64,000 nt of DNA from Calditrichia bacterium. GTDB lineage: Bacteria; Calditrichota; Calditrichia; RBG-13-44-9; J075. Below are positions 1-64,000 of the stretch, piece after piece. The position numbers and the translations under genes were made by a program. The first letter of the stretch is position 1; the number at the start of each line of letters is the position of its first letter. The stretch spans positions 55,006 to 119,005 of the forward strand of contig JBOEGD010000002.1 of the NCBI GenBank assembly GCA_050633245.1, in the 5' to 3' direction. Below the pieces are notes generated by a model. It saw only the letters and a list, made by a program, of their open reading frames with translations. It did not search any database and was not told where the DNA came from.

Positions 1-8
1 TGTAGAAA

Positions 9-83
9 TTGTCTGATAATTACACTGCTACATTGTCGGAATACCCCCGGTGTAGTATATTCCAATATGCGTCTGTCAGACAA
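9..83. promoter_or_regulatory. Two inverted GntR/FadR-type operator-like sites (TTGTCTGATAA 9-19; CTGTCAGACAA 73-83) upstream of the crotonase gene
   Basis: Both resemble the TNGT-N3-ACNA palindromes bound by FadR-subfamily GntR regulators. They are also mutually complementary, so a hairpin reading is possible. Confidence 0.3.
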
Positions 84-177
84 TATGTTTCTGCGCAATA
101 AAATGATTTGAAGAGAAGTTGCAAGTACACCTCTTGCAACTCTTATTATGCACCAAACCGGTAATCTCGGAGCACGC

Positions 178-960
178 ATGTCCAGCACGCCAACAGTACT
201 TGCAGAAAAACGCGACACCTATGCCATAGTCACGCTTAATCGTCCTGAAAAGCTAAATGCCCTGAATTCAAAAACCGTTCAGCTCCTCGGTAACATCATG
301 AAGGATATGAACGCAGATAGCGCTATTCGGGCGGTCATTGTAACAGGCGCGGGCCCAAAAGCATTTGTCGCCGGGGCAGACATTCAGGAAATCAGCGCTC
401 TGGAAGGCAAAGGAGGAGACTTTTCAGCAGCAGGACAGCAGGTATTTCGGGCTATCGAAAAAATGGACAAGCCGGTCATTGCTGCAGTTAACGGATTTGC
501 GCTGGGTGGCGGATGCGAGCTTGCCCTATCCTGCCATATTCGCATTGCATCAGACAATGCAAAGTTCGGTCTTCCGGAAATAACGCTTGGAGTTATCCCT
601 GGCTATGGTGGAACACAGCGTTTGCCAAGGCTAATCGGCAAAGCACAAGCGCTTCAGCTTATGCTAACTGGTGAAATGGTGACTGCTGAAAAAGCAGCAT
701 CACTGGGATTGGTTAATGAGGTACTAACCGCCGAAGATCTGATGCCAAGGGCAGAGAAAATGGCATCTAAAATTGCCTCGCTCGCTCCTGTGGCGGCAAA
801 ACTCATTTTAGAAAGCGTTACCAAAGGATTGGAAACAGACCTCGATAACGCGCTGGCAATAGAGGCAACAAATTTTGGAGCAGCCTGCGCAACAGAAGAC
901 GCCAAGATCGGCACATCGGCCTTTTTGGAAAAACGTAAACCCGAATTCACAGGAAAGTGA
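178..960 (+). CDS. Enoyl-CoA hydratase/crotonase (3-hydroxybutyryl-CoA dehydratase-like)
   Basis: TLNRPEKLNAL, AFVAGADI, NGFALGGGCELA and FGLPEITLGVIPGYGGTQRLPR motifs. Start placed at ATG 178 after GGAG. Confidence 0.93.
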   Translation: MSSTPTVLAEKRDTYAIVTLNRPEKLNALNSKTVQLLGNIMKDMNADSAIRAVIVTGAGPKAFVAGADIQEISALEGKGGDFSAAGQQVFRAIEKMDKPVIAAVNGFALGGGCELALSCHIRIASDNAKFGLPEITLGVIPGYGGTQRLPRLIGKAQALQLMLTGEMVTAEKAASLGLVNEVLTAEDLMPRAEKMASKIASLAPVAAKLILESVTKGLETDLDNALAIEATNFGAACATEDAKIGTSAFLEKRKPEFTGK

Positions 961-973
961 GCATCCGGGAATA

Positions 974-2029
974 ATGAAAAACAACGCCCTGTTAATTTCC
1001 GACCGGAAAACATTTATCGAGCACTTCACCGGACTGCTGAAATCGAACAATTTCAGTATCCAGAGAACTGCAGATTTTGAAAGCTGGTATATAGATCCGG
1101 ACAAGTTCAGTTTCGATATCTGCTTTATTGATAATCCTGATCAGGTCTTCAACTACGAGCTATTCTTTAATCACATCAATCGCAGAAATCCTCAATCTAT
1201 AGTCGTTAATGTTGGAAGCGAAGATTCCATAAAATCGTACAATCACAATCTGTTGTTTGGCGCGAACGCCATTGATGACAGCGTTGGAATGGAATCGTTC
1301 GTAAAAAACATGGGTGAGTTTTTGAAGCGTGCCAATACGCGAACCGAGCTGGCCGCGATGTTAATTCACGATATTCGATCACCGCTTAACAGCCTTATTG
1401 CTTATATTCAACTTTTGCTAAACAACACCTTCGGTGAACTTAATGAGGGACAGAGCAATATGCTTGAAAAGGCAATGGTATTAGGCGATCAGACACTTGA
1501 TATGCTTGAAGATATGAACGAGGTTTACAAGAGCGAACAGTTCTCGTTTACTTTGGATAAGGACATCTTCCCCATAAGGAAGGTCATTGAGAATGCCATG
1601 CTGAACCTGTGGGTTCAGGCCGATAGAAAAGACATTAAGATCCGAAAAGAAGTCCCTGCAAAATTCCCATTGATGAAGGGAGATGCCTTTCAAATTCAAC
1701 GAATCTTTGTCAATCTTATCGAAAACGCAATCAAATATTCTCCGGAAGGATCGCAAATAAACATCAGCGCAATACATGAAAATAAACGTATGGCCGGCTT
1801 TTCAATTGCCGATAACGGTGGCGGAATTCCGGAAGATAAGCTGAAGTCTATTTTCCGAAAGTCGTATCGAATTAAAGATTCTGCTGCATTTCAAAAAGGC
1901 CATGGTCTGGGTTTATATATTTGTAAATTGATAATCAAGGCGCACAATGGCACCATCGAAGCGCAAAATAATGACATTGGTGGCGTGACCTTTAATTTTA
2001 CGCTGCCGATTCAGACTGAAGGCAAGTAG
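974..2029 (+). CDS. Cytoplasmic sensor histidine kinase with degenerate receiver-like N-terminus
   Basis: H-box LIHDIRSPL, N-box NLIENAIKYS, G1 ADNGGGI, G2 GHGLGLYI. No TM segment. Start at ATG 974 inferred. Confidence 0.88.
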   Translation: MKNNALLISDRKTFIEHFTGLLKSNNFSIQRTADFESWYIDPDKFSFDICFIDNPDQVFNYELFFNHINRRNPQSIVVNVGSEDSIKSYNHNLLFGANAIDDSVGMESFVKNMGEFLKRANTRTELAAMLIHDIRSPLNSLIAYIQLLLNNTFGELNEGQSNMLEKAMVLGDQTLDMLEDMNEVYKSEQFSFTLDKDIFPIRKVIENAMLNLWVQADRKDIKIRKEVPAKFPLMKGDAFQIQRIFVNLIENAIKYSPEGSQINISAIHENKRMAGFSIADNGGGIPEDKLKSIFRKSYRIKDSAAFQKGHGLGLYICKLIIKAHNGTIEAQNNDIGGVTFNFTLPIQTEGK

Positions 2030-2042
2030 TGGGCTTCATATT

Positions 2043-2519
2043 ATGAACTCTTCCACCATTATTCGTTTGGATGATCGATTAATCCACGGACAAGTTGTCG
2101 TCGGTTGGGGATCGGTATACTCTTTCGACCGCATTATCGTTGCAAATGATGAGTTTGCTGCGAGTGACTGGGAAAAAGAGCTGCTGCTACTCGCCGCGCC
2201 GACGAGTGCCAATGCCGATGTACTGACGATCGCCGAAACCGCAGAACTGCTGCCTACGCTGCACGAGGAAAGCTCGAATGCGATCGTTCTGCTTAACAGT
2301 CCCGACGACTTGCTAAGGCTGTGCAACGCCGTCCCCTCTCTGAAAAAAGTAAACCTGGGTGGTCTTCACTTCAAACCGGGTCGATCTGAAATCCTTCGCT
2401 ACTTGTTTATGAACCAAGAGGAAATATCCCTTTTTAAGCTTCTGATGGACGAAGGTGTCAATTTCGAATGTTTGGATGTGCCCGGTGGTGACCCCAAAGA
2501 CCTCGCAGCCCTTATCTAA
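2043..2519 (+). CDS. PTS mannose/fructose/sorbose-family EIIB subunit
   Basis: RLDDRLIHGQV with the phospho-His, IIVAND, and VNLGGLH motifs. Confidence 0.92.
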   Translation: MNSSTIIRLDDRLIHGQVVVGWGSVYSFDRIIVANDEFAASDWEKELLLLAAPTSANADVLTIAETAELLPTLHEESSNAIVLLNSPDDLLRLCNAVPSLKKVNLGGLHFKPGRSEILRYLFMNQEEISLFKLLMDEGVNFECLDVPGGDPKDLAALI

Positions 2520-2826
2520 TCAATTAGATCCCCCCTCTTGGCTATTGCACTTCTGCAATGTCTATATCTGTATACTCAATAATGTGTTGGATTTAGATAG
2601 TGGTGGAAACACTTGTGAGGGGACAATCTGCATCGTTCCATATAAAGACTTTTTGAACAGCCATTACCATCTTTTGCCGGAAATGTGATGGTAACAGCAT
2701 ACTTATTGCATACGGCCTTTCCAAATAGTTACTGCGTACTATGAATGATTCAACCTACGAACCGAATGTCTTCGGCGCGCAAACCTGAACAGAAGCAGCC
2801 ATTATCAGGAAAGGCCTGGCGGGTTG

Positions 2827-3009
2827 TCAGGCTACGACTTCGTGCATACGAAGATATTCTTGTCTGAATTTTTCTGCGTGTCCTTCAGTAAACCAAGTAA
2901 TAATCGCTTCTGTAAGCGAAATGGCCTGCTGTTCTTCGTCAGATAAAGAGTCATAATATTCCTGAATCGCTTCCAGTTGCGAATGATAAAAACTATTTCC
3001 CAAATCCAT
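2827..3009 (-). CDS. 60-aa small acidic protein (DUF4032-like helical motif), paralog of the upstream gene
   Basis: SD AAGGGG upstream of the ATG. ISLTEAIITWFTEG matches ISFSEAISLWLNEG in the neighbouring gene. Confidence 0.7.
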   Translation of the reverse strand: MDLGNSFYHSQLEAIQEYYDSLSDEEQQAISLTEAIITWFTEGHAEKFRQEYLRMHEVVA

Positions 3010-3071
3010 GGTATTTCCCCTTTACTAATTCACGGTAAATTAAGCATGCGGTTTAGCGCCAGCAAAATCAA

Positions 3072-3236
3072 TTAAATATACGCGTCTTTTGGAGCGTGTG
3101 AACTCCCTGAACGTCGGACACCTTCGTTGAGCCAGAGTGATATCGCTTCAGAGAAAGAAATGGGCCGTTTGAATTCCTTGACCTTCTTTTCCCTGAAGGC
3201 GAGAATCATTCTGAGTTTCTCAGATGATCTCATCAT
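3072..3236 (-). CDS. 54-aa small basic protein (DUF4032-like motif)
   Basis: SD AAAGGAG before ATG 3236. Sits directly downstream of a sigma54 consensus and shares the IS.SEAI..W..EG motif with 2827-3009. Confidence 0.65.
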   Translation of the reverse strand: MMRSSEKLRMILAFREKKVKEFKRPISFSEAISLWLNEGVRRSGSSHAPKDAYI

Positions 3237-3262
3237 AACAAATCTCCTTTTTCTTCTCAAAA

Positions 3263-3278
3263 AGCAACTATAGTGCCA
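3263..3278 (-). promoter_or_regulatory. Sigma54 (RpoN) -24/-12 promoter
   Basis: Minus strand reads TGGCAC-TATAG-TTGCT, an exact match to TGGCAC-N5-TTGCW, just upstream of the SD of 3072-3236. Confidence 0.75.
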
Positions 3279-3588
3279 CGATTGTTTATACCGGATTATT
3301 TTGCAAGAGTTGCGTAAAACCGCAATTTTTCTGTTTTGTCAGCCGGCCTTCTCAAAAAAGATGATGAGATTTTCGACCCCTCCAACACTCAAGGTGATGC
3401 GAATTACGACACTTTGCGTCTGCCAAAATACAAGACACAAAGCAAGTTGCTTCAAACGTCTAGAGTATGAGGGGAGCACTAAATCCTTGTGAGGCTAACC
3501 ATGCAATCCAGTATGGTATATGTATAGAGATTATCAAATCTGCCAACGCGCGACATTGACGGCGGTCATAAATACATTTTTTTTGGAA

Positions 3589-4023
3589 TTAATACGAAGG
3601 GGAGTCTGGAAAACGTGAAAAATGGGCAACCTTTTCGAAATCACTTAGCTGAAATCCATCCTTGTCTGCCAAATAGGTTGAATGTGAAGAGCCCAACTGC
3701 GCCAGAGTCAGCCAGCGAAAATCACTGTGTTCTTCTGAAAGGCGGAGCTGGCCGGACGAAATACAACAGAGATAGTTAATGGATAGAAGTTGACCGATTC
3801 CAACCACTGTCCCAAACCAGGTGTCGACAATTCCACGAGACCTTACGCGGAGTCCGGTTTCCTCCAGTACCTCACGCTTCATACCAGAAAGAGGCTCTTC
3901 GTGCAGCTCGAGGCGACCTCCCGGTGGTCCCCATACTAACGGCGGATTTGTACGTTTTAACAACAGAAAGGCATCCTGTCGCATAATGTAGGCAGTAACT
4001 GCCACTCGGTGCGTCAACTCCAT
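3589..4023 (-). CDS. NUDIX hydrolase
   Basis: Nudix box PGGRLELHEEPLSGMKREVLEETGL and a C-terminal LSEEHSDFRW. Confidence 0.92.
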   Translation of the reverse strand: MELTHRVAVTAYIMRQDAFLLLKRTNPPLVWGPPGGRLELHEEPLSGMKREVLEETGLRVRSRGIVDTWFGTVVGIGQLLSINYLCCISSGQLRLSEEHSDFRWLTLAQLGSSHSTYLADKDGFQLSDFEKVAHFSRFPDSPSY

Positions 4024-4027
4024 GCTA

Positions 4028-4444
4028 TTAGCTTTCGATTGGGGAATCCAGGCCTAATGCTGCCTGCAGGACTTCCGGAATACGGCAGGGGCGACCTTTA
4101 AGGTTCACGCAAACCCAGGTGACATCTGCCTTTACAACCAGCCTATCATCACTGCTTCGTCTCAATACCTGTTCAAAAACACCACCCACCTTGCGGTTGG
4201 ATTTAACAGACGTATTGAGATAGAGTTCGTCGCCCGGTTCTGCGGACAAATGATAGACAATCTCGATTTGACGAATGAGAACCATGACCCCGGCTTCTTT
4301 TAGCGCCTTCAGAGTAATTCCTCGCCGATGAAGCAACTCCATGCGACCAAATTCAAGGTAATTCACATAGGTTGCATTATTAACGTGGCCATATGAGTCG
4401 CATTCATACGAGCGAACGGTTAGCTTCGAGATGCTTGGTTTCAT
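4028..4444 (-). CDS. Acyl-CoA thioesterase (4HBT/YbgC hotdog family)
   Basis: VRSYECDSYGHVNNATYVNYLEFGR motif. Start at ATG 4444 after GAGG. Confidence 0.9.
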   Translation of the reverse strand: MKPSISKLTVRSYECDSYGHVNNATYVNYLEFGRMELLHRRGITLKALKEAGVMVLIRQIEIVYHLSAEPGDELYLNTSVKSNRKVGGVFEQVLRRSSDDRLVVKADVTWVCVNLKGRPCRIPEVLQAALGLDSPIES

Positions 4445-4530
4445 TCTATTCCTCTGCTTTAGAGCATTTCCCAAGTAAGATAGCAAAACTTCTTTTTTGT
4501 GCCAAGGTAATCATGAGCGGGCAAAAACCG

Positions 4531-4624
4531 GTGTCAGGTGTCAGGTGTCAGAAACCAAAGTCAGAAAAGAAGGCCAGAAAAGAAAGGCAGATCACCAGTC
4601 ATTGAACTTTGAACTTTGAACTTT
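4531..4624. repeat. Short heptamer tandem repeats (GTGTCAG x3; GAACTTT x3)
   Basis: Read directly from the intergenic sequence. Confidence 0.6.
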
Positions 4625-4700
4625 CCCATTATTGTGCATTTTTTTTACACTCATTTAGGTTGTTAAAAAACACATGTGCATCGAAACGTCATTTAATTAT

Positions 4701-4716
4701 TGGCACGTAGTTTGTA
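4701..4716 (+). promoter_or_regulatory. Sigma54-type -24/-12 promoter
   Basis: TGGCAC-GTAGT-TTGTA, one mismatch to TTGCW. Confidence 0.55.
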
Positions 4717-4727
4717 ATTAGTTAATT

Positions 4728-4850
4728 CGCAAAGCGACTGTTACTATCCCAATAGTCGATTAGCAAAAACAGTTATAAAATCCCCTCCCTCCATCCCAGA
4801 GAGCCGGAAACCAAAGCGAGAGCTGAGGCGTCCGGCTCTTATTTTTTTTC
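4728..4850 (+). ncRNA. Candidate sigma54-dependent small RNA with C-rich single-stranded tract and intrinsic terminator
   Basis: 5' hairpin (GACTGTT/AACAGTT), CCCCTCCCTCCATCCC tract at 4782-4797, stem AGAGCCGGA/TCCGGCTCT followed by a U-tract. No ORF. Confidence 0.45.
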
Positions 4851-5039
4851 CTTAGGTTTATTACCTGCTGAAATCTTCTCAGCCAACGGGCGCTTATTAA
4901 AATCACTGTTGCTCATTATCATTTCTTTCCGGCAAAACAGTCTTTTTTTTTCAAGCCATATTTACTAAGTTTTCATGTTTTGTATGACGAAACAGTTATT
5001 ACGACCTACTAATGGCGAATACCTTTCTGGAGACTTGAA

Positions 5040-6401
5040 ATGAAAAAAATCCTCATCCTCGGGGCTGGACAAAGTGCCCCCTACCTAATCGACTACCTTT
5101 TAAAAGAATCCATCGCGAACAATTGGTTTGTAACGGTCGGAGATCTCGATGAGGAACAAGCTCGCTCAGCGATCGGCACTCACCCAAATGGCAACGCGAT
5201 TCGCTTCGACGTCAATGATTCTGCTATGCGTAAACAGCAGATCGAACAGGCCGATGTAGTCGTGAACTTCCTGTCACCAGTCTTTCAATACATTGTCGCC
5301 CACGACTGTATTCACTGCAAGACACACATGGTTTCGGCCTCCTATGCCAATAAGAAGGTGATAGATATGGCCGCAGATGCACAAAGAAACGGCGTTTTGA
5401 TATTAAACGAGATGGGACTCGATCCCGGTATCGATCATATGTCTGCAATGAAATTGATTCACTATGTGCAGGAAAATGGTGGACAAATTTCGTCTTTCGT
5501 TTCCTATGGTGCCGGGCTTCCCGCACCGGAAGTAGCAGATAATCCGCTGCGTTACTGCATTACATGGAACGCGCGCAACGTTGCCCGTGCTGGAGAAGTC
5601 GGTGCGCTCTATATGGAGGATGGAAAGCGCAAGCTGCTGTCGCACCACAACGTTTTTAATCGCACCTGGCCGGTAGAAGTTGAAGGTCTTGGCACATTTG
5701 AGGCCATTGCCAACCGCAACTCCCTAATCTATCGCAATCTGTTTGGCTTGCCGAATGTGCACACAATTATCCGCGGAACCTTGCGTTATCCGGGATGGAG
5801 TGAAACTTGGAATCAAGTTATAAAGCTCGGCTTCCCAAATGACAATATGCCTATTCCAAATGCCGCAGAAATGAGCTATCGCGAACTGACTCAGATGTTT
5901 CTGCCGATTCATCTTTCCGGTTCAAATTTGGAAAGACGTGTAGCGAATTACTTGAATATCAATCCAACCGGCAAAATTATGCAAAACCTGAAATGGCTGG
6001 GATTGTTTTCGGATGAAATAATCGGTGGAAAGGTCTCTACTGCCGCAGATATTCTGACGCAGCTATTGGTCAAGAAGCTACCGCTACCGCCAAACGGACG
6101 TGATATGGTCATATTGATTCACGAAGTCTACGCAGACTATCCGGGCGACAAGCCGAGGAGAGAGCATATAAAAACAACGCTTATCGATTATGGTCAGCCG
6201 GGTGGTTTTACGGCGATCTCTAAAACAGTTGGATTACCGGCCGCAATTGCGACCAAGCTTATCCTTACCGGCAAGCTTCCACTAACCGGTTGTCATATTC
6301 CAACATTGCCGACAATTTATCTGCCGGTATTAGAGGAATTGAAGCTGCATAATGTTGCTTTTGAGGAAGAAGTTCGTGAGTTGCCGCTGGAGGACAGTTA
6401 G
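5040..6401 (+). CDS. Saccharopine dehydrogenase (NAD(P)+, L-glutamate-forming; Lys9/AASS C-half type)
   Basis: ILILGAG Rossmann motif, NEMGLDPGIDHMSA, NPLRYCITW, RGTLRYPG and TVGLPAAIA. Confidence 0.92.
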   Translation: MKKILILGAGQSAPYLIDYLLKESIANNWFVTVGDLDEEQARSAIGTHPNGNAIRFDVNDSAMRKQQIEQADVVVNFLSPVFQYIVAHDCIHCKTHMVSASYANKKVIDMAADAQRNGVLILNEMGLDPGIDHMSAMKLIHYVQENGGQISSFVSYGAGLPAPEVADNPLRYCITWNARNVARAGEVGALYMEDGKRKLLSHHNVFNRTWPVEVEGLGTFEAIANRNSLIYRNLFGLPNVHTIIRGTLRYPGWSETWNQVIKLGFPNDNMPIPNAAEMSYRELTQMFLPIHLSGSNLERRVANYLNINPTGKIMQNLKWLGLFSDEIIGGKVSTAADILTQLLVKKLPLPPNGRDMVILIHEVYADYPGDKPRREHIKTTLIDYGQPGGFTAISKTVGLPAAIATKLILTGKLPLTGCHIPTLPTIYLPVLEELKLHNVAFEEEVRELPLEDS

Positions 6402-6460
6402 AGGTTGGCTAGAAGCAGGAGACGGATCATTGCATTGGCAACGTTGTCGAGGGTATAAAG

Positions 6461-6757
6461 ATGAAGATCAATAAAAGCTTTGTCGAGCAGCCCTGGTTTG
6501 CAGCGTTACTCTTCCTTGGCGTAATAATATGGAAATTCTACGATGATTTCACATGGCTTGAGCTCTTTTTTATCTGTGCTTTCGGATTGTCGATGGTTTG
6601 GTTTGCCATTAGTTTGGCATTTATTTTGTCGGAAGTACAATATTTTATTTCGACTGGTAAATGGAACTGTTTTTCGAGTCGTGAGTGGTTATCATATTTG
6701 TCTTCTATCCCCCTGTTGATGCTTATTACTCATATTAACTTCAACATTGTCTTTTAA
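6461..6757 (+). CDS. Hypothetical small membrane protein (about 3 TM)
   Basis: GAGGG SD, hydrophobic stretches, and a terminator immediately downstream. Confidence 0.55.
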   Translation: MKINKSFVEQPWFAALLFLGVIIWKFYDDFTWLELFFICAFGLSMVWFAISLAFILSEVQYFISTGKWNCFSSREWLSYLSSIPLLMLITHINFNIVF

Positions 6758-6778
6758 TTGTCCGACATTTACCTAAAC

Positions 6779-6810
6779 AAAAAAGCGCGGGTCTTAACCT
6801 GCGCTTTTTT
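6779..6810. terminator. Bidirectional intrinsic terminator
   Basis: A6-GCGCGGGT-loop-ACCTGCGC-T6 between convergent genes. A second hairpin GTGTCGAG/CTCGACAC lies at 6814-6835. Confidence 0.8.
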
Positions 6811-6878
6811 ACCGTGTCGAGATATTGCTCGACACCTACACCATAACTAATTCAATTCTACATCTTATTAATCGCGTC

Positions 6879-6968
6879 CATCCATGGTCGTATTCACCCA
6901 TGCCGCAAAACGGGTTTCATTCTGACCATCCATGCCGTAATACGGTTTCATCCTGACCATCCATGTTC
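6879..6968. repeat. Imperfect ~31-bp tandem repeat with CATCCATG core
   Basis: ccatgccgcaaaacgggtttcattctgaccat / ccatgccgtaatacggtttcatcctgaccat immediately after the LKR stop codon. Confidence 0.7.
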
Positions 6969-8282
6969 TTACACAATATGTTCACGCAAATGCTCAAAGC
7001 GTTCCATCAACTCACCATTGTGGGTAATTACTGCCCGCTTCATCGGAGCATCAATTTCCAGGTCTTCGATCTCATCATCATAATCTGCCGCGGCCAGTGC
7101 CGGCAGGAACTGCAGGAGCGAATCGCCAAATGCTTCAGTCGCTTCGCGTGGAAGTTCGGCAGGCAATTTGTCAATCGTCATCATTGCCACGCCTTTGCCG
7201 TCAAAGCCATCGGTCACTTCCCCATTGGCGGGATTATAAACATAGGTCGGCCTTCTAGATGTGGTTGCCTTAACCGTCATCTCAATTGAACCTTCAATGT
7301 CGCAGGTTATGTCACCAATCGCCTTCAGAGGAATGCCACCCTTTTGTTTAAAGGCAGCCTTCAAACCTTTTTGGGTAACGAGACGCGGATACTCAGGAGC
7401 CCAATAGATTCCATTTACAATTGCGCTTAAATATGGTAAATGCTCCTCAAAACGCCCCTGATAACGCTCGGGCTCACTAAAATAGGTAAGCAAATCAAAC
7501 GGTTCAACCACATCGATTGGTTCAAACATATCCGTTTCATAAAACTCTACAGAATAGACGTGACGATTAGAAAAATCACCACGCTCATAGAAACCTGCCA
7601 GCTCATCCGGCTGCAGGTGAATGACCGGAAGATACTTATACATTTTCTGTGCACCTTTGGAAACCTGGCCATATCCGGTAAACCCACAAACAAACGGCGT
7701 CAGCTCTTCCGGAAGTCCGTCAGTGATAATCTTGTCACCAAGTTCATCCAGTGCTGTTTCGGCATCGGCAAGCGAATCGTATGTGCTGGTTTGCTTGAGA
7801 TGGGTGAACGGAGAATCAACACCCAGTTTTTTCATACGTTGCCCTACCGTCCACAGCGTATTAATCAATCCGGCATAGCCGGCGAAGTTGCCAAAGAATA
7901 CTAAACGTCGGCCCTCGTCATTTGTAATCAGCTCATAATCCATCAGCGTGATGCCCTTGTCGGCTATCGCCTTCAGCATTTTCATGTTGTAGGGCTGAGC
8001 TTTAATGGTATGTGAAAAGAACAAATAGCGTTGGTTCGGCAGCAAATCAGCAATTGGAACTTCTTTTACACCGAGAATCAAATTGCAGCTCGATAGGTCT
8101 TTACTAACTTTGGCTCCGGCGGCTCGGTATTCTTTATCCGAAAAGACACGCGTATCAGAAGGCTCAACAATAACCGTCAAGTAATTTTCATCTATCAAAC
8201 GCTTCACCTGAGCAGGTGTCAGCGGCGCACGATGTTCTGTTTTATCTTTCGTTTCCCTGCGAATCCCAATACAGTCTTTCAT
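6969..8282 (-). CDS. Lysine-ketoglutarate reductase / saccharopine dehydrogenase (AlaDh_PNT_N fold; AASS N-half type)
   Basis: IGIRRETK..EHRAPLTP, LGVKEVP, FFSHTIKAQPYN, DYELI, FFGNFAGYAG, GDITCDIEGSIE and DKLPAELPREAT. Start at ATG 8282 after GGGAG. Confidence 0.9.
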   Translation of the reverse strand: MKDCIGIRRETKDKTEHRAPLTPAQVKRLIDENYLTVIVEPSDTRVFSDKEYRAAGAKVSKDLSSCNLILGVKEVPIADLLPNQRYLFFSHTIKAQPYNMKMLKAIADKGITLMDYELITNDEGRRLVFFGNFAGYAGLINTLWTVGQRMKKLGVDSPFTHLKQTSTYDSLADAETALDELGDKIITDGLPEELTPFVCGFTGYGQVSKGAQKMYKYLPVIHLQPDELAGFYERGDFSNRHVYSVEFYETDMFEPIDVVEPFDLLTYFSEPERYQGRFEEHLPYLSAIVNGIYWAPEYPRLVTQKGLKAAFKQKGGIPLKAIGDITCDIEGSIEMTVKATTSRRPTYVYNPANGEVTDGFDGKGVAMMTIDKLPAELPREATEAFGDSLLQFLPALAAADYDDEIEDLEIDAPMKRAVITHNGELMERFEHLREHIV

Positions 8283-8378
8283 CCTTGTTCTCCCTGCAAA
8301 AAACATCCATCCACATGTATCCTTTTCCAAACTTGGATATCCATCCTTACAATATACGCAGTTCGGAGACGATTTTAA

Positions 8379-9803
<1,425 letters not shown>

Positions 9804-9948
9804 GGTTACTTGCTCTCACTCCGCTGATAGACAGCGGAGTGAGAGAAGCTTTCTTCAAAAAACATCGCGTTCAGATTTCTAACATTCCAGTTGCAAAATT
9901 GTCCCTAGCTGCCTATTTTTTATCAGTTTCAATCAAAAGGATTTTAGT

Positions 9949-10269
9949 ATGGCAAAAGCAAAGCGCAGGAAAAGTCGTCGTAAGTCGCTCGAAATATCTA
10001 TGGCAGCATGGACGCTGATTGCCGTATTCGTCCTGTTGGTTTTATCTGCCTTCCTCACCGGTAATAGCAGCATGCTACAGCTTTACAAACTCCACAAACA
10101 AAAACTTGCTCTTGTAGAGCAGAAGCAACAGCTTGAAGAAAGTTCTATTCAGCTACGTGAAGAGGTGGCGCGCCTCGAAGAAGATCTGGACTATATCGAA
10201 AAGGTCGCGCGTGAAGAATACAATCTGACGCGTGCCAATGAAGAGATTTACGAAATCATTCCTGAGTAG
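9949..10269 (+). CDS. ftsB: Septum formation initiator FtsB/DivIC family
   Basis: Basic N-terminus, one TM, coiled coil and YIEKVAREEYNL motif. Canonical position after eno. Confidence 0.85.
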   Translation: MAKAKRRKSRRKSLEISMAAWTLIAVFVLLVLSAFLTGNSSMLQLYKLHKQKLALVEQKQQLEESSIQLREEVARLEEDLDYIEKVAREEYNLTRANEEIYEIIPE

Positions 10270-12112
10270 CACCAACGATTTTGTGCGCACAACTGTTGCG
10301 CACAGTCGCCTGCTTTATTTCTACCTATTGCTGCTTTTCCCCGCCAGCTTATTAATCGCTCAACAACCTTCCGAATACACGCTTACGCTAAATAAACGCT
10401 TTATTAGCTGGTCCTGGTTAACAACGTTCAACGGCAATTACAATATTGGTCAAAACTCCACACTGGGAATTCAGAATCAATTTCGCAGCAATCTCTATCG
10501 GCAGAATGCCTCGGATGAGCGTTGGAAGGATGAGAACACCTTCGTTTTAGGTTGGGAGCGCGTGCTTAATCCCAAGCTTAGTTTGCGTTCTTACTTAAAC
10601 TCACGCATCTTTTCAGATGAGAACACATCCGTCGAATTCAATAAACATCTTCTGGCGCAGGAAGCCATGTATAAACCATCCAAACGCGTGCTCATTAAAC
10701 CTGCGCTCGGCTGGACAACCGAGCAGGCCTTCGACAATAGAGATCAGGCCATCTATACTCGATTAGGCATCCGCCTCAGCAAGTTCGACATGGGAGACTA
10801 TCGCAACTCTACCGATCTCAGTAGCGAGGTTCGATTTTTTCCAGACCGCAAAAACCAGGATCATTCTCTCTTTACCGGTTGGAACACGAACTTCTCAAAA
10901 CTCGCCAGTGATTCTCTGAGAGTCGGCTACCAATATTCCGAAAGCCGCTATTTCCTAAATCCAACCGCTACATTTTTGGAGCGTGGAATAGAGGCGCCAC
11001 AGGAACAGGTTATTATCAATACCCAGTTTCTGTTCAACCAGCTAACGTATCGCACTTCTCCCTCCGCTAATCTTGTTCTGCTTACCACTTTACGTAACCG
11101 CGCACTCGATCAAAGTAATCCCGACACGCTGTTACAACGGGAAGAATTCGCTCTTGAGAATCAATTTCAATACGTTTATGCCACACCGCGCATGCAGCTG
11201 CAAAGCGGGATTATTTTTTCGCAGACCGATCGCGATAATCCGGGCCTTTTTACCGATATAAGCTCACTTCAAACTGCCTTCTCAAATTCTCTTCAATTTA
11301 AAGTGACACCGGAACAGCGCTATTGGGCCAGACTTTCTTTCGCAAAATATGAATACAATACGCCAAACGACGGTATGGATGCCGAAGATCGCGACGAACA
11401 ACGATTTATAGTCGATACCGGTTACGCCTGGCGCATCAGCCCCTATTACAAACTGACCCTTAACGCAAATGTTTATCTGTTTCATCAGATTTACCTGCGT
11501 TCAGGGCGTAGCCAAAACAATAGCTGGAATCGCATTTTTCAATTGAGTGGCGCATTTGAGCATCGACTGGGAAGGCGCTGGACGCATCAGAGTAAGCTGA
11601 AAATTCTGGCCAACTATACGGTGTTCGACTTCGACGAATTGCTGCTAAACGTAAACAGCTTCCTGTTTCGCAAACTTATTTACTCTGATTCACTTGCCGT
11701 GGGGATTACAAAGAACCTGGAGATCAGCAGCATTTATCAATGGGAACAGGAAGACAACGGTGCTTTTTTTAAGAATAGCTTCTCGCAGCAAATCTTAAAA
11801 GAATTGTCTGCTCATTTTATCAGTATTTCTTTAAAGCATCGCAATGTATTTGGCCTGCATTTAACCAGTGGTGTTTCATTTTTTATTCGCGATGAATGGT
11901 CGTTTCGCCCGGAACGTGTAAGGGTGAGAAAGTTTCGCAGCTTTACACCAAGATTATCTCTGCTTTATCCTGCAGGGAAAAAGCTTCTGCTTTTTCTCAA
12001 TTACGCTCCAAATCGCGCACGTAATCGCACCCGCAGCAACAGCTCAACCCCGTTCTCGCTAAGTGAGCAAAACTTTACCAGTGGATCGCTAAAACTAACC
12101 TATTTATTCTAA
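10232..12112 (+). CDS. Hypothetical outer-membrane beta-barrel protein (true start probably ~10283)
   Basis: Signal-peptide-like N-terminus, alternating aromatic strands, C-terminal LKLTYLF barrel signal. Confidence 0.7.
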   Translation: MPMKRFTKSFLSSTNDFVRTTVAHSRLLYFYLLLLFPASLLIAQQPSEYTLTLNKRFISWSWLTTFNGNYNIGQNSTLGIQNQFRSNLYRQNASDERWKDENTFVLGWERVLNPKLSLRSYLNSRIFSDENTSVEFNKHLLAQEAMYKPSKRVLIKPALGWTTEQAFDNRDQAIYTRLGIRLSKFDMGDYRNSTDLSSEVRFFPDRKNQDHSLFTGWNTNFSKLASDSLRVGYQYSESRYFLNPTATFLERGIEAPQEQVIINTQFLFNQLTYRTSPSANLVLLTTLRNRALDQSNPDTLLQREEFALENQFQYVYATPRMQLQSGIIFSQTDRDNPGLFTDISSLQTAFSNSLQFKVTPEQRYWARLSFAKYEYNTPNDGMDAEDRDEQRFIVDTGYAWRISPYYKLTLNANVYLFHQIYLRSGRSQNNSWNRIFQLSGAFEHRLGRRWTHQSKLKILANYTVFDFDELLLNVNSFLFRKLIYSDSLAVGITKNLEISSIYQWEQEDNGAFFKNSFSQQILKELSAHFISISLKHRNVFGLHLTSGVSFFIRDEWSFRPERVRVRKFRSFTPRLSLLYPAGKKLLLFLNYAPNRARNRTRSNSSTPFSLSEQNFTSGSLKLTYLF

Positions 12113-12182
12113 CCTCGATTTTCTGTAACTTCATTCTCTTTCCGACATCAAAATGTTTGTAGCCTGAGAAGCCTGATTTTGC

Positions 12183-12247
12183 TTGACAATTCAGTGCTTT
12201 TCTGGCTAGTTTAAAGCAGAGAATAAATTTTGTGCAATTGCACAAAA
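12183..12247 (+). promoter_or_regulatory. Sigma70-type promoter (TTGACA-N18-TAGTTT) followed by a perfect 20-bp palindrome TTTTGTGCAATTGCACAAAA (12228-12247)
   Basis: Read directly upstream of iscA. Confidence 0.65.
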
Positions 12248-12305
12248 GATAATTGCCCAATATGGCGATAATTGTATTCCGAAAACGCACGAAAGGATCG
12301 GATAC

Positions 12306-12650
12306 ATGATTGGTACAGATGTTGATGTAAAGGTAAGCGAACGCGCTGTTGCGCAAATCCAGAAATTAATGGAAATGGACAGCAAGCATGGCCAGGGACT
12401 GCGCGTAGGCGTAAAGTCTGGTGGATGCTCAGGCCTTAGCTATTTCATGGAATTTCAGGCTGAGCCGCTTGCAAACGACAAAGTTTTTGAATTCGATGGC
12501 GGCGTAAAGCTGTTTGTTGATGTATTTAGCGTAATGTACCTCGACGGTAGTGAGCTGGATTTTACGGATGGTTTGAACGGTACCGGTTTCGAGTGGAGTA
12601 ATCCTAATGCAGCTCGAACATGCGGCTGTGGCCAGTCTTTTTCGGCATAA
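12306..12650 (+). CDS. iscA: Fe-S cluster assembly accessory protein (HesB/IscA/SufA)
   Basis: GLRVGVKSGGCSGLSY and NPNAARTCGCGQSF motifs. Confidence 0.95.
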   Translation: MIGTDVDVKVSERAVAQIQKLMEMDSKHGQGLRVGVKSGGCSGLSYFMEFQAEPLANDKVFEFDGGVKLFVDVFSVMYLDGSELDFTDGLNGTGFEWSNPNAARTCGCGQSFSA

Positions 12651-12662
12651 GGAGTAACAAAC

Positions 12663-12929
12663 ATGGCTGTAGCTAAAACATTGACCATTGATATCACTGA
12701 TTTTCTTGACAATGGAATCCTGCGAGAGAAAAGCTTTCGCGAGAAGGTTGGGGAAATCGACTGGCAGTCGGACTATCAAGACGCCAAGGTAGTGATTACC
12801 GGATGCGACACGGTTCCGATTCCTACATGGGCTTATATGGTGCTTGCGGCAAATTTAGCACCGCACGTGAAGCGAATTTTTTGGGGCGAGCCTTGTAGTG
12901 CTGTTCCAATTTTCGTGCGCCCCTCCTGA
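12663..12929 (+). CDS. DUF2480-like protein, half-length form
   Basis: ILREKSFRE..DW, VVITGC..IPTWAYM and WGEPCSAVP motifs. SD AAGGAG. Confidence 0.7.
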   Translation: MAVAKTLTIDITDFLDNGILREKSFREKVGEIDWQSDYQDAKVVITGCDTVPIPTWAYMVLAANLAPHVKRIFWGEPCSAVPIFVRPS

Positions 12930-12951
12930 ATTGACCTTTATCTGACTTTCT

Positions 12952-12983
12952 AAAAAGGCTACGCATTGCGTAGCCTTTTTTTT
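12952..12983 (+). terminator. Intrinsic terminator
   Basis: AAAAAGGCTACGC-att-GCGTAGCC-T8. Confidence 0.88.
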
Positions 12984-13025
12984 GCCTGAAAATGCCTATT
13001 AGATGCTGACTTGATCGTATTTTTA

Positions 13026-13090
13026 TCACACCGGGCGAAGTCGAGGTGCTAAAAAACTCTCATTAAGGCTTTGACTCCGCTCAGCCTGAC
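13026..13090. repeat. Dispersed ~65-bp imperfect inverted-repeat element (GAGCGGAGTCGA / TCGACTCCGCTC family)
   Basis: Homologous to 31751-31822. Partial copies at 18397-18421, 26340-26388, 27378-27470 and 29838-29864. Confidence 0.65.
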
Positions 13091-13257
13091 CAAATTCGAT
13101 AATGAAGTTTATATGAAATATTCATGTCGAACTACTTAGTTCACCAAAATAGAAAGTATCAGCTCGTCTATAATGATATTTTTGCTTAAATGGTGCGATT
13201 TGTCACACTGACTTTCGCAAATCCCTAGCATCTTTACAGTGCTGCCGGGGGAATGTC

Positions 13258-14349
13258 TTGCCCCCATTTCATCCATCATTTATCATTCGTATTCCGGGAC
13301 TTATGAAGTTAACGATGCCAACTTCATTCGGGTCACCATTGGACCTCAATGAAGACGTACTGACATTTGCAGGCTTAAAGGCACTCGCCTTCGATGCGAA
13401 TGGTGTTCTTAGTGCCATTTATCCAACCGGATCCCGATTTCACGGCTGGTCAGAGAAAAATCGCAGCGACTTTAACATCCACGACCATCTGCTAGTACCA
13501 AACGATCTCAGTCCGGACGCTTCCCTATTTGATATTGCAGGCTATCAAAACCTGAGACAGCTTCGCTGGTGTTCTCCAGATGGTATCGCCTCAGATCCCA
13601 AGGAAACTTTGTGGCGGGTAGAGCCGCCGAACGGCAAACCCGGTTCCGTTGTCATTTTTGTGCAGGATCGAGATCCATTAGATAAGAAATATTATTATCA
13701 GGCCAAAAATCTACCCGGTTTTTTTCACAACCTAAACGGCCCGCTTGGAACTATTATCGGACGTGCCGAATTACTTCAGCATCAACATCCCGACATAACC
13801 GGATTGGAAGCACTGATCCGCGTCAGCAATTCACTGCATCAGATGGTTCAGAATATCAGCAGCAAGGTGAATAATGAAGGCGGACACGGTATTGTGCCAA
13901 TTAGTCTTAACCGCTTGTTGCGCGATGAACTAGAATTTCTAAAGGCCGATTCCTTCTTCAAACATCAGGTTAAAACAACATTTGAGCTGGATCGTCAGGT
14001 ACCGCAGTTCGAAAGCAACTACGCGGCATTCACGGGGGTACTCGCAGAATGTTATCACCTGTTCCGCAGTCACACTGAACGCCTGAATCGCTATAGCATG
14101 CATGTAACCAGTTTTTATGAAGGCAAGCATATCGGGTTCAGTATCACCATAAATGGCGACTTCTTTGCCAATGGACAGCCGTTACCGGTAAAAATAAGTG
14201 CGAATGTCGACAATATTAAACAACTTTCACTTGCTCGCTTGGATACTGGCTTTTTAAGTTCATGCATGGAAAGTCATGATGGACAGCTCTCCTTAACCTG
14301 CAATGAAAAAGCATTCAGCTTACACTACACTTTCCCCCTCCCCGTATAG
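13258..14349 (+). CDS. Histidine-kinase-like protein with intact H-box but degenerate ATP-binding domain (start uncertain, 13258-13315)
   Basis: FFHNLNGPLGTIIGRAELL DHp motif. No recognisable N/G1/G2 boxes. Confidence 0.65.
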   Translation: MPPFHPSFIIRIPGLMKLTMPTSFGSPLDLNEDVLTFAGLKALAFDANGVLSAIYPTGSRFHGWSEKNRSDFNIHDHLLVPNDLSPDASLFDIAGYQNLRQLRWCSPDGIASDPKETLWRVEPPNGKPGSVVIFVQDRDPLDKKYYYQAKNLPGFFHNLNGPLGTIIGRAELLQHQHPDITGLEALIRVSNSLHQMVQNISSKVNNEGGHGIVPISLNRLLRDELEFLKADSFFKHQVKTTFELDRQVPQFESNYAAFTGVLAECYHLFRSHTERLNRYSMHVTSFYEGKHIGFSITINGDFFANGQPLPVKISANVDNIKQLSLARLDTGFLSSCMESHDGQLSLTCNEKAFSLHYTFPLPV

Positions 14350-14448
14350 TTCACGCAACACTTGCACATTGGAAATTAATGAATTATGATTGATAAATCG
14401 TAGTTGCTACCTTTGACTAATAGCAGCACGATTTTCGTTAGATGATTC

Positions 14449-16302
14449 ATGGAAAACCCAATGACCAAACGCTCGGCCAAGCTGGAAGAGAAGCTTCAAA
14501 ACCTACCCACCCAACCCGGAGTCTACCTGCACAAAAATGAGCAGGGAACGGTTATTTATGTTGGGAAAGCAAAAAACCTGCGCAGTCGGGTACGGAGTTA
14601 CTTTCAGGATCCCACCAATCTCGATCCCAAAACCAGACGGCTGGTTCCACAAATCGACGACCTGGAAACTATTATCGTCGATTCTGAAGTCGAGGCATTA
14701 ATCCTCGAAGCAAATCTGATTAAAGAACATCATCCACGCTATAATGTGGTTCTGCGAGACGACAAGTCCTATCCCTACATTCGCATTACCAGGGAGCCGT
14801 TTCCACGCGTCTTCGTTACGCGCAAAATCATCAAAGATGGCTCTAAATATCTTGGTCCATACACCGATGTAAAACATCTTCGCCATATCATAAAAAGCAT
14901 TGGAAAGATTTTCCCCATCCGTACCTGCAGGTTCTTTCTCAATGACGAGGTTATTGCAGCAAAAAAAGTGAAGCTCTGTCTTGAGTACCACATTAAACGT
15001 TGCCTTGGACCATGTGAAGGTCTTCAAAGTCAGCAAGACTACCAGGCCATGATATTGCAGGTAGAAAAGTTTTTGAAGGGTAAAACCAGAGATCTTATTC
15101 GCGAACTGCAAAGCCGGATGGAAAAAGAAGCCGCTGAGATGCACTTTGAAGAGGCTGCTCGTTTACGTGATCAGATTCAGATGATTTCCGATTATAATTT
15201 TCTGCCGCGAAAGGTTCAGCTGAACGACATGGAGGACCGCGATGTTGTTGCTATGGCGACGGAAGATGACGATGCCTGCATGGTGGTGTTTAAAATCCGC
15301 GACGGTAAGGTAATTGGTCGACAACATTACTATTTAAAAGGTGCCGGAGAAACCGAACCGGCCGACATTCTAACTGATTTTCTGCAACAGTTTTATCTGT
15401 CTGAAGATTATCTGCCAAAGCAAATTTTGCTTCCGAGCGATATTGGCGAAGAAAAAGAAGTGATGGAAAGCTGGCTGGGAAAAACTGCCGACCATCGTGT
15501 AGAATTATTCGTCCCGCAAAAAGGAGATAAGAAAAAGCTGCTCGATCTCTGCCAGAAGAATGCAAAGTTCCTACTCGGTGAACTGATGATTCAAAAGCTG
15601 AAAGCAAAAGACAAAGTCCCCTATCGCGTGGAAGAACTGCAAAAGAATCTTAACATGGAAAAACCTCCGTTGCGCATTGAGGGATTTGATATTTCAAATA
15701 TTCAGGGAACCGACGCGGTTGCCTCGATGGTTTGCTTTATGAACGGACTCCCGCGCAAAAGCGAGTATCGCATTTTCAAAATTCGCTCCAAAGACACGCC
15801 GGACGACTTTGCGATGATGCACGAGGCAGTCTGGCGCAGATATCGTCGCAGACTGGATGAAAACCAGCCGCTTCCAGATCTTATTTTGATAGATGGTGGA
15901 AAAGGGCAACTCAACAGCGCCGTTCAGGCACTACAGGAACTGGGCATTGAAAATCAGCCTATTGTTGGTTTGGCTAAACGTATGGAAGATGTGTTCGTAC
16001 CAGGAAACAGCGATCCAATGAATATCCCGAAACGTTCCGGCGCAATAAAGCTGTTGCAGCAGGTGCGGGATGAAGCGCATCGCTTTGCCGTCGGTCATTT
16101 TCGCAAGCAGCACAAAAAGAGGCTGCTCCACTCCCCCCTTGATGATATTGCCGGCGTTGGACCGTCGCGCAAAACGCATTTGTTAAAAACGTTTGGTTCA
16201 CTAAAAAAAATTCGGACTGCTACATTGGAAGAGCTGCAAACCCGCGGCAAATTGTCGCAAAAGGTTGCAGAGGCAGTTATTGATGCATTAGGTAAGACTT
16301 AA
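14449..16302 (+). CDS. uvrC: Excinuclease ABC subunit C
   Basis: GIY-YIG (PGVYL..IYVGKAKNLRSRV), UVR domain, RIEGFDISN, LIDGGKGQL and C-terminal HhH. Confidence 0.99.
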   Translation: MENPMTKRSAKLEEKLQNLPTQPGVYLHKNEQGTVIYVGKAKNLRSRVRSYFQDPTNLDPKTRRLVPQIDDLETIIVDSEVEALILEANLIKEHHPRYNVVLRDDKSYPYIRITREPFPRVFVTRKIIKDGSKYLGPYTDVKHLRHIIKSIGKIFPIRTCRFFLNDEVIAAKKVKLCLEYHIKRCLGPCEGLQSQQDYQAMILQVEKFLKGKTRDLIRELQSRMEKEAAEMHFEEAARLRDQIQMISDYNFLPRKVQLNDMEDRDVVAMATEDDDACMVVFKIRDGKVIGRQHYYLKGAGETEPADILTDFLQQFYLSEDYLPKQILLPSDIGEEKEVMESWLGKTADHRVELFVPQKGDKKKLLDLCQKNAKFLLGELMIQKLKAKDKVPYRVEELQKNLNMEKPPLRIEGFDISNIQGTDAVASMVCFMNGLPRKSEYRIFKIRSKDTPDDFAMMHEAVWRRYRRRLDENQPLPDLILIDGGKGQLNSAVQALQELGIENQPIVGLAKRMEDVFVPGNSDPMNIPKRSGAIKLLQQVRDEAHRFAVGHFRKQHKKRLLHSPLDDIAGVGPSRKTHLLKTFGSLKKIRTATLEELQTRGKLSQKVAEAVIDALGKT

Positions 16303-16324
16303 TTCATTATTGAAAGGAAGTATT

Positions 16325-18349
16325 ATGTATCCTCTATTTTACCGCAGGCTTAGCAGCATGCTGATCGTTTCTCTTGTGTTAGGTATTAGTTTGTATGCGC
16401 AAGACAAACTCACTCCGGAAACGCTGATGGGCCTTAAGGCCGTTTCCAGTTCGTCTATTTCACCAGATGGCAAGATGGTTGCTTATACGGTTACCGTGCC
16501 GAATATGGATACCAGCAAACCGGCTCGTGCGAAATCTGAAGTTTGGGTTCGCAATATCAAGTCAGGCGATTCTCGTCAGTTTATCGGTACACCGCTTTCC
16601 GGCAGCCGCCTCAGCTGGAGTACCGATAGCAAGCATCTCTATTTTCTGGCCAAGGTTACAACTCATAGTGCTACTACACAGGTTTATAGCATTCCGGTCG
16701 CTGGTGGAATGATGAATAACGTGACGGATCATAGTGCGGCGATTAGCAATTACAGCTGGTCTGCAGACGGAAACTGGCTGGCGTATATCTCTACCGATGC
16801 CAAGACGGCTGACGAGAAAGCAGCTATTGTTCGCGGTGAGGATTGGAAAGATTACGATACAAACTACAAATATCCGCGCCTTTATGTTATGAATGCCAAA
16901 ACCGGTGAGAGCAAGCAGATAAGCGGTGAAACCACTGCCGTTTGGGCAATGGCCTGGTCTCCGGATAACACACACTTGGCTATTCAGACCACCGACAAGC
17001 CGCTGGTTGACGAGTCGATGATGTTCGGAACGCTTCAGCGCATTTCACGAGTTGATGGTTCTACCATTCAGCTTTGTGAAACAGAAGGCAAGCTTGGCGT
17101 TATGCGGTTTTCACCGGATGGAATGCGTCTGGCATTTCTCGGCGCCACATCGCTAAACGACCCGCTTGCGCAGACGGTTTTCACCGTTCCGGCAAATGGC
17201 GGCTCGGCACTAAACATTAGTGGAGCTTCATTGATAAAAGGTTCTGCATCCACAATTAGCTGGATGAACAACAAGAATATTCTATTGCAGGCTGCAGAGG
17301 GCGCAACAACCACTCTCAGCATCCTGGCTGCAAACGGCAGCAAGCGCAAGGTTTTTCGCGACAATATTATTAAGCGCAGTCATTCGTTACATGCAAAAAG
17401 CGGAACGATTGCAGTCGTCGGCGAAACGCCGGGACACCCGCGTGAGCTTTTTATCGGCAACGTCAAGAACGGTCTGTTGAAAAAGCAGACTGATCACAAT
17501 CCAATTCTTGCGACAACAGCACTGGGACGTCAGGAAGTAATGAAGTGGAAAGCCGAAGACGGCATGGACATCGAAGGTATCCTTACCTATCCACTGAATT
17601 ACACCTCCGGAACCAGCTATCCGCTGGTGCTGCAAATTCATGGTGGACCGGAAGGCGTTAGTCAGAATGGCTGGAACACGCGCATGCTTTATCCTACTCA
17701 GCTATTGGCTGCAGAAGGTTATTTCGTGCTCGAACCAAACTATCGCGGCAGCGGTGGCTACGGCGTAGAGTTCAGCAAAGCCGATCATGATGATTTGGGC
17801 GGAAAAGAGTTTGACGACGTGCTGGCAGGAATTGATATGCTGATTGAAAAAGGCATGGTTGATGGAAGTCGCGTCGGTACCGGTGGCTGGTCTTATGGCG
17901 GATTCTTTTCTGCCTGGGCAGCAACTAAACACAGCGATCGCTTTAAAGCAGCGGCCGTTTGTGCCGGTCTCACCAACTGGATATCCTTTTCCGGAACCAC
18001 GGATATTCCTCACGAGATGGCGCTGGTTCACTGGAATCACTACTGGTACGAGCAGCGCGAACTGCATATGGATCGTTCTCCAATTTATCACATCAACAAT
18101 GCAAAAACGGCAACGCTCATTATTCACGGAGATATTGATGCCCGGGTCCATCCGGAGCAGAGCATCCAACTGTATGGCGCTTTGAAGCTGAAAAACGTAC
18201 CGACCAAGCTGGTCACCTATCCACGTGAAGGCCATGGTCTTGCAGAACGGGCTCATCAAATGCACTACATGGAGAATCTGATTAATTGGTTCAACACGTA
18301 TGTAAGAGACAGCGCTGAAACTAAGAATGATGAAGCATCGTTGAATTGA
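16325..18349 (+). CDS. Secreted S9 family (prolyl oligopeptidase/acylaminoacyl peptidase) serine peptidase
   Basis: Signal peptide, beta-propeller, IHGGP, GWSYGG nucleophile, D-x-R-V and EGH catalytic motifs. Confidence 0.93.
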   Translation: MYPLFYRRLSSMLIVSLVLGISLYAQDKLTPETLMGLKAVSSSSISPDGKMVAYTVTVPNMDTSKPARAKSEVWVRNIKSGDSRQFIGTPLSGSRLSWSTDSKHLYFLAKVTTHSATTQVYSIPVAGGMMNNVTDHSAAISNYSWSADGNWLAYISTDAKTADEKAAIVRGEDWKDYDTNYKYPRLYVMNAKTGESKQISGETTAVWAMAWSPDNTHLAIQTTDKPLVDESMMFGTLQRISRVDGSTIQLCETEGKLGVMRFSPDGMRLAFLGATSLNDPLAQTVFTVPANGGSALNISGASLIKGSASTISWMNNKNILLQAAEGATTTLSILAANGSKRKVFRDNIIKRSHSLHAKSGTIAVVGETPGHPRELFIGNVKNGLLKKQTDHNPILATTALGRQEVMKWKAEDGMDIEGILTYPLNYTSGTSYPLVLQIHGGPEGVSQNGWNTRMLYPTQLLAAEGYFVLEPNYRGSGGYGVEFSKADHDDLGGKEFDDVLAGIDMLIEKGMVDGSRVGTGGWSYGGFFSAWAATKHSDRFKAAAVCAGLTNWISFSGTTDIPHEMALVHWNHYWYEQRELHMDRSPIYHINNAKTATLIIHGDIDARVHPEQSIQLYGALKLKNVPTKLVTYPREGHGLAERAHQMHYMENLINWFNTYVRDSAETKNDEASLN

Positions 18350-18466
18350 TAAGCTAAATGACGGCAGATAAAAGACGGCATTGGCCAACATTTTCCGTTC
18401 CCCGAGCGAAGTCGAGGGGGAGGGTTGGCTCGGAATATCGCGTCTCTTCGGAAAAAACAATAAACT

Positions 18467-18865
18467 ATGAAAAAAGCAACCATACTTTTCGACGGCGTTT
18501 GCAATCTGTGCAATAACTCAGTCACGTTTATTATTGAGCGTGATCCATCCGGTTATTTTCAGTTTGGCGCACTGCAGTCGGATGAGGCAGCGGAATTGCT
18601 AAAAAAGCAGACCGGTGGACAATCTCTGCCGGACTCGATCGTTCTTATCGATAAAAAGGGTCTGCATACTCGCTCGACCGCTGCTCTGCGTATAGCACGG
18701 CATCTCAGTGGTCTGTGGCCGCTTCTCTATACCTTCAGCATAATACCAGCGCCAATCCGCGACATTGTTTATAACTGGATTGCCAAAAACCGCTACAACT
18801 GGTTTGGTAAACAGGATAGCTGCATGCTTCCAACGCCGGAATTGCAGCAGCGATTTTTATCGTAA
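18467..18865 (+). CDS. DCC1-like thiol-disulfide oxidoreductase (YuxK/DUF393)
   Basis: FDGVCNLC and YNWIAKNRYNWFGKQDSC motifs. Confidence 0.93.
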   Translation: MKKATILFDGVCNLCNNSVTFIIERDPSGYFQFGALQSDEAAELLKKQTGGQSLPDSIVLIDKKGLHTRSTAALRIARHLSGLWPLLYTFSIIPAPIRDIVYNWIAKNRYNWFGKQDSCMLPTPELQQRFLS

Positions 18866-18919
18866 TGTTTCACGGTTTTTATTACGTTTCACGGACAGTG
18901 CAACATATATTGGGTTTAC

Positions 18920-19110
18920 AATTCTGCTACATCGGGCGACTTGTCAGGGAAGCGTTCGATGTGATTATGGTGCCCTGAGGAAAGGAGGTGACCTATCTAT
19001 AGTAGCAATTTGATGGGAGCCTCCGGTGCAACTCGCTAGCACCGGGTTTTGATACCGATGCTCCCTATCGGTCTAGATGCCTCGCCGGACTTTCCGGCGA
19101 GGCTTTTTTT
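18920..19110 (+). ncRNA. Candidate structured small RNA with an AAGGAGGTGA motif and a strong terminator
   Basis: Helices TGCTAC/GTAGCA, TCAGGG/CCCTGA, GATGGGAGC/GCTCCCTATC and CCGGTGC/GCACCGG. TATATT -10-like box upstream. Confidence 0.45.
19079..19110 (+). terminator. Intrinsic terminator
   Basis: GCCTCGCCGGA-ctt-TCCGGCGAGGC-T7, a perfect 11-bp stem. Confidence 0.9.
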
Positions 19111-19161
19111 ATTTCAGAACATCAAGACATCGAAGAGTTTAGTCTTTTACTAAATTCACTA

Positions 19162-19306
19162 CATCCTGTTTATCCATGCTCGAATCATGTTCTTATCTAT
19201 CTCATCCATGTTCATATCTATCCCATCCATGTTTCTGTCTATCCCACTCATCCATGTTCTTATCTATCTCATCCATGTTTCTGTCTATCCCACTCATCCA
19301 TGTTAA
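19162..19306. repeat. Degenerate tandem repeat of 21-25-bp units with CATCCATGTT core
   Basis: Five CATCCATG copies (19203, 19224, 19249, 19270, 19295) plus variants, directly after the stop of 19309-20601. Confidence 0.8.
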
Positions 19307-19308
19307 TG

Positions 19309-20601
19309 CTACTTACGCAAATCAAGACACATCATCTTACTCTGATCGCGCACGATTAACATGCCTTCTACAATTGCCATCGGGGCCCAAATATTGGGAC
19401 GAGTCAACAGCTTATGCCGCGCCAGCTCCTGATAGCCTTCGGGAGATGGTGAAATCGCCACAAAGTCCCCGGTGCGATTATCGATCATAAATAGCTTGTT
19501 ATCTGCCAACAGCATGGCGCTACGTCCGAAATTCGGTTTGCGCTTGCTTTCCCACAAAATTTTGCCATCAAGCGTCATGCAGGTAAGACCATTATTGGTG
19601 CGATTATCATTTCCGTTGAAATAGAGGTGATCTTTATAGAGGATTGGGGGGTGAATCTGCACTTTTGGTTCTTCGAGACGAAATAACTCTTTTGCGGTGA
19701 AACCAGCGTCAGATTTTTTCACTTCGATCATTACCTGCGCTGCATTGTAGCCGCCGGTTAGGAATAATCTGTTTTCACCAACTTTTACAGCAGGAGGAAT
19801 AGCAATGCCACATTTAAAGTCCGCGAAGCTCCAAAGTTTTTTACCCGTCATCGGATCAAGCGCAACCACGCCTCCGCCGGGCACAAGGGAACGCGCTGCA
19901 ACAGCCTCTTCAGCCGGCTCCCAATTAGACGACGTTACCTGGACGATCATATCGGTACCATCGATAGTAACAAGTGATGGAGAAGAATAGCCGTTACTCT
20001 CCGATAGCTGCTGCGTTTGCCAGGCGATTTTGCCGCTTTTGCGATTAAATGCCACGGTGCCGCTCTTCTCGCCCTGCGGAGAAACAATCACCAGATCTTT
20101 ATACACCAGCGGAGATTGACTAAATGCCCAGCGCGGCAGCTCCTGAGCGTCCGCCTCCATAAAGGCATGACTCCACAGCAGCTTCTGCGTCTTTATATCG
20201 ACGCAATACAGCGTGCCCATCGCGCCCATTGCATAAACGTGGTTTCCTGCTACCGTCGCCGTAGCGCGGGAACCATCATAATCGAACGTTCCGGTTGAAG
20301 GGAAATCGATACTCCAGACATCTTTACCGGTTTTCAAATCGATAGATCGCAGCACGTCTTTCTCTCCACTCACACGATCGAGCAGATAGACCTTGCCATC
20401 CACCACAGCCGGTCCTGCATAACCTGCACCGACTTCAGTTTCCCAAAGCACTTTCGGACCTTCTTCACCCCAATTTACGTTAAGCGGGGTATTATCACCG
20501 ATGGCATTGCCATTTGGCCCGAGGAACTTTGGCCAGTCTTCGGCGGTAACTGTCATTGAACATGCAACAAGCAGCAAAAAAGCAAGAATGCGATTGAGCA
20601 T
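19309..20601 (-). CDS. Secreted PQQ-like beta-propeller repeat protein
   Basis: Signal peptide, EDWPKFLGPNGN N-terminal motif, repeated D/N..TGK..W blades and C-terminal WAPMAI....LIVRD. Confidence 0.88.
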   Translation of the reverse strand: MLNRILAFLLLVACSMTVTAEDWPKFLGPNGNAIGDNTPLNVNWGEEGPKVLWETEVGAGYAGPAVVDGKVYLLDRVSGEKDVLRSIDLKTGKDVWSIDFPSTGTFDYDGSRATATVAGNHVYAMGAMGTLYCVDIKTQKLLWSHAFMEADAQELPRWAFSQSPLVYKDLVIVSPQGEKSGTVAFNRKSGKIAWQTQQLSESNGYSSPSLVTIDGTDMIVQVTSSNWEPAEEAVAARSLVPGGGVVALDPMTGKKLWSFADFKCGIAIPPAVKVGENRLFLTGGYNAAQVMIEVKKSDAGFTAKELFRLEEPKVQIHPPILYKDHLYFNGNDNRTNNGLTCMTLDGKILWESKRKPNFGRSAMLLADNKLFMIDNRTGDFVAISPSPEGYQELARHKLLTRPNIWAPMAIVEGMLIVRDQSKMMCLDLRK

Positions 20602-20846
20602 CGTTTCTCCCTTAGGATTTTTGGTGAAAATAGAATTTGGACGGTTGAACTAAAATAAAATAGGCAGGATGGATTGAATTACAAAATAAAAATCGAATCG
20701 GGAAGATGGTAAATGATGGTAAGGCGGTTGGTCAATTGGGCAGTAAGCCTATGGTAAGAGGTGAAAGTGAGAAATGATCAGAGGCGGTGAGAAGCAGCCA
20801 AAATAGTACGCAAAACATGCATGAGAGCAACGAAGGAGGAGCAATC

Positions 20847-20976
20847 GTAAAGACGAGATGCTTTGCGTCTATTGAAAGGCTGGAGTAAAAGACACGATGC
20901 TTCACGTCTCAGGAGAAACCGCCACCAAGCCCATAAAAAGACTCAAAATCAGTAAAGGCGCGATGCTTCGCGTCTC
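20847..20976. repeat. Three REP-like palindromes (GTAA-A-GACGCGATGCTTCGCGTCT consensus)
   Basis: Copies at 20851-20870, 20890-20909 and 20956-20975, each preceded by GTAA. Resembles RAYT-associated GTAG-type REPs. Confidence 0.7.
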
Positions 20977-21004
20977 CTAAAAACTACTCTGTCGGCTTAT
21001 CGCC

Positions 21005-21090
21005 CGGCCGATTAAGCCAGCCGTGACATTGCTGTAGTAAATCGAAGATAAATTACCAATTAAACAAAAAAAGCAAATCATTTATGTCCC
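21005..21090 (-). repeat. Conserved 3' non-coding tail, copy 1 (IMH/hairpin-like) after the TIR-DUF1566 gene
   Basis: Shares ATGATTTG, ATTTATCTTCGATTTA (16/16) and TGTCACGGCTGGYTTAATCGGCCG with 22413-22497. Confidence 0.75.
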
Positions 21091-21096
21091 CACCAA

Positions 21097-22329
21097 CTAC
21101 ACTCGAGGCAAGTCGGAACGTACGGCACGGACATGCAAGCTGAAACTGGCTACGCGACCGTAAGGGCAGTAGCCGTAGCGGAAACTGACGGTCCATGCCT
21201 TCCCCGCGGTACTATCTCGATCCGCCGTCCAAATCCATCGCTGTGTACTGTCAAACACCGAATCAATGTATAAATCACCATTCTTTCTCTTAGACTCCAT
21301 CAGGCTCATCGCTTCTTCCAGTGTTGGCAAGCGCCAATCTGAATAGCCAGAAAATTTGCTCTCGTTCATATCGGCAACGTATTTTTCAGCTTTAGAATAG
21401 CTCAAATATTTTGCGTACCCCGATTGTTGCCACATCAACCCACTGGCTTTGTCGATAACGATGTCGCCTTTTTCTTCATATGCGTTAACAAATCTTTTCC
21501 TGACTGGATTAAAGTCTGAATCATAAAAACCGTGTTGTTTCAGCATCTGTTTAACAGCATCAACAGACAGTTTGTTTTCTGGTTTAGACCTAAAAACCTT
21601 CACTAATTTTTTGGAAGGAGTTAAAGGAGGGCTTTGATTTTCTCTTGATTTTGCCTCCTTTAAACGCTCTAACTCCAATTGCTTCTGCTTTAACTCTTTT
21701 CGGAGCTTCACGACTTCATCAGACGAAACGCCCTCAGGCACTTTAGCGGAGTCAGGCACAGATTTACTGGCCTCCTGCGGCAAAGCTTCGAGTGCCTCCT
21801 GTTGCTCCTCCAACTTTTCTTTGAGCTGCTTAAATTCCCGATGGTCTTCCAGTGACAGCCCAATATTTTCTGCCTTACTTGGGTTACTTTTATTAACAGA
21901 CTTCGGTAGTTCGGCTTCTCCTAATACACTACGAATGGTCTTGAACGCGAGGTCCAATCCATCCTCCTCAAATAAATCGCAATAGTGTATATCCGCGAAG
22001 GAGTCAGGTACCTTACAATTGTCCAACCTCACCGGGATGATAAACAGTTCACCATCCGGCATCTCCTGCAGTGTATCCAGCGCCAGCTTGAACTCTTTTT
22101 GCACGAATCCCTTATGAGAAACAGAAGTTTTGGAGAAGAAGATTATAACAAAGCGGGCTGATTTCAGCGCTTTCGGTGTCTCAATACGCCAGTTTTGCCC
22201 GGGCAAAAGATCTTTTTTATCCAGCCAGGGATCAAAGCCTTCAACCTTCAGCTTTTTGTACATCTTTAAAGCTTCAGCGTGATCCTCACGCGCGTGGCAA
22301 AGGAATATACGGTTTTTGGAGTTTATCAT
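21097..22329 (-). CDS. TIR_2 - coiled coil - DUF1566 (Lcl C-terminal, C-type-lectin fold) protein
   Basis: IFLCHARED, PWLDKKDLLPGQNW and FVQKEF (catalytic Glu). VIDKASGLMWQQ, GYSDWRLPTLEE and VRAVRS. Confidence 0.88.
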   Translation of the reverse strand: MINSKNRIFLCHAREDHAEALKMYKKLKVEGFDPWLDKKDLLPGQNWRIETPKALKSARFVIIFFSKTSVSHKGFVQKEFKLALDTLQEMPDGELFIIPVRLDNCKVPDSFADIHYCDLFEEDGLDLAFKTIRSVLGEAELPKSVNKSNPSKAENIGLSLEDHREFKQLKEKLEEQQEALEALPQEASKSVPDSAKVPEGVSSDEVVKLRKELKQKQLELERLKEAKSRENQSPPLTPSKKLVKVFRSKPENKLSVDAVKQMLKQHGFYDSDFNPVRKRFVNAYEEKGDIVIDKASGLMWQQSGYAKYLSYSKAEKYVADMNESKFSGYSDWRLPTLEEAMSLMESKRKNGDLYIDSVFDSTQRWIWTADRDSTAGKAWTVSFRYGYCPYGRVASFSLHVRAVRSDLPRV

Positions 22330-22412
22330 AGATAATCATAAGTTTCTTTTGAACGATAGCCAAATAAAAGTGCGTTGTCTAATCTTTTATTTGAGTACTT
22401 CAAACCTCAATA

Positions 22413-22497
22413 CGGCCGATTAAACCAGCCGTGACAACGCAGCAATAAATCGAAGATAAATCATCAAATAATACAAAGAACCAAATCATTAAGGCCC
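22413..22497 (-). repeat. Conserved 3' non-coding tail, copy 2 (IMH/hairpin-like) after the NACHT-DUF1566 gene
   Basis: See copy 1. Hairpin CGGCTGG-tttaa-TCGGCCG on the minus strand. Confidence 0.75.
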
Positions 22498-24573
22498 TGA
22501 GCGTACGGCACGTACATAAATGCTGCTATCGTGCTCAATGATAGGGTTTGCGCAAAATCCGAGATTGAAATCGACGAGCCAGACCGTCTCGGCACTGGTA
22601 CAATCTGCCGTCCAAGTCCACCACTGCAAGTCATTAAAAATCGGATGAATATATAGAGGCAAGCTAACTGGTTCCTGAAGCGAGAGCAATTCCTCTGTGT
22701 CCGGAAGCCGCCAGTCGGCATAACCACCAAACCTATTGCTATTTAATTCAGCAACATATCTCTCCGCATCCGAGTAAGTCAAAGTTTTATCAGAACCGAC
22801 TTGCTGCCACATCAAGCCACTCCAAATATCCAGAATCACTCCATCTTCATTATTACTTTCGAAATAAAAAACTGCTTCGAAAGAATTATTATCAAGCTCA
22901 ACATCCGAGCTCGGTGGACCTATTTGAATATAGCGAAGATTTTTTTTCCTTACCTCTTCAGCACTCAATACCTCTGCAGAAATACCATGATTTAATAAAC
23001 AGGATTCGACCTCTACAAACTCCGAAAAACGCTGCCGAAGAATATCTTTCAGAAAACGCCTCATCTGATCTGTCCAACCAACTCCAGGTCTTTCTCGAGG
23101 CGTCATCTCCAGCCAGCGAACAACATACAAATACTCCACTATGGAGCGGTGGGCAAACTTGAAGCGGTCCAGCGCATCGCGATTGAGCAATGACCGACCA
23201 GTTAACTGCCAAGTATCCAAATTAATATCATATTTTTTAGCAATCTCATCTATTTCAGCAAATAGAAAACCGATGGACTTTCCACCATCACTCTTATCCT
23301 CGTTGTGGAATAACTCAATAGCGAGACATTTGGAGAAACTATAAAGCTCATTACTATCAAAAATTTCACGATTTAGCCAGGCCTTCACAATCACCTCAAA
23401 CAGTTGAAAAGAATAGCGATATTCCTTTTCCTCCTCTACGAGGTCCTGCAAATAAGACAGGATTAACGGTCGACACGTTAAATCCGGAATTTTCTCAATC
23501 AACAGCTTTGCTTTCTCCGCTAGAGAGACATCATCTGGGAAACGCTTATGTAAGTATTCAGATATTTGCCCCTCATCAAAAAGCGATAGATAACTTCTGC
23601 GAAATCTGTAAATTTTTGTGCCGTCAATCCCGCCAACCGGCCCAAATCGCAAGCGGCCCGTCTCGTCTGGCACCTCTTCCTCACGCGGAAAAAATTGGGT
23701 GCGACAGGTAATCACAAATGCGCGAAAGGCATCGGCCCACTTGCAAAGTTGATAGACTCGCTTGCGATGTTGGGGATCTTTTTTGACTGTTACTGGATCC
23801 TTTGACTGGTTTTCAATCTTTATATTGCGTTCCCACGCAGCGCGATCTTCATCGAGTGCATCAAGTAATAAAATGGTTTCGTCTTTATTCTCGATTCCTT
23901 CAACAATCGCTTCCAGATTAAAACGCTCATCATTGCTTATCAGCAGCGGGATTAATATGAATTTATGGTCGGATGCTGCTGTATTCTGCACAGATCGCCA
24001 ATAATAGTTTAACAGAAAAGCCGATTTTCCCATACCACTATCGCCAAGCAACAGAATATGCTTATTGCTGCTTGCAGCATTTTGTAACCAATGATCCATT
24101 TCCTGAAACAACCGTTTTCGCTCAGTTTGGTTTTCCCCAAAAGCAGGATCGATATCCTGACAATCCGGTTTCACATAACAACTGGCAGCTTGTTCAAAAT
24201 CTTCCGGTCTAAAAAACATCTTGGTTACATGATCAACCTTATTTCCATCTATCGGTGAGGACTTCGGATCACCTTTGTCTGTAAGCAGTTTAATTACCCG
24301 GTCAATTTTTTCTTGCTTATCGACGCCGAGCTTTGATTTTATTTCTTCCAGCAGAGCGACTAGAGCCATACGGCTGTCGGGCAGCGTTCCGAAGTTCACC
24401 AGCAGATCGTATAACCGGCTGGAGAACTCATCGGCAGCGCCTTCCAATTCAATCTGTTGCAACATCTTTGGAAAACCAGCAAAGGTATTGTTCACAATCG
24501 TTCTGCGACGATTTTGCAACGAGAACTGTTGCGCGAAGATAGCGATAATTTGGGTTCGGATATCTTGAGTCAT
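22489..24573 (-). CDS. EAD8-like - NACHT (STAND NTPase) - DUF1566 protein (bacterial NLR-like)
   Basis: Walker A GDSGMGKS, Walker B ILLLDALDE, sensor VITCRTQFF, RPLIL and WHD FKFAHRSIVEYL. C-terminal GLMWQQ, GYADWRLP and VRAVRS. N-terminal ~97 aa homologous to the N-terminus of 24624-26018. Confidence 0.88.
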   Translation of the reverse strand: MTQDIRTQIIAIFAQQFSLQNRRRTIVNNTFAGFPKMLQQIELEGAADEFSSRLYDLLVNFGTLPDSRMALVALLEEIKSKLGVDKQEKIDRVIKLLTDKGDPKSSPIDGNKVDHVTKMFFRPEDFEQAASCYVKPDCQDIDPAFGENQTERKRLFQEMDHWLQNAASSNKHILLLGDSGMGKSAFLLNYYWRSVQNTAASDHKFILIPLLISNDERFNLEAIVEGIENKDETILLLDALDEDRAAWERNIKIENQSKDPVTVKKDPQHRKRVYQLCKWADAFRAFVITCRTQFFPREEEVPDETGRLRFGPVGGIDGTKIYRFRRSYLSLFDEGQISEYLHKRFPDDVSLAEKAKLLIEKIPDLTCRPLILSYLQDLVEEEKEYRYSFQLFEVIVKAWLNREIFDSNELYSFSKCLAIELFHNEDKSDGGKSIGFLFAEIDEIAKKYDINLDTWQLTGRSLLNRDALDRFKFAHRSIVEYLYVVRWLEMTPRERPGVGWTDQMRRFLKDILRQRFSEFVEVESCLLNHGISAEVLSAEEVRKKNLRYIQIGPPSSDVELDNNSFEAVFYFESNNEDGVILDIWSGLMWQQVGSDKTLTYSDAERYVAELNSNRFGGYADWRLPDTEELLSLQEPVSLPLYIHPIFNDLQWWTWTADCTSAETVWLVDFNLGFCANPIIEHDSSIYVRAVRSGP

Positions 24574-24623
24574 AGCTATAATCAGTATTATATAAGGTGA
24601 TCCGTTTAAAACGCCAGAAATTT

Positions 24624-26018
24624 CTAACCAGCACCAAGTGCTTTGAATATCTTTTCGATTGCCACGGCTTTATTTCGATAATCCACGTAGTTATAAGACT
24701 CAAAACCAAAGGGGATTTCGCAATCGCCCAGCTTCACCGGGATCAGAAAGATGTCCCCCTCAGGTCGTTCCTGCAAGGCATCGAGTGCAGAACGATAGTT
24801 GCGATGAATTTCTCCGCGTGCAGAAAGCGCCTGTCTGGAAAAAAACACAATTGAGTAATCCGCCTCACGGATGTTTTTACGAACGGTTGGCTGGATGGAT
24901 TGTCCCGGTAGCAGGTCAATTGGCTGATACCAGGGAGAATAGCCTCGCGATTTCAATTCACGGTACATTTCTCTTGCTGCCGCATCGTCAGAAGGGGAGG
25001 CAATGATGGTGACTTTTCGCCCTCCGGCAGGCGCCGCTGAAGCAGGTTGATCCGTTTCGTGTAAATCTTTTGGACGCACGGCCTTGGGTGTCTGCCTGTG
25101 CAATTCATTCTTCAGCTCACTGCTTTCTTTATCGAGCAAAATCGGGAGATCTTTGCCGCTAATCCCTTCCAGCTCAATGGCATTTTTCGCCAGCGCAAAT
25201 GCTTTCGGGATGTCCATACCACCGCCAAGCCCGTCATAAAAAGCTGTTGAGAATAGAATAGCCGCCCGATCCGCAATCGCATCCTTCATTCCAATAACAT
25301 AGGAGATATGCTCTACAACCGCCTTTGCCTGCAGGATGGAATAACATGAATTGAGCACGACACAGTCCACTTGGTCAGAAAGAATGCCAATCAGATTTGC
25401 CAGAGCTTCTGTTTGCACCAGCTTGCTTAATCCGTTATTGTCTTCCAGAAAAATACCGCTCTCCTCGCCGTCAGTGCCATGTCCGGAGAAGTGAATAATA
25501 GTCGGCTCGAAATCCAGCAAGGCTCGACGCAGGTCAACCGGACGCACTGCCCATTGTGAGGTCAGTTCAAATCGTTCCCGATGTTTCGAGCGCTTAAGCC
25601 CCTCAGAAATTTCCCGCACTTCCTCACCAATTCGCAGCCGCATGCTATCCCTTGGATTGGCAGACAGCACCAGAATACGGACTTTGGAGTCCAGTTGTTT
25701 GCTCTCCTTAAACTCAGCTTTAGTATTGATTTGCGAGACAATCTCATCAATTTCGTTTTTCTTTTCACTCCCAACCATGTCCTGAATAGTACGCAGCAAT
25801 TCTTCAAGAGCAGATCTTCCTGAATCAAGGCGACCATAGTTATTCAGAACACTAATTAGGTGAGAGGAAAAATCCATAGGCGGTCCGCTGAAGTCGATCA
25901 TGCCCAGCAAATTTGGATGGTCGGAGAAGGCAGTAGTACAAATAGTGCGACGCTTTTTATCATCGTTGAATTGTTGGGTTAAAATGCTACTGATTCGTCT
26001 TCGGAGTTGAGCGTTCAT
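24624..26018 (-). CDS. EAD8-like - CHAT (caspase-like protease) - TIR-like protein
   Basis: ILVLSANP...LRIGEEVREI, IHFSGHG (His) and VVLNSCYS (Cys). C-terminal TIR fold PWYQPIDLLPGQ...FLIPVKL. Confidence 0.9.
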   Translation of the reverse strand: MNAQLRRRISSILTQQFNDDKKRRTICTTAFSDHPNLLGMIDFSGPPMDFSSHLISVLNNYGRLDSGRSALEELLRTIQDMVGSEKKNEIDEIVSQINTKAEFKESKQLDSKVRILVLSANPRDSMRLRIGEEVREISEGLKRSKHRERFELTSQWAVRPVDLRRALLDFEPTIIHFSGHGTDGEESGIFLEDNNGLSKLVQTEALANLIGILSDQVDCVVLNSCYSILQAKAVVEHISYVIGMKDAIADRAAILFSTAFYDGLGGGMDIPKAFALAKNAIELEGISGKDLPILLDKESSELKNELHRQTPKAVRPKDLHETDQPASAAPAGGRKVTIIASPSDDAAAREMYRELKSRGYSPWYQPIDLLPGQSIQPTVRKNIREADYSIVFFSRQALSARGEIHRNYRSALDALQERPEGDIFLIPVKLGDCEIPFGFESYNYVDYRNKAVAIEKIFKALGAG

Positions 26019-26203
26019 ACGTGGTTCCGTACTGTATCTTAGCGTTTATGTTGTCGTTAAGGATGTATTTTCGAAATAATCAAAAAGAAAAGAGAATCCT
26101 GAGATGGACGTCTTTTCAAAAACGGGGAGTAATTGTATAAGATATTATAAAATCGGAGGAAAATGAAGCGAGAAAATCACAATATGCAGGAGATTCACTT
26201 CGA

Positions 26204-26450
26204 GCAACTAGGCAATTAGGCAACTAGGCAGAAACGAAGGTGAGAAACGGGCAGAAAGATGAGCGGGAGAGCGGGTGATTGGGAGAAAGAGAGAGGGAAT
26301 GAACAGAAGCTCTGCGCTTTATTCTCTTCGCTCGCTCTGACCTCGACGGAGTTTACCCTGAACTATGTCGAAGGACTCGGCCGGACGCGGATAATATTGG
26401 GTCTTAAGTTCAGTTTCACCCATTCTCCCCTTCACCCGCTCACATATCTC
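26204..26450. repeat. Low-complexity octamer repeat tracts (CAAYTAGG; purine-rich tract and its pyrimidine-rich complement) plus a partial dispersed repeat
   Basis: Read directly. Flanks the 5' end of the conflict island. Confidence 0.5.
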
Positions 26451-26468
26451 TGTTCTCTGTTCCGTTCC

Positions 26469-27323
26469 CTATCTCTTCGGACGAATCAATCCTTCCTGCA
26501 CTACAGAAGCAACCAGCTCACCGGAGCGGCTATAAACGCTACCACGCGTAAAACCCCGCGTCCCGGAGGCGCTGGGACTGTCAAGCGCATAAAGCAGCCA
26601 GTCATCCATACGAAAAGAACGATGAAACCACATCGCATGGTCAATGCTGGCAAGCTGCAGATCGGCGTAAGTGACCTTGTCGAAGTGTGGGCGAAGCGAG
26701 GTCGTCAGTAAGTTGTAGTCAGAAGCGAAAGCCAGGATCTCGCGATGCAAAGATTTGTCATCCGGAATTTTGCCTTTGGCCCTCATCCAGATGTGACGCT
26801 GTGGCGGGCGTTTTTCCGGGTTCAGCGGGTCGAGTGGGTCAATGGGGCGAAATTCAATGGGACGATCCATCAGCATCCAGCTAAAGGATGCCGGTAGCTT
26901 GTCCCCCAACGCTCGCAGCGTATCCTGATCGGACGGTAAGTCTTCCGGGCCCGGCACGTCCGGCATGTCTACCTGATGATCCAGCCCTTCCTGTTCGAGC
27001 TGAAAGGACGCCCCCATGCTAAAAATAGCGCGGCCCTTTTGAATCGCCACGACGCGACGAGTAGCGAAACTGCCCCCATCTCGTATACGGTCGACCTCAT
27101 AAACTATTGGTAGCTCGACATCGCCCGGCAGAATAAAATAACCGTGCATAGAGTGAACACAACGATCGCCATCAACAGTTTGAATTGCGGCATTTAGCGC
27201 CTGCGATAATACCTGTCCACCAAAAACACGTTTCCAGGGCGTAATAATGCTATCACCACGAAAAATGTTGTTCTCTATTTTTTCAAGTTGAATGACCTTA
27301 AAAAGATCGTTTATCGTTTTCAT
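26469..27323 (-). CDS. tesB: Acyl-CoA thioesterase II
   Basis: RVFGGQVLSQAL, HSMHGYF, RDGGSFATRRV, ASIDHAMWFH and VASVVQEGLIR. Confidence 0.95.
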   Translation of the reverse strand: MKTINDLFKVIQLEKIENNIFRGDSIITPWKRVFGGQVLSQALNAAIQTVDGDRCVHSMHGYFILPGDVELPIVYEVDRIRDGGSFATRRVVAIQKGRAIFSMGASFQLEQEGLDHQVDMPDVPGPEDLPSDQDTLRALGDKLPASFSWMLMDRPIEFRPIDPLDPLNPEKRPPQRHIWMRAKGKIPDDKSLHREILAFASDYNLLTTSLRPHFDKVTYADLQLASIDHAMWFHRSFRMDDWLLYALDSPSASGTRGFTRGSVYSRSGELVASVVQEGLIRPKR

Positions 27324-27501
27324 CTATTTTCCCTAATTGCTGAGACAAAATTATTCGACAAAAAGGCTTTCCTAATCTTGTCAGGCTGAGCGCTGTTGAA
27401 TATCTGTGCTTTTACTTTGGTCCTTTCGACATAGCCTGTCCTGAGCGTAACCGAAGCGCTCATGGTGACCATCACTAGCGTCGAATAATTTCACCTACTA
27501 T

Positions 27502-28584
27502 CTAAAACAGATTGTCCAATCGCTTTTTGGCAATCGACTGTAATGCAAGTCCACACAGCAAGCGCGCAGTGTCACCGAAATGCGCCAGCCGTTTATCATC
27601 TGATTTTCCAATTTTATAGCGATAGTAAAGCTGCTGAATAACAATCGCCATCTTAAATAAGCTAACGGCAAAGTAGAATACAAAATCACCTTCTTTACCA
27701 CCGCTACGCTTTAAATACATCTCCACCAGCTCCGCTCGCGTAAATGCACTTGAAATGGTCGGTGGAATCATGGTCATCTTGGAAACATCATCGGCATCCT
27801 GTGGACGCACCCATAGCGCCAAACTGGTTCCCAAATCCATCAGCGGATCACCTAACGTGGCCATTTCCCAATCCAATAGTGCTAAAATCTCAGACCAATC
27901 GTCTGCCGAATAGACAATATTATCGAACTTATAGTCGTTATGAATTAAGGAGTGATTACTTTCGGGGATAATATTATTAGCAAGCCACTTAATGAGCTGC
28001 TCAATCTCTTTTACTTCACCTGTCTGAACTGCGCGATAGCGTTTTGTCCAACCATGCACCTGCCGCTCGATATAGCCTTGCGGACGGCCAAGTTCTGCCA
28101 ATCCGGCAGCATCATAATCTACGGCATGAAGCTCAGCCAGCGTATTGATAAACGTCTCTGCAATGGTCGAGATGGTCTTCTCATCGCGGGGCATATCTTT
28201 CGGAAGTCGCTTGCGCATGATGATGCCTCGAACACGCTGCATGCCATAGAACGGCACTCCGATGACCGACTCATCTTCACAAAAGAAATACGGTTCCGGC
28301 ACTTTTTTAAACACGGGATGCAGATGAGACATTACGCGATATTCACGTCCCATATCATGACCGGATTTGATCTTTATGCCGCGCGGAGGATGCCGCAAAA
28401 CAATCTCATCCCCCGCCACATCGATTTGAAACGTCAGATTGGAGTGTCCACCAGGAAACTGCTTTACGCTCAGCTCGCTATCCCACTCCGGTCGCATTCC
28501 AGCCAGGTATTTTTGCAGTGCACCGACATCAAACTCCGATTCCTGGCGAATATCTCCGGCAGCATCAATCCAGTTATCAGACAT
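27502..28584 (-). CDS. APH-family phosphotransferase (ACAD10/11 kinase-domain / LvaA-like)
   Basis: QFPGGHSNLT, HDMGREY, LIHNDYKFDN and LDWEMATLGDPLMDLG. Confidence 0.9.
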   Translation of the reverse strand: MSDNWIDAAGDIRQESEFDVGALQKYLAGMRPEWDSELSVKQFPGGHSNLTFQIDVAGDEIVLRHPPRGIKIKSGHDMGREYRVMSHLHPVFKKVPEPYFFCEDESVIGVPFYGMQRVRGIIMRKRLPKDMPRDEKTISTIAETFINTLAELHAVDYDAAGLAELGRPQGYIERQVHGWTKRYRAVQTGEVKEIEQLIKWLANNIIPESNHSLIHNDYKFDNIVYSADDWSEILALLDWEMATLGDPLMDLGTSLALWVRPQDADDVSKMTMIPPTISSAFTRAELVEMYLKRSGGKEGDFVFYFAVSLFKMAIVIQQLYYRYKIGKSDDKRLAHFGDTARLLCGLALQSIAKKRLDNLF

Positions 28585-29781
28585 TTATATTTTTACTCCA
28601 TACTGCTTCAAAATCTGTCGGGCAACACTGCTCTTATGTGCTTCATCCGGGCCATCGTAAATGCGCGAGGCGCGTTCATGCCGCCACCAGCTTGCCAACA
28701 CAATATCATCACTCATACCGAGTGATCCATGTATCTGCAGGGCTCTATCCATCACATCACAAAGAATTTTTGAGCAGAAAAACTTGATAGTCGAAATCTC
28801 AATACGTGCCTTGTAAACGCCCACAGCGTCCATCTTCTTTGCAGCTTCCAAAACCATCAGTCGTGCGGCCTGAATTTCGGCCTGAGACTCGGCGATCCAG
28901 TTCTGAATCGTCTGCTTGCTCGCCAGCGGCACGCCGGGAGAAATCTCGCGTGTTGCCGCGCGCTTGCACATCATATCAAAAACGCGTTTACAGATGCCAA
29001 GCCAGCGCATACAGTGATGGATTCGTCCGGGCCCCAAACGTCCCTGGGCAATTTTAAAACCGGCACCACGTTCGCCAATCAGATTCTCTTTTGGCACGCG
29101 ACAGTTGGTATAGCGCATTTCCGAGTGACTCCCCCACCCCAGACCGGCATCTCCCATAACTGGAATGTTGCGAACAACTTCATAGCCTGGTGTATCCGCG
29201 GGAACGATGACCATGCTGGCACGCTTATGCGGCACCTCGGCATCAGGATCGGTAACACACATGACGATTGCAAAAGCAGCACCGTCGGCACTTGACGTAT
29301 ACCACTTGTGCCCGTTTACAATCCATTCATCGCCATCCAAAACAGCGGTTGTTCCCATATTCACCGGATTGGAGCCGGCAAAGTCTTTTTCGGTCATCGA
29401 GAAGCAAGAACGCGTGTTCCCCAAAACCAGCGGCTTTAACCACTTTTCCTGCTGTGCGGGTGTGCCATGTTCAATCAGCACTTCCATGTTTCCTGCATCT
29501 GGCGCCTGTGCATTGAAGACGTAGTGTCCGAACGGACTTTGCCCCATCACCTCACTTAGCAAACCATGATCGAAAACAGAAAGGCCAAAACCGCCAAAAT
29601 GATTTTCAATTTGCGGAGTCCAGAGCCCGAGCGCCTTCACCTTTTCGCGAAGCCCTTCGAGCCTGGCATGTAACTCGGCATCCATATGGTGTATAGAATA
29701 TTTCTCTTCCAGAGGAAAAAGTTCTTCTTCTACGAAGGCTTGCGCCTTTTGCAAAACGTCTTCAATTTTGTAGGGCATCAA
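28585..29781 (-). CDS. Acyl-CoA dehydrogenase (ACAD10/11 / LvaC / FadE2-like)
   Basis: NAQAPDAGNMEVL, CFSMTE, NGHKWYTS, AQGRLGPGRIHHCMR and RIYDGPDEAH. Confidence 0.93.
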   Translation of the reverse strand: MMPYKIEDVLQKAQAFVEEELFPLEEKYSIHHMDAELHARLEGLREKVKALGLWTPQIENHFGGFGLSVFDHGLLSEVMGQSPFGHYVFNAQAPDAGNMEVLIEHGTPAQQEKWLKPLVLGNTRSCFSMTEKDFAGSNPVNMGTTAVLDGDEWIVNGHKWYTSSADGAAFAIVMCVTDPDAEVPHKRASMVIVPADTPGYEVVRNIPVMGDAGLGWGSHSEMRYTNCRVPKENLIGERGAGFKIAQGRLGPGRIHHCMRWLGICKRVFDMMCKRAATREISPGVPLASKQTIQNWIAESQAEIQAARLMVLEAAKKMDAVGVYKARIEISTIKFFCSKILCDVMDRALQIHGSLGMSDDIVLASWWRHERASRIYDGPDEAHKSSVARQILKQYGVKI

Positions 29782-29905
29782 TTTGTCCAGGTTTAAGTTT
29801 TATGCATGCAATTTACCACGGGAGGAATGAATGGCTTGGCACTTCGACTCTGCTCAGTGAGACAAAAAGACTAGCCAAACCCTCACTTGCTATTTCATAT
29901 CGCTA

Positions 29906-30715
29906 TCAATCTTTAAAAACGGGCTTGCGCTTTTCCATATTCGCCTGAAAAGCTTCCATCAGGTCGTCGGAAAGCAGCATTGAGGCGTTCCAGGCCACCA
30001 TATAGTTTAGCGACTCGTCCACGCTATGGTCACGCGTATAGAGCAATATTTCTTTGGTTCCACGGATGCAAAGTGGCGATTTGGCAGCAATCGTTGCAGC
30101 AATCCCGGTAACATCTGCCATCATCGCTTCCTTGTTTGCATAGACACGATTCACCAGGCCAATATCCTTTGCCTCTTTGCCATCTACATTGCGCCCGGTA
30201 TAGGCCATTTCTGCCGCCATTCCCGGAGAAATAATTTTAGGAAGTCTCTGCAGAGTACCGATATCAGCGACTAAACCAAGATCAATTTCCTTGATGCAGA
30301 AATAAGCATCTTCCGTACAGTAGCGCATATCGCATGCGGCAACAATATCAACTGCGCCACCAATACATCCTTTGTGGATAGCGGCGAGCACCGGCTTACG
30401 ACAATTTTCAATCGCAGTAATAGCGTGTTGAAGTTTGAAGATAAACTCCCGGATCTTTTCGCGTTTTCTGCCTTCACATGTAATGCTCTGATACTTCTGC
30501 ATATCCATCAAAACGGATAGATCAATTCCGGCGCAGAAATGTTTTCCCTCACCACTGAGAACAATTGCCCGCACGCTGCTATCTTCGTGAAGCGCCTCGA
30601 AAACGGCCTTTAGCTCTTCCCAGGCCTTTACATGAAGCGAGTTTGCCTTCTCGGGACGGTTGAATGCAACCTGAGCAATATGGTTTTCTATGGTAACTGA
30701 AAATGATTCATACAT
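29906..30715 (-). CDS. Crotonase-family protein (ECH1 / delta3,5-delta2,4-dienoyl-CoA isomerase-like)
   Basis: GKHFCAGIDL, GCIGGAVD and KEIDLGLVADIGTLQRLP. Confidence 0.88.
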   Translation of the reverse strand: MYESFSVTIENHIAQVAFNRPEKANSLHVKAWEELKAVFEALHEDSSVRAIVLSGEGKHFCAGIDLSVLMDMQKYQSITCEGRKREKIREFIFKLQHAITAIENCRKPVLAAIHKGCIGGAVDIVAACDMRYCTEDAYFCIKEIDLGLVADIGTLQRLPKIISPGMAAEMAYTGRNVDGKEAKDIGLVNRVYANKEAMMADVTGIAATIAAKSPLCIRGTKEILLYTRDHSVDESLNYMVAWNASMLLSDDLMEAFQANMEKRKPVFKD

Positions 30716-30719
30716 GGTC

Positions 30720-31709
30720 TTATCCCTCTTCATTCATCACAATAATGGCCTTGCCCATCACCTGTCGCTTCGTCATATCAATTAAAGCCTGAGGCGCATT
30801 GGCGAGTGGGTATTTCTTATGGATATGCGGTTTTATTTTTCCCTCAGAAAAGAGCTGCAGCAATTCTATGCTATTCTTCATACCGTTTCCAGGCTCATGC
30901 TTCATCATAAAATCACCAAAGAAAACTCCGACAATTTCGCAACCTTTCAACAGCGCCAGATTTAAAGGGATTTTCGGAATATCACCCGCTGCAAACCCAA
31001 CGACTAAAAAGCGGCCTTTCCACGCCATTGTTCGCAGTGCAGCTTCGGAATATTCGCCACCAACCGGATCGTAAACAACATCTACACCTTTACCATCAGT
31101 TAGCGCCTTAACGCGACTCTTTAAATCTTCGGACGAATAGTTGATTATTTCATCTGCCCCATACTGTTTACATAGCTCCAGCTTCTCAGGAGTAGACGCA
31201 GCAGCAATTACCCGCGCGCCCATCATCTTGCCCAATTCAACCGCAGTTAGCCCAACCCCGCCGGACGCGCCAAGAACCAGCAGCGTTTCGCCGGGCTGAA
31301 TTTTTGCACGATCTTTCAGCGCATGATAGGATGTGCCATAAGCCAGCATAAATGACGCGGCCGTAACGAAATCCATTCCATCGGGTACTGGAAAGCAGCT
31401 CTTTTCATCAATAAGGACCTCTTCAGCAAAGCCACCATAGATAACAACGCCGAAAACGCGGTCACCCATTTTATAGCGTGTTACCCCCTCCCCTACTTCT
31501 TTAACGATTCCGGCAACATCACCACCGGGTGAAAACGGTGGTTCGGGACGAAACTGATACTTTCCCTGAATTATCAGCGTATCCGGGAAATTAACACCGC
31601 ATGCTTTCAGCTCAAGCAGAAGCTGCCCGGCAGCGGGTTTGGGAGACGGAATATCTTCAAGTACCAAAGATTCTGGCGGACCATAAGATTTACAAAGAAC
31701 AGCTTTCAT
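30720..31709 (-). CDS. NADPH:quinone oxidoreductase (MDR/zeta-crystallin family)
   Basis: GVNFPD, YGTSYHAL, LVLGASGGVG and DVVYDPVGG. Confidence 0.92.
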   Translation of the reverse strand: MKAVLCKSYGPPESLVLEDIPSPKPAAGQLLLELKACGVNFPDTLIIQGKYQFRPEPPFSPGGDVAGIVKEVGEGVTRYKMGDRVFGVVIYGGFAEEVLIDEKSCFPVPDGMDFVTAASFMLAYGTSYHALKDRAKIQPGETLLVLGASGGVGLTAVELGKMMGARVIAAASTPEKLELCKQYGADEIINYSSEDLKSRVKALTDGKGVDVVYDPVGGEYSEAALRTMAWKGRFLVVGFAAGDIPKIPLNLALLKGCEIVGVFFGDFMMKHEPGNGMKNSIELLQLFSEGKIKPHIHKKYPLANAPQALIDMTKRQVMGKAIIVMNEEG

Positions 31710-31750
31710 TGTGATCTCAAATTTCGTTTAAAACTTTCACTTAATTTAGT

Positions 31751-31822
31751 CTTGTCACATCGAGCGGAGTCGAGGTGCCTTAAAAATAATCACAAGGGCT
31801 TCCACTTCGCTCAATCGGACAG
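31751..31822. repeat. Dispersed ~65-bp inverted-repeat element (copy of 13026-13090 family)
   Basis: tcacatcgagcggagtcgaggtgc...cacttcgctcaatcggac aligns with 13026-13090. Confidence 0.65.
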
Positions 31823-31865
31823 CTTTTTGCATCGCCTTTTAGTCTATTTATACTGGTCGAGCAGC

Positions 31866-32162
31866 TTATGAAAAAATTTCCTGTAGCTTCATCGCGGCAC
31901 TCATGTCACCATCAATATTTACGCGTCCGCCCATTACGGCAGAAATCGGATTCAGGTCCCCACCCATCATTTCACCGAGCGTTGCCATATCCGTGGTGAT
32001 CGTGCAGTTTGCAGCATTGTCTTCAGCCGAAACAATATTGGCCTCACCACCACCGTCTATAAAAATAACGTTTCCGTCTAATACCATTTTAATTGTCGTT
32101 CCCAGTGGCTCAATAGATGCCGCTTTTTTAGAAACCTGATCTTTCAATTCATCGATAGTCAT
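31866..32162 (-). CDS. SCP2 sterol/lipid-binding domain protein
   Basis: GDLNPISAVMGGRVNIDGDMSAAMKL motif. Confidence 0.9.
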   Translation of the reverse strand: MTIDELKDQVSKKAASIEPLGTTIKMVLDGNVIFIDGGGEANIVSAEDNAANCTITTDMATLGEMMGGDLNPISAVMGGRVNIDGDMSAAMKLQEIFS

Positions 32163-32198
32163 ACAACTCTCCCATTCGTTAAGCGTAGTAGTGTAAAA

Positions 32199-32972
32199 TT
32201 ATTCTCCGCGAAAGTTCGCCTTGCGTTTCTGAAGAAATGCCATGACGCCTTCCAGAAAATCTTTAGATCGTCCATTGTGTCCCTGATTCACCGCTTCCAT
32301 ATCCAAAACATCTTCCAGACTCCCCTCTTCAGCAACCCGTGCATTTTTCTTGGTTGCCGCAAGTGCCATCGAGGGGCCGGTTGCCAGAAAGTCAGTCATT
32401 TTTGCTACCGCCTCAGCCAGATTTTCCTTTGGATACGCTGCGTTTACAATTCCAATCTCGGCAGCTTTCTCACCGGAAATCATTTCGGCGGTCATCATCA
32501 TTTCCAACGCTCTGTGATAGCCCAGGCGCTGCACCAGAAAGTAACTTCCCCCACCATCAGCAGAAAGTCCAATTTGCGTAAAGATCATGCTCATGCGACA
32601 ATCATTTGCAACATACACAAGATCGCATGCCAGCGCGTAGCTAAATCCGACTCCAACGCAAACGCCTTCGACCTGCGCAATAATCGGCTTGGGGCAGTTG
32701 CGCATTGCCATAATAAGCGGGTTGTGATAGGTTCGCAGATCATCCTCTAAATCCAGTTTAGACAGGTCACGGGCTCCTTTTAAAGAAGCACCAGCACTGA
32801 AGTTTCCATCGACCCCCTTAAGCACGATTACTTTACAATCGTCCTCATAGCAACTCAGCACAGCAGCTTTTAACTCGGTAAGAAGTTGATTGGTTAGAGC
32901 GTTTTTTTCGGTGGGGTTATCAATAGATAAAGTAGTGATAAAATTTTCTTTGGAAATCAGGATGCCTGCCAT
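32199..32972 (-). CDS. Enoyl-CoA hydratase/isomerase (PaaG-like)
   Basis: NFSAGASL, GVCVGVGFSYALACD, FTQIGLSADGGGS and DFLEGVMAFLQKRK. Start at ATG 32972 after GAGG. Confidence 0.88.
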   Translation of the reverse strand: MAGILISKENFITTLSIDNPTEKNALTNQLLTELKAAVLSCYEDDCKVIVLKGVDGNFSAGASLKGARDLSKLDLEDDLRTYHNPLIMAMRNCPKPIIAQVEGVCVGVGFSYALACDLVYVANDCRMSMIFTQIGLSADGGGSYFLVQRLGYHRALEMMMTAEMISGEKAAEIGIVNAAYPKENLAEAVAKMTDFLATGPSMALAATKKNARVAEEGSLEDVLDMEAVNQGHNGRSKDFLEGVMAFLQKRKANFRGE

Positions 32973-33021
32973 AAGAACCTCGGTAAAATTGACGTTTTTA
33001 AACATCGTTCAATTTCACTGA

Positions 33022-33068
33022 AAAAGCAAAGCCTTTTGCCATAGATTTACTCTAAAGCAAAAGGCTTG
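33022..33068 (-). terminator. Probable terminator after ahcY
   Basis: AAGCCTTTTGC ... GCAAAAGGCTT inverted repeat with a T-run on the minus strand. Confidence 0.6.
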
Positions 33069-33099
33069 CGTTCAAACGGCCTTAAAAACTTAACTGCTT

Positions 33100-34413
33100 T
33101 TAATAGCGATAGTGTTCCGGCTTGAATGGGCCTTCCTTCTTCACGCCGATATAATCAGCCTGTTCATCGCTAAGCTCTTCGAGCTCAACACCAATCTTGG
33201 CAAGATGCAATCGTGCAACCTGCTCATCGAGGTGCTTCGGCAGCATATATACCTTGTTCTCATAGCGATCACTATGTTCCCACAGCTCTAGCTGAGCGAG
33301 AACCTGGTTGGTGAAGGAGTTCGACATTACAAATGACGGGTGACCAGTTGCACAACCAAGATTCACCAGACGGCCTTCGGCAAGAACGATAATGTCGTTG
33401 CCATCAACAGTATATTTGTCTACTTGCGGCTTAATCTCAACCTTGGAATCGCCATACGTACCGTTCAACCAGGCCATATCAATTTCATTATCGAAGTGTC
33501 CAATGTTACAAACAATGGTTTTATCTCCCATCAGGCGGAAGTGTTCTTCGCTGATGATATCCTTGTTGCCCGTTGCAGTTACAACAATATTAGCTTCAGC
33601 AAGTGCCTTCTTCATTGTCGTTACTTCGAATCCGTCCATAGCGGCCTGAAGCGCACAAATCGGATCGATCTCAGTTACGATAACTCGGCAACCTGCGCCA
33701 CGCAGTGAAGCGGCAGATCCCTTACCTACGTCGCCATATCCACCAACAACAGCAACCTTACCTGCCATCATTATGTCTGTTGCACGACGAATAGCATCTA
33801 CGCAAGACTCTTTACAGCCATACTTGTTATCGAATTTCGATTTGGTAACCGAATCATTGATGTTGATAGCAGGGATAGTCAACGTTCCGTTTGCCACGCG
33901 CTCATATAGGCGGTGCACACCGGTCGTTGTTTCTTCACTAAGTCCTTTAATCCCGCCAACCAGCTCCGGATGATGATCCAAAACCATGTTGGTGAGGTCG
34001 CCACCGTCATCAAGAATCATGTTCAACGGCTTGCCGTCTTCAAATGCAAATAGCGTCTGAGCGATACACCAGTCGAATTCCTCTTCGTTCATGCCTTTCC
34101 AGGCATAAACCGGAATACCGGCTTCCGCAATAGCGGCAGCAGCATGATCCTGAGTGGAAAAGATATTACAGGAAGACCAGGAAACTTCAGCTCCCAGTTC
34201 AAGAAGGGTTTCAATCAGTACGGCAGTCTGAATGGTCATGTGCAGACAACCGGCAATACGAGCGCCTTTCAGCGGCTTGCTTTCGCGATACTGCTTACGA
34301 AGAGCCATCAGGCCTGGCATCTCGGCTTCGGCCAATTCAATTTCAAGTCTACCCCAATTGGCAAGGGAAATATCCTTGACTTTGTAGGCTAATTTTTCGG
34401 TAATAGCGTCCAT
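33100..34413 (-). CDS. ahcY: Adenosylhomocysteinase
   Basis: [38 protein letters not shown] and [18 protein letters not shown]. Confidence 0.99.
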
Positions 34414-34554
34414 CTCTCTATCTCCAGTTTATATTTATATTGATCAAGTTTGACAATTTTTTGTTTCGAATAAATAAGATAAAAAACTTTTAAACAAAGC
34501 TCAAAAGGTAAAAAAAATGTACGGGAGGAATCGTTCAGGAAGCGGTTTGTGAGG

Positions 34555-35301
34555 TTAGTCGCGCATTAGCTGGAATTTTTCGCCAAGGTAAAGTTTGCGT
34601 GCTTCTTCGTCATTTGCCAAAAATTCACTGCTTCCATCTTTCAGAACACGGCCCTCGAACATCAAATAGGCATGATCGGTAATGGAAAGCGTTTCATGAA
34701 CATTATGATCGGTTATCAGAATACCAATGTTTTTTTCGCGCAGCTTACGCACGATCCCTTGAATATCCTGAACGGCTATCGGGTCGACACCAGCAAAGGG
34801 TTCATCAAGCAAAATAAACTTCGGCTCATTAACCAGCGCACGGGCTATCTCGGTACGTCTGCGCTCGCCACCGGAAAGGTTATACCCCTTGTTGTCGGCA
34901 ATATGCGTGATGCGAAGTTCTTCCAACAGCTCATCGCAGCGCTGCATGCGTTTGGCTTTCGGGAATTTCAGCGCCTCCATAATTGCCAACAGGTTTTCAC
35001 GAACCGAGAGCTTGCGAAAGATAGATGCTTCCTGCGGTAGATACGACATGCCCAAACGCGCTCGTTTGTACATAGCCAAGCTGGTAATGTCTTTGTCATC
35101 CAGCTTAATAGCGCCTTTATTGGGGGGAATCAACCCGGAGATCATGTAGAAAGTTGTGGTTTTACCCGCGCCATTTGGTCCGAGAAGACCAACAATTTGC
35201 CCCTGCTGCACGGATATGCTAACCTGATTAACTACGGTGCGTTTACCGTAGATTTTTACCAGGTTATCCGATTGAAGTATGCTTGTTGTCGTTTCATTCA
35301 T
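34555..35301 (-). CDS. lptB: LPS export ABC transporter ATPase
   Basis: GPNGAGKTT, YLPQEASIFRKL, LSGGERRR, LLDEPFAGVDP and ITDHNV. Confidence 0.98.
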   Translation of the reverse strand: MNETTTSILQSDNLVKIYGKRTVVNQVSISVQQGQIVGLLGPNGAGKTTTFYMISGLIPPNKGAIKLDDKDITSLAMYKRARLGMSYLPQEASIFRKLSVRENLLAIMEALKFPKAKRMQRCDELLEELRITHIADNKGYNLSGGERRRTEIARALVNEPKFILLDEPFAGVDPIAVQDIQGIVRKLREKNIGILITDHNVHETLSITDHAYLMFEGRVLKDGSSEFLANDEEARKLYLGEKFQLMRD

Positions 35302-35366
35302 GGCAAATTGCTCTGTTTAAATAGTTGCTGAAGATACATAATTCAGACGCAGATTGTAAGGAAAGA

Positions 35367-36464
35367 TTAATATTCCGTTTCAACTTTTCCCTTAAAATCT
35401 TCCGGATAATAAATCCCCTGCGAACCACCTTGCACACCAATTCGACTCAGATCGCCTTCTTTAAAGTAGATCCGGATGGTATCAGCGGAAGCGGTATTTA
35501 TGCCCTGTCCGGTTCCATCATCTTCAAGATAGTAAATGCTTCGAGCATTATCGCTCGCTCGCATTTCTTCGACGATGCTTCCCTTTATGAAAGCAAAGAT
35601 TTGCTTACCGCTAAGCATGTTGGTCTTCCCGGTAAGTGAATCGGCCAGGGACGTGGCTATTGCTTTTCCGGTTACTTCAATTCGCTGGATTTTCATCTCT
35701 GTAAAAAAAAGTGAAATTTGATCTCCCTTCAGCAGGTTTTCTTCCTGCTGAGCTTGCGGGTTGACGCTAAGATCGGCCTGTTCCTTATTGCGGTAATAAA
35801 TAGCCGAGTCACAATTTGCGACCAGGCCTTGCCGTTCAATAACAACATTTCCTCTGGCAATTGCCTCAGACCGTGGAGCAAAAAAGTATTCGAGGAATTT
35901 GCCGCGGATATGCAGCGTATCGCTTCCAGTGCTGTCTACCTGCATCAGATGGGCTTTTTCTTCAACGAGACAGCGGTTTTCCAATGGGCGATAATCGCCT
36001 TTTTCCGAGCGAATTGTCGTTCGCGATCCTTCGTCAACCAGGCGGACATTGGTCTGGGCAAAGGCGCGTTCAGAGTCGTAGTAATATTCAAGGTATTCAG
36101 AGTAAAGTGCTCGTCCCGGCTCCCAGACATGCACATCTTTTTTCGCAATCGCAAGTTTACGGCGGGAAAAGTAGGTTACCTCTTTGGCGGTCATCGTCTC
36201 TTTATTGCGGAGAATACGCACGTTACCGGTTAACTCGAGGCGACTTTCATCGGGATAAAATGTCGCAGTATCGCAATATAAATCCACAGTATCCTGGCGA
36301 ACATGTACGTTGCCTTCCAGGATTTTCAATTCCTTGTCGGCGACCTTTAGTCCGCGCGACAGGTCGGCATGAACAAGCTCGAGTCGAGAGTTCTGGGCCA
36401 GAAGAGACGTTGCAAACGACGCCAGAAAAACACATGTAAGAAAGGTAATTTTATGATACATCAT
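35367..36464 (-). CDS. lptA: OstA/LptA-like beta-jellyroll LPS transport protein (long form)
   Basis: Signal peptide, repeated L.GNV...Q..L.CD.A strands, and position between lptC and lptB. Confidence 0.78.
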   Translation of the reverse strand: MMYHKITFLTCVFLASFATSLLAQNSRLELVHADLSRGLKVADKELKILEGNVHVRQDTVDLYCDTATFYPDESRLELTGNVRILRNKETMTAKEVTYFSRRKLAIAKKDVHVWEPGRALYSEYLEYYYDSERAFAQTNVRLVDEGSRTTIRSEKGDYRPLENRCLVEEKAHLMQVDSTGSDTLHIRGKFLEYFFAPRSEAIARGNVVIERQGLVANCDSAIYYRNKEQADLSVNPQAQQEENLLKGDQISLFFTEMKIQRIEVTGKAIATSLADSLTGKTNMLSGKQIFAFIKGSIVEEMRASDNARSIYYLEDDGTGQGINTASADTIRIYFKEGDLSRIGVQGGSQGIYYPEDFKGKVETEY

Positions 36465-37025
36465 CTATCGATCCAACGGCACGCCGCGTTTAGAATGTCC
36501 GCGGGCATTACGAATTTCGTAGTTTGTTAAGTCGGGAGAAGAAATAAAGTTATCGCCAATCAACGTATCGGTATCAGTGGTAATTGTTACCGGCACATCA
36601 CTAACGATCTTCTCTTTCCGGTTGTCCCATTTCAATTCACGGCTTCGTAACACGACCCCACTATCGGAAACGACGATTACATTTCCGGTAGCAACGAGAT
36701 TCTTGGTATTGTTATCGACAACGCCTTTTTCAGCAGTGAGAACAGAGCTGTGCTTGCCATCAGAATCGTAAAAATCGACCTGCACACTGTCTTCTAGATG
36801 CGTTTCGTTTTTCTTGGCATAATTCGCGATATAGCCAGCGGCTATTTGAGCGACTAACTTACCTTTCGAGGTTAGCGTAATATTTGAATCCCAGCTCTCT
36901 TGAACCGGATATTCTTTAGGGGCTCCCTCGGGTTTAGGCTTGTCTTGTTCTTCCTCAGCACCATAGTCCGTGCAGGCTACAGAGAGAAGCATCAAGAATA
37001 AGAATATATATTGTAGTGTTTTCAT
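36465..37025 (-). CDS. lptC: LPS export periplasmic protein LptC (lipoprotein-type)
   Basis: MKTLQYIF..LSVAC lipobox, VDFYD..G..SVLTA..G and L.S.EL.WD. Start placed at 37025; the upstream ORF extension is a translated heptamer repeat. Confidence 0.88.
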   Translation of the reverse strand: MKTLQYIFLFLMLLSVACTDYGAEEEQDKPKPEGAPKEYPVQESWDSNITLTSKGKLVAQIAAGYIANYAKKNETHLEDSVQVDFYDSDGKHSSVLTAEKGVVDNNTKNLVATGNVIVVSDSGVVLRSRELKWDNRKEKIVSDVPVTITTDTDTLIGDNFISSPDLTNYEIRNARGHSKRGVPLDR

Positions 37026-37028
37026 AGT

Positions 37029-37109
37029 ATCGTGAATCGTGAATCGTGAATCGTGAATCGTGAATCGTGAATCGTGAATCGTGAATCGTGAATCGTGAAT
37101 CGTGAATCG
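37029..37109. repeat. Perfect heptamer microsatellite (ATCGTGA)11
   Basis: Counted directly. Ends 3 bp upstream of the lptC ATG. Confidence 0.95.
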
Positions 37110-37176
37110 CAATTTAAGGTTCATCAAAGTGAATCAGGTTGTGTAGCATAATTGGAAATCCTCACCTGACTTGCCG

Positions 37177-37211
37177 CATCAATCATCAATCATCAATCAT
37201 CAATCATCAAT
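37177..37211. repeat. Heptamer repeat (CATCAAT)5
   Basis: Counted directly. Abuts the kdsD stop codon. Confidence 0.92.
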
Positions 37212-38192
37212 CTAAACTATCCCTGCTCGCATAATATCATGCAAATGGATTACACCGACCAGCTTTTCCTGATCATTTATAACCGGTACCGCCAGAATTC
37301 GATGTTCTTCCATCTTTTTATATACGGTATAGGCTAATGTGTCTTCATACGTCATTTTGGGATCAGAGTTCATTACTTCTGAAACGGGCACGGCAAAAAA
37401 ATGTTCGGTCTGCTGTACCAGTCTGTTCAGGTCACCATTGGTAACAATACCGCTAATTGAATTTTCAGTATCGGCAACCACACAAATACCGCGTTTGGAA
37501 GCCAATTCGAGCACTGCTTCCTTCATAGTTGCATTTGGCAATACCCGGGGAATTTGTTCACCAGTCTCCATCAGGTCTTTTACCCGTATCAATAATCGTT
37601 TGCCGAGCGTGCCGGCGGGATGTAAAAAAGCAAAGTCTTCACGACTAAACTTGCGTTTTTCAAGTAAAGCGATAGCGAGCGCGTCTCCCAACACCAGCAT
37701 GGCAGTCGTGCTGGTCGTCGGCGCCAAATCATGTGGGCACGCTTCCTCACGATTGCCTATTGGTAAGACCAGATCGCTATGTTTTGCAAGGGCAGATTCG
37801 TTATTCGCGGTTATGGAAATAATTGGAACGCCTATCCGTTTAAAAACAGGCATGAGGTTCACAAGCTCATCGGAATTGCCGCTTTTTGACAAGCAGACAA
37901 TCACATCATCGCGATGGATCATTCCAAGATCACCATGAACACCTTCTACAGCATGAAGAAAGTAAGCCGTCGTGCCGGTCGATGCCAGGGTGGCGGCGAT
38001 CTTTCGTCCTATCGCACCAGACTTGCCTAAGCCGGTAACAATGACTCGGCCACTGCGATTATAAATCATCTCTACAGCTTCCACAAAAGACTCATCGAGT
38101 TCATCCAACAGCTGCTGAACACCGGCAAGCTCCAGCTCTACGACCTTTCGGGCAATAGCCAGACTGTTGTTTTTCTCTAATGATACGGACAT
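37212..38192 (-). CDS. kdsD: Arabinose-5-phosphate isomerase (KpsF/GutQ; SIS + CBS); start 38192 or 38213
   Basis: TGLGKSGAIG, EGVHGDLGM, APTTSTTAML..GDALA and HPAGTLG. Confidence 0.95.
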   Translation of the reverse strand: MSVSLEKNNSLAIARKVVELELAGVQQLLDELDESFVEAVEMIYNRSGRVIVTGLGKSGAIGRKIAATLASTGTTAYFLHAVEGVHGDLGMIHRDDVIVCLSKSGNSDELVNLMPVFKRIGVPIISITANNESALAKHSDLVLPIGNREEACPHDLAPTTSTTAMLVLGDALAIALLEKRKFSREDFAFLHPAGTLGKRLLIRVKDLMETGEQIPRVLPNATMKEAVLELASKRGICVVADTENSISGIVTNGDLNRLVQQTEHFFAVPVSEVMNSDPKMTYEDTLAYTVYKKMEEHRILAVPVINDQEKLVGVIHLHDIMRAGIV

Positions 38193-38217
38193 CTGCTGTT
38201 TCTCCGGTTCCATAGTT

Positions 38218-38781
38218 TCAGGATACATCTGATAGCGTTGCCAGTAAATGTTCTAACGCACTATCGAGTTTATTCTGTGCATTAAGAATAAATTCCATAG
38301 TTTCACGAACCACACCCATTCCACCGGAACGGCGGGTAAGTGCGTGTGCGGCCTGCTTTGTTTGCAACGACGCATTCGGCACGGCAACAGCTAATCCAAC
38401 CTGTCGCAAAACGGGGATATCGGCGATATCATCGCCTATGTAACATACATTTTCACTGGATAGCTGAAGGAGTTCACGAAGCTCATCATAGGCATTGGCT
38501 TTATCATATCGACCAATAAAGACGTGATCAATCTTCAACCAGTCCGCACGACGTTGAATAGCAGAGCTGGTGCTGGCTGAAATAATAGCTGTCTTCAGCC
38601 CGGCCTCTCTGGCGAGCTTTATGGCAAAGCCATCATGCGCATCAAATTGTTTTGACTCATCGCCCTGGTTAAGGTAGACGATTTCCCCTTTGGAGAACAC
38701 ACCATCCACATCAAATACCAAAGCGGCAATATTCTGCGCGCGACGAAATAACTCAGAGCTGTCTTTAAGTTGCGATATCAT
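38218..38781 (-). CDS. kdsC: KDO-8-phosphate phosphatase (HAD)
   Basis: FDVDGV, F..HDG and YIGDDIAD motifs, in a kds operon context. Confidence 0.92.
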   Translation of the reverse strand: MISQLKDSSELFRRAQNIAALVFDVDGVFSKGEIVYLNQGDESKQFDAHDGFAIKLAREAGLKTAIISASTSSAIQRRADWLKIDHVFIGRYDKANAYDELRELLQLSSENVCYIGDDIADIPVLRQVGLAVAVPNASLQTKQAAHALTRRSGGMGVVRETMEFILNAQNKLDSALEHLLATLSDVS

Positions 38782-39611
38782 GCCTTGCCTAGCTCCTGAG
38801 CCGTCTGGTAAATGTGTAGCAGCTGCCTTAAAGCCTCGGGAACGCTTTCCAGCTTAAGCTGAGATCCTGCATCGCTGAGTGCCTTTGAAGGATCGGGGTG
38901 CGCTTCCATAAATACGCCGTTCACTGCACCGGTAGCAAGAGCAGATCGGGCAAGAGTCAAAATAAATTCTGGTCTGCCACCACTGGTAGACGACTTGCCA
39001 CCCGGTATTTGAACACTATGGGTCGCATCATAAACTACTGGACAACCTGAAGCTGCCATTGTAATTAATCCACGCATATCAACAACCAAATCACTATAGC
39101 CAAAAGTGGTGCCGCGTTCAGTTAACATAACAGAATTGTTGCCGGTAGACTTCACCTTCTCCGCAGCGTGATGCATTCCTTCCGGTGAAAGAAATTGGCC
39201 TTTTTTAATGTTTACCACGCAGCCACTCTCCCCTGCTGCGACCAGGAGATCTGTTTGACGACAAAGAAAAGCCGGAATTTGCAAAACATCGACCACATCG
39301 GCAACCGCGGCTATTTCCGGAGCTGTGTGAACATCTGTTAGAACAGGCACATTAAATGTCTCGCGAACCTTGCGTAAAATGCCCAGCGCCTCATCGAACG
39401 GCAATCCGGTAAAGCCGTGCACTGATGTGCGATTTGCTTTTTTATATGAGGACTTAAAAACCAGCTGAACCGGTAAATTTTCCGTTGCGCGAAGCAGCGC
39501 TTCCGCGGTTTCCATTACCAAAGCCTCGTTCTCTATAACGCAGGGGCCGGCAATAAAGAGAAGTTTCTCCCCCGGACCTACGCGATAGTCTGAGAATGTT
39601 ACGACAGCCAT
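38778..39611 (-). CDS. kdsA: KDO-8-phosphate synthase
   Basis: AGPCVIE, KANRTS, QIPAFLCRQTDL, KKGQF, ERG and DATHSVQ. Confidence 0.98.
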   Translation of the reverse strand: MAVVTFSDYRVGPGEKLLFIAGPCVIENEALVMETAEALLRATENLPVQLVFKSSYKKANRTSVHGFTGLPFDEALGILRKVRETFNVPVLTDVHTAPEIAAVADVVDVLQIPAFLCRQTDLLVAAGESGCVVNIKKGQFLSPEGMHHAAEKVKSTGNNSVMLTERGTTFGYSDLVVDMRGLITMAASGCPVVYDATHSVQIPGGKSSTSGGRPEFILTLARSALATGAVNGVFMEAHPDPSKALSDAGSQLKLESVPEALRQLLHIYQTAQELGKA

Positions 39612-41991
<2,380 letters not shown>

Positions 41992-41995
<4 letters not shown>

Positions 41996-42279
41996 TTAAT
42001 TACCTTTGGCACCTTAAAGAAGCCCTTCTCCTTTGCCGGTGCATTTTTTAGAGCTGTTTCTTGACTAAACGAGCTCTCAACAACATCTTCACGAAGAACA
42101 TTTGTGATCTCAGAAGGATGGCTAAGCGGCTCCACATTGTCTGTATTCACAGTCTTAAGCTGCTCGATATAGCCAATTATAGAAGACAGTTCTTCAGACA
42201 GCTGCTGCTTCTCCTTATCGTCAAAAGAAAGTCGCGCCAGACTGGCAATGTGTTCAACTTGTTTTAAAGAAACACTCAT
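41992..42279 (-). CDS. gatC: Asp/Glu-tRNA amidotransferase subunit C
   Basis: HIASLARL, VNTDNVEPL and NAP.....FFKVPKVI. Start at ATG 42279 after GGAG. Confidence 0.95.
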
Positions 42280-42442
42280 TTTATCTCCTGAACAAAAATA
42301 ACTGCAAAAAGTAAGCATTTGAAGTAGCAAAAACAACAGCTAATACCGAAAGAAGTGTGGGAGTTTTTAGGCTGAAAGTAAAAAAGGAAGGATAAAAACA
42401 CGGCGCGCCAGATTTGCGCGCCGAAACATCATTTGGCGCGCG

Positions 42443-43360
42443 CTACTTTGTCATATCATTCAAAAAGAAGTTCACCGGATTCAAGTGCTTGCCGTTATAA
42501 AGCAGCTCGTAATGCAGGTGCGAAGAAGTAGACAGTCCGGTGCTTCCAACCTCACCAATCTTGTCTCCACGACGTACAAACTGTCCGTTTCGCACATAAA
42601 TCTTATTGAGGTGACCATAACAGGTTTCGAAGCCATATTTGTGATTGATCTTCACATAGTTTCCGTAACCGCCATTACGTCCAGCTGAGACAATAAAACC
42701 ATCGGCAGGCGCAATAATAGGTGTACCGCGCGTCGCGGCCATATCCACACCACGGTGAAAGTGCATACGCTTGCGGATTGGATGGCGTCGATTACCGAAG
42801 CCACTGGAAATGTACGCTTCAACAACCGGCTTTAGGCAAGGTAGGTAGCGCAGAGAGTCTTGCTGACGCTCAACGGTAGTGAGTAGCTTCTGATAGCTTG
42901 CTTTTTCGAGGCGAATTTCACGCTCAATTTTTTCCAGCACGTTCAGATTCTCAATCAGATCATTACCAAAAGAAAGCTCTCCCAGCTCCATGTCGGAGGT
43001 TGTAGAGAGATTGGTTCCTCCAATTCCTACCTGACGAACATCAGATGCGATAGGAGGCAAATCCAGCATGGAACGAATAAGATCATCTTTATCTTCAATT
43101 ACGTCAATACTGCTGCGGATATCGGCGATCGAACCGCTAATGCGCTCGAGTTCCGACTTCAACGTCATGTTTTCTTTCTTTAATTGGGTTATTTGAGAAT
43201 TTTGGGTAAAGTTTACGCCAAAAGCGACCGAATATCTAAAGAAGATAATCATTAGAACGGCCAGAACCCCTAAAATCGCAGCAATAAAACGAAAAGAAAC
43301 GTTAAACTCTTTTACATCAGAGGTCTTCTGATTGATGTATATTAACTTTTTCTTCTCCAT
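42443..43360 (-). CDS. M23 family metallopeptidase with N-terminal TM and coiled coil
   Basis: HRGVD, YGH and STSSHLHYE zinc motifs. Confidence 0.92.
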   Translation of the reverse strand: MEKKKLIYINQKTSDVKEFNVSFRFIAAILGVLAVLMIIFFRYSVAFGVNFTQNSQITQLKKENMTLKSELERISGSIADIRSSIDVIEDKDDLIRSMLDLPPIASDVRQVGIGGTNLSTTSDMELGELSFGNDLIENLNVLEKIEREIRLEKASYQKLLTTVERQQDSLRYLPCLKPVVEAYISSGFGNRRHPIRKRMHFHRGVDMAATRGTPIIAPADGFIVSAGRNGGYGNYVKINHKYGFETCYGHLNKIYVRNGQFVRRGDKIGEVGSTGLSTSSHLHYELLYNGKHLNPVNFFLNDMTK

Positions 43361-43610
43361 TAGAACGAATCCCCAGACCTTATCTTTTTTGTGCTGTGTT
43401 CCTGTGTTCCAGGTCACATTGTGAATAAAGTAACCTTCAAAAAATTCTTTGTCAATAGCTAATCATAGAATAGCTAAATATTTTACTCTCATAATGCTTT
43501 ATATCTAAATAAATTAAGCGCAGTTACGTCGTGCCGCCTGTCTTAGAATTTAAATAAATTAATTTAATTTTGAGAAAAAAAGAACATGTAAGTGCATGGT
43601 AGACTTCTGC

Positions 43611-44009
43611 TTACTGAAACAGTGCCTTAATGCTCCCCCATGTTTTTGAGAAACTACTGATATTCGGAATGACGGAAATCGGATCGGTTAGCTGGACAGT
43701 GCCATCGGTGTTTTCAATGCGTAGGCGATAATAATAAACTGAATAAACGTTACTAAGATTTTCATCTACATACTCATATTGACTATCGCTTCCGGTTGCC
43801 GAAACATTACCGAGGCGAGTAAAGTCCTGTTCATTCAAACCACGCTCAACAACATATTGCCCAACGTTGTCTTCAGTGCCAGTTGTCCATCGCAACGTAA
43901 TTTTATTGCGATCGGGTTCAGCACTGAACTCAACAATTACGGCATCCGCAAGAACGGAAAGCGTAAAAAGAAGTAAACAAAGAGGTATTAGTCGTTTAGT
44001 CAATTTCAT
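43611..44009 (-). CDS. Small secreted Ig/FN3-like protein with C-terminal TWGSIKALF motif
   Basis: Signal peptide, TLRWTT..E.N...Y.VER and Y.YVD....YYYRL strands. Confidence 0.75.
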   Translation of the reverse strand: MKLTKRLIPLCLLLFTLSVLADAVIVEFSAEPDRNKITLRWTTGTEDNVGQYVVERGLNEQDFTRLGNVSATGSDSQYEYVDENLSNVYSVYYYRLRIENTDGTVQLTDPISVIPNISSFSKTWGSIKALFQ

Positions 44010-44105
44010 TATCTTTATTCGTTAAAGCATTATTTCTACAGTAATTATCACCATCGGCAGCGCTCGTCTGTACTGTAGAGTGGCTTAAACTTACTATTTT
44101 CTATT

Positions 44106-46769
44106 CTAAAAGTCAAACCCTAATGAAAAGTAAAGTTGATTGCGTTTTCCAACTAATCTTGAATAGGATAACTCAAGAGGACCTAATAAGGAATTAATGA
44201 CCAACGACCCCGAAAAAGAATGCAGAAAGTCTGTGCGAAGTATACGGTCATCCGGCCTGCGCCAGGCAGCCCCCAGCGCATAATTAGCGATAACAAATGT
44301 TTCGAATGGCAGGTTCAAAGACGGCGTATAGCGTATGTCTACTCCACCTTGCACAAACTGACGACCAAACAATTCATGTTCCACGAGCCCGCGAAAGTTC
44401 TGTCTCCCTCCCAGAAAGAAAAACTCGGAAAATGGCAGCGTGAGATCCGCACTTCCAGCCCGGAAATAGGGGTGATAGTTAAATCGTTCCCAAAATGGAT
44501 AGTACCCTTCCAATCCAACAAAGATTTTACTGAAGGACGTCGTACTGCCCAACAGACTCTGATTACCGGTTTCCCAGGACCAGCGATTGTAAATTCCCTT
44601 TGTTGGAAAAGGCAGGCGATCTCGCTTATCAACAACCGACCTCAACGTAAAGGTGCGAAGCCTGAAGTCCGCGCGATTGGGTAAAGGCGCCTGATCCGGC
44701 TCAACATTAATACTTTCCAACCTGAGCTCGGCCGAGATTAGACCAAGCCGATCTATTTGCTGACCAATCGAAAAACGCCCGCCGCGTCTGGTTAGCAAAT
44801 AATCGTTTTGACGCTCGAAATTCTCATAGATGCGATCAATTCGCTCTTTGTAGTAAAAACGGGCCTCGGCAGTAAAGAAGCTGCGAAAGAGTCTAACCGT
44901 GTAAAAACGAGCTTCCCAGGAACGCTGAAAGTCGCCAATTGAGCCAAACAGTGATGCCTTTGTTGCGGTGCCGAGAAAGTTGTCTCCAACCAGTTCTGCA
45001 AACGCGTCACTTTTTCGATCCAGAGAGTAGTTCGCACCAAGGCGTGTGAGAAGATAGCGACGCTCTTTTACTGCCAGCGTAAGCCGTTTTGTACCGTTCT
45101 GGGAGTCTAACTGCATCGTTACACGATGAAACAGACTTGTTCCGTAGATGTTTTTTATTCCACGCAGTGCCGGCTTTGCACGAAAGACCGCTCCTTTTAC
45201 CAAAGGGAATTCGCGAAGCACAACAAAGTCGCGGGTAACATCGTTGCCGGTAACAATAATTTCGTCTATAATTCCTTCGTCTATACGAATGTAAAGCTCT
45301 CCGCTCTCTCTGTTAAATCTTAGCTCCTCAAAGGTCGTAAACGAATAGCCTCGACCCACTAAATATCGCTGCAGTAACTCCAGTCGTTTTTTCACCGTCG
45401 GCATGTGTAAACGTTTTCCGGCCAAGAACTCCGTTGTTTCTTTTAATAGCGAATCCGGCAGATAGCCATTGTGTCGGTAGCGCACCGTTTTGACCTTAGG
45501 AAATGGATGCAGCACCAACTCAACCGCCACCACATTGCTATCGCGCGTGACGCGTGCGAATACATCTTCCAGAAAGCCGCTGCCATCAAGAGTTCGTAAA
45601 TCTTCCAGGACAGTTGACTGCGAAAAGGCTTCCCCCACCCTGAGCTTCAAATTTGAACGCAGCGCAGCAAAAAGCGAATCCGCACCGCCATTACACCGCA
45701 GCTCTGCAACCGTGCCGGCAACATTCTGTTTCTTCACCTCATCATAAACGGGAACGGCGGTTCGTATGTCATCAATTTGTCTCACCGTTGCCTCATACCC
45801 AATGCGAATCAGCGAGTCGACAGCACCAAAGCTGCCGGATTTGTACTGGGCAAAATCAGGACGAATAACTATTGCAGCAGCATTCCGACTCACTTCAGTC
45901 GGCTCGTTCATCATAATTGAGGTGACCTGATCAGCAATTTGCCAGGGAAGCGCAATATCCTTTGCGCTGCGAAGGTCAGAAGTAGCATCGACGGCAATAA
46001 CGCGATCGGCGCCCTCTTCAAGGGCAGCTAAAACAGGCAGGTTCTCGCTAATACCGCCATCAACCAGCAGCTGACCGTTCATTGCAACCGGTGCAAAGAG
46101 CAGAGGAAAGGCCAAACTGGCATTGATCGCTTCTGCAACGTTTCCATGCGAAATGACGGCCTTTTCACCTGTTATCAGGTTTGTTGCAACCGCGCGAAAT
46201 GGGATACGCAAGTCGTCAAAATTCTCAATCGCCTGAAACTCTGCATTCAATACACGATTATAGAGCGTTTGGAATATTTGCTGTCCATGAGAAATCGAGG
46301 AAGGGATTTCCGGCGCCAACCCCGCCAGGCGAACCTGAATTAAATGTCGTCTTGGAATACTTTTTTGAGAAAGAAACTGCTGCTCGCGAAAAGTCTGGTC
46401 GGCAAAAATTTCCTCCCAGTTTATTTTTGAAGCCAACTGCTGAATCTCTTCGGGTGAATAACCAGCCGCATAAAGACCGCCGATAATGCTTCCCATACTG
46501 GTTCCAACGATCATGTCGACAGGGATATTGTATTCCTCTAAAGCAAGCAGAACACCGACATGCACAAATCCTCTGGCTCCCCCACCACTTAAGGCTAACG
46601 CAAGACGCTTCTTTTGTGGTGAATGATAGTTCAAACCTTCTATATGAGGGTGGGGTTTTGCATCGCGTTCCAGATGAATTTCAAATGTGGTAGAATCGGC
46701 AAAAAGCGAGGGTGTTGTGAGTACCACAAACAGGGTAATAAAAAGATTGGTGATTGGCAGTCGCTTCAT
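44106..46769 (-). CDS. Patatin-like phospholipase - POTRA - Omp85/BamA barrel (PlpD-like, type Vd)
   Basis: LSGGGARG, GTSMG and DGG motifs. POTRA (GNDVTRDFVVLRE), FFLGG..FRG and C-terminal YFSLGFDF. Confidence 0.9.
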   Translation of the reverse strand: MKRLPITNLFITLFVVLTTPSLFADSTTFEIHLERDAKPHPHIEGLNYHSPQKKRLALALSGGGARGFVHVGVLLALEEYNIPVDMIVGTSMGSIIGGLYAAGYSPEEIQQLASKINWEEIFADQTFREQQFLSQKSIPRRHLIQVRLAGLAPEIPSSISHGQQIFQTLYNRVLNAEFQAIENFDDLRIPFRAVATNLITGEKAVISHGNVAEAINASLAFPLLFAPVAMNGQLLVDGGISENLPVLAALEEGADRVIAVDATSDLRSAKDIALPWQIADQVTSIMMNEPTEVSRNAAAIVIRPDFAQYKSGSFGAVDSLIRIGYEATVRQIDDIRTAVPVYDEVKKQNVAGTVAELRCNGGADSLFAALRSNLKLRVGEAFSQSTVLEDLRTLDGSGFLEDVFARVTRDSNVVAVELVLHPFPKVKTVRYRHNGYLPDSLLKETTEFLAGKRLHMPTVKKRLELLQRYLVGRGYSFTTFEELRFNRESGELYIRIDEGIIDEIIVTGNDVTRDFVVLREFPLVKGAVFRAKPALRGIKNIYGTSLFHRVTMQLDSQNGTKRLTLAVKERRYLLTRLGANYSLDRKSDAFAELVGDNFLGTATKASLFGSIGDFQRSWEARFYTVRLFRSFFTAEARFYYKERIDRIYENFERQNDYLLTRRGGRFSIGQQIDRLGLISAELRLESINVEPDQAPLPNRADFRLRTFTLRSVVDKRDRLPFPTKGIYNRWSWETGNQSLLGSTTSFSKIFVGLEGYYPFWERFNYHPYFRAGSADLTLPFSEFFFLGGRQNFRGLVEHELFGRQFVQGGVDIRYTPSLNLPFETFVIANYALGAAWRRPDDRILRTDFLHSFSGSLVINSLLGPLELSYSRLVGKRNQLYFSLGFDF

Positions 46770-46871
46770 ATCGGGGGATTTCGTTTCTCCGGGAAGCAAT
46801 ATAGACAGGTGAGAAAGTGAATTCAACCAGAGAGTTGTATTGATTTACAGCGGGAGGATTGCAATCCGGTA

Positions 46872-49800
46872 TTAGTTTTCCGCCTGCGGCTGTCGGGAAA
46901 GCAGTTCGTAGTACGCCTTAATATACTCTTTGTATTCGGCAGAATAGCCTTCCTTCAGCGCATCCAGCATTTCCTTGCGCAATTTATTCTCGCGCTCCAG
47001 CAAATCTCGTTTGATGGACGGAGGCGACTTCGCCAGTTTGGTATCTTCGCGCTGGGACTGACGCTTCTGTGAATACTCTTTTTCACGCATCGATTTTTGA
47101 GCATCCAGCATGCGAGATAATATACGCTGCTGTCTTTGAATAACCGTTTGATCTACATTCTGGCGATTGAGCTGATCGATGATTTTCTCCATCTCTTTGC
47201 CCATTTCACCCAGACGTCCCAGCACATCTCCCTGACGCCCCATTTTTTGATTCAACGATTCGAGACTCTTCTTTATCATTCCCTGTTGAGCAGCCATGCG
47301 CCCCATAGCGTCAGGAGAAGGCTTCTGACCCTGCCCCTGCTTTTGAAACATGCTCATAGACTGCTGATTGAGCTGCCCCTGCTGACCGGCCATTTGCTGC
47401 ATTTGCTGCATAAACTGCTCAAATCCGGTTCCGGAACCGGACTGCGACAGCTGCTGCATCGATCCCTGCATACTCATTATGGCCTGATTCACGTCGCCCA
47501 TTGCCTTCATCTGGGAACGACCCGCCGAACGCGTGTTGCGATTCTCAAGGCTTTTCAGAGCATTATCCATATTTTCCATCATTGAGGAAATCAACTTGCT
47601 CATATCAGGTGAAATAAAGAAGGTTTCTTTCGACAGGTCGATTAATTCCTTCACAACATTGTTCAGGTTCTCGCGCTGCTGAGACTGATTGCGAGCAATA
47701 TCGGTAATGGATTCAGACGCCATGTCGGCATTTTGAGAACGTTGCGCCAGTTTCTCCTGCTGAAAAGACGTATTCAGTAAATCTTGTTGAATCTTCTGCA
47801 TGGCCTGCATAATCTGCTGCTTTTCCTGCTGATTCATCTCCTGCTGACTCTGCTGCATCTTGCTTTGCAGCATCTCAAGGTTCTTTTGTACATCCTTGCC
47901 TTTCTCCTTAGCCTGCTTCATATCCCCCTGCTGCATCTGCTGCTGCATTTGCTCCATTTGTTGTGGCACCTGCTGCTGCTCCATAAACTCGCCGGCTTCC
48001 TGAAGTTTCTCGGAGATATCAGCCATATCCTGCTTGAACTCTTCGCTGGTTTGCTCCAGCTTTTCGGAAAGATTTTCGGCATTCTCTTTCAGAGCTTCTT
48101 CTTTACGGGCAAGCTGCTCCTGCTGAGCTTTGTCGACATCTTCCTTACTCAATTGCTCGTTAATTTCTTTTTGCTCTTCCAACAGGCTCTCAGCCTGTTT
48201 AACCAGCTCATCCATTTTCTGTTCTTGCTGGATTTTCTTAAAGATTTCAAAGGTGCGTTCCACGCGGGACTCAAATTCATCTACCGAGAACTCAAATTGC
48301 TCCATCGCCTGCTTCATTTGCTCCATATCCTGATTCTGCATGGCTTCTTCAATTTGCTTCATCGCCTCGAGCAGCTCGGGCGTGGCGAGTTCCTCGAACA
48401 TCTTTTGAACTTCCATGTACTTTTCGAGAGTTTCCGGACTCAGCATATCGTTCTGATCCATCTTCTCGACCATCTCAGATAGCTCCTGCTGAATTTCATC
48501 CAGCTTTTCAAACGATTCTTTTTGCTGATCGAGCTGCTCCTGGATTTCCTGCTTACGTTCCCAGGAAAGTTCATCTTCTTTGAGCATCTCGCGATTGATC
48601 TCTTCCAGCTTTTCCTTTAGTTCTTCGGTGTCTTTACGAACTTCGTCCGTTTCATCAAGCTTCTCAGAAAGCACTTCTTCCGCTTCATCAAAAACATCGA
48701 GGACAGAAGGAAGGCGAATAATAAACGTTTTGCTTCGCGCACTTTTTGGCCCGGTTATGCGATCGTTATCCCGCACTTCGGCATAATATTCAATATAATC
48801 GTCAGGGATCAGATAGAAGTCGTAGAGGTTCCACTTGTAATCAGAAATAGCGCGATTGCGATCCAAACGCTGTAGCGGCAACTTTACAGAGAAGTTTGCG
48901 GTATCACCTGCGGATCCGGCCCGAACATGCCGTCCATTCAGCGTCAAACGGCTAAAGCCATAATCGTCTCGCAAATTCACCAAAATCGGCACATCGATCT
49001 CATCGCCAAGATCAAGATCTTTGCCCGGTTCACTAATCTCTACATAAGGCGCTTCATCGCGAAGCGCAAAGACGGCATAGCTCACCGGCTGATAATTGGA
49101 AATCGCTTCCTGATCTTCAATGCGAATTTGATACTGCACATCTTCACGCACGGTAAATTCAGCCGTGGCCTGATTCGAACGTATGGTAAGTGGCAAGCGC
49201 GCAGAATCGCTGAATTCCAGCCACGCTTTGCCCAGAGATTTATTTGCCGTTACCTCAATGGCGACCTGAGTACCAACAAGTGCTGTAACCTCACCGTCGT
49301 TCGGCGCGAGTAATTCATCCTCCTGTCGGGTGTAGGCTGGAAAACTCAACTTCGCCTGCAGCTCACGAATATGCGGGCGCTCTTTTACCTCAATTTCTGC
49401 GGTATCGCTTACCGCCATGCGATTACGAAAAGCAGCGACATCGACCTGTCCTTCAAACCAATAGCGAAAGTTGCTTCGCACAAAATTCATCTCATAAGAA
49501 AAGCGATTTCCCGCCTGGGCGGGTATCTCCATTCTTTCCTGCGACATCGAATCTGCATCGGCATGCAGCGTTTCAACTACCGCCCAAAGTTTGGCCGGCC
49601 GCAGCCCCTCGTATGATCCACCAAGCTGAACCGGCTCATTTTTCAGAACAGACTTATCACCGCTTTGATTGACAAGCGTTACCGGGAGGGTCATTTCAAA
49701 ATTTTTAGTCGGCTGTAGCACCTTGAGCATAGAGCGGCTTATGGAAGAGGGAAATGCCATAAAGAGTAACAGAAAAGCAGTGAGCAACATGCCAAGCCTC

Positions 49801-50285
49801 GCAAGGGGGCGAAGCAGCTCGTCTGTTGAGAGGATGGATGAAAAATCACTACCGTCAATTTTGTCGTGGAGCTGAGCCAGCGAACGATTCTTAAAAGGAT
49901 CGGGAGAGCTACTTTCCCGATCGCTGTATATCTGTAGAAAGTTAACCAGCGCATCACTAACCGAAACGTTTTCGCGGCCAATTTTTCTGGAGGTGTCATA
50001 CAAATCGTTTTCGGCGGGACGAAAGGCTTTCCGGAGCATCGGGAGGAGATAGCGATACCCAACATATCCCAAGGCAAGCGCAGACAACACCCAAAAGCTA
50101 AAACGCAGAGCAACGGGAAATTCTACCAACATTCCGGTAAGCGTGTAAGCAAGTAAAAGTGCCAGACAGCCAAACAGAAACCAAAGCGCCGCCGTTCCTG
50201 CCTTCAACAAATAGAAGGCGCGATTGGCAGACAAGAGCTTCTTTTTCACCTGGTGAAATAGGTTTGTTAATTGTTCTGGCGGCAT
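46872..50285 (-). CDS. DUF4175-like large membrane protein with Gln/Met-rich coiled coil
   Basis: Three TM segments, DDYG.S.L, EVRDND...GPK..RS, RQQRILSRMLDAQKS and C-terminal Y...IKAYYE. Confidence 0.82.
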   Translation of the reverse strand: MPPEQLTNLFHQVKKKLLSANRAFYLLKAGTAALWFLFGCLALLLAYTLTGMLVEFPVALRFSFWVLSALALGYVGYRYLLPMLRKAFRPAENDLYDTSRKIGRENVSVSDALVNFLQIYSDRESSSPDPFKNRSLAQLHDKIDGSDFSSILSTDELLRPLARLGMLLTAFLLLFMAFPSSISRSMLKVLQPTKNFEMTLPVTLVNQSGDKSVLKNEPVQLGGSYEGLRPAKLWAVVETLHADADSMSQERMEIPAQAGNRFSYEMNFVRSNFRYWFEGQVDVAAFRNRMAVSDTAEIEVKERPHIRELQAKLSFPAYTRQEDELLAPNDGEVTALVGTQVAIEVTANKSLGKAWLEFSDSARLPLTIRSNQATAEFTVREDVQYQIRIEDQEAISNYQPVSYAVFALRDEAPYVEISEPGKDLDLGDEIDVPILVNLRDDYGFSRLTLNGRHVRAGSAGDTANFSVKLPLQRLDRNRAISDYKWNLYDFYLIPDDYIEYYAEVRDNDRITGPKSARSKTFIIRLPSVLDVFDEAEEVLSEKLDETDEVRKDTEELKEKLEEINREMLKEDELSWERKQEIQEQLDQQKESFEKLDEIQQELSEMVEKMDQNDMLSPETLEKYMEVQKMFEELATPELLEAMKQIEEAMQNQDMEQMKQAMEQFEFSVDEFESRVERTFEIFKKIQQEQKMDELVKQAESLLEEQKEINEQLSKEDVDKAQQEQLARKEEALKENAENLSEKLEQTSEEFKQDMADISEKLQEAGEFMEQQQVPQQMEQMQQQMQQGDMKQAKEKGKDVQKNLEMLQSKMQQSQQEMNQQEKQQIMQAMQKIQQDLLNTSFQQEKLAQRSQNADMASESITDIARNQSQQRENLNNVVKELIDLSKETFFISPDMSKLISSMMENMDNALKSLENRNTRSAGRSQMKAMGDVNQAIMSMQGSMQQLSQSGSGTGFEQFMQQMQQMAGQQGQLNQQSMSMFQKQGQGQKPSPDAMGRMAAQQGMIKKSLESLNQKMGRQGDVLGRLGEMGKEMEKIIDQLNRQNVDQTVIQRQQRILSRMLDAQKSMREKEYSQKRQSQREDTKLAKSPPSIKRDLLERENKLRKEMLDALKEGYSAEYKEYIKAYYELLSRQPQAEN

Positions 50286-50367
50286 GGGTTTTCTCTATTT
50301 TTAACTGATTGCGAGTAGTAAGAGGCGAGTAGCAAGTAAATAATTTTTGCTTTTTGCTTCTTCTCGA

Positions 50368-51030
50368 TCAATTCAATAACGCATAAAGCAGGATATTCGT
50401 TCCCATATCAAGAGCTGAACGACGCACATCAGGTGGATTTTCATGAATTGTTGCATCTTCACAGCCGTCACTAATATCGGTATTGTAGCTGTAAAACGCC
50501 ACCATGCGTCCATCAACATATAGCCCAAATCCCTTTGGCGGGCCGCCATCATGCTTGTGAACTTTGGGTAAACCGTTTGGAAAATCTTTAAAGGAATGAT
50601 AAATGGGATGCGAAAACGGCAGTTCAATCCACTCGCTTTCCGGATAGACCTTCTTAATTTCACGACGAAAGTGCTTATCCATTCCAAAGTCATCGTCTGC
50701 CCATAAAAAGCCACCTGCCTGCAGGTATTCTCGCAGGCGTTCAGCTTCGGCATCGGAAATCTTTATATTTCCGTGCCCGGCTATATATGCAATGGGATAC
50801 TTAAAGAGGTCTCTATCGAGTATGGACAGGGCAATTTCTTTTTCGTTCGCGTTTACATTGGCGTTGTCACGCATATGCTGAAATAAATTCACGAACGTTG
50901 TACGATTGCCATACCAATCACCACCCCCATCGTATTTAAGACGTACGACGGTTACCGGAGACTGTGCAAATCCATCTATGCAGAGGATAAAGAGGATTAA
51001 ACAGGTTAGAGCGGGTGCTGCAAATTTCAT
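50368..51030 (-). CDS. DUF4159 domain secreted protein
   Basis: LKYDGGGDWY, YLQAGGFLWADD, GLPKVHKHDG and MGTNILLYAL. Confidence 0.88.
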   Translation of the reverse strand: MKFAAPALTCLILFILCIDGFAQSPVTVVRLKYDGGGDWYGNRTTFVNLFQHMRDNANVNANEKEIALSILDRDLFKYPIAYIAGHGNIKISDAEAERLREYLQAGGFLWADDDFGMDKHFRREIKKVYPESEWIELPFSHPIYHSFKDFPNGLPKVHKHDGGPPKGFGLYVDGRMVAFYSYNTDISDGCEDATIHENPPDVRRSALDMGTNILLYALLN

Positions 51031-51071
51031 GGTTCTGCCTGCTGTAACCGCTCCGCAAATGCGGACCGGCG

Positions 51072-51875
51072 TTATCGGTTTTGACGCTTGGCGAACTGGT
51101 TTCTGGCTTTACGACTGTTCAATCCCAACTTATTGAGTTGTGAACGAACACCAAACCAGCCAACTTTTGTGAATCCAAAATCCGCAGAATTCAAACGCTT
51201 GTTAATCTTGAACGCGCCAATATCCGGGTTACGCGCTACAATATGGCGAATTTTGTCTTCTGTTGACATGTTTACGAGATCACGCGGTCCAAGGTTCCGA
51301 CGAACTTGCGGAATTGACTCTTCCGAGCGATCTTCGAATACGTCTTCTGCAACCGGCTCGACTGGCTGAGAGGAAGCGACTGGCTCTCCGGCTATCGGCT
51401 CCATTGGCTGCCCGGGTGTCATCTCGCCACCAAAAGGCGTTTGCGGTTTTGGTGCCGGGGGAGGAGTCGGTGCCTTTGGTTCAGCTGCAGGCTGTCCGGT
51501 AACAACCTCTACAAACTGCGACTCCTCAAATTTACCAATGGCTTCATCAAGTGAATCATATACATCAAGAATATGATGAAACTCGAGAAGCTCAAAGATT
51601 TCATAGACATCTGGAATCATGCGAACCAACTTAAGATCGCCATTATTTTCTCGAATTGCCTTAATTTCGCTAATAAAGATACCCCATCCGGCACTGCTGA
51701 TGTAATCTACATTGCCAAGATCGATAATAATTTGATAGCGTCCCTGCTTTAGCAGACCATTGAGGGAACGCTCAACCTCGGAAGATGTTGTCGTATCAAT
51801 ATAGCCACCGACTTTTATTACAGATAGCTGACTGCCGCTTCCGGCAGGCTCAGTCGAGACCTGAATGCCTTCCAT
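51072..51875 (-). CDS. STAS anti-anti-sigma factor with Pro-rich linker and C-terminal HTH-like domain
   Basis: GYIDTTT and VDYISSAGWG (phospho-Ser motif). The C-terminal domain resembles that of 51965-54613. Confidence 0.88.
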   Translation of the reverse strand: MEGIQVSTEPAGSGSQLSVIKVGGYIDTTTSSEVERSLNGLLKQGRYQIIIDLGNVDYISSAGWGIFISEIKAIRENNGDLKLVRMIPDVYEIFELLEFHHILDVYDSLDEAIGKFEESQFVEVVTGQPAAEPKAPTPPPAPKPQTPFGGEMTPGQPMEPIAGEPVASSQPVEPVAEDVFEDRSEESIPQVRRNLGPRDLVNMSTEDKIRHIVARNPDIGAFKINKRLNSADFGFTKVGWFGVRSQLNKLGLNSRKARNQFAKRQNR

Positions 51876-51964
51876 TTCGTCCTCCGTCTTATTCGACGTT
51901 GTTACAGATTAACACATAAGATTATATTCGTATTCATATATACATTTTTTTTGAGCGATCGTTC

Positions 51965-54613
51965 TTATTCGTCGTCACTCTCGTCATCGAGCAGGCCACC
52001 GTTCCGCTTTGGTGGCGAAGGCAGCATTTTTGATTTCAGTTGAGCTGGATCCGGCTCAGAGATTTCAACCTCTTCAAGTTTCTTACCACGGGCCGAGATC
52101 ATTTTCTCACGAGCGCGAGATTCCGGGGGCAGCTCCGGCATAAATGGCGATCCGGATCCGGCATTATCTTCACTTCGGAATCCGACCAGCACTTCACCAT
52201 CAAGCGTAAGCAGCGGTGTTCCCGGTGGTTTAAGCCTTTGCTTGCCACCACGATCGACAAAAGCAGCACGTCTTTCCTTGGTATTTAGTTTGGCGCGCTT
52301 GAGCTCTTCATAAATCAGATTTGAGGAAATCTCGGTAAAACCGTATTTCTCCGTATTCAATGCATCGCTGATTTTCTTTGGTCCAAACTCGGGAAATTCA
52401 CGAATAATATCATACATCTTTGTCTTAACTTCAATACTAAGATGTCTTAAACCAAGATTTGTATAGCCATGAAGCATTTCGCGAAGCAGATCGTAGCCGC
52501 CTTCTTGCAAAATGCGGCGATAACGGTAAAAAGTTGTCGGTGAAACACCGGCTTCTTTACAGACGTCTGCAACAGTCTGACTATCTTCTTTATTTTTAAT
52601 TTCTTCGAATAGCTTCTGAAACGTATTCACTTTAACATCGACAGCTGCCATGTTTTCTTTAATCGCCACCAGGGTGATATCGTCATTTTGATCAAAGCCC
52701 TGCGTAAAGTTCATAATATCCGCTTTAATGGCTTTCACAAACTCAACCACGTCCAGACTACCATAGCGTCTGATGGCTTTTAGAAAACGCTCTTCCCCAT
52801 AAAGATCGCGCTGCTGGTTCATCGCCTCAGTAATACCGTCAGTATAGAGTACCAGCACATCATCCGGATGCAGACGAATGCGATCGGCCTGAATGCGCTC
52901 GCCAAACAGCTTAATGTCTGGCAGCGTAATACCAACCGGAAAACCTGATGGATTCAGATAGAATGTTTCTTTACTCTTTCCCCGAAATAGAATCATCGGG
53001 TTGTGTCCGGCACTGGAGAAAGACACAATGCGTTCGCGTGAGTCTAGAATAACGTAGAACATTGTTACAAACATGCCGCGACGAATATCGTCTGTGACAA
53101 AGCGATTTACTTTGGCCAGAATATCTGCAGGATTGCTATTTCCACGCGTCTCGAGTCTCAGTGAGGTACGAATCATCGTCATAACCAACGATCCCGGAAT
53201 TCCCTTACCAGACACGTCAGCCACGCATACGCCGATCGACTGATCATCCACTTCAACAAAATCAAATAGGTCTCCGCCTACTTCCTTGGCAGATTGATAA
53301 TAAGATGCTATATCGTAACCAACAACTTCTGGAAAGTCGTCTGGCAGCAGCATCTGCTGAATTTCCTGTGCGACCTGCAATTCTTTATGCATGCGCTGCT
53401 GCTCGATTACGCTGGTTTGCGCTTCGCGAAACTTGTTGGTCATTTCATTAAATGCTACGGCTATCTCTCCTACCTCATCACCGGCATCGATATCAATTTC
53501 ATCCTGATCGGCCTGACCGGTTCCAACTTGGCGCACCCACTCTGCCAGCTTGTGAAACGGTTGGGTAATTTGAATTACCAGAAATGCCACAATCGCCATT
53601 ATCAGAGAAAACAGGATAAGCACAAATAGCAGCGAACGATTGCGTTCGGATGCCACTTGATTTGAAATTTTATTTTCGTTCACCGAAACGACTGCATAGC
53701 CTAGCGGTTCGTCATCAACATTTTGTAGCTTTACCGGAGCAATAAAGTAGAGTAGTGTTGAGTCGCCGGCTGCTTCATAAATCGTAACGTCTTCACGGGT
53801 TTCCAGTACGTTCAGCATACCGGTATCAAATTTTTGGCCCAGCTGTTCAACCGCAAATGGGGATACGGCAAGAATTTCCAGCTCGCTGTTGGTAATTACC
53901 GCCTGCTCGAGCAGCGTGTTGCTGCTCGATCTGACGATCTGAGCATTTTCATTTAGCAACGGGCTGTTTTCTTCCAGCAGTAGATCCCAATTACTGGCTG
54001 CAAAATTACTGGCTGTCGCCGTTGCTTCAGCATACACATCGCTGCGCACCGAGCTGGACGTACGATATTGAAGAAAAATAAAAGATGCAAGTGCCAGCAA
54101 AGCTCCCAGAGCTCCGGATAACAAGAAGAATTTTCTGCGGAGTGACAAGCCCTCGAACCAGGCCATAATTGGCTGTTCATGAACCGGAGCTTCGCGGTGC
54201 TTAGTAAGACGTAACTCGTTGCCGGCACGTGTAAGGTTGTATTGGATATCGTCCATGAGCTTACGCATCATCAGGATACCAAGACCACCCTTTTTACCAT
54301 AATCTACATATTTCTGCAGGTCGGGGTTCTGTGCTTTACGCGGGTCGAAGTGTTTACCCTGGTCGATAATAACCATAGTAATACTTTGACGACGGATAAT
54401 TACGCGAATGGTAATCATTCCGTCCTTTACATCCATGTAGCCATGACGAATAACGTTCGTGCAGGCTTCATCTACAACCAACTTAAAAGAATTGATGACT
54501 TTATCGGCAAGTCGGTATTTCTTACCGTTTTGCTCAATAAAGTCCCGTATCTCTTTGAGATAGGCCATAGAGGCTGGGACAATTAGCTCTTCTTTTGAGA
54601 CGTTTTTAAACAT
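51965..54613 (-). CDS. RsbW-like Ser kinase - TM - periplasmic sensor - TM - HAMP - SpoIIE/PP2C phosphatase - HTH fusion
   Basis: DEACTNVIRHGY, DQGKHFDP and GGLGILMM kinase motifs. EVGGDLFD, ADVSGKG, SAGHNP, YTDGITEA and DDITLV phosphatase motifs. Confidence 0.9.
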   Translation of the reverse strand: MFKNVSKEELIVPASMAYLKEIRDFIEQNGKKYRLADKVINSFKLVVDEACTNVIRHGYMDVKDGMITIRVIIRRQSITMVIIDQGKHFDPRKAQNPDLQKYVDYGKKGGLGILMMRKLMDDIQYNLTRAGNELRLTKHREAPVHEQPIMAWFEGLSLRRKFFLLSGALGALLALASFIFLQYRTSSSVRSDVYAEATATASNFAASNWDLLLEENSPLLNENAQIVRSSSNTLLEQAVITNSELEILAVSPFAVEQLGQKFDTGMLNVLETREDVTIYEAAGDSTLLYFIAPVKLQNVDDEPLGYAVVSVNENKISNQVASERNRSLLFVLILFSLIMAIVAFLVIQITQPFHKLAEWVRQVGTGQADQDEIDIDAGDEVGEIAVAFNEMTNKFREAQTSVIEQQRMHKELQVAQEIQQMLLPDDFPEVVGYDIASYYQSAKEVGGDLFDFVEVDDQSIGVCVADVSGKGIPGSLVMTMIRTSLRLETRGNSNPADILAKVNRFVTDDIRRGMFVTMFYVILDSRERIVSFSSAGHNPMILFRGKSKETFYLNPSGFPVGITLPDIKLFGERIQADRIRLHPDDVLVLYTDGITEAMNQQRDLYGEERFLKAIRRYGSLDVVEFVKAIKADIMNFTQGFDQNDDITLVAIKENMAAVDVKVNTFQKLFEEIKNKEDSQTVADVCKEAGVSPTTFYRYRRILQEGGYDLLREMLHGYTNLGLRHLSIEVKTKMYDIIREFPEFGPKKISDALNTEKYGFTEISSNLIYEELKRAKLNTKERRAAFVDRGGKQRLKPPGTPLLTLDGEVLVGFRSEDNAGSGSPFMPELPPESRAREKMISARGKKLEEVEISEPDPAQLKSKMLPSPPKRNGGLLDDESDDE

Positions 54614-54746
54614 AGAATCCGGGTATAATGCTCTTTAATTAAAACCGTCTAAAGTCCGGTAAAATAAAAGATAAAGTGGATATGGAACACCGGTTGCATT
54701 CAACATAAAGAGTATACCCCGGTGATCCAAATTTTTTATTGACGAA

Positions 54747-56693
54747 TTACTGATTTTCTCTAGTGCGTTTTATACGATCTTCGACCGTTTTAATTGCATT
54801 CTGAAGCTTTTCATTGCTCGGATATTTTTCAGCGAGTCCGCGCCAGATTTCCGCGGCTTCTTCATAGCGACCTTTAAGAAACAATGCCGTTCCGCTACGA
54901 TAAACAACCTCGTCTGCCGGCTCCATCTTATCTGGTCCGGTGGTTCCACCAAGCCCTCTGCGCGAGCGTTCAATATACTGGCGAATGGCCTCATTAGACG
55001 GGTCGAGCTTAAGCGCTTCTTCAAACACACCAAGAGCAGCCTGATAGTCGCCGGTATCGAACATTGCAAGACCCTGTTGCACGTATTCCTGAATCTTGAT
55101 ACGGTTAGCAAGAATATTAATCTCTTCTTTCAATTCAGGTGATTCCGGAGCAAGAATTAAAGCCTCACTCAGCAGTCTGAGAGCATCCGAGAAGTTGGCC
55201 TGAGTAAATTCCTGACGCGCCTGGCTAACCAGCGTTCGGACTTCACCATTCAAGCGACGCTGCGTTGTGCGCAGTGCTTCCTCGATAATTTCATCATCCG
55301 GCCGACGTTCGAGTGCAAGATTAAATTCTTTCAGGGCATCGTTATACTGCTTCTTCTCGAGGAAGAGTTTTCCCTTTTCAAAGTGCAGCTCGATGTAGCG
55401 CTGATCTTCTATCGCCAGCTCCGCATCTACCGCCTGAGAAATAGCTTCCTGCTGACGTCGATTAAACTGCTTTTCGATAAGCGCATTCGCACTATCGAGA
55501 CCGGCCTGAGCCTGTTTGTTAAACGGATCATCAGTAATGACCTTCTGATACTCTGAATACGCATCGAAGAAACGATCATCCTTCAAGAACTCCTGTCCCT
55601 TCTGCATGCCGTCTACAATTCGACCCTGGCGATCTTCTTCCTTCGTTCGCTCTACGAGCTCGCGCTCGCGACGCAGACGTTCTTCTTCAGCGAGAATAAT
55701 TTTTTCTTCACGCGTTTTGCCAAGGTTAAACGTGACCGAGAAACGATGTCCCGGAGGAAGTGCACCTTCATCGCTTAAGTTACTAAAAGAGTAATCGATG
55801 TCCATAAAGCGATATTGAATACCGGCTCCAAAAGTTGGCGCATTGCGATCGAACCCGGCGCGCAGCGTTCCAAAATCACGAAAGCCATATTCCACGCCCA
55901 TATGCAGACTGGTGCCGGAAACTTCCCACTGAGCAACATCAAACAGAACATTCATTTTCCCACCGACGCCAACCGGAATGGTTTTCATTAACCCAAAGGT
56001 CAGCTTGGTAGCCACATCTTCAGGGTTGGGCCCAGCCTTCACCTGAGGTTGAATCGCGTTCAAATAATGAACGCCAATGGAAAGATTGCGCATTAGTGCA
56101 TTTTCAAAATCAGGGCGATAAAGCAGTCCAAAATCGAGTCCGAAGGCACTACCGTCAATATTGTTTTCGCTGAACGACTGACGCTGCACTTTAAACGTAA
56201 CCCCGGGCGTAATACTGAACGGAAGCTTTTTCGCGTAAGCGATATAAATTTCCGAGTAGGTGAAGTCTGCCCCATTGGTTCCCAGAATATTATTCTCATC
56301 GGTATACTGAATGTCATTCACACCAATACGAGTAAGACCAATACCGATCGACCCGAAGTTCAGCGTTGGATAGAGAAAACCGAGAAAGTCCAGACTGGTG
56401 CCATCTAAAATTAGCGGGCTGTGAAACAGAGAGAACGAAACCTGCGGCGCATATTCCAAACCTGCCGGATTCCAAAAAACTCCGGTTGGATCATTAGCAA
56501 GCGCAACATAGGCTCGACCAAGTCCATAGGCTTTCGAACCAATTCCAGCCTCATGAATAAGGCTTTCCGTGCCGCCATCACCGGTTTGCGCGAGCAGAGG
56601 CATCCAGCAAAGCATGCACAAGCAAGCCAGCATCAACAGCATTGATGTCAGATTCAGGTTTCTCTTATTGTTCGTCATAATCATCTCACTCAT
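54747..56693 (-). CDS. PorV/PorQ-family outer-membrane barrel fused to TPR repeats
   Basis: GSKAYGLGRAYVALANDPTGVFWNPAGL and H.FSVTF barrel end, followed by a coiled coil and several TPRs. Confidence 0.85.
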   Translation of the reverse strand: MSEMIMTNNKRNLNLTSMLLMLACLCMLCWMPLLAQTGDGGTESLIHEAGIGSKAYGLGRAYVALANDPTGVFWNPAGLEYAPQVSFSLFHSPLILDGTSLDFLGFLYPTLNFGSIGIGLTRIGVNDIQYTDENNILGTNGADFTYSEIYIAYAKKLPFSITPGVTFKVQRQSFSENNIDGSAFGLDFGLLYRPDFENALMRNLSIGVHYLNAIQPQVKAGPNPEDVATKLTFGLMKTIPVGVGGKMNVLFDVAQWEVSGTSLHMGVEYGFRDFGTLRAGFDRNAPTFGAGIQYRFMDIDYSFSNLSDEGALPPGHRFSVTFNLGKTREEKIILAEEERLRRERELVERTKEEDRQGRIVDGMQKGQEFLKDDRFFDAYSEYQKVITDDPFNKQAQAGLDSANALIEKQFNRRQQEAISQAVDAELAIEDQRYIELHFEKGKLFLEKKQYNDALKEFNLALERRPDDEIIEEALRTTQRRLNGEVRTLVSQARQEFTQANFSDALRLLSEALILAPESPELKEEINILANRIKIQEYVQQGLAMFDTGDYQAALGVFEEALKLDPSNEAIRQYIERSRRGLGGTTGPDKMEPADEVVYRSGTALFLKGRYEEAAEIWRGLAEKYPSNEKLQNAIKTVEDRIKRTRENQ

Positions 56694-56714
56694 ATATCGA
56701 CCTGTTCAGGTATT

Positions 56715-59700
56715 TTACTTGATATATACAACTTTTGTCTTCAACTCTTTGGTTTGTCCACCGTCTAATCGCAGACGCAACACAGCGGCGTACACTCCGT
56801 TAGTGACGCGCTTACCCTGGCCATTCATGCCATCCCAGCTAAGATCACCGTCACTCATTCCGCGCGGCAGCGTCACCTCATCCAGTGCAATAACCAGTCG
56901 ACCAACCAGCGTATAAATACGCAGCTCAGCAGTTCCGGCAGATTCCATCCAGAAGTTAAAGCGGGTGCGTCCCTGATCGGCTGCCCCGGTAGCAAAGTTG
57001 GTACTCTGCCCAAATGGATTCGGGTAATTGCGGAACAGTGATTCCCGTTCTTCATCAATCACCGTGATAAAGCTGGACTGAAATTCCAGCGACAGGCGAT
57101 TCAGCGGCGCATCGAGGATCTTATCGATTACTTCAACGCTGGAAGCAAAGGTGCCCACTTCCTGCTCCGCACGCACATCGTCCAGACGCATGGCAAACTT
57201 ACGACTCGGTGCACCAGATGCAAGGTCCATCAACACCACCAGGCGTGTAGGCAAATTATCAATAACCTCTGCGGATGGATTAAACTCTACGACAAATGGA
57301 TTTGCCGTAGCACTGGTTATCTGTAATTCGCCAAACACGTCCTGCACGGGGGTTTTACCGGCAAGAGAGTTTAGGTAGAAATCTTCACTTACCACGCGCA
57401 CGCGTGAAATAAGCGTTTCCGGGTCAAGAATAGGTTCATTATTCGCCCCGTCACGCAGCGATAACGTGAAGTTGCGTATTTGGGTGGTCTCATTTCGGTT
57501 CGGATTTGTGAACTCCAGTCCAAAGGCCGGCACATCAGGCTCACCCTGGAAGAAGTTGTTCTCACGTTCAACACTAAATTTCTCGACAAAGACCTGTCCC
57601 GCAATCATATTAATAAAAAATGTCAGCGAGTCATTCTGCACATCGACAGTACCACTGGTATTGTTATCTGTGGGCAATCCCAGGAAGCCAATACCAATTT
57701 CAGTATTAATATTCGTATCTGCCGGAGCAACCAGCTGCCAGGTTACGATAGCAGAATCGATTGCATTATCAATCGTAAAGTTCTGAACAGCTGTGCTGCC
57801 ATTTGTTAACTGAAATTCAGGACTGTTCACGCGAAGCTGGACAGCTCCATTTCCATTCACGTCGGCAACACCAAGATTTTTAATAACGGCATTGATAACA
57901 AATTCCTGCTGCTGCGTAATACGGAGTAGATTTTGTCCAGTAGTCGATCGCAGATCAATAAGCGCACGTCTCTCGGTGGTAACAGATGCCGTAAGAGAAT
58001 CTTTCACTATGATAGAACTGTTGTTGCGGTCAATTCCTGTAACCAGAACCTTCAGCGTGCCACTTTCCGATCCGGACGGCAAATTCTCAGGAGCCATAAT
58101 CGGCCATCGGGTAGTCGCTCCGCTAAAGTCACGGATCGAATCACCCGGCGTAGCATATTGATAGCCTTCCGGCAAAAAGAGAGTCGCTTGCCGGTTAATC
58201 ACGTTACCCGGCGCCTCAATCGTCACGTCCACATTAAAACTCTGATCCGTTGATACGGTTTGCGGAGCAACGACAGACAGCACGCTGATTTCCGGCATTT
58301 CATCGATGTTTATTCCGATCGAATCTTTACCTACGCTTACAAAAGCGGCCGCATCGGTATTCACATCAAAAGGCACCGGATCAATAATCGCGCGCACAAA
58401 AGACTGCGTGGCAAATTTACTGAGTTGTGTGTAGAGGTCATCGATATCTGCTTCCAGCTGCTGTTTTTCAAGCAAATCGGACGCACTTCCACCACCTTCG
58501 TTTACCTGTTGACTGCTCTGTAGGCGACGAATAACATCTGCGTGCAGCTCGCTCTTTATGCGAATATCGTCTTTCACTTTTGCAGCTTGTGTGCTTACAG
58601 CTGCCCGGATTGTCCAGGTTAATGAATCACCGATTGCAAATGGCTGCTGAACATCTCCCTGAACAACTTGCAAACTATCACCCAGCTCGAGCCTGATCTG
58701 ACCTTGTGGCGTGTTTCCAATTTCTGCTTCACCATTATTCCTAACCACCGACTGATAGACAAATTCCTGTCCAAAGCTCACGGTATTATTTGAAACTCCA
58801 CTGACAATTTCACTTTCGAGTACCAGATTCGCGCGTTCAACAAGTTCAAGAACGAAGTCTAATTCATCAACAACCACGCTGCCCGGATTATTTCCATCTT
58901 CACCGCGCATGGCAATCTTCAACGTAAAGGGTGCCGCTTTCTTATCTGAAGATTCGCCGTCTTTCACCGCTTCTTCTTCTTCTTCGGTATTAGGCATTGC
59001 ATCCGTCTTTGAGACGTCCTTTTGCAGTACCTGTGGAGCAAAGACTTCCCAAAAAACAGTTGTATCTGGTTTGAAGGTTTTAACCAGCGTGTCGGCAAGA
59101 AATCCTGCCCCCGCCGGCAACAGCAGCTCGGCAATCAGATCTTCCTGCGCAATATTTCCGGTATAGGCTCCTTCTACTCTCAGAACAAATCGTTGACCGG
59201 TTGAGAGCGTGTTATCTACGGCACCGGCAGGCTCGATTATCTCGGCGAGCGCAACCTGCACGCTGGCACCGCTACCGACGACAACTGGTAATATCACTTC
59301 AGGCGTTTCAAAAAATGCCAGCGTATCCGGAAAGTTGTTATTCTGATCCTGCACATCGCTATCGATAATCGTTGTCGTAAAATTTACATCCCCCGTGTCG
59401 GCAAGCGCATTGAGCGTGAACGTAGCTTGCCCGACATTATTAGTCAGCTTGATATATTCAGTTATCTCACGTTCCTCAGGAAGTGTACCACCAACGATAG
59501 TCATTAAGGTATCCACTGCAAAGCGAACAAGCACCGAATCGGGAGTCGTAATCGCTGTTCCGGTATTATTCAGGATAACACTGACCGGAATATTCGTTTG
59601 ATTTTGCGAGAATTGAGTATTGGTATCAAACGAAAGTGTCAGTGCAGCACGTTCAACGGTGACCACTCCGACTCTGTCGGTCTGATCGATAACTTCTGCC

Positions 59701-62700
59701 GGCACACCGGTATTTGCATCCGGGGCAGCTTTTACGAGCGTAAATTCAATCTGTCCGGAGGATGTTGTTGCGGTATCCGGTGCCTGAACGCGAAGCGTGT
59801 CCGCGCCGTCAGTGGCAATCATCAATGTGGTTTCAGTTTGCATATCCGAGAATTTATAGCCGGATGGAAGTGCCACGGTTACGAGATTAGTAGAATCAAT
59901 TACGGTTCCAGCCTGCCCAGAGTCCGGAATTTCAATTTTTATATCGAAGAACTGCTCAGTGCTCACCACACCATCCAGCGCCCCACCCGGTTCCAGTATT
60001 GAGCCAACAACAGACAGTTCCGCTCGGCGAACAGTTTGGACAGGAATAAGAAGATTATCAATAATAATCGAGTCAGAACTTGCAATACGTTTACCTGTGA
60101 ACTTAAGCTGAATATTTTGCACCGGAGTAGCTATATCCGGAGCAATAACACTCCATTCGATTGAGCCATTGCTGAATGGTAGCGGCGTCTCGAGTGTGTC
60201 ATTTCCGCCATTGTATCCATCTGGGACAATAATTTGCGACTTAATGGTATTTGTGTCCACTACGGTCGGATTAAACAGATAGTCTGCCTTTACCAGAAAC
60301 TCCTGGCTGGTAGAGACCACACCGTCCCTCGCACCGGCAGGCTCGGAAATTCGTTCATTCGAAATAGCAGCAACCTGATTGATAACGGTAATGACAGCGG
60401 TATCAAGTGGTGAAGACTTAAACGCGATCGCCGAGGTATTTGCATCGACAACCGTATCAGCTGCAATTGATGCGATCAGCGTATCATTCGTCGATTCAAA
60501 AAGTCCATCGAAGGTCAGCAGTACTTCCCCTCGCGTTCCGTCTTCCTGATCCAACTGAACAGCGAGGGTGTCGCTCGTCATCGGGCTCAAGCGAATACCG
60601 TTCAGTCCGGAAGTATCTAATATTACTGTGACCAAATTTGGAACAATACCTGCGGTACCAATATTTTGCACAACTGCCCTGGCGGTAAAGTTACTGGTAT
60701 CAACCAGGCTCGGTGCAAGAAGCTCGAGAGTAAGATCTGCGCGATCTTCAATTAACATCGGCTGAGTGAGCGTCCGTGTATTCAATACTGCAGGCTCTCC
60801 GGAACTTGCATCACGGGATGTGTCAATAACCACAGCCTCTAGCCCACCAAACCGGGGTTCACTTCCAGCCCATATACTGACGTCAACCGTTGTGTCCGGG
60901 AACAGCACAATATTTTCAGTGGAATCGGTTAGCTGTTCATTAAAATAGAAACCGCGATTTGAGAAATCGAGTCGCAGCTCAGTCGAATCATTCGGCACCA
61001 GAGCCCCGGTTCCGGGAACGCGATCGACCGTAAGTGACCAGGTGAACTCCTGAAAGGTTGAAACCGTTGCATCAAGTGCACCGTCGGGCGCAGTAATAAT
61101 ACCACTAAAAGTCAGTCCGGCTTTTGTCGTGACGTTTACCATGTCGCCAACTGTTGTGTCGGCATAGGTAGCGCTCTGCAATGGCTTACGCGTATCGGAA
61201 AAACGACCGGTTACATAAGCCGTTATGTCTCCAAGAGGCACGCTGTTTAAAACCGTAAAATCACGCGTTAGCGTAGCGGTTGCTCCCGGAGAGATCACAA
61301 CAGGAAAATTCGGACTAATTCCCGTTGGCTGCCACGAGAACGTAATATCAACATTATCAGAATCTGAAAAGACGCCGGTCAGTTCACTAATTGATGCTGG
61401 AGAGCCGCCATCGTTGCGAAGGGTATATTCAATTTGAACTCCCGTCTGTCCGCGATTAATATCATTCGGAATAATATTTATTCCTGCAACGGTAATTTCA
61501 GCATCGGGTAGAACTGTGAGTTCGGTTGCAGCAGTGGTATCAAATCCCTCAAAGGCATCACCATTTGGCAAGGTGCCGCGTATCGAATAGTTTACCGGGT
61601 AGATTCCGGAAGCAAATCCGGTATCAAGCGCTACGCTGGTAAAGTTAATGATACTGGTGTCGGGAATAATGTCCTGCGTTCCTCGAATGGTAAAGTTACC
61701 ATCAACCAGTGCCTGGTAAGCGTTACCGCCATCGGTGAATGACAGTGTTGACGTAGACGGATCGACCAGCAACGTTGTGTTACCACTATTACTAAAGCGC
61801 GCACTAAAAGAGACGACTTCTCCATTTACAACAGAGTCAGGAGAAATGGAGCCGCCTACATAAGCAATGTCAATTCCGCTGACAATTGTGAACGAAGTTC
61901 CCGGGTCGGTATAGTTAATCTGCTCGGCACCACCGTTCAGCACAAAGTCTGCCGATGCGATTATTGCACCGGGCGAGACCAGTGGCAGATCAAATTCCCA
62001 GCGAAAGGTCGCCGTTCCCTGCGGAATTTCTGTGACAGTATCCACACGAGTAATCGGAATGAGCAATGCGCCCCCACCGGCATAGGCAAGAGTCAAGTCC
62101 ACCGACTCGACGGTTGCAGGTAGTGAATTATTCTGAACCAGCAGGGCAATGGAAATAGAGGTGTCACCGGGTGAAACTTCGTTTGGAATTACAGTCAGTT
62201 GGCTGACAAAAAGATCGCCACCAACGCTGATATTTTGTGAGGAATTGACTTCCTGAGAAAAGGCTGCGCCAAAGGTCGTTCCATTTACATCAATAAAGAG
62301 GCGGAAGGTTCCCGGAATCGTCAGCACGATATCCTGCGACTCAATACGCACCGTTTCACCCGGGTTAAGCGTCGTATCCGATGTAACAAGATCAATAGGA
62401 ATACCGATGTTTACCGTAGCGTCATCGGTTTGCTGAAGGCGAAGTTGTGTATTGCCGTCCAGCTCCAGTCGCGAACCACCATTGTTAACCAGATCTACCA
62501 CAACACGAGCCGTTGCGCCGGTATTGTAAAATTGGTCAGACAGCAGCGTATCGAACGCCACATCGGAGGGTTCCGAAACGGTAAGCGTTTCAAGGTTATC
62601 TTGAATAGTTTCCAGAGCAGCGCCAGTATTGACATCGCTCCCCTGCAAACGTGCCCCTAAAAAGATTGTAGAGTCAGGTCCGTTCAACACAATATTGTCG

Positions 62701-63998
62701 GGAACATCCACAAAGTAGAGAAGATCCTGCGTTGCCCCTTGAGCAAGCGTAAAGGGAAAACCGGTGGTTTGCAGCGACGTTGGGAAGTTGTTGTTTCCCT
62801 GTCGCAAGGTTGAACCAGTCAGCAAGGCTGTTCCCTGACCGGTATTCGTCGCGCGAACGGTTACTGCAACATCAGTACGGCCCAAGGCTGCGCTATCCGG
62901 TACGGATACAATACTCTGCACCGAGAGATTAGCACGCTGAACAATCGTAAAGTTTCCTGGCGTAACGGAAGCACCGTTAACAGCAGTTGAGCTGGTCAGA
63001 TCGAGACCGCTGGCCGTGGCTGAGGCCTGAACCGGTCCAAAGTAGCTGGATGGATTGGCAATATCCAGCGTAAATTCTACGGCAACGGTCTCTCCACCCG
63101 GTAACTGCACAGGCAAGGAAGGAATTACCAATACATCGGTAATATTTGCACCGCCCACATCGTAACTTAAGCTCAACCCGTTAACGCTAACCGGAGACTG
63201 ACCACTATTCGTGAGTGTCGTTTGCAGCGACACACCGGTCTGTCCTTCTCCGACGGATGAAGGTGAAACAGTGATAGCTCCAAAGGCAAAAGCCGATGGC
63301 GTAAGGATATTCAGAGTATCGGGTACTACGGCACCGCTATCTGATAAGGCTTGTCCACTGGTTTGGTCGGTCGCGGTGTACCCGGCGTCTATTCCAACCG
63401 TGCCTGGCGTCATACCTGCATCAACATTCAACGTAAAATTATAGAGTGCTGTCGCTCCGGCAGCGATCGTTCCCAAAGGCGTATTTCGAATAAACGTGAT
63501 TCCCGTTCGTTCGGGTACCAGGTTCAGCGTATTTACCTGAACCGTACTCTGAGACAGATTCTTTAATTGCACATTGGCGCCGATACCATTTTGTCCCTGA
63601 GTTGCATTTTCCGGAGTGATTTGCACAAACTGGATTTGTAGCAACGTTGGGTCCGCACCAGTAATAATTCTAAGAGTATCCAATCCATCATAAGTAACGC
63701 TATAGGAATCGCCTGAAATTTCATCTGTAAACTGAGTTGTCACATCGATCGGGTCATTTCCAATGCTACTATTCGGATCGATATCAATGTTAAAAACGAA
63801 CTCTTCAATCTCGCCTTCATCCAAAGTTTGCGGAATAGTCGGCGCAGTTAAGGTTGCAGTGTGTCCGTTATTAAATGCAAGTGAAATATCTCCAGCATTA
63901 ATTAGGGCCGAACCCTGTCCATCATTTCGCAAGCTAAAGCGATAGTCTACATTTTGCAATCCGGGAGTAACAGTTTGCGGAGTAAGCACATTACTGGC
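56715..63998 (-). CDS. Giant (>2400 aa, 5'-truncated by the window) repetitive Ig-like surface protein with T9SS/FlgD-type C-terminal sorting domain
   Basis: Frame is open to the window edge. Many beta-sandwich repeats. CTD FRNYPNPF...IYTLVGRLV...WDGMNGQGKRVTNGVY...TKVVYIK. Confidence 0.85.
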   Translation of the reverse strand, partial: ASNVLTPQTVTPGLQNVDYRFSLRNDGQGSALINAGDISLAFNNGHTATLTAPTIPQTLDEGEIEEFVFNIDIDPNSSIGNDPIDVTTQFTDEISGDSYSVTYDGLDTLRIITGADPTLLQIQFVQITPENATQGQNGIGANVQLKNLSQSTVQVNTLNLVPERTGITFIRNTPLGTIAAGATALYNFTLNVDAGMTPGTVGIDAGYTATDQTSGQALSDSGAVVPDTLNILTPSAFAFGAITVSPSSVGEGQTGVSLQTTLTNSGQSPVSVNGLSLSYDVGGANITDVLVIPSLPVQLPGGETVAVEFTLDIANPSSYFGPVQASATASGLDLTSSTAVNGASVTPGNFTIVQRANLSVQSIVSVPDSAALGRTDVAVTVRATNTGQGTALLTGSTLRQGNNNFPTSLQTTGFPFTLAQGATQDLLYFVDVPDNIVLNGPDSTIFLGARLQGSDVNTGAALETIQDNLETLTVSEPSDVAFDTLLSDQFYNTGATARVVVDLVNNGGSRLELDGNTQLRLQQTDDATVNIGIPIDLVTSDTTLNPGETVRIESQDIVLTIPGTFRLFIDVNGTTFGAAFSQEVNSSQNISVGGDLFVSQLTVIPNEVSPGDTSISIALLVQNNSLPATVESVDLTLAYAGGGALLIPITRVDTVTEIPQGTATFRWEFDLPLVSPGAIIASADFVLNGGAEQINYTDPGTSFTIVSGIDIAYVGGSISPDSVVNGEVVSFSARFSNSGNTTLLVDPSTSTLSFTDGGNAYQALVDGNFTIRGTQDIIPDTSIINFTSVALDTGFASGIYPVNYSIRGTLPNGDAFEGFDTTAATELTVLPDAEITVAGINIIPNDINRGQTGVQIEYTLRNDGGSPASISELTGVFSDSDNVDITFSWQPTGISPNFPVVISPGATATLTRDFTVLNSVPLGDITAYVTGRFSDTRKPLQSATYADTTVGDMVNVTTKAGLTFSGIITAPDGALDATVSTFQEFTWSLTVDRVPGTGALVPNDSTELRLDFSNRGFYFNEQLTDSTENIVLFPDTTVDVSIWAGSEPRFGGLEAVVIDTSRDASSGEPAVLNTRTLTQPMLIEDRADLTLELLAPSLVDTSNFTARAVVQNIGTAGIVPNLVTVILDTSGLNGIRLSPMTSDTLAVQLDQEDGTRGEVLLTFDGLFESTNDTLIASIAADTVVDANTSAIAFKSSPLDTAVITVINQVAAISNERISEPAGARDGVVSTSQEFLVKADYLFNPTVVDTNTIKSQIIVPDGYNGGNDTLETPLPFSNGSIEWSVIAPDIATPVQNIQLKFTGKRIASSDSIIIDNLLIPVQTVRRAELSVVGSILEPGGALDGVVSTEQFFDIKIEIPDSGQAGTVIDSTNLVTVALPSGYKFSDMQTETTLMIATDGADTLRVQAPDTATTSSGQIEFTLVKAAPDANTGVPAEVIDQTDRVGVVTVERAALTLSFDTNTQFSQNQTNIPVSVILNNTGTAITTPDSVLVRFAVDTLMTIVGGTLPEEREITEYIKLTNNVGQATFTLNALADTGDVNFTTTIIDSDVQDQNNNFPDTLAFFETPEVILPVVVGSGASVQVALAEIIEPAGAVDNTLSTGQRFVLRVEGAYTGNIAQEDLIAELLLPAGAGFLADTLVKTFKPDTTVFWEVFAPQVLQKDVSKTDAMPNTEEEEEAVKDGESSDKKAAPFTLKIAMRGEDGNNPGSVVVDELDFVLELVERANLVLESEIVSGVSNNTVSFGQEFVYQSVVRNNGEAEIGNTPQGQIRLELGDSLQVVQGDVQQPFAIGDSLTWTIRAAVSTQAAKVKDDIRIKSELHADVIRRLQSSQQVNEGGGSASDLLEKQQLEADIDDLYTQLSKFATQSFVRAIIDPVPFDVNTDAAAFVSVGKDSIGINIDEMPEISVLSVVAPQTVSTDQSFNVDVTIEAPGNVINRQATLFLPEGYQYATPGDSIRDFSGATTRWPIMAPENLPSGSESGTLKVLVTGIDRNNSSIIVKDSLTASVTTERRALIDLRSTTGQNLLRITQQQEFVINAVIKNLGVADVNGNGAVQLRVNSPEFQLTNGSTAVQNFTIDNAIDSAIVTWQLVAPADTNINTEIGIGFLGLPTDNNTSGTVDVQNDSLTFFINMIAGQVFVEKFSVERENNFFQGEPDVPAFGLEFTNPNRNETTQIRNFTLSLRDGANNEPILDPETLISRVRVVSEDFYLNSLAGKTPVQDVFGELQITSATANPFVVEFNPSAEVIDNLPTRLVVLMDLASGAPSRKFAMRLDDVRAEQEVGTFASSVEVIDKILDAPLNRLSLEFQSSFITVIDEERESLFRNYPNPFGQSTNFATGAADQGRTRFNFWMESAGTAELRIYTLVGRLVIALDEVTLPRGMSDGDLSWDGMNGQGKRVTNGVYAAVLRLRLDGGQTKELKTKVVYIK

Positions 63999-64000
63999 GT

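What the first reader, a model, noticed from the sequence alone, without database searches (positions are those of the whole stretch)
21005..22620. Both DUF1566 genes carry DGR-target signatures with no RT or template repeat in the window (remote hypermutation targets)
Seen: both genes end in W-x-V-x-F-x-x-G-x-C-(variable)-VRAVRS. The variable codons are strongly NNC/NNT (acc agt cgc tac tac tgc cct tac ggt cgc; ctc gat aat ctc ttt tgc aac cct atc att cac gat agc agc att tat). After the coding ends they share about 80 nt of non-coding sequence (ATGATTTG, ATTTATCTTCGATTTA identical over 16 nt, TGTCACGGCTGGYTTAATCGGCCG hairpin), which is better conserved than the adjacent coding VR. Established: DGRs mutate adenines of AAY template codons in C-terminal CLec/DUF1566 variable regions, need an IMH plus a downstream hairpin, and can act on dispersed targets. 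DGR-diversified NACHT/TIR-linked CLec sensors have been reported in multicellular bacteria. Inference: the sensors of this island are, or were, diversified in trans, giving an antibody-like variable receptor repertoire feeding a caspase.
Basis: partly seen in the sequence, partly recalled or inferred. Interest (0 to 1): 0.86.

Follow-up and report, generated by a model that had tools for sequence, protein, structure and literature searches.

The report
Orphaned hypermutation-type sensor genes, shared tail
Two immune-sensor genes of a Calditrichia-like bacterium end in binding tips and a shared 85-base tail like those that a mutagenic reverse-transcriptase system rewrites in related bacteria, but this genome has no such system, so the sensors look orphaned and frozen.

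Summary
Both minus-strand genes (21097-22329, TIR + Lcl_C/DUF1566; 22489-24573, EAD8 + STAND-like NTPase + Lcl_C) end in the Lcl_C motif. They are followed by an 85-nt block that is 80% identical and occurs only twice in the 6.35-Mb assembly. Four-fold sites in the adjoining domains are saturated (6 of 21 identical), so the tail is constrained or was recently homogenised, not a plain duplication remnant.

Same-family relatives (record titles: Calditrichaceae MAGs) carry real DGR cassettes on Lcl_C and NACHT-FGE-sulfatase targets. A profile of 18 relatives' Lcl_C tails finds the 22489-gene tail as the best hit in the whole genome (E 0.0076).

This 97%-complete assembly has no reverse transcriptase, no bAvd and no template repeat. 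The two tips share no common scaffold. The NNY codon bias (18/20, 18/21) barely exceeds that of tail-less Lcl_C genes of the same genome (17/20, 17/20).

Best reading (about 0.55): orphaned former DGR targets in an EAD8/STAND/CHAT/TIR conflict island. Present-day diversification in trans is unproven (about 0.2). This is a new member of a known kind, of moderate interest.

The parts
21097..22329 (-). g1: TIR domain, charged heptad-like linker (judged by eye), C-terminal Lcl_C (DUF1566) domain; 410 aa
   Evidence: ORF. Pfam TIR_2 E 7.8e-26 and Lcl_C E 1.5e-22. PADLOC matches are to TIR models only.
21115..21195 (-). g1 tip: VR-like segment, 27 codons from W to VRAVRS
   Evidence: Sequence. NNY 18 of 20, no K/E/Q/M/W. 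No TR-like copy in the genome.
21091..21114 (-). 24-nt in-frame insertion in g1 relative to g2, between VRAVRS and the tail. It carries the stop codon now in use. The stop that aligns with g2's stop lies at 21082-21084.
   Evidence: Read: the 25-nt gap in the alignment is 24 nt in frame plus a 1-nt indel after the aligned TAA.
21005..21089 (-). g1 copy of the shared 85-nt tail: an A+T-rich ATTTG-type stretch, a 16-nt identical core, and a distal hairpin at 21005-21028
   Evidence: 80% identity; only two copies in the genome; 7-bp stem.
22489..24573 (-). g2: EAD8 adaptor, P-loop STAND-like NTPase, C-terminal Lcl_C; 694 aa
   Evidence: Pfam EAD8 E 1.3e-14 and Lcl_C E 1.8e-17; the NTPase is seen only below cut-off (AAA_16, nSTAND1/3/5, NACHT). 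Homologues carry nSTAND3 hits or are named NACHT by a source.
22498..22581 (-). g2 tip: VR-like segment, 28 codons from W to VRAVRS
   Evidence: NNY 18 of 21, one Glu (GAG) inside. No TR-like copy.
22413..22488 (-). g2 copy of the shared tail (the repeat block runs to 22497, into the last three codons). The distal hairpin is at 22413-22436. The tail lies in the 159-nt gap before g1.
   Evidence: 9-bp stem. A profile of 18 relatives' tails hits 22452-22491 as the best match in the genome, E 0.0076.
24624..26018 (-). g3: EAD8 adaptor, CHAT (caspase-like) protease, TIR; 464 aa. It is the likely effector partner of g2 through the shared EAD8.
   Evidence: Pfam EAD8 E 2.4e-15, CHAT E 8.6e-11, TIR_2 E 3.7e-16. 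PADLOC 'chat' E 2.1e-14.

Best explanation
The three genes form a small conflict (immune) island of the kind described by Kaur et al. 2020.

- g2 is a STAND-type switch whose C-terminal Lcl_C lectin-fold tip is the ligand sensor.
- Its N-terminal EAD8 domain pairs with the EAD8 of g3. That would bring in a CHAT protease and a TIR domain as effectors.
- g1 is a one-protein version (TIR + Lcl_C).

Shown: the domain content. Inferred from the literature: the EAD8-EAD8 pairing and the suicide or NAD-depleting output.

The two Lcl_C tips, and the 85-nt tail behind each, descend from targets of a diversity-generating retroelement (DGR). In same-family relatives, Lcl_C genes with this type of tail have tips rewritten by adenine mutagenesis from a template repeat.

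In this genome the writer (RT, bAvd, TR) is absent, so the tips are most likely frozen former variable regions: orphaned targets. The tail is kept far better than neutral DNA. It has therefore either kept a role (a recipient-site signal or a 3'-end element) or been homogenised between the two neighbouring genes.
For: Domains.

EAD8 as an effector-recruiting adaptor, and DGR-coupled CLec (FGS) sensors in such systems: passages read in PMC7159879.

DGRs in relatives:
- G015:C586 has an Lcl_C target, RVT_1, bAvd and a TR. Of 15 TR/VR mismatches in 104 nt, 14 lie at template adenines.
- G010:C199 has a NACHT-FGE-sulfatase target, bAvd and RVT_1, with 18 of 18 mismatches at template adenines.
- G010:C3 has 18 of 20.

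Tail link:
- By eye, 19 of 58 parsed Lcl_C ends have ATTTG-repeat tails.
- 18 of them, made into a profile, hit the g2 tail as the top match in 6.35 Mb (E 0.0076; the next hit is E 4.7).
- The best non-self blast hit of the g2 tail in 15 family genomes starts just behind the stop of a caspase-Lcl_C gene of G008 (E 0.04).

Tail-class tips are NNY in 337 of 354 codons (misparsed L123 left out), against 703 of 933 in the rest and 36 of 41 in the window.

In the homologue families, K/E/Q/M/W are nearly absent from the tip. TIR-Lcl_C: 0.040 per residue, and 48 of 88 tips have none. STAND-Lcl_C: 0.021 per residue, and 29 of 40 have none.

No writer here: RT, Avd; TR.

Signs of decay:
- five NNR codons in the two tips;
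- a 24-nt insertion between the tip and the tail in g1;
- the relatives' hairpin 15-mer is not in either tail (one search found 2 copies in the genome at up to 1 mismatch, both elsewhere).

Orphaned DUF1566 targets were noted in at least 26 other genomes of this scan (unchecked leads).
Against: - The tail is 80% identical while four-fold sites next to it are saturated (6 of 21). A long-dead signal should have decayed, so either the loss is recent, or the tail has another function, or gene conversion acted.
- The assembly is 97.13% complete in 59 contigs. In relatives, DGR cassettes sit on short contigs that break at VR or TR copies, so an unassembled cassette cannot be excluded.
- The tail homology rests on modest statistics (E 0.0076 and 0.04) plus position, and only the first 40 or so nt after the stop resemble the relatives' tails.
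- The tail class was defined by eye, and kin genomes are not independent.
- The NNY bias of the window tips is matched by tail-less Lcl_C genes of the same genome (17/20, 17/20).
- 10 of the 72 relatives' Lcl_C ends that I listed were not examined.
Confidence: 0.55

Rival explanations
1. The two tips are still diversified, in trans. The DGR (RT, bAvd, one or two TRs) would lie in the unassembled 3% of the genome or on a plasmid or phage outside the assembly. The conserved tail would be its landing signal.
For: - The tail is conserved far above neutral expectation.
- Trans-acting and incomplete DGR loci are documented: passages read in PMC10907252, and remote targets more than 100 kb away in PMC5758913.
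- In relatives, DGR cassettes lie on short contigs that end in VR copies.
- G008, a one-contig chromosome with no RT by two searches and no TR, still has two tips that differ at 15 first or second codon positions against 2 third positions. VRs without a resident writer therefore occur in this family.
Against: - No RT, bAvd or TR turned up in 6.35 Mb.
- The two tips would need two different templates: they are 61% identical and differ in length.
- There are NNR codons at 5 of 41 positions, against 17 of 354 in tail-class relatives.
- g1 has an insertion between tip and tail.
- No copy of the genome-specific hairpin was found in genome or metagenome collections by exact pattern.
Confidence: 0.2
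2. There is no DGR history at this locus. The NNY-rich tip simply reflects the Tyr/Phe/Asp/Asn/Ser/Gly/Cys-rich binding site of any Lcl_C domain. The tail is an ordinary 3' regulatory or terminator-like element, kept by selection or by gene conversion between two neighbouring paralogues.
For: - Tail-less Lcl_C genes of the same genome reach NNY 17/20.
- The W...VRAVR frame is the Pfam consensus.
- The hairpin part of the tail is unlike the relatives' hairpins.
- The relatives' nested hairpin also occurs away from CLec genes: only 5 of 30 motif sites lie within 250 nt of a CLec end.
- No RT or TR was found here.
Against: - The first part of the tail matches the tails of DGR-type Lcl_C genes and nothing else in the genome.
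- None of the other 6 Lcl_C ends of this genome has the tail.
- The closest Lcl_C relatives of g2 are DGR-type.
- The hairpins have no T-run, and no terminator-like site was called at either tail.
- No Rfam family matched.
Confidence: 0.15
3. The shared tail is a small mobile or genome-wide repeat (REP or MITE) that happened to land behind both genes.
For: REP-like palindromes do lie right next to it, at 20849-20976.
Against: The tail has exactly two copies in the genome. The neighbouring palindrome is a different sequence, with 25 copies. Both tail copies start at the homologous stop codon.
Confidence: 0.02

Closest known systems
DGR 'category d' targets: DUF1566/DUF823/Fib_succ_major, CLec2-type variable regions, exemplified by the Legionella DGR and LdtA (Wu et al. 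2018, PMC5758913; passages read)
   Same: A C-terminal Lcl_C/DUF1566 lectin-fold tip, variable codons of NNY type, a conserved constant end, and an inverted repeat downstream.
   Different: LdtA is a surface lipoprotein with its RT, Avd and TR beside it. Here the tips sit on cytoplasmic TIR and STAND fusions, and no RT, Avd or TR is in the genome.
DGR-diversified CLec sensors of conflict systems: Dore et al. 2024 (PMC10907252; abstract and two passages read) and Kaur et al. 2020 (PMC7159879; passages read)
   Same: STAND/NACHT, TIR and caspase-like domains joined to a C-terminal CLec tip; EAD adaptor logic; incomplete loci and candidate trans action.
   Different: The passages read describe FGS-type CLec domains, in multicellular bacteria, with TRs found in the genome and diversification seen in natural populations. 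Here the tip is Lcl_C type, the lineage is Calditrichia-like (record titles), no TR or RT is present, and no population data exist. 'DUF1566' and 'Lcl' do not occur in the main text of PMC10907252, and 'DUF1566' does not occur in that of PMC7159879 ('Lcl' was not looked up there). Supplements were not seen.
DGR cassettes of same-family relatives found here (G015:C586, Lcl_C target; G010:C199, NACHT-FGE-sulfatase target)
   Same: The same bacterial family, the same Lcl_C subtype (49% aa identity to the g2 domain), and an ATTTG-type post-stop tail.
   Different: Those have RVT_1, bAvd and a TR with adenine-specific mismatches. The window has none, and its tail ends in a different hairpin.
Orphaned DUF1566 DGR targets noted earlier in this scan
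   Same: A DGR-type tip without an RT or TR.
   Different: Those are mostly surface or phage proteins. Here the tips sit on immune-type TIR and STAND fusions, and two copies share a conserved tail.

Membership tests
Active DGR target (variable region) | A template repeat in the genome that matches the VR except at template adenines | tested here: not met
   Permissive blastn of both tips plus tails against the whole assembly found only each other. tblastn with a relative's TR reading, and an AAY-rich frame scan, found no TR-like stretch.
Active DGR target (variable region) | A DGR-type reverse transcriptase in the genome | tested here: not met
   PF00078: 0 matches among 4 candidates, with the control ringing in 3 of 14 genomes. 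tblastn with six RTs of relatives found nothing at E <= 0.01. The G010 RT protein found nothing. The assembly is 97.13% complete.
Active DGR target (variable region) | An accessory protein (bAvd) in the genome | tested here: not met
   PF22296: three matches, all below cut-off (best 26.7 bits against 40). The G015 Avd gave no tblastn hit. The ten PF05635 four-helix-bundle genes lie elsewhere in the genome.
Active DGR target (variable region) | A C-terminal CLec-fold tip of a class used by DGRs | tested here: met
   Lcl_C (PF07603) at the extreme C-terminus of both genes. The class is listed as category d in PMC5758913. The fold itself was not modelled.
Active DGR target (variable region) | Variable codons of NNY type (from AAY) and no K/E/Q/M/W | tested here: inconclusive
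   18/20 and 18/21 NNY, with one Glu. Tail-class relatives: 337/354. Tail-less Lcl_C genes of the same genome: 17/20, 17/20, 15/21, 13/19 and 11/22.
Active DGR target (variable region) | An IMH at the VR end and an inverted repeat downstream | tested here: inconclusive
   A 7-9 bp inverted repeat lies about 55-90 nt after the stops. An IMH cannot be defined without a TR. Such repeats were found in only 127 of 372 DGRs (PMC5758913).
Active DGR target (variable region) | Variation within a population confined to the VR | not testable with these tools
   No sequencing run was listed. No homologue closer than 54% or 41% exists.
EAD-coupled STAND conflict system (Kaur et al. 2020) | The same EAD adaptor on a core NTPase and on a separate effector protein | tested here: met
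   EAD8 (PF19961) at residues 4-95 of both g2 and g3. Physical pairing was not tested.
EAD-coupled STAND conflict system (Kaur et al. 2020) | A STAND-type P-loop NTPase core | tested here: inconclusive
   Only sub-threshold Pfam matches (AAA_16 19.8 bits, nSTAND1/3/5, NACHT). Homologues at 38-41% identity carry nSTAND3 hits or are named NACHT by a source.
EAD-coupled STAND conflict system (Kaur et al. 2020) | Effector domains of the death or NADase type | tested here: met
   CHAT and TIR_2 in g3, TIR_2 in g1. Catalytic residues were not checked.

The most novel reading that the evidence does not exclude
The two tails are live landing signals for a DGR that is not part of the chromosome, for example one carried by a plasmid or phage that comes and goes. 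Calditrichia-like bacteria would then keep arrays of 'writable' immune sensors that are reprogrammed only when the mobile writer is present. The closed G008 chromosome would be a second case: it has two freshly DGR-patterned tips and no RT or TR.
Probability: 0.15. Interest if true: 0.7.

Novelty: new member of a known kind. Interest (0 to 1): 0.38.

Why it matters
If the reading is right, it extends DGR-written lectin-fold sensors on STAND, TIR and caspase immune modules to Calditrichia-like bacteria, and to the DUF1566 (Lcl_C) tip class. It also gives a clear example of what such sensors look like after the writer is lost.

The more useful by-product is the tail. Lcl_C targets of this family carry a recognisable post-stop element, which could help to find orphan or remote DGR targets and to test what marks a recipient site. 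That part of DGR biology is still poorly understood.

For this window alone the result is mostly a clarification. The 'antibody-like repertoire feeding a caspase' idea is not supported as a present-day process here.

Tried and rejected
1. Search for a TR or close variants in public collections.
- A 17-nt pattern from the constant end of both tips gave at least 119 genome stretches and 3 viral ones. None of the 122 stored loci resembled the tips or tails beyond the pattern, so these were chance hits.
- The genome-specific hairpin pattern gave 0 hits in metagenome and genome collections.
- A 22-nt pattern from the tail core gave 3 metagenome hits with no Lcl_C gene upstream, so these were chance too.

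2. Sequencing runs for read-level variation: none was listed.

3. Rfam on 20500-22700 at E <= 1 gave no family.

4. The search for related loci with g2 in genome contigs gave no confirmed relative. The genome search was used instead.

5. Intrinsic terminator or promoter role for the tail.
- No terminator-like site was called at either tail.
- Promoter-like sites lie at 22325-22381, between the g2 tail and the g1 start. They are no more numerous than in shuffles (10 against 8.8).

6. Whole-tail folds are not clearly more stable than shuffles (z -0.9 and -1.7). Only the distal hairpin is shared.

7. I first took the relatives' nested hairpin (15-mer motif, 7-9 copies per genome against 0-1 in the control) for a DGR-specific mark. 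Only 5 of 30 sites lie within 250 nt of a CLec end, so I dropped that claim.

8. Downstream of six tail-class genes of relatives (up to about 4 kb each), plus a seventh whose fetched stretch reached only about 0.5 kb (G010:C285), I looked for TR, RT and Avd. I found only bAvd-like genes, behind two further tail-class genes, G010:C122 and G005:C1079. The TR of those genes was not found in five genomes either.

9. Earlier notes of this scan: nothing for this genome or this sequence. A word search gave 26 orphan-DUF1566 notes.

10. The GC content of the island (0.42-0.48) is not distinct from its flanks, and there are no tRNA genes in the window.


Full report
WHAT IS THERE

Three minus-strand genes lie between a PQQ-propeller-like gene and a thioesterase gene.
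- g1 (21097-22329): TIR, a charged linker, then Lcl_C.
- g2 (22489-24573): EAD8, a P-loop NTPase seen only below Pfam cut-offs, then Lcl_C.
- g3 (24624-26018): EAD8, CHAT, then TIR.

PADLOC recognises only the TIR and CHAT parts. No solved structure matches g2 by sequence.

According to the passages I read in Kaur et al. 2020 (PMC7159879), EAD8 is one of the adaptors that recruit effectors to a core component. The shared EAD8 of g2 and g3 therefore suggests a sensor-effector pair. This is inferred, not tested here.

CHECK OF THE OBSERVATION

Both Lcl_C genes end in W-x-V-x-F-x-x-G-x-C, a variable stretch, then VRAVRS. Behind the stops lies an 85-nt block (21005-21089 and 22413-22497) at 80% identity. 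It has a 16-nt identical core and a distal hairpin of 7-9 bp.

In the 6,345,459-base assembly the block occurs only twice. All 15 further blast matches have E >= 1.8.

The DNA beside it is much less alike.
- The last 160 coding nt are 61% identical.
- Over 120 aligned codons of the Lcl_C domains, identity is 47% (aa) and 56% (nt), and 42% at third positions.
- Only 6 of 21 four-fold sites are identical.

So the tail is not a neutral leftover of a duplication. It is either under constraint or was homogenised later.

Relative to g2, g1 has a 24-nt in-frame insertion (21091-21114) between VRAVRS and the tail. This insertion supplies its present stop. The stop that aligns with g2's is still there at 21082-21084.

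The NNY bias is real (18/20 and 18/21). Other Lcl_C ends of the same genome, without any tail, reach 17/20, 17/20, 15/21, 13/19 and 11/22.

IS THERE A WRITER?

None was found in this assembly, which is 97.13% complete in 59 contigs.
- No RVT_1 match.
- No tblastn match to six DGR reverse transcriptases and one Avd taken from relatives.
- No match to a G010 RT protein.
- No bAvd above cut-off.
- Neither tip has another copy in the genome.
- A search with the reading of a relative's TR, and a scan for AAY-rich frames, found no template-like stretch.

WHAT RELATIVES SHOW

UvrC of the window is 63-73% identical to MAGs titled Calditrichaceae, Calditrichia or Caldithrix.

Among 40 relatives, 17 have an RVT_1 match at E <= 0.001 (16 of them above the family's cut-off), including 8 of 15 in the same family. 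Three loci are true DGRs.
- G015:C586 has a 454-aa Lcl_C target, RVT_1, bAvd and a TR. Of 15 mismatches to the VR over 104 nt, 14 lie at template adenines.
- G010:C199 has a NACHT-FGE-sulfatase target, bAvd and RVT_1, with 18 of 18 mismatches at adenines.
- G010:C3 has 18 of 20.

So DGR-written STAND and CLec sensors exist in this family.

I listed 72 Lcl_C ends of relatives and examined 62 of them: 60 fetched and two from other loci. Ten were not examined. Four records were misparsed by my frame rule (L114, L123, L126, L155).

By eye, 19 of the 58 ends that have a nearby stop carry a common kind of tail. This count includes the window and own-genome ends. The tail has two to six ATTTG-type octamers right after the stop, then a T-run, then hairpins.

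These tail-class genes include:
- the G015 cassette;
- two genes followed by a bAvd gene;
- pairs of tips inside one genome that differ almost only at codon positions 1-2. The G008 pair has 15 such differences against 2 at position 3, in the last 34 codons.

Tail-class tips are NNY in 337 of 354 codons (L123 left out), against 703 of 933 for all other ends.

LINK TO THE WINDOW

- A profile of 18 relatives' tails, searched over both strands of the own genome, gives window 22452-22491 as its best hit. That is exactly the start of the g2 tail. E is 0.0076, and the next hit has E 4.7.
- Conversely, the best non-self hit of the g2 tail in 15 family genomes (E 0.04) begins just behind the stop of a caspase-Lcl_C gene of G008.
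- The g1 tail is tied in only through its 80-82% identity to the g2 tail.
- The best Lcl_C-only matches of the g2 domain are tail-class or DGR-type genes of other genera (46-53% identity). g1 ranks about sixteenth at 47%.
- The distal hairpin of the window tails is specific to this genome. It gave no exact hit in genome or metagenome collections.
- The relatives' hairpin motif is not in either tail; the genome holds only 2 copies at up to 1 mismatch, both elsewhere. That motif is also not DGR-specific: only 5 of 30 sites lie within 250 nt of a CLec end.

WIDER FAMILIES

TIR-Lcl_C and STAND-Lcl_C proteins are common in metagenomes. There are 1757 hits at E <= 1e-10 and 468 hits at E <= 1e-20, each among 8000 scored candidates.

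No hit is closer than 54% (g1) or 41% (g2), so no population variants are available.

The tips of these homologues almost lack K, E, Q, M and W.
- TIR-Lcl_C: 0.040 per residue, and 48 of 88 tips have none.
- STAND-Lcl_C: 0.021 per residue, and 29 of 40 tips have none.

This is what AAY mutagenesis would give.

The same NTPase core is also found fused to FGE-sulfatase or to pentapeptide repeats.

READING

Most likely (about 0.55), g1 and g2 are orphaned former DGR targets inside an EAD8/STAND/CHAT/TIR conflict island. Their tips were written by adenine mutagenesis in an ancestor and are now frozen. The tail is the remnant of a target-associated 3' element.

The main fact against a long-dead relic is the tail's conservation. 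It keeps three ideas open:
- a writer outside the assembly (about 0.2);
- a second function of the tail;
- gene conversion.

A reading with no DGR history at all (about 0.15) is weakened by the tail's specific match to DGR-type Lcl_C tails. A genome-wide repeat is excluded.

COMPARISON WITH WHAT IS KNOWN

- DUF1566-type VRs are category d of Wu et al. 2018.
- Remote targets, and a downstream inverted repeat in 127 of 372 DGRs, are described there too (passages read).
- DGR-written CLec sensors on conflict systems, and candidate trans action, are described by Dore et al. 2024 (abstract and two passages) and by Kaur et al. 2020.
- Orphan DUF1566 targets were noted in at least 26 other genomes of this scan (unchecked).

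The finding is therefore a new member of a known kind. Supplementary tables of these papers were not seen and may already list such targets.

NOT TESTABLE HERE

Read-level variation could not be tested: no run was listed. Whether the tail acts in retrohoming could not be tested either.

Noticed in passing
window 20849-20976: Three copies of a 23-nt palindromic element lie just beyond the g1 tail. The element has 25 copies (up to 4 mismatches) on 11 contigs of the genome, so it is a REP-like dispersed hairpin unrelated to the tail.
   Followed up: yes
G008:C1:2670939-2671190 and 3270868-3271060 (loci L167, L170): A one-contig chromosome of a same-family relative has two Lcl_C tips, one on a caspase-Lcl_C protein. 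In the last 34 codons they differ at 15 first or second codon positions against 2 third positions. Yet no RT was found by PF00078 or by a family RT protein, and there is no third (TR) copy. This looks like freshly written VRs without a resident writer.
   Followed up: partly
L054 (G010:C199) 2934-8227: A complete DGR cassette on a NACHT-FGE-sulfatase sensor (target, bAvd, TR, RT). The target is split into two frames near an exact 55-nt duplication (5849-5903 = 6004-6058), which may be an assembly artefact or a real break.
   Followed up: partly
L050 (G015:C586) 7057-8904: The stop-to-stop frame holding the DGR RT (615 aa) also gives a weak MutS domain I match at residues 514-579 (E 1.4e-5). 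It may be an artefact of the long open frame.
   Followed up: no
own genome, 10 places (e.g. G000:C31:48203-48517, C2:261702-262013): Ten genes of the 23S_rRNA_IVP four-helix-bundle family (PF05635) are scattered over the genome. None is near the island and none reaches the bAvd cut-off.
   Followed up: partly
relatives' loci L077-L106: In genera g9 and g11 a nested hairpin occurs 7-9 times per genome, as counted by its 15-nt 5' motif. It has a conserved outer stem, an inner stem that varies with paired changes, and a 4-nt loop. It lies behind some DGR VRs of both Lcl_C and FGE type, but mostly elsewhere.
   Followed up: partly
proteins P0181-P0239: The NTPase core of g2 recurs with three different C-terminal sensor modules: Lcl_C, FGE-sulfatase and pentapeptide repeats. 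This looks like a swappable sensor slot.
   Followed up: no

What the first reader, a model, noticed from the sequence alone, without database searches (positions are those of the whole stretch)
21097..26018. Three-gene inflammasome-like island: one caspase-like hub wired by two homotypic adaptor pairs to two lectin-fold sensors
Seen: three co-oriented genes. A (24624-26018) is a ~97-aa helical domain, a CHAT protease with intact His (HFSGHG) and Cys (LNSCYS), and a TIR fold. B (22489-24573) carries the same ~97-aa domain (A: RRTICTTAF..FSSHL..L.NYGRLDSGRSAL..LL; B: RRTIVNNTF..FSSRL..L.NFGTLPDSRMAL..LL), an intact NACHT and DUF1566. C (21097-22329) is TIR, coiled coil and DUF1566. So A shares its N-terminal domain with B and its C-terminal domain with C. 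Established: effector-associated domains (EADs) couple sensors to effectors by homotypic contacts in conflict systems of multicellular bacteria; NACHT, TIR and caspase-like domains are the core of NLR immunity; DUF1566 is a C-type-lectin-fold binding domain. Inference: two receptors (NLR-type B and TIR-type C) converge on one protease A, resembling an NLR/TLR-caspase circuit. I do not recognise this dual-adaptor wiring as a named defence system. The EAD8 assignment is by eye.
Basis: partly seen in the sequence, partly recalled or inferred. Interest (0 to 1): 0.92.

Follow-up and report, generated by a model that had tools for sequence, protein, structure and literature searches.

The report
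Defence island with fossil DGR sensors
Three neighbouring bacterial genes look like an anti-invader alarm: a molecular switch and a TIR enzyme both carry a lectin-like sensor that relatives rewrite with a mutagenic retroelement (absent here), and a caspase-like protease is plugged into the switch by a shared adaptor domain; this is a new variation on a described class, not a new kind of system.

Summary
Three co-oriented minus-strand genes encode A = EAD8–CHAT–TIR, B = EAD8–STAND NTPase–Lcl_C(DUF1566) and C = TIR–helical linker–Lcl_C. EAD8 occurs exactly twice in the 6.3-Mb genome, in A and B.

The proposed wiring is only partly supported. A–B fits the published EAD principle (EAD8–STAND–C-lectin sensor plus EAD8–peptidase). 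C's conserved partner is B, not A. In relatives, STAND–Lcl_C genes are followed on the same strand by TIR–Lcl_C genes, with bAvd, a reverse transcriptase and a template repeat beside them. Both Lcl_C ends are variable regions of one diversity-generating retroelement (DGR). A-like CHAT and EAD8 appear in 0 of 80 such loci.

This genome has no RT, Avd or template repeat. B and C still share a unique 85-nt element just past their stop codons.

A's TIR has Asn where 47 of 48 homologous TIRs, and 12 of the 13 TIRs of this subtype in the genome, have the catalytic Glu. A non-catalytic, adaptor-like role for it stays possible but untested.

Verdict: a new variant of a known kind, of moderate interest.

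The parts
24624..26018 (-). Gene A, 464 aa: EAD8-CHAT-TIR effector/adaptor protein
   Evidence: ORF; Pfam EAD8, CHAT, TIR_2 all above cut-off; no full-length orthologue among the listed hits (best non-self covers 43% of A)
25734..26009 (-). A: EAD8 domain (aa 4-95)
   Evidence: Pfam PF19961, 57.4 bits; coordinates checked
25179..25664 (-). A: short CHAT (caspase-like) domain, aa 119-280; His180 at 25479-25481, Cys225 at 25344-25346
   Evidence: Pfam CHAT 42.2 bits; alignment to solved CHAT 8tl0_A keeps GHG and the Cys; coordinates checked
24669..25010 (-). A: TIR domain, aa 337-450, with Asn407 (24798-24800, codon AAC) in place of the catalytic Glu
   Evidence: Pfam TIR_2 60.1 bits. Glu column: only A lacks Glu among the 13 TIRs of this subtype in the genome and among 48 TIRs of A's homologues that cover the column. 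Codon
22489..24573 (-). Gene B, 694 aa: EAD8-STAND NTPase-Lcl_C sensor
   Evidence: ORF; Pfam; family alignment A1
24289..24564 (-). B: EAD8 domain (aa 4-95); it replaces the hydrophobic TM-like N-terminus of the family
   Evidence: Pfam 55.1 bits. 17 of 24 homologues have a TM-like N-terminal segment and B does not. None of the 119 listed non-self homologues carries EAD8
23035..24204 (-). B: STAND NTPase core (aa 124-513); Walker A at 24022-24045, Walker B at 23845-23871
   Evidence: Own STAND HMM; nSTAND3 in 18 of 25 family members, NACHT in 2 of 25; motifs checked
22501..22842 (-). B: Lcl_C/DUF1566 domain (aa 578-691); the VR-equivalent tail (aa 660-694) lies at 22492-22596
   Evidence: Pfam 64.1 bits; the tail aligns to DGR variable regions of relatives on the scaffold W-V-F--G-C...VRAVRS
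21097..22329 (-). Gene C, 410 aa: TIR-helical linker-Lcl_C
   Evidence: ORF; Pfam; alignment with 10 other TIR-Lcl_C proteins
21958..22308 (-). C: TIR domain (aa 8-124) with catalytic Glu79 (22093-22095, GAG)
   Evidence: Pfam TIR_2 91.4 bits; Glu aligns with the QKEL motif of solved TIR 3h16_A; invariant in 11 of 11 TIR-Lcl_C proteins
21640..21852 (-). C: charged helical linker (aa 160-230)
   Evidence: AlphaFold2 helices 160-181 and 203-230, the latter with pLDDT 82-94; longer than in the other TIR-Lcl_C proteins
21118..21462 (-). C: Lcl_C/DUF1566 domain (aa 290-404); the VR-equivalent tail (aa 374-410) lies at 21100-21210
   Evidence: Pfam 80.5 bits; alignment to DGR VRs of relatives
22413..22497 (-). 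Copy 1 of the 85-nt element D1, overlapping B's stop codon and running 3' of it: an ATTTG-rich stretch, then a hairpin
   Evidence: Direct repeat at 80% identity; only two copies in the genome; resembles the post-stop motif of DGR targets in relatives
21005..21089 (-). Copy 2 of the 85-nt element D1, just 3' of C's stop codon

Best explanation
This is a three-gene conflict (anti-invader) module assembled from two layers.

Layer 1, B + C, is a two-target DGR cassette that has lost its retroelement. [quoted passage not shown] C is a TIR NADase (Glu79) with the same kind of sensor. In relatives, both sensor tips are rewritten from one template repeat. Here Avd, RT and TR are absent and the tips are frozen.

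Layer 2 is a lineage-specific graft. B's family normally starts with a membrane-anchor-like segment. In B this is replaced by EAD8, and the upstream gene A supplies EAD8 fused to a caspase-like CHAT protease and a TIR that lacks the catalytic Glu.

Inferred mechanism:
1. A ligand binds B's Lcl_C domain.
2. B oligomerises in an NTP-dependent way and clusters its EAD8 domains.
3. EAD8-EAD8 contacts recruit A, and proximity activates the CHAT protease.
4. In parallel, ligand-driven clustering of C switches on its TIR.
5. The outcome is cell death or dormancy.

A's Glu-less TIR most likely acts as an assembly surface, not as an enzyme.

Shown: domain content, key residues, gene order, the DGR in relatives and its absence here. 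Inferred: every binding and activation step.
For: Domains and residues.

EAD8 pairing:
- EAD8 occurs only in A and B in the genome and is rare in the phylum (2 of 85 other genomes).
- The published EAD principle and EAD8-STAND-CLec plus EAD8-peptidase loci are described in passages read.
- The short CHAT is a standard EAD cargo: EAD8-, EAD10- and EAD11-CHAT proteins.

B-C link:
- Of 23 STAND-Lcl_C loci with at least 3 kb downstream, 10 have a further Lcl_C gene within 5 kb downstream, 6 of them TIR-Lcl_C on the same strand.
- The count is 0 of 24 upstream, and 0 of 33 on each side for STAND loci with other sensors.
- A second Lcl_C protein is the most widely shared neighbour (12 of 35 loci).

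DGR in relatives:
- The intervening genes are bAvd and RVT_1+MutS_I.
- TR/VR pairs have adenine-specific mismatches: L056 16/16 and 14/14; L072 12/12, 14/14, 20/21 and 20/20; L084 12/15 twice; L065 13/14 and 12/14.
- The tails of B and C align to these VRs.

DGR absent here:
- No RVT_1 in a 97%-complete genome, no DGR-type RT or Avd, no TR.
- RT remnants and DGR-less versions exist in relatives (L058, L069, L074, L050, L055).

Other support:
- B and C share a unique 85-nt 3' element.
- B's homologues have TM-like N-termini (17 of 24).
- P0293 = EAD8-TIR-Lcl_C shows that C-type proteins join EAD8 networks elsewhere.
Against: - No orthologous A-B-C trio was found. A, EAD8-bearing B and C have no full-length orthologue in 40 relatives or among the listed database hits, so the three-gene unit rests on one genome.
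- The EAD8 domains of A and B are not each other's nearest: each ranks 4th of about 150 for the other (67.8 bits against 72.0 and 69.7).
- B sits on a long branch (1.87 against a median of 0.38) and its placement has SH-aLRT 89 only, on a quick tree. 'DGR lost' as opposed to 'never had one' is therefore likely but not proven.
- The Lcl_C tree does not join B and C.
- A TIR-Lcl_C paralogue stands alone elsewhere in the genome (C31), so such proteins can work without partners.
- Several of the 80 loci come from the same assemblies, so the counts are not independent.
- There is no expression or binding evidence of any kind.
Confidence: 0.55

Rival explanations
1. Two independent units that happen to be adjacent. 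A+B would be an EAD8-coupled sensor-protease pair. C would be an autonomous single-gene TIR sensor with no functional tie to either.
For: - A TIR-Lcl_C paralogue on contig C31 sits alone among outer-membrane-receptor and kinase genes.
- TIR-Lcl_C genes occur in tandem without a STAND gene in G011:C9.
- The linker+Lcl_C module is fused to many N-terminal domains in relatives.
- The 159-bp B-C gap could hold its own promoter, though the promoter scan is at background (10 found against 9.6 expected).
Against: - The adjacency is directional and specific to Lcl_C-type STAND genes in relatives (10 of 23 downstream, 0 of 24 upstream, 0 of 33 on each side for other sensors).
- Relatives co-diversify both genes from one template repeat.
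- B and C share an 85-nt 3' element found nowhere else in the genome.
Confidence: 0.2
2. A is the hub: its EAD8 binds B and its TIR binds C's TIR, so two lectin-type receptors converge on one protease. This would resemble a MyD88-like adaptor fused to a caspase.
For: - A's TIR alone lacks the catalytic Glu (12 of the 13 TIRs of this subtype in the genome, and 47 of 48 in A's homologues, keep it), as expected for a scaffold TIR.
- It is of the same TIR subtype as C's (E=2e-27).
- P0293 (EAD8-TIR-Lcl_C) shows that C-type proteins are tied to EAD8 networks elsewhere.
- P0004 joins TIR, CHAT and a lectin-fold domain in one chain.
- Proteases carrying two different adaptors exist in relatives (EAD8-EAD2-caspase).
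Against: - The TIRs of A and C are not mutual nearest neighbours: C is 64% identical to another TIR in the genome and 34% to A's.
- TIR_2 has 18 matches in the genome.
- The B-C link needs no A: A-like CHAT and EAD8 are found in 0 of 80 B-family loci.
- The Glu-to-Asn change is seen in a single sequence and could be recent decay.
- No interaction test was done for the TIR pair.
Confidence: 0.12
3. A decaying remnant. After the DGR was lost, the locus is drifting toward loss of function and no longer acts as a system.
For: - The DGR machinery is gone.
- B has an unusually long branch in both trees (1.87 and 1.98).
- A's TIR has lost its catalytic residue.
- No close orthologues of any of the three genes were found.
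Against: - All three reading frames are intact.
- Walker A/B, the CHAT His/Cys and C's Glu79 are intact.
- B keeps the 54 columns that are invariant across the 25-member family alignment.
- Every domain scores well above its Pfam cut-off.
- The non-coding 3' element is kept at 80% identity in both copies.
Confidence: 0.1

Closest known systems
DGR-diversified STAND NTPase conflict loci, e.g. Thiohalocapsa PB-PSB1 DGR6 (Doré et al., bioRxiv 10.1101/2023.09.22.558884; passages read)
   Same: EAD8 on a STAND NTPase with a C-terminal C-type-lectin-fold sensor. The same EAD8 on a nearby peptidase. Two lectin-fold target genes per locus. 'Degenerate' loci that lack DGR machinery are also described.
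   Different: - The lectin domain here is Lcl_C/DUF1566, not FGE-sulfatase.
- The NTPase is nSTAND3-like, not nSTAND1.
- The peptidase is CHAT plus a Glu-less TIR, not trypsin-like.
- The second lectin protein carries TIR, not a second STAND.
- This genome has no RT, Avd or TR.
STAND NTPase-FGS systems with N-terminal EADs or effectors, and the EAD principle (Kaur et al., eLife 2020 PMC7159879 and 2021 PMC8195603; passages read)
   Same: An N-terminal EAD (EAD1/2/7/8 are listed) or a TIR, caspase or trypsin domain on a STAND-lectin-fold sensor. A second EAD copy on an effector in the adjacent gene. Homotypic coupling is proposed.
   Different: The passages seen name FGS, not DUF1566 (0 occurrences of 'DUF1566' in either paper). 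No TIR-lectin partner gene is mentioned in them. The A and B copies are not each other's nearest EAD8. The supplementary tables could not be seen.
STAND-Lcl_C | bAvd | RT(+MutS_I) | TIR-Lcl_C cassettes of MAGs labelled candidate division KSB1 and similar, found here (L056, L065, L072, L084, L108)
   Same: B and C belong to the same two protein families, in the same order and on the same strand. They keep the same VR scaffold at the C-terminus and a similar T-rich motif after the stop codon.
   Different: Relatives have a TM-like N-terminus on the STAND protein instead of EAD8. They have no A-like gene and an active-looking DGR.
Experimentally characterised antiviral STAND proteins (Avs, bNACHT), as cited in the passages
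   Same: The layout is tripartite: an N-terminal effector or adaptor, a STAND NTPase, and a variable C-terminal sensor. Oligomerisation on ligand binding is the accepted mechanism.
   Different: B matches no PADLOC model and only reaches E=0.013 to NCBIfam EruA. Its sensor is a lectin-fold domain, which according to Doré et al. has not been tested experimentally. Its effector is supplied in trans.
Animal MyD88/inflammasome adaptor logic (from general knowledge; analogy only)
   Same: A non-catalytic TIR combined with a small helical homotypic adaptor. A caspase-type protease is activated by induced proximity on an NLR-type oligomer.
   Different: There is no homology of EAD8 to Death-fold domains shown here. 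No binding has been shown. Bacterial TIRs are usually enzymes. This is a functional analogy, not membership.

Membership tests
EAD-coupled conflict system (Kaur et al. 2020) | The same EAD sits on a core NTPase component and on an effector protein | tested here: met
   Pfam EAD8 in A (57.4 bits) and B (55.1 bits); BLASTP E=8e-17
EAD-coupled conflict system (Kaur et al. 2020) | The second copy is encoded by an adjacent gene, and the copies are coupled within the genome | tested here: met
   Same strand with a 50-bp gap; exactly two EAD8 copies in the genome
EAD-coupled conflict system (Kaur et al. 2020) | Adjacent copies are closer to each other than to other copies | tested here: not met
   Each ranks 4th for the other among about 150 EAD8 segments (67.8 bits against best scores of 72.0 and 69.7). 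The margin is small, and only the top 150 cluster representatives were compared
EAD-coupled conflict system (Kaur et al. 2020) | Homotypic physical binding of the two EAD copies | not testable with these tools
   Needs pull-down, two-hybrid or a structure of the pair
Diversity-generating retroelement (DGR) locus | DGR-type reverse transcriptase and accessory protein (Avd) | tested here: not met
   No RVT_1 in the 97%-complete genome. HMMs built from relatives' RT and Avd hit only the genuine MutS. Both are present in relatives
Diversity-generating retroelement (DGR) locus | A template repeat matching the variable region, with adenine-specific mismatches | tested here: not met
   No second copy of the VR-equivalent DNA of B or C anywhere in the genome. 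Met in relatives, e.g. L056 16/16 and 14/14
Diversity-generating retroelement (DGR) locus | Target protein ends in a C-type-lectin-fold VR scaffold | tested here: met
   The tails of B and C align to relatives' VRs and TR-encoded peptide. DUF1566 is a recognised DGR target class (Wu et al. 2018, PMC5758913; passages read)
NACHT/NLR-type STAND NTPase | P-loop NTPase with Walker A and a NACHT-like Walker B (hhhhD[GA]hDE) | tested here: met
   GDSGMGKS and LLLDALDED are present and are family-invariant positions
NACHT/NLR-type STAND NTPase | Match to the Pfam NACHT model | tested here: not met
   B has no NACHT hit at E<=1. In its family NACHT matches 2 of 25 members and nSTAND3 18 of 25. It is best called a STAND NTPase near nSTAND3
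Named anti-phage systems (PADLOC-DB v2, NCBIfam) | Proteins match the models of one named system | tested here: not met
   B has 0 PADLOC hits. A hits generic 'chat' and Argonaute-associated TIR models. C hits generic TIR models. No NCBIfam hit reaches its cut-off
TIR NADase effectors | TIR fold with the catalytic Glu | tested here: met
   Applies to C. Glu79 aligns with the Glu of the solved TIR 3h16_A and is invariant in 11 of 11 TIR-Lcl_C proteins
TIR NADase effectors | TIR fold with the catalytic Glu (protein A) | tested here: not met
   A has Asn407 in that column. 12 of the 13 TIRs of this subtype in the genome, and 47 of 48 in A's homologues, have Glu
Caspase-like CHAT peptidase | His-Cys catalytic dyad in a CHAT/caspase fold | tested here: met
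   Pfam CHAT 42.2 bits; GHG His180 and Cys225 align with the solved CHAT 8tl0_A

The most novel reading that the evidence does not exclude
A is a bacterial MyD88-like bridge fused to a caspase. Its EAD8 docks on the oligomerised STAND sensor B. Its catalytically dead TIR (Asn407) docks on the active TIR of the second lectin sensor C. Two formerly co-diversified receptors would then converge on one protease and one NADase. TIR would serve here as a homotypic adaptor, not an enzyme, in a prokaryote.
Probability: 0.12. Interest if true: 0.8.

Novelty: new variant of a known kind. Interest (0 to 1): 0.45.

Why it matters
- It links two described themes in one locus: EAD-adaptor wiring of STAND sensors to proteases, and DGR-diversified lectin sensors. 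It shows how such systems may be rebuilt: lose the retroelement, swap a membrane anchor for an adaptor, and bolt on a protease.
- The comparative work brought out a recurrent cassette in which a STAND sensor and a TIR enzyme have their lectin tips written from the same template. That implies two effector arms aimed at one ligand. I found no paper holding both 'DUF1566' and 'TIR domain', and STAND-lectin sensors are said to be untested experimentally.
- The frozen, DGR-free version here is a simpler object for bench work than a hypervariable one.
- A's Glu-less TIR offers a concrete test of whether bacterial TIRs can act purely as adaptors.

Tried and rejected
- **Active DGR in this genome: rejected.** There is no template repeat (blastn of the 3' ends of B and C against the genome), no RVT_1 and no DGR-type RT or Avd.
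- **Complex prediction of EAD8(A) with EAD8(B):** no verdict (score 0.02, mark 0.32).
- **Public sequencing runs:** none was listed and no RNA holder was listed.
- **Rfam:** 0 matches in the window.
- **Promoter and terminator scan:** at background (10 against 9.6 and 8 against 7.1), so it says nothing about the operon.
- **Word-indexed search with B's EAD8 region:** found only B itself.
- **Metagenome scan with P0293:** no relative found. P0293 lies on a 1870-bp contig, so its context is unknown.
- **Metagenome scans with EAD8 alignments A5 and A2:** Replaced by a phylum census.
- **Empty-site/synteny test:** uninformative. The thioesterase neighbour has orthologues in 3 of 15 family genomes, and the best orthologue of the other neighbour lies on a different contig.
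- **Lcl_C tree:** unresolved for the window pair (3 of 30 branches supported).
- **STAND tree:** only the quick version finished.
- **AlphaFold2 model of C:** the Lcl_C part has pLDDT below 50, so no fold search was run and the lectin fold rests on the literature.
- **Named-system look-up (PADLOC, NCBIfam):** nothing.
- **Supplementary tables** of the Kaur and Doré papers could not be seen. They may already list STAND-DUF1566 or TIR-DUF1566 architectures.

Full report
**1. Observation**

The three ORFs exist as described on the minus strand: A 24624-26018 (464 aa), B 22489-24573 (694 aa) and C 21097-22329 (410 aa). The gaps are 50 bp and 159 bp.

| Protein | Pfam domains |
|---|---|
| A | EAD8 aa 4-95 (57.4 bits, cut-off 27); CHAT 119-280 (42.2 bits); TIR_2 337-450 (60.1 bits) |
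| B | EAD8 4-95 (55.1 bits); Lcl_C/DUF1566 578-691 (64.1 bits) |
| C | TIR_2 8-124 (91.4 bits); Lcl_C 290-404 (80.5 bits) |

Pairwise BLASTP gives a triangle of shared domains:
- A-B EAD8: 35% over 106 aa, E=8e-17.
- A-C TIR: 38% over 112 aa, E=2e-27.
- B-C Lcl_C: 47% over 117 aa, E=1e-29.

EAD8 occurs exactly twice in the 6.35-Mb, 97%-complete genome, in A and B, and in 0 of 14 control genomes. A's CHAT keeps the GHG His (H180) and the Cys (C225) when aligned to a solved CHAT protein (8tl0_A, E=1e-14).

B's NTPase has intact Walker A and B motifs but does not match Pfam NACHT. Its family matches nSTAND3 in 18 of 25 members and NACHT in 2 of 25.

**2.

C's Glu79 aligns with the Glu of the QKEL motif in the solved TIR 3h16_A. 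In the ungapped A-C alignment the same column is Asn407 in A. Its codon is AAC, at least two changes from a Glu codon.
- Among the 13 TIR domains of this subtype in the genome, 12 have Glu and only A has Asn.
- Among 48 TIR domains of A's database homologues that cover the column, 47 have Glu and only A has Asn.

**3. Is the TIR pair a matched adaptor pair?**

The comparative evidence does not say so.
- C's TIR is 64% identical to a TIR on contig C16, and 48%, 41%, 39% and 36% identical to four others, against 34% to A's.
- A's TIR is 36% to C16 and 34% to C, so it is about equally far from all.
- The genome has 18 TIR_2 matches, 13 CHAT matches and 8 Lcl_C matches. Its TIR proteins have many architectures: TIR-TRADD_N, REC-TIR, tandem TIR.
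- A has no full-length orthologue among the hits listed from 5.8 billion clusters; the best non-self hit covers 43% of it. CHAT+TIR combinations are common there.
- The short CHAT is a routine EAD cargo: EAD8-CHAT P0346, EAD10-CHAT P0022, EAD11-CHAT P0005.

**4. What the A-B pair is**

Passages read in Kaur et al. 2020 (PMC7159879) define EADs as small adaptors present on a core NTPase component and on an effector in the adjacent gene. They list EAD8 among those that recruit effectors.

Kaur et al. 2021 (PMC8195603) describe widespread STAND NTPase-FGS (C-type-lectin-fold) proteins whose N-terminus is EAD1/2/7/8 or an effector such as TIR, caspase or trypsin.

Doré et al. (bioRxiv 10.1101/2023.09.22.558884) describe a locus with EAD8-nSTAND1-CLec targets and a nearby EAD8-trypsin peptidase.

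So A-B is a member of a described kind.

A profile search of 1.84 billion representatives found 1622 EAD8 proteins at E<=0.001. I Pfam-scanned 83 of the 148 non-window hits in the top 150, choosing the longer ones. Among those 83, TIR_2 occurs in 15, NACHT in 12, nSTAND1 in 8 and FGE-sulfatase in 8.

One published criterion is not met. The EAD8 domains of A and B are not mutual nearest neighbours. Each ranks 4th of about 150 for the other (67.8 bits against 72.0 and 69.7).

In the window's phylum, EAD8 is rare: 2 of 85 other genomes. Those two carry multi-adaptor circuits:
- EAD8-EAD2-caspase with EAD2-TIR-AAA_35 and AAA_35-WD40.
- EAD8-TRADD_N-EAD2-TIR-AAA_35 with EAD2-caspase.

A protease wired through two adaptors therefore has precedent, with EADs as the adaptors.

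**5. What the B-C pair is: the main new result**

B's body (aa ~115-694) has many homologues at 36-41% identity. None of the 119 listed non-self hits carries EAD8. Instead, 17 of 24 aligned homologues have a hydrophobic, TM-like N-terminal segment.

I fetched 80 loci of this family and annotated them with HMMs built here.

| Loci | Flank examined | Further Lcl_C gene within 5 kb | TIR-Lcl_C on the same strand |
|---|---|---|---|
| STAND-Lcl_C (36 loci) | downstream, at least 3 kb (23 loci) | 10 | 6 |
| STAND-Lcl_C (36 loci) | upstream, at least 3 kb (24 loci) | 0 | 0 |
| STAND with other sensors (44 loci) | downstream (33 loci) | 0 | 0 |
| STAND with other sensors (44 loci) | upstream (33 loci) | 0 | 0 |

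A-like CHAT and EAD8 were found in 0 of 80 loci. By clustering neighbours, a second Lcl_C protein is the most widely shared one (12 of 35 loci; 14 of its 15 members lie downstream). RT and Avd follow, with 6 loci each.

The genes between the two Lcl_C genes are bAvd and a reverse transcriptase with a MutS_I-like tail. The RT HMM hits 13 of 80 loci, including three short remnants (L058, L069, L074). Avd hits 6 of 80.

TR/VR pairs show the DGR signature, with mismatches falling at TR adenines:

| Locus | Mismatches at TR adenines, per VR |
|---|---|
| L056 | 16/16 (STAND-Lcl_C), 14/14 (TIR-Lcl_C) |
| L084 | 12/15, 12/15 |
| L065 | 13/14, 12/14 |
| L108 | 11/13 |
| L072 (four targets) | 12/12, 14/14, 20/21, 20/20 |

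The TR of L056 encodes an Asn-rich peptide. The C-terminal tails of B (aa 660-694) and C (aa 374-410) align to the VRs on the same scaffold. B-type and C-type genes are therefore co-targets of one DGR in relatives.

Caveat: several loci come from the same assemblies, so the counts are not independent.

**6. The window's version lacks the retroelement**

There is no RVT_1 in the genome and no hit to the relatives' RT or Avd apart from the true MutS. There is no second copy of the VR-equivalent DNA. DGR-less versions also exist in relatives (L050, L055), and Doré et al. describe 'degenerate' loci.

On a quick tree, B is sister (SH-aLRT 89) to a clade of seven that holds L050, L056, L051 and L072, three of them with RT. 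But B's branch is long (1.87 against a median of 0.38), so its place is unsure. RT presence is scattered over the tree (8 changes for 9 rows).

A relic links B and C inside the window. An 85-nt element at 80% identity lies just 3' of both stop codons (21005-21089 and 22413-22497). It occurs only twice in the genome. It holds a T-rich ATTTG motif like the one that follows the stop codons of relatives' DGR targets, then a hairpin. This non-coding flank is better conserved than the adjacent coding DNA, of which only short stretches align (65% over 66 nt and 81% over 27 nt). That fits either constraint on the element or past diversification of the coding tips.

**7. Links between C-type proteins and EAD8 or CHAT elsewhere**

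- P0293 is EAD8-TIR-Lcl_C. Its contig is only 1870 bp, so its context is unknown.
- P0004 is TIR-CHAT-FGE-sulfatase in one chain.

These show that TIR, CHAT and lectin-fold sensors do work together and that C-type proteins can be plugged into EAD8 networks.

**8. Mechanism (inferred)**

1. A ligand binds B's Lcl_C domain.
2. B oligomerises as STAND NTPases do, and clusters its EAD8 domains.
3. EAD8-EAD8 contacts recruit A, and proximity activates the CHAT protease.
4. C is clustered by the same class of ligand and switches on its Glu79 TIR.
5. The cell dies or arrests.

A's Asn407 TIR most likely acts as an assembly surface. None of these steps has been shown. No expression data could be found, and the one complex prediction gave no verdict (listed only as tried).

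**9. Verdict**

The locus is a new variant of a known kind: an EAD8-coupled STAND/lectin sensor with a CHAT effector, built on a DGR-less two-target cassette whose second target is a TIR-lectin protein.

No named system matches it. No paper in the searched library holds both 'DUF1566' and 'TIR domain'. The supplementary tables of the key papers could not be seen.

Noticed in passing
G000:C31:9240-10439 (locus L027): A second TIR-Lcl_C protein (399 aa) stands alone among outer-membrane-receptor and histidine-kinase genes. Its TIR belongs to a different subtype from C's and was not hit by the A/C TIR HMM. The TIR-Lcl_C architecture therefore appears to have arisen more than once.
   Followed up: partly
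G000:C11:252960-262687: A cluster of TIR-containing ORFs within about 10 kb includes a TIR-TRADD_N protein (549 aa). It is probably another adaptor-wired conflict island.
   Followed up: no
G000:C18:58727-60491 (loci L028, L135): A small CHAT ORF (176 aa, minus strand) lies next to a protein that joins Lcl_C and FGE-sulfatase, two lectin-fold domains in one chain.
   Followed up: no
L044 (G010:C87) and L046 (G003:C8): Same-family genomes carry multi-adaptor circuits. One has EAD8-EAD2-caspase, EAD2-TIR-AAA_35 and AAA_35-WD40. The other has EAD8-TRADD_N-EAD2-TIR-AAA_35, AAA_35-WD40 and EAD2-caspase.
   Followed up: partly
L056:10578-12101, L084:10362-11915, L108:10283-11977, L065:3039-4514: The DGR reverse transcriptases of these cassettes carry a C-terminal MutS_I-like domain. 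Wu et al. 2018 noted this feature in only three RTs (passage read).
   Followed up: no
L055, L056, L084, L108, L050 (100 nt after target stop codons): After the T-rich post-stop motif, many DGR targets share a GCGAGCG-repeat element that ends in CCTCGAAAATTTTTT. It is found after both STAND-type and TIR-type targets. Its function is unknown; it could be a terminator or a retrohoming element.
   Followed up: no
window:20849-20976: Three copies of a 23-nt repeat (78-100% identity, spacings 39 and 66 nt), each with short self-complementary ends, lie in the 495-bp gap downstream of C.
   Followed up: no
window:26269-26441: An inverted repeat (26-nt arms, 81% complementary, 121 nt apart) lies in the 450-bp gap upstream of A.
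   Followed up: no
L058:10064-11305, L063:10581-11789, L108:11994-13238: Some second Lcl_C targets have, in place of TIR, an N-terminal region with weak Pfam similarity to nucleoside 2-deoxyribosyltransferase (E from 2e-4 to 8e-3, below the cut-off). This may be a divergent nucleotide-processing effector.
   Followed up: no
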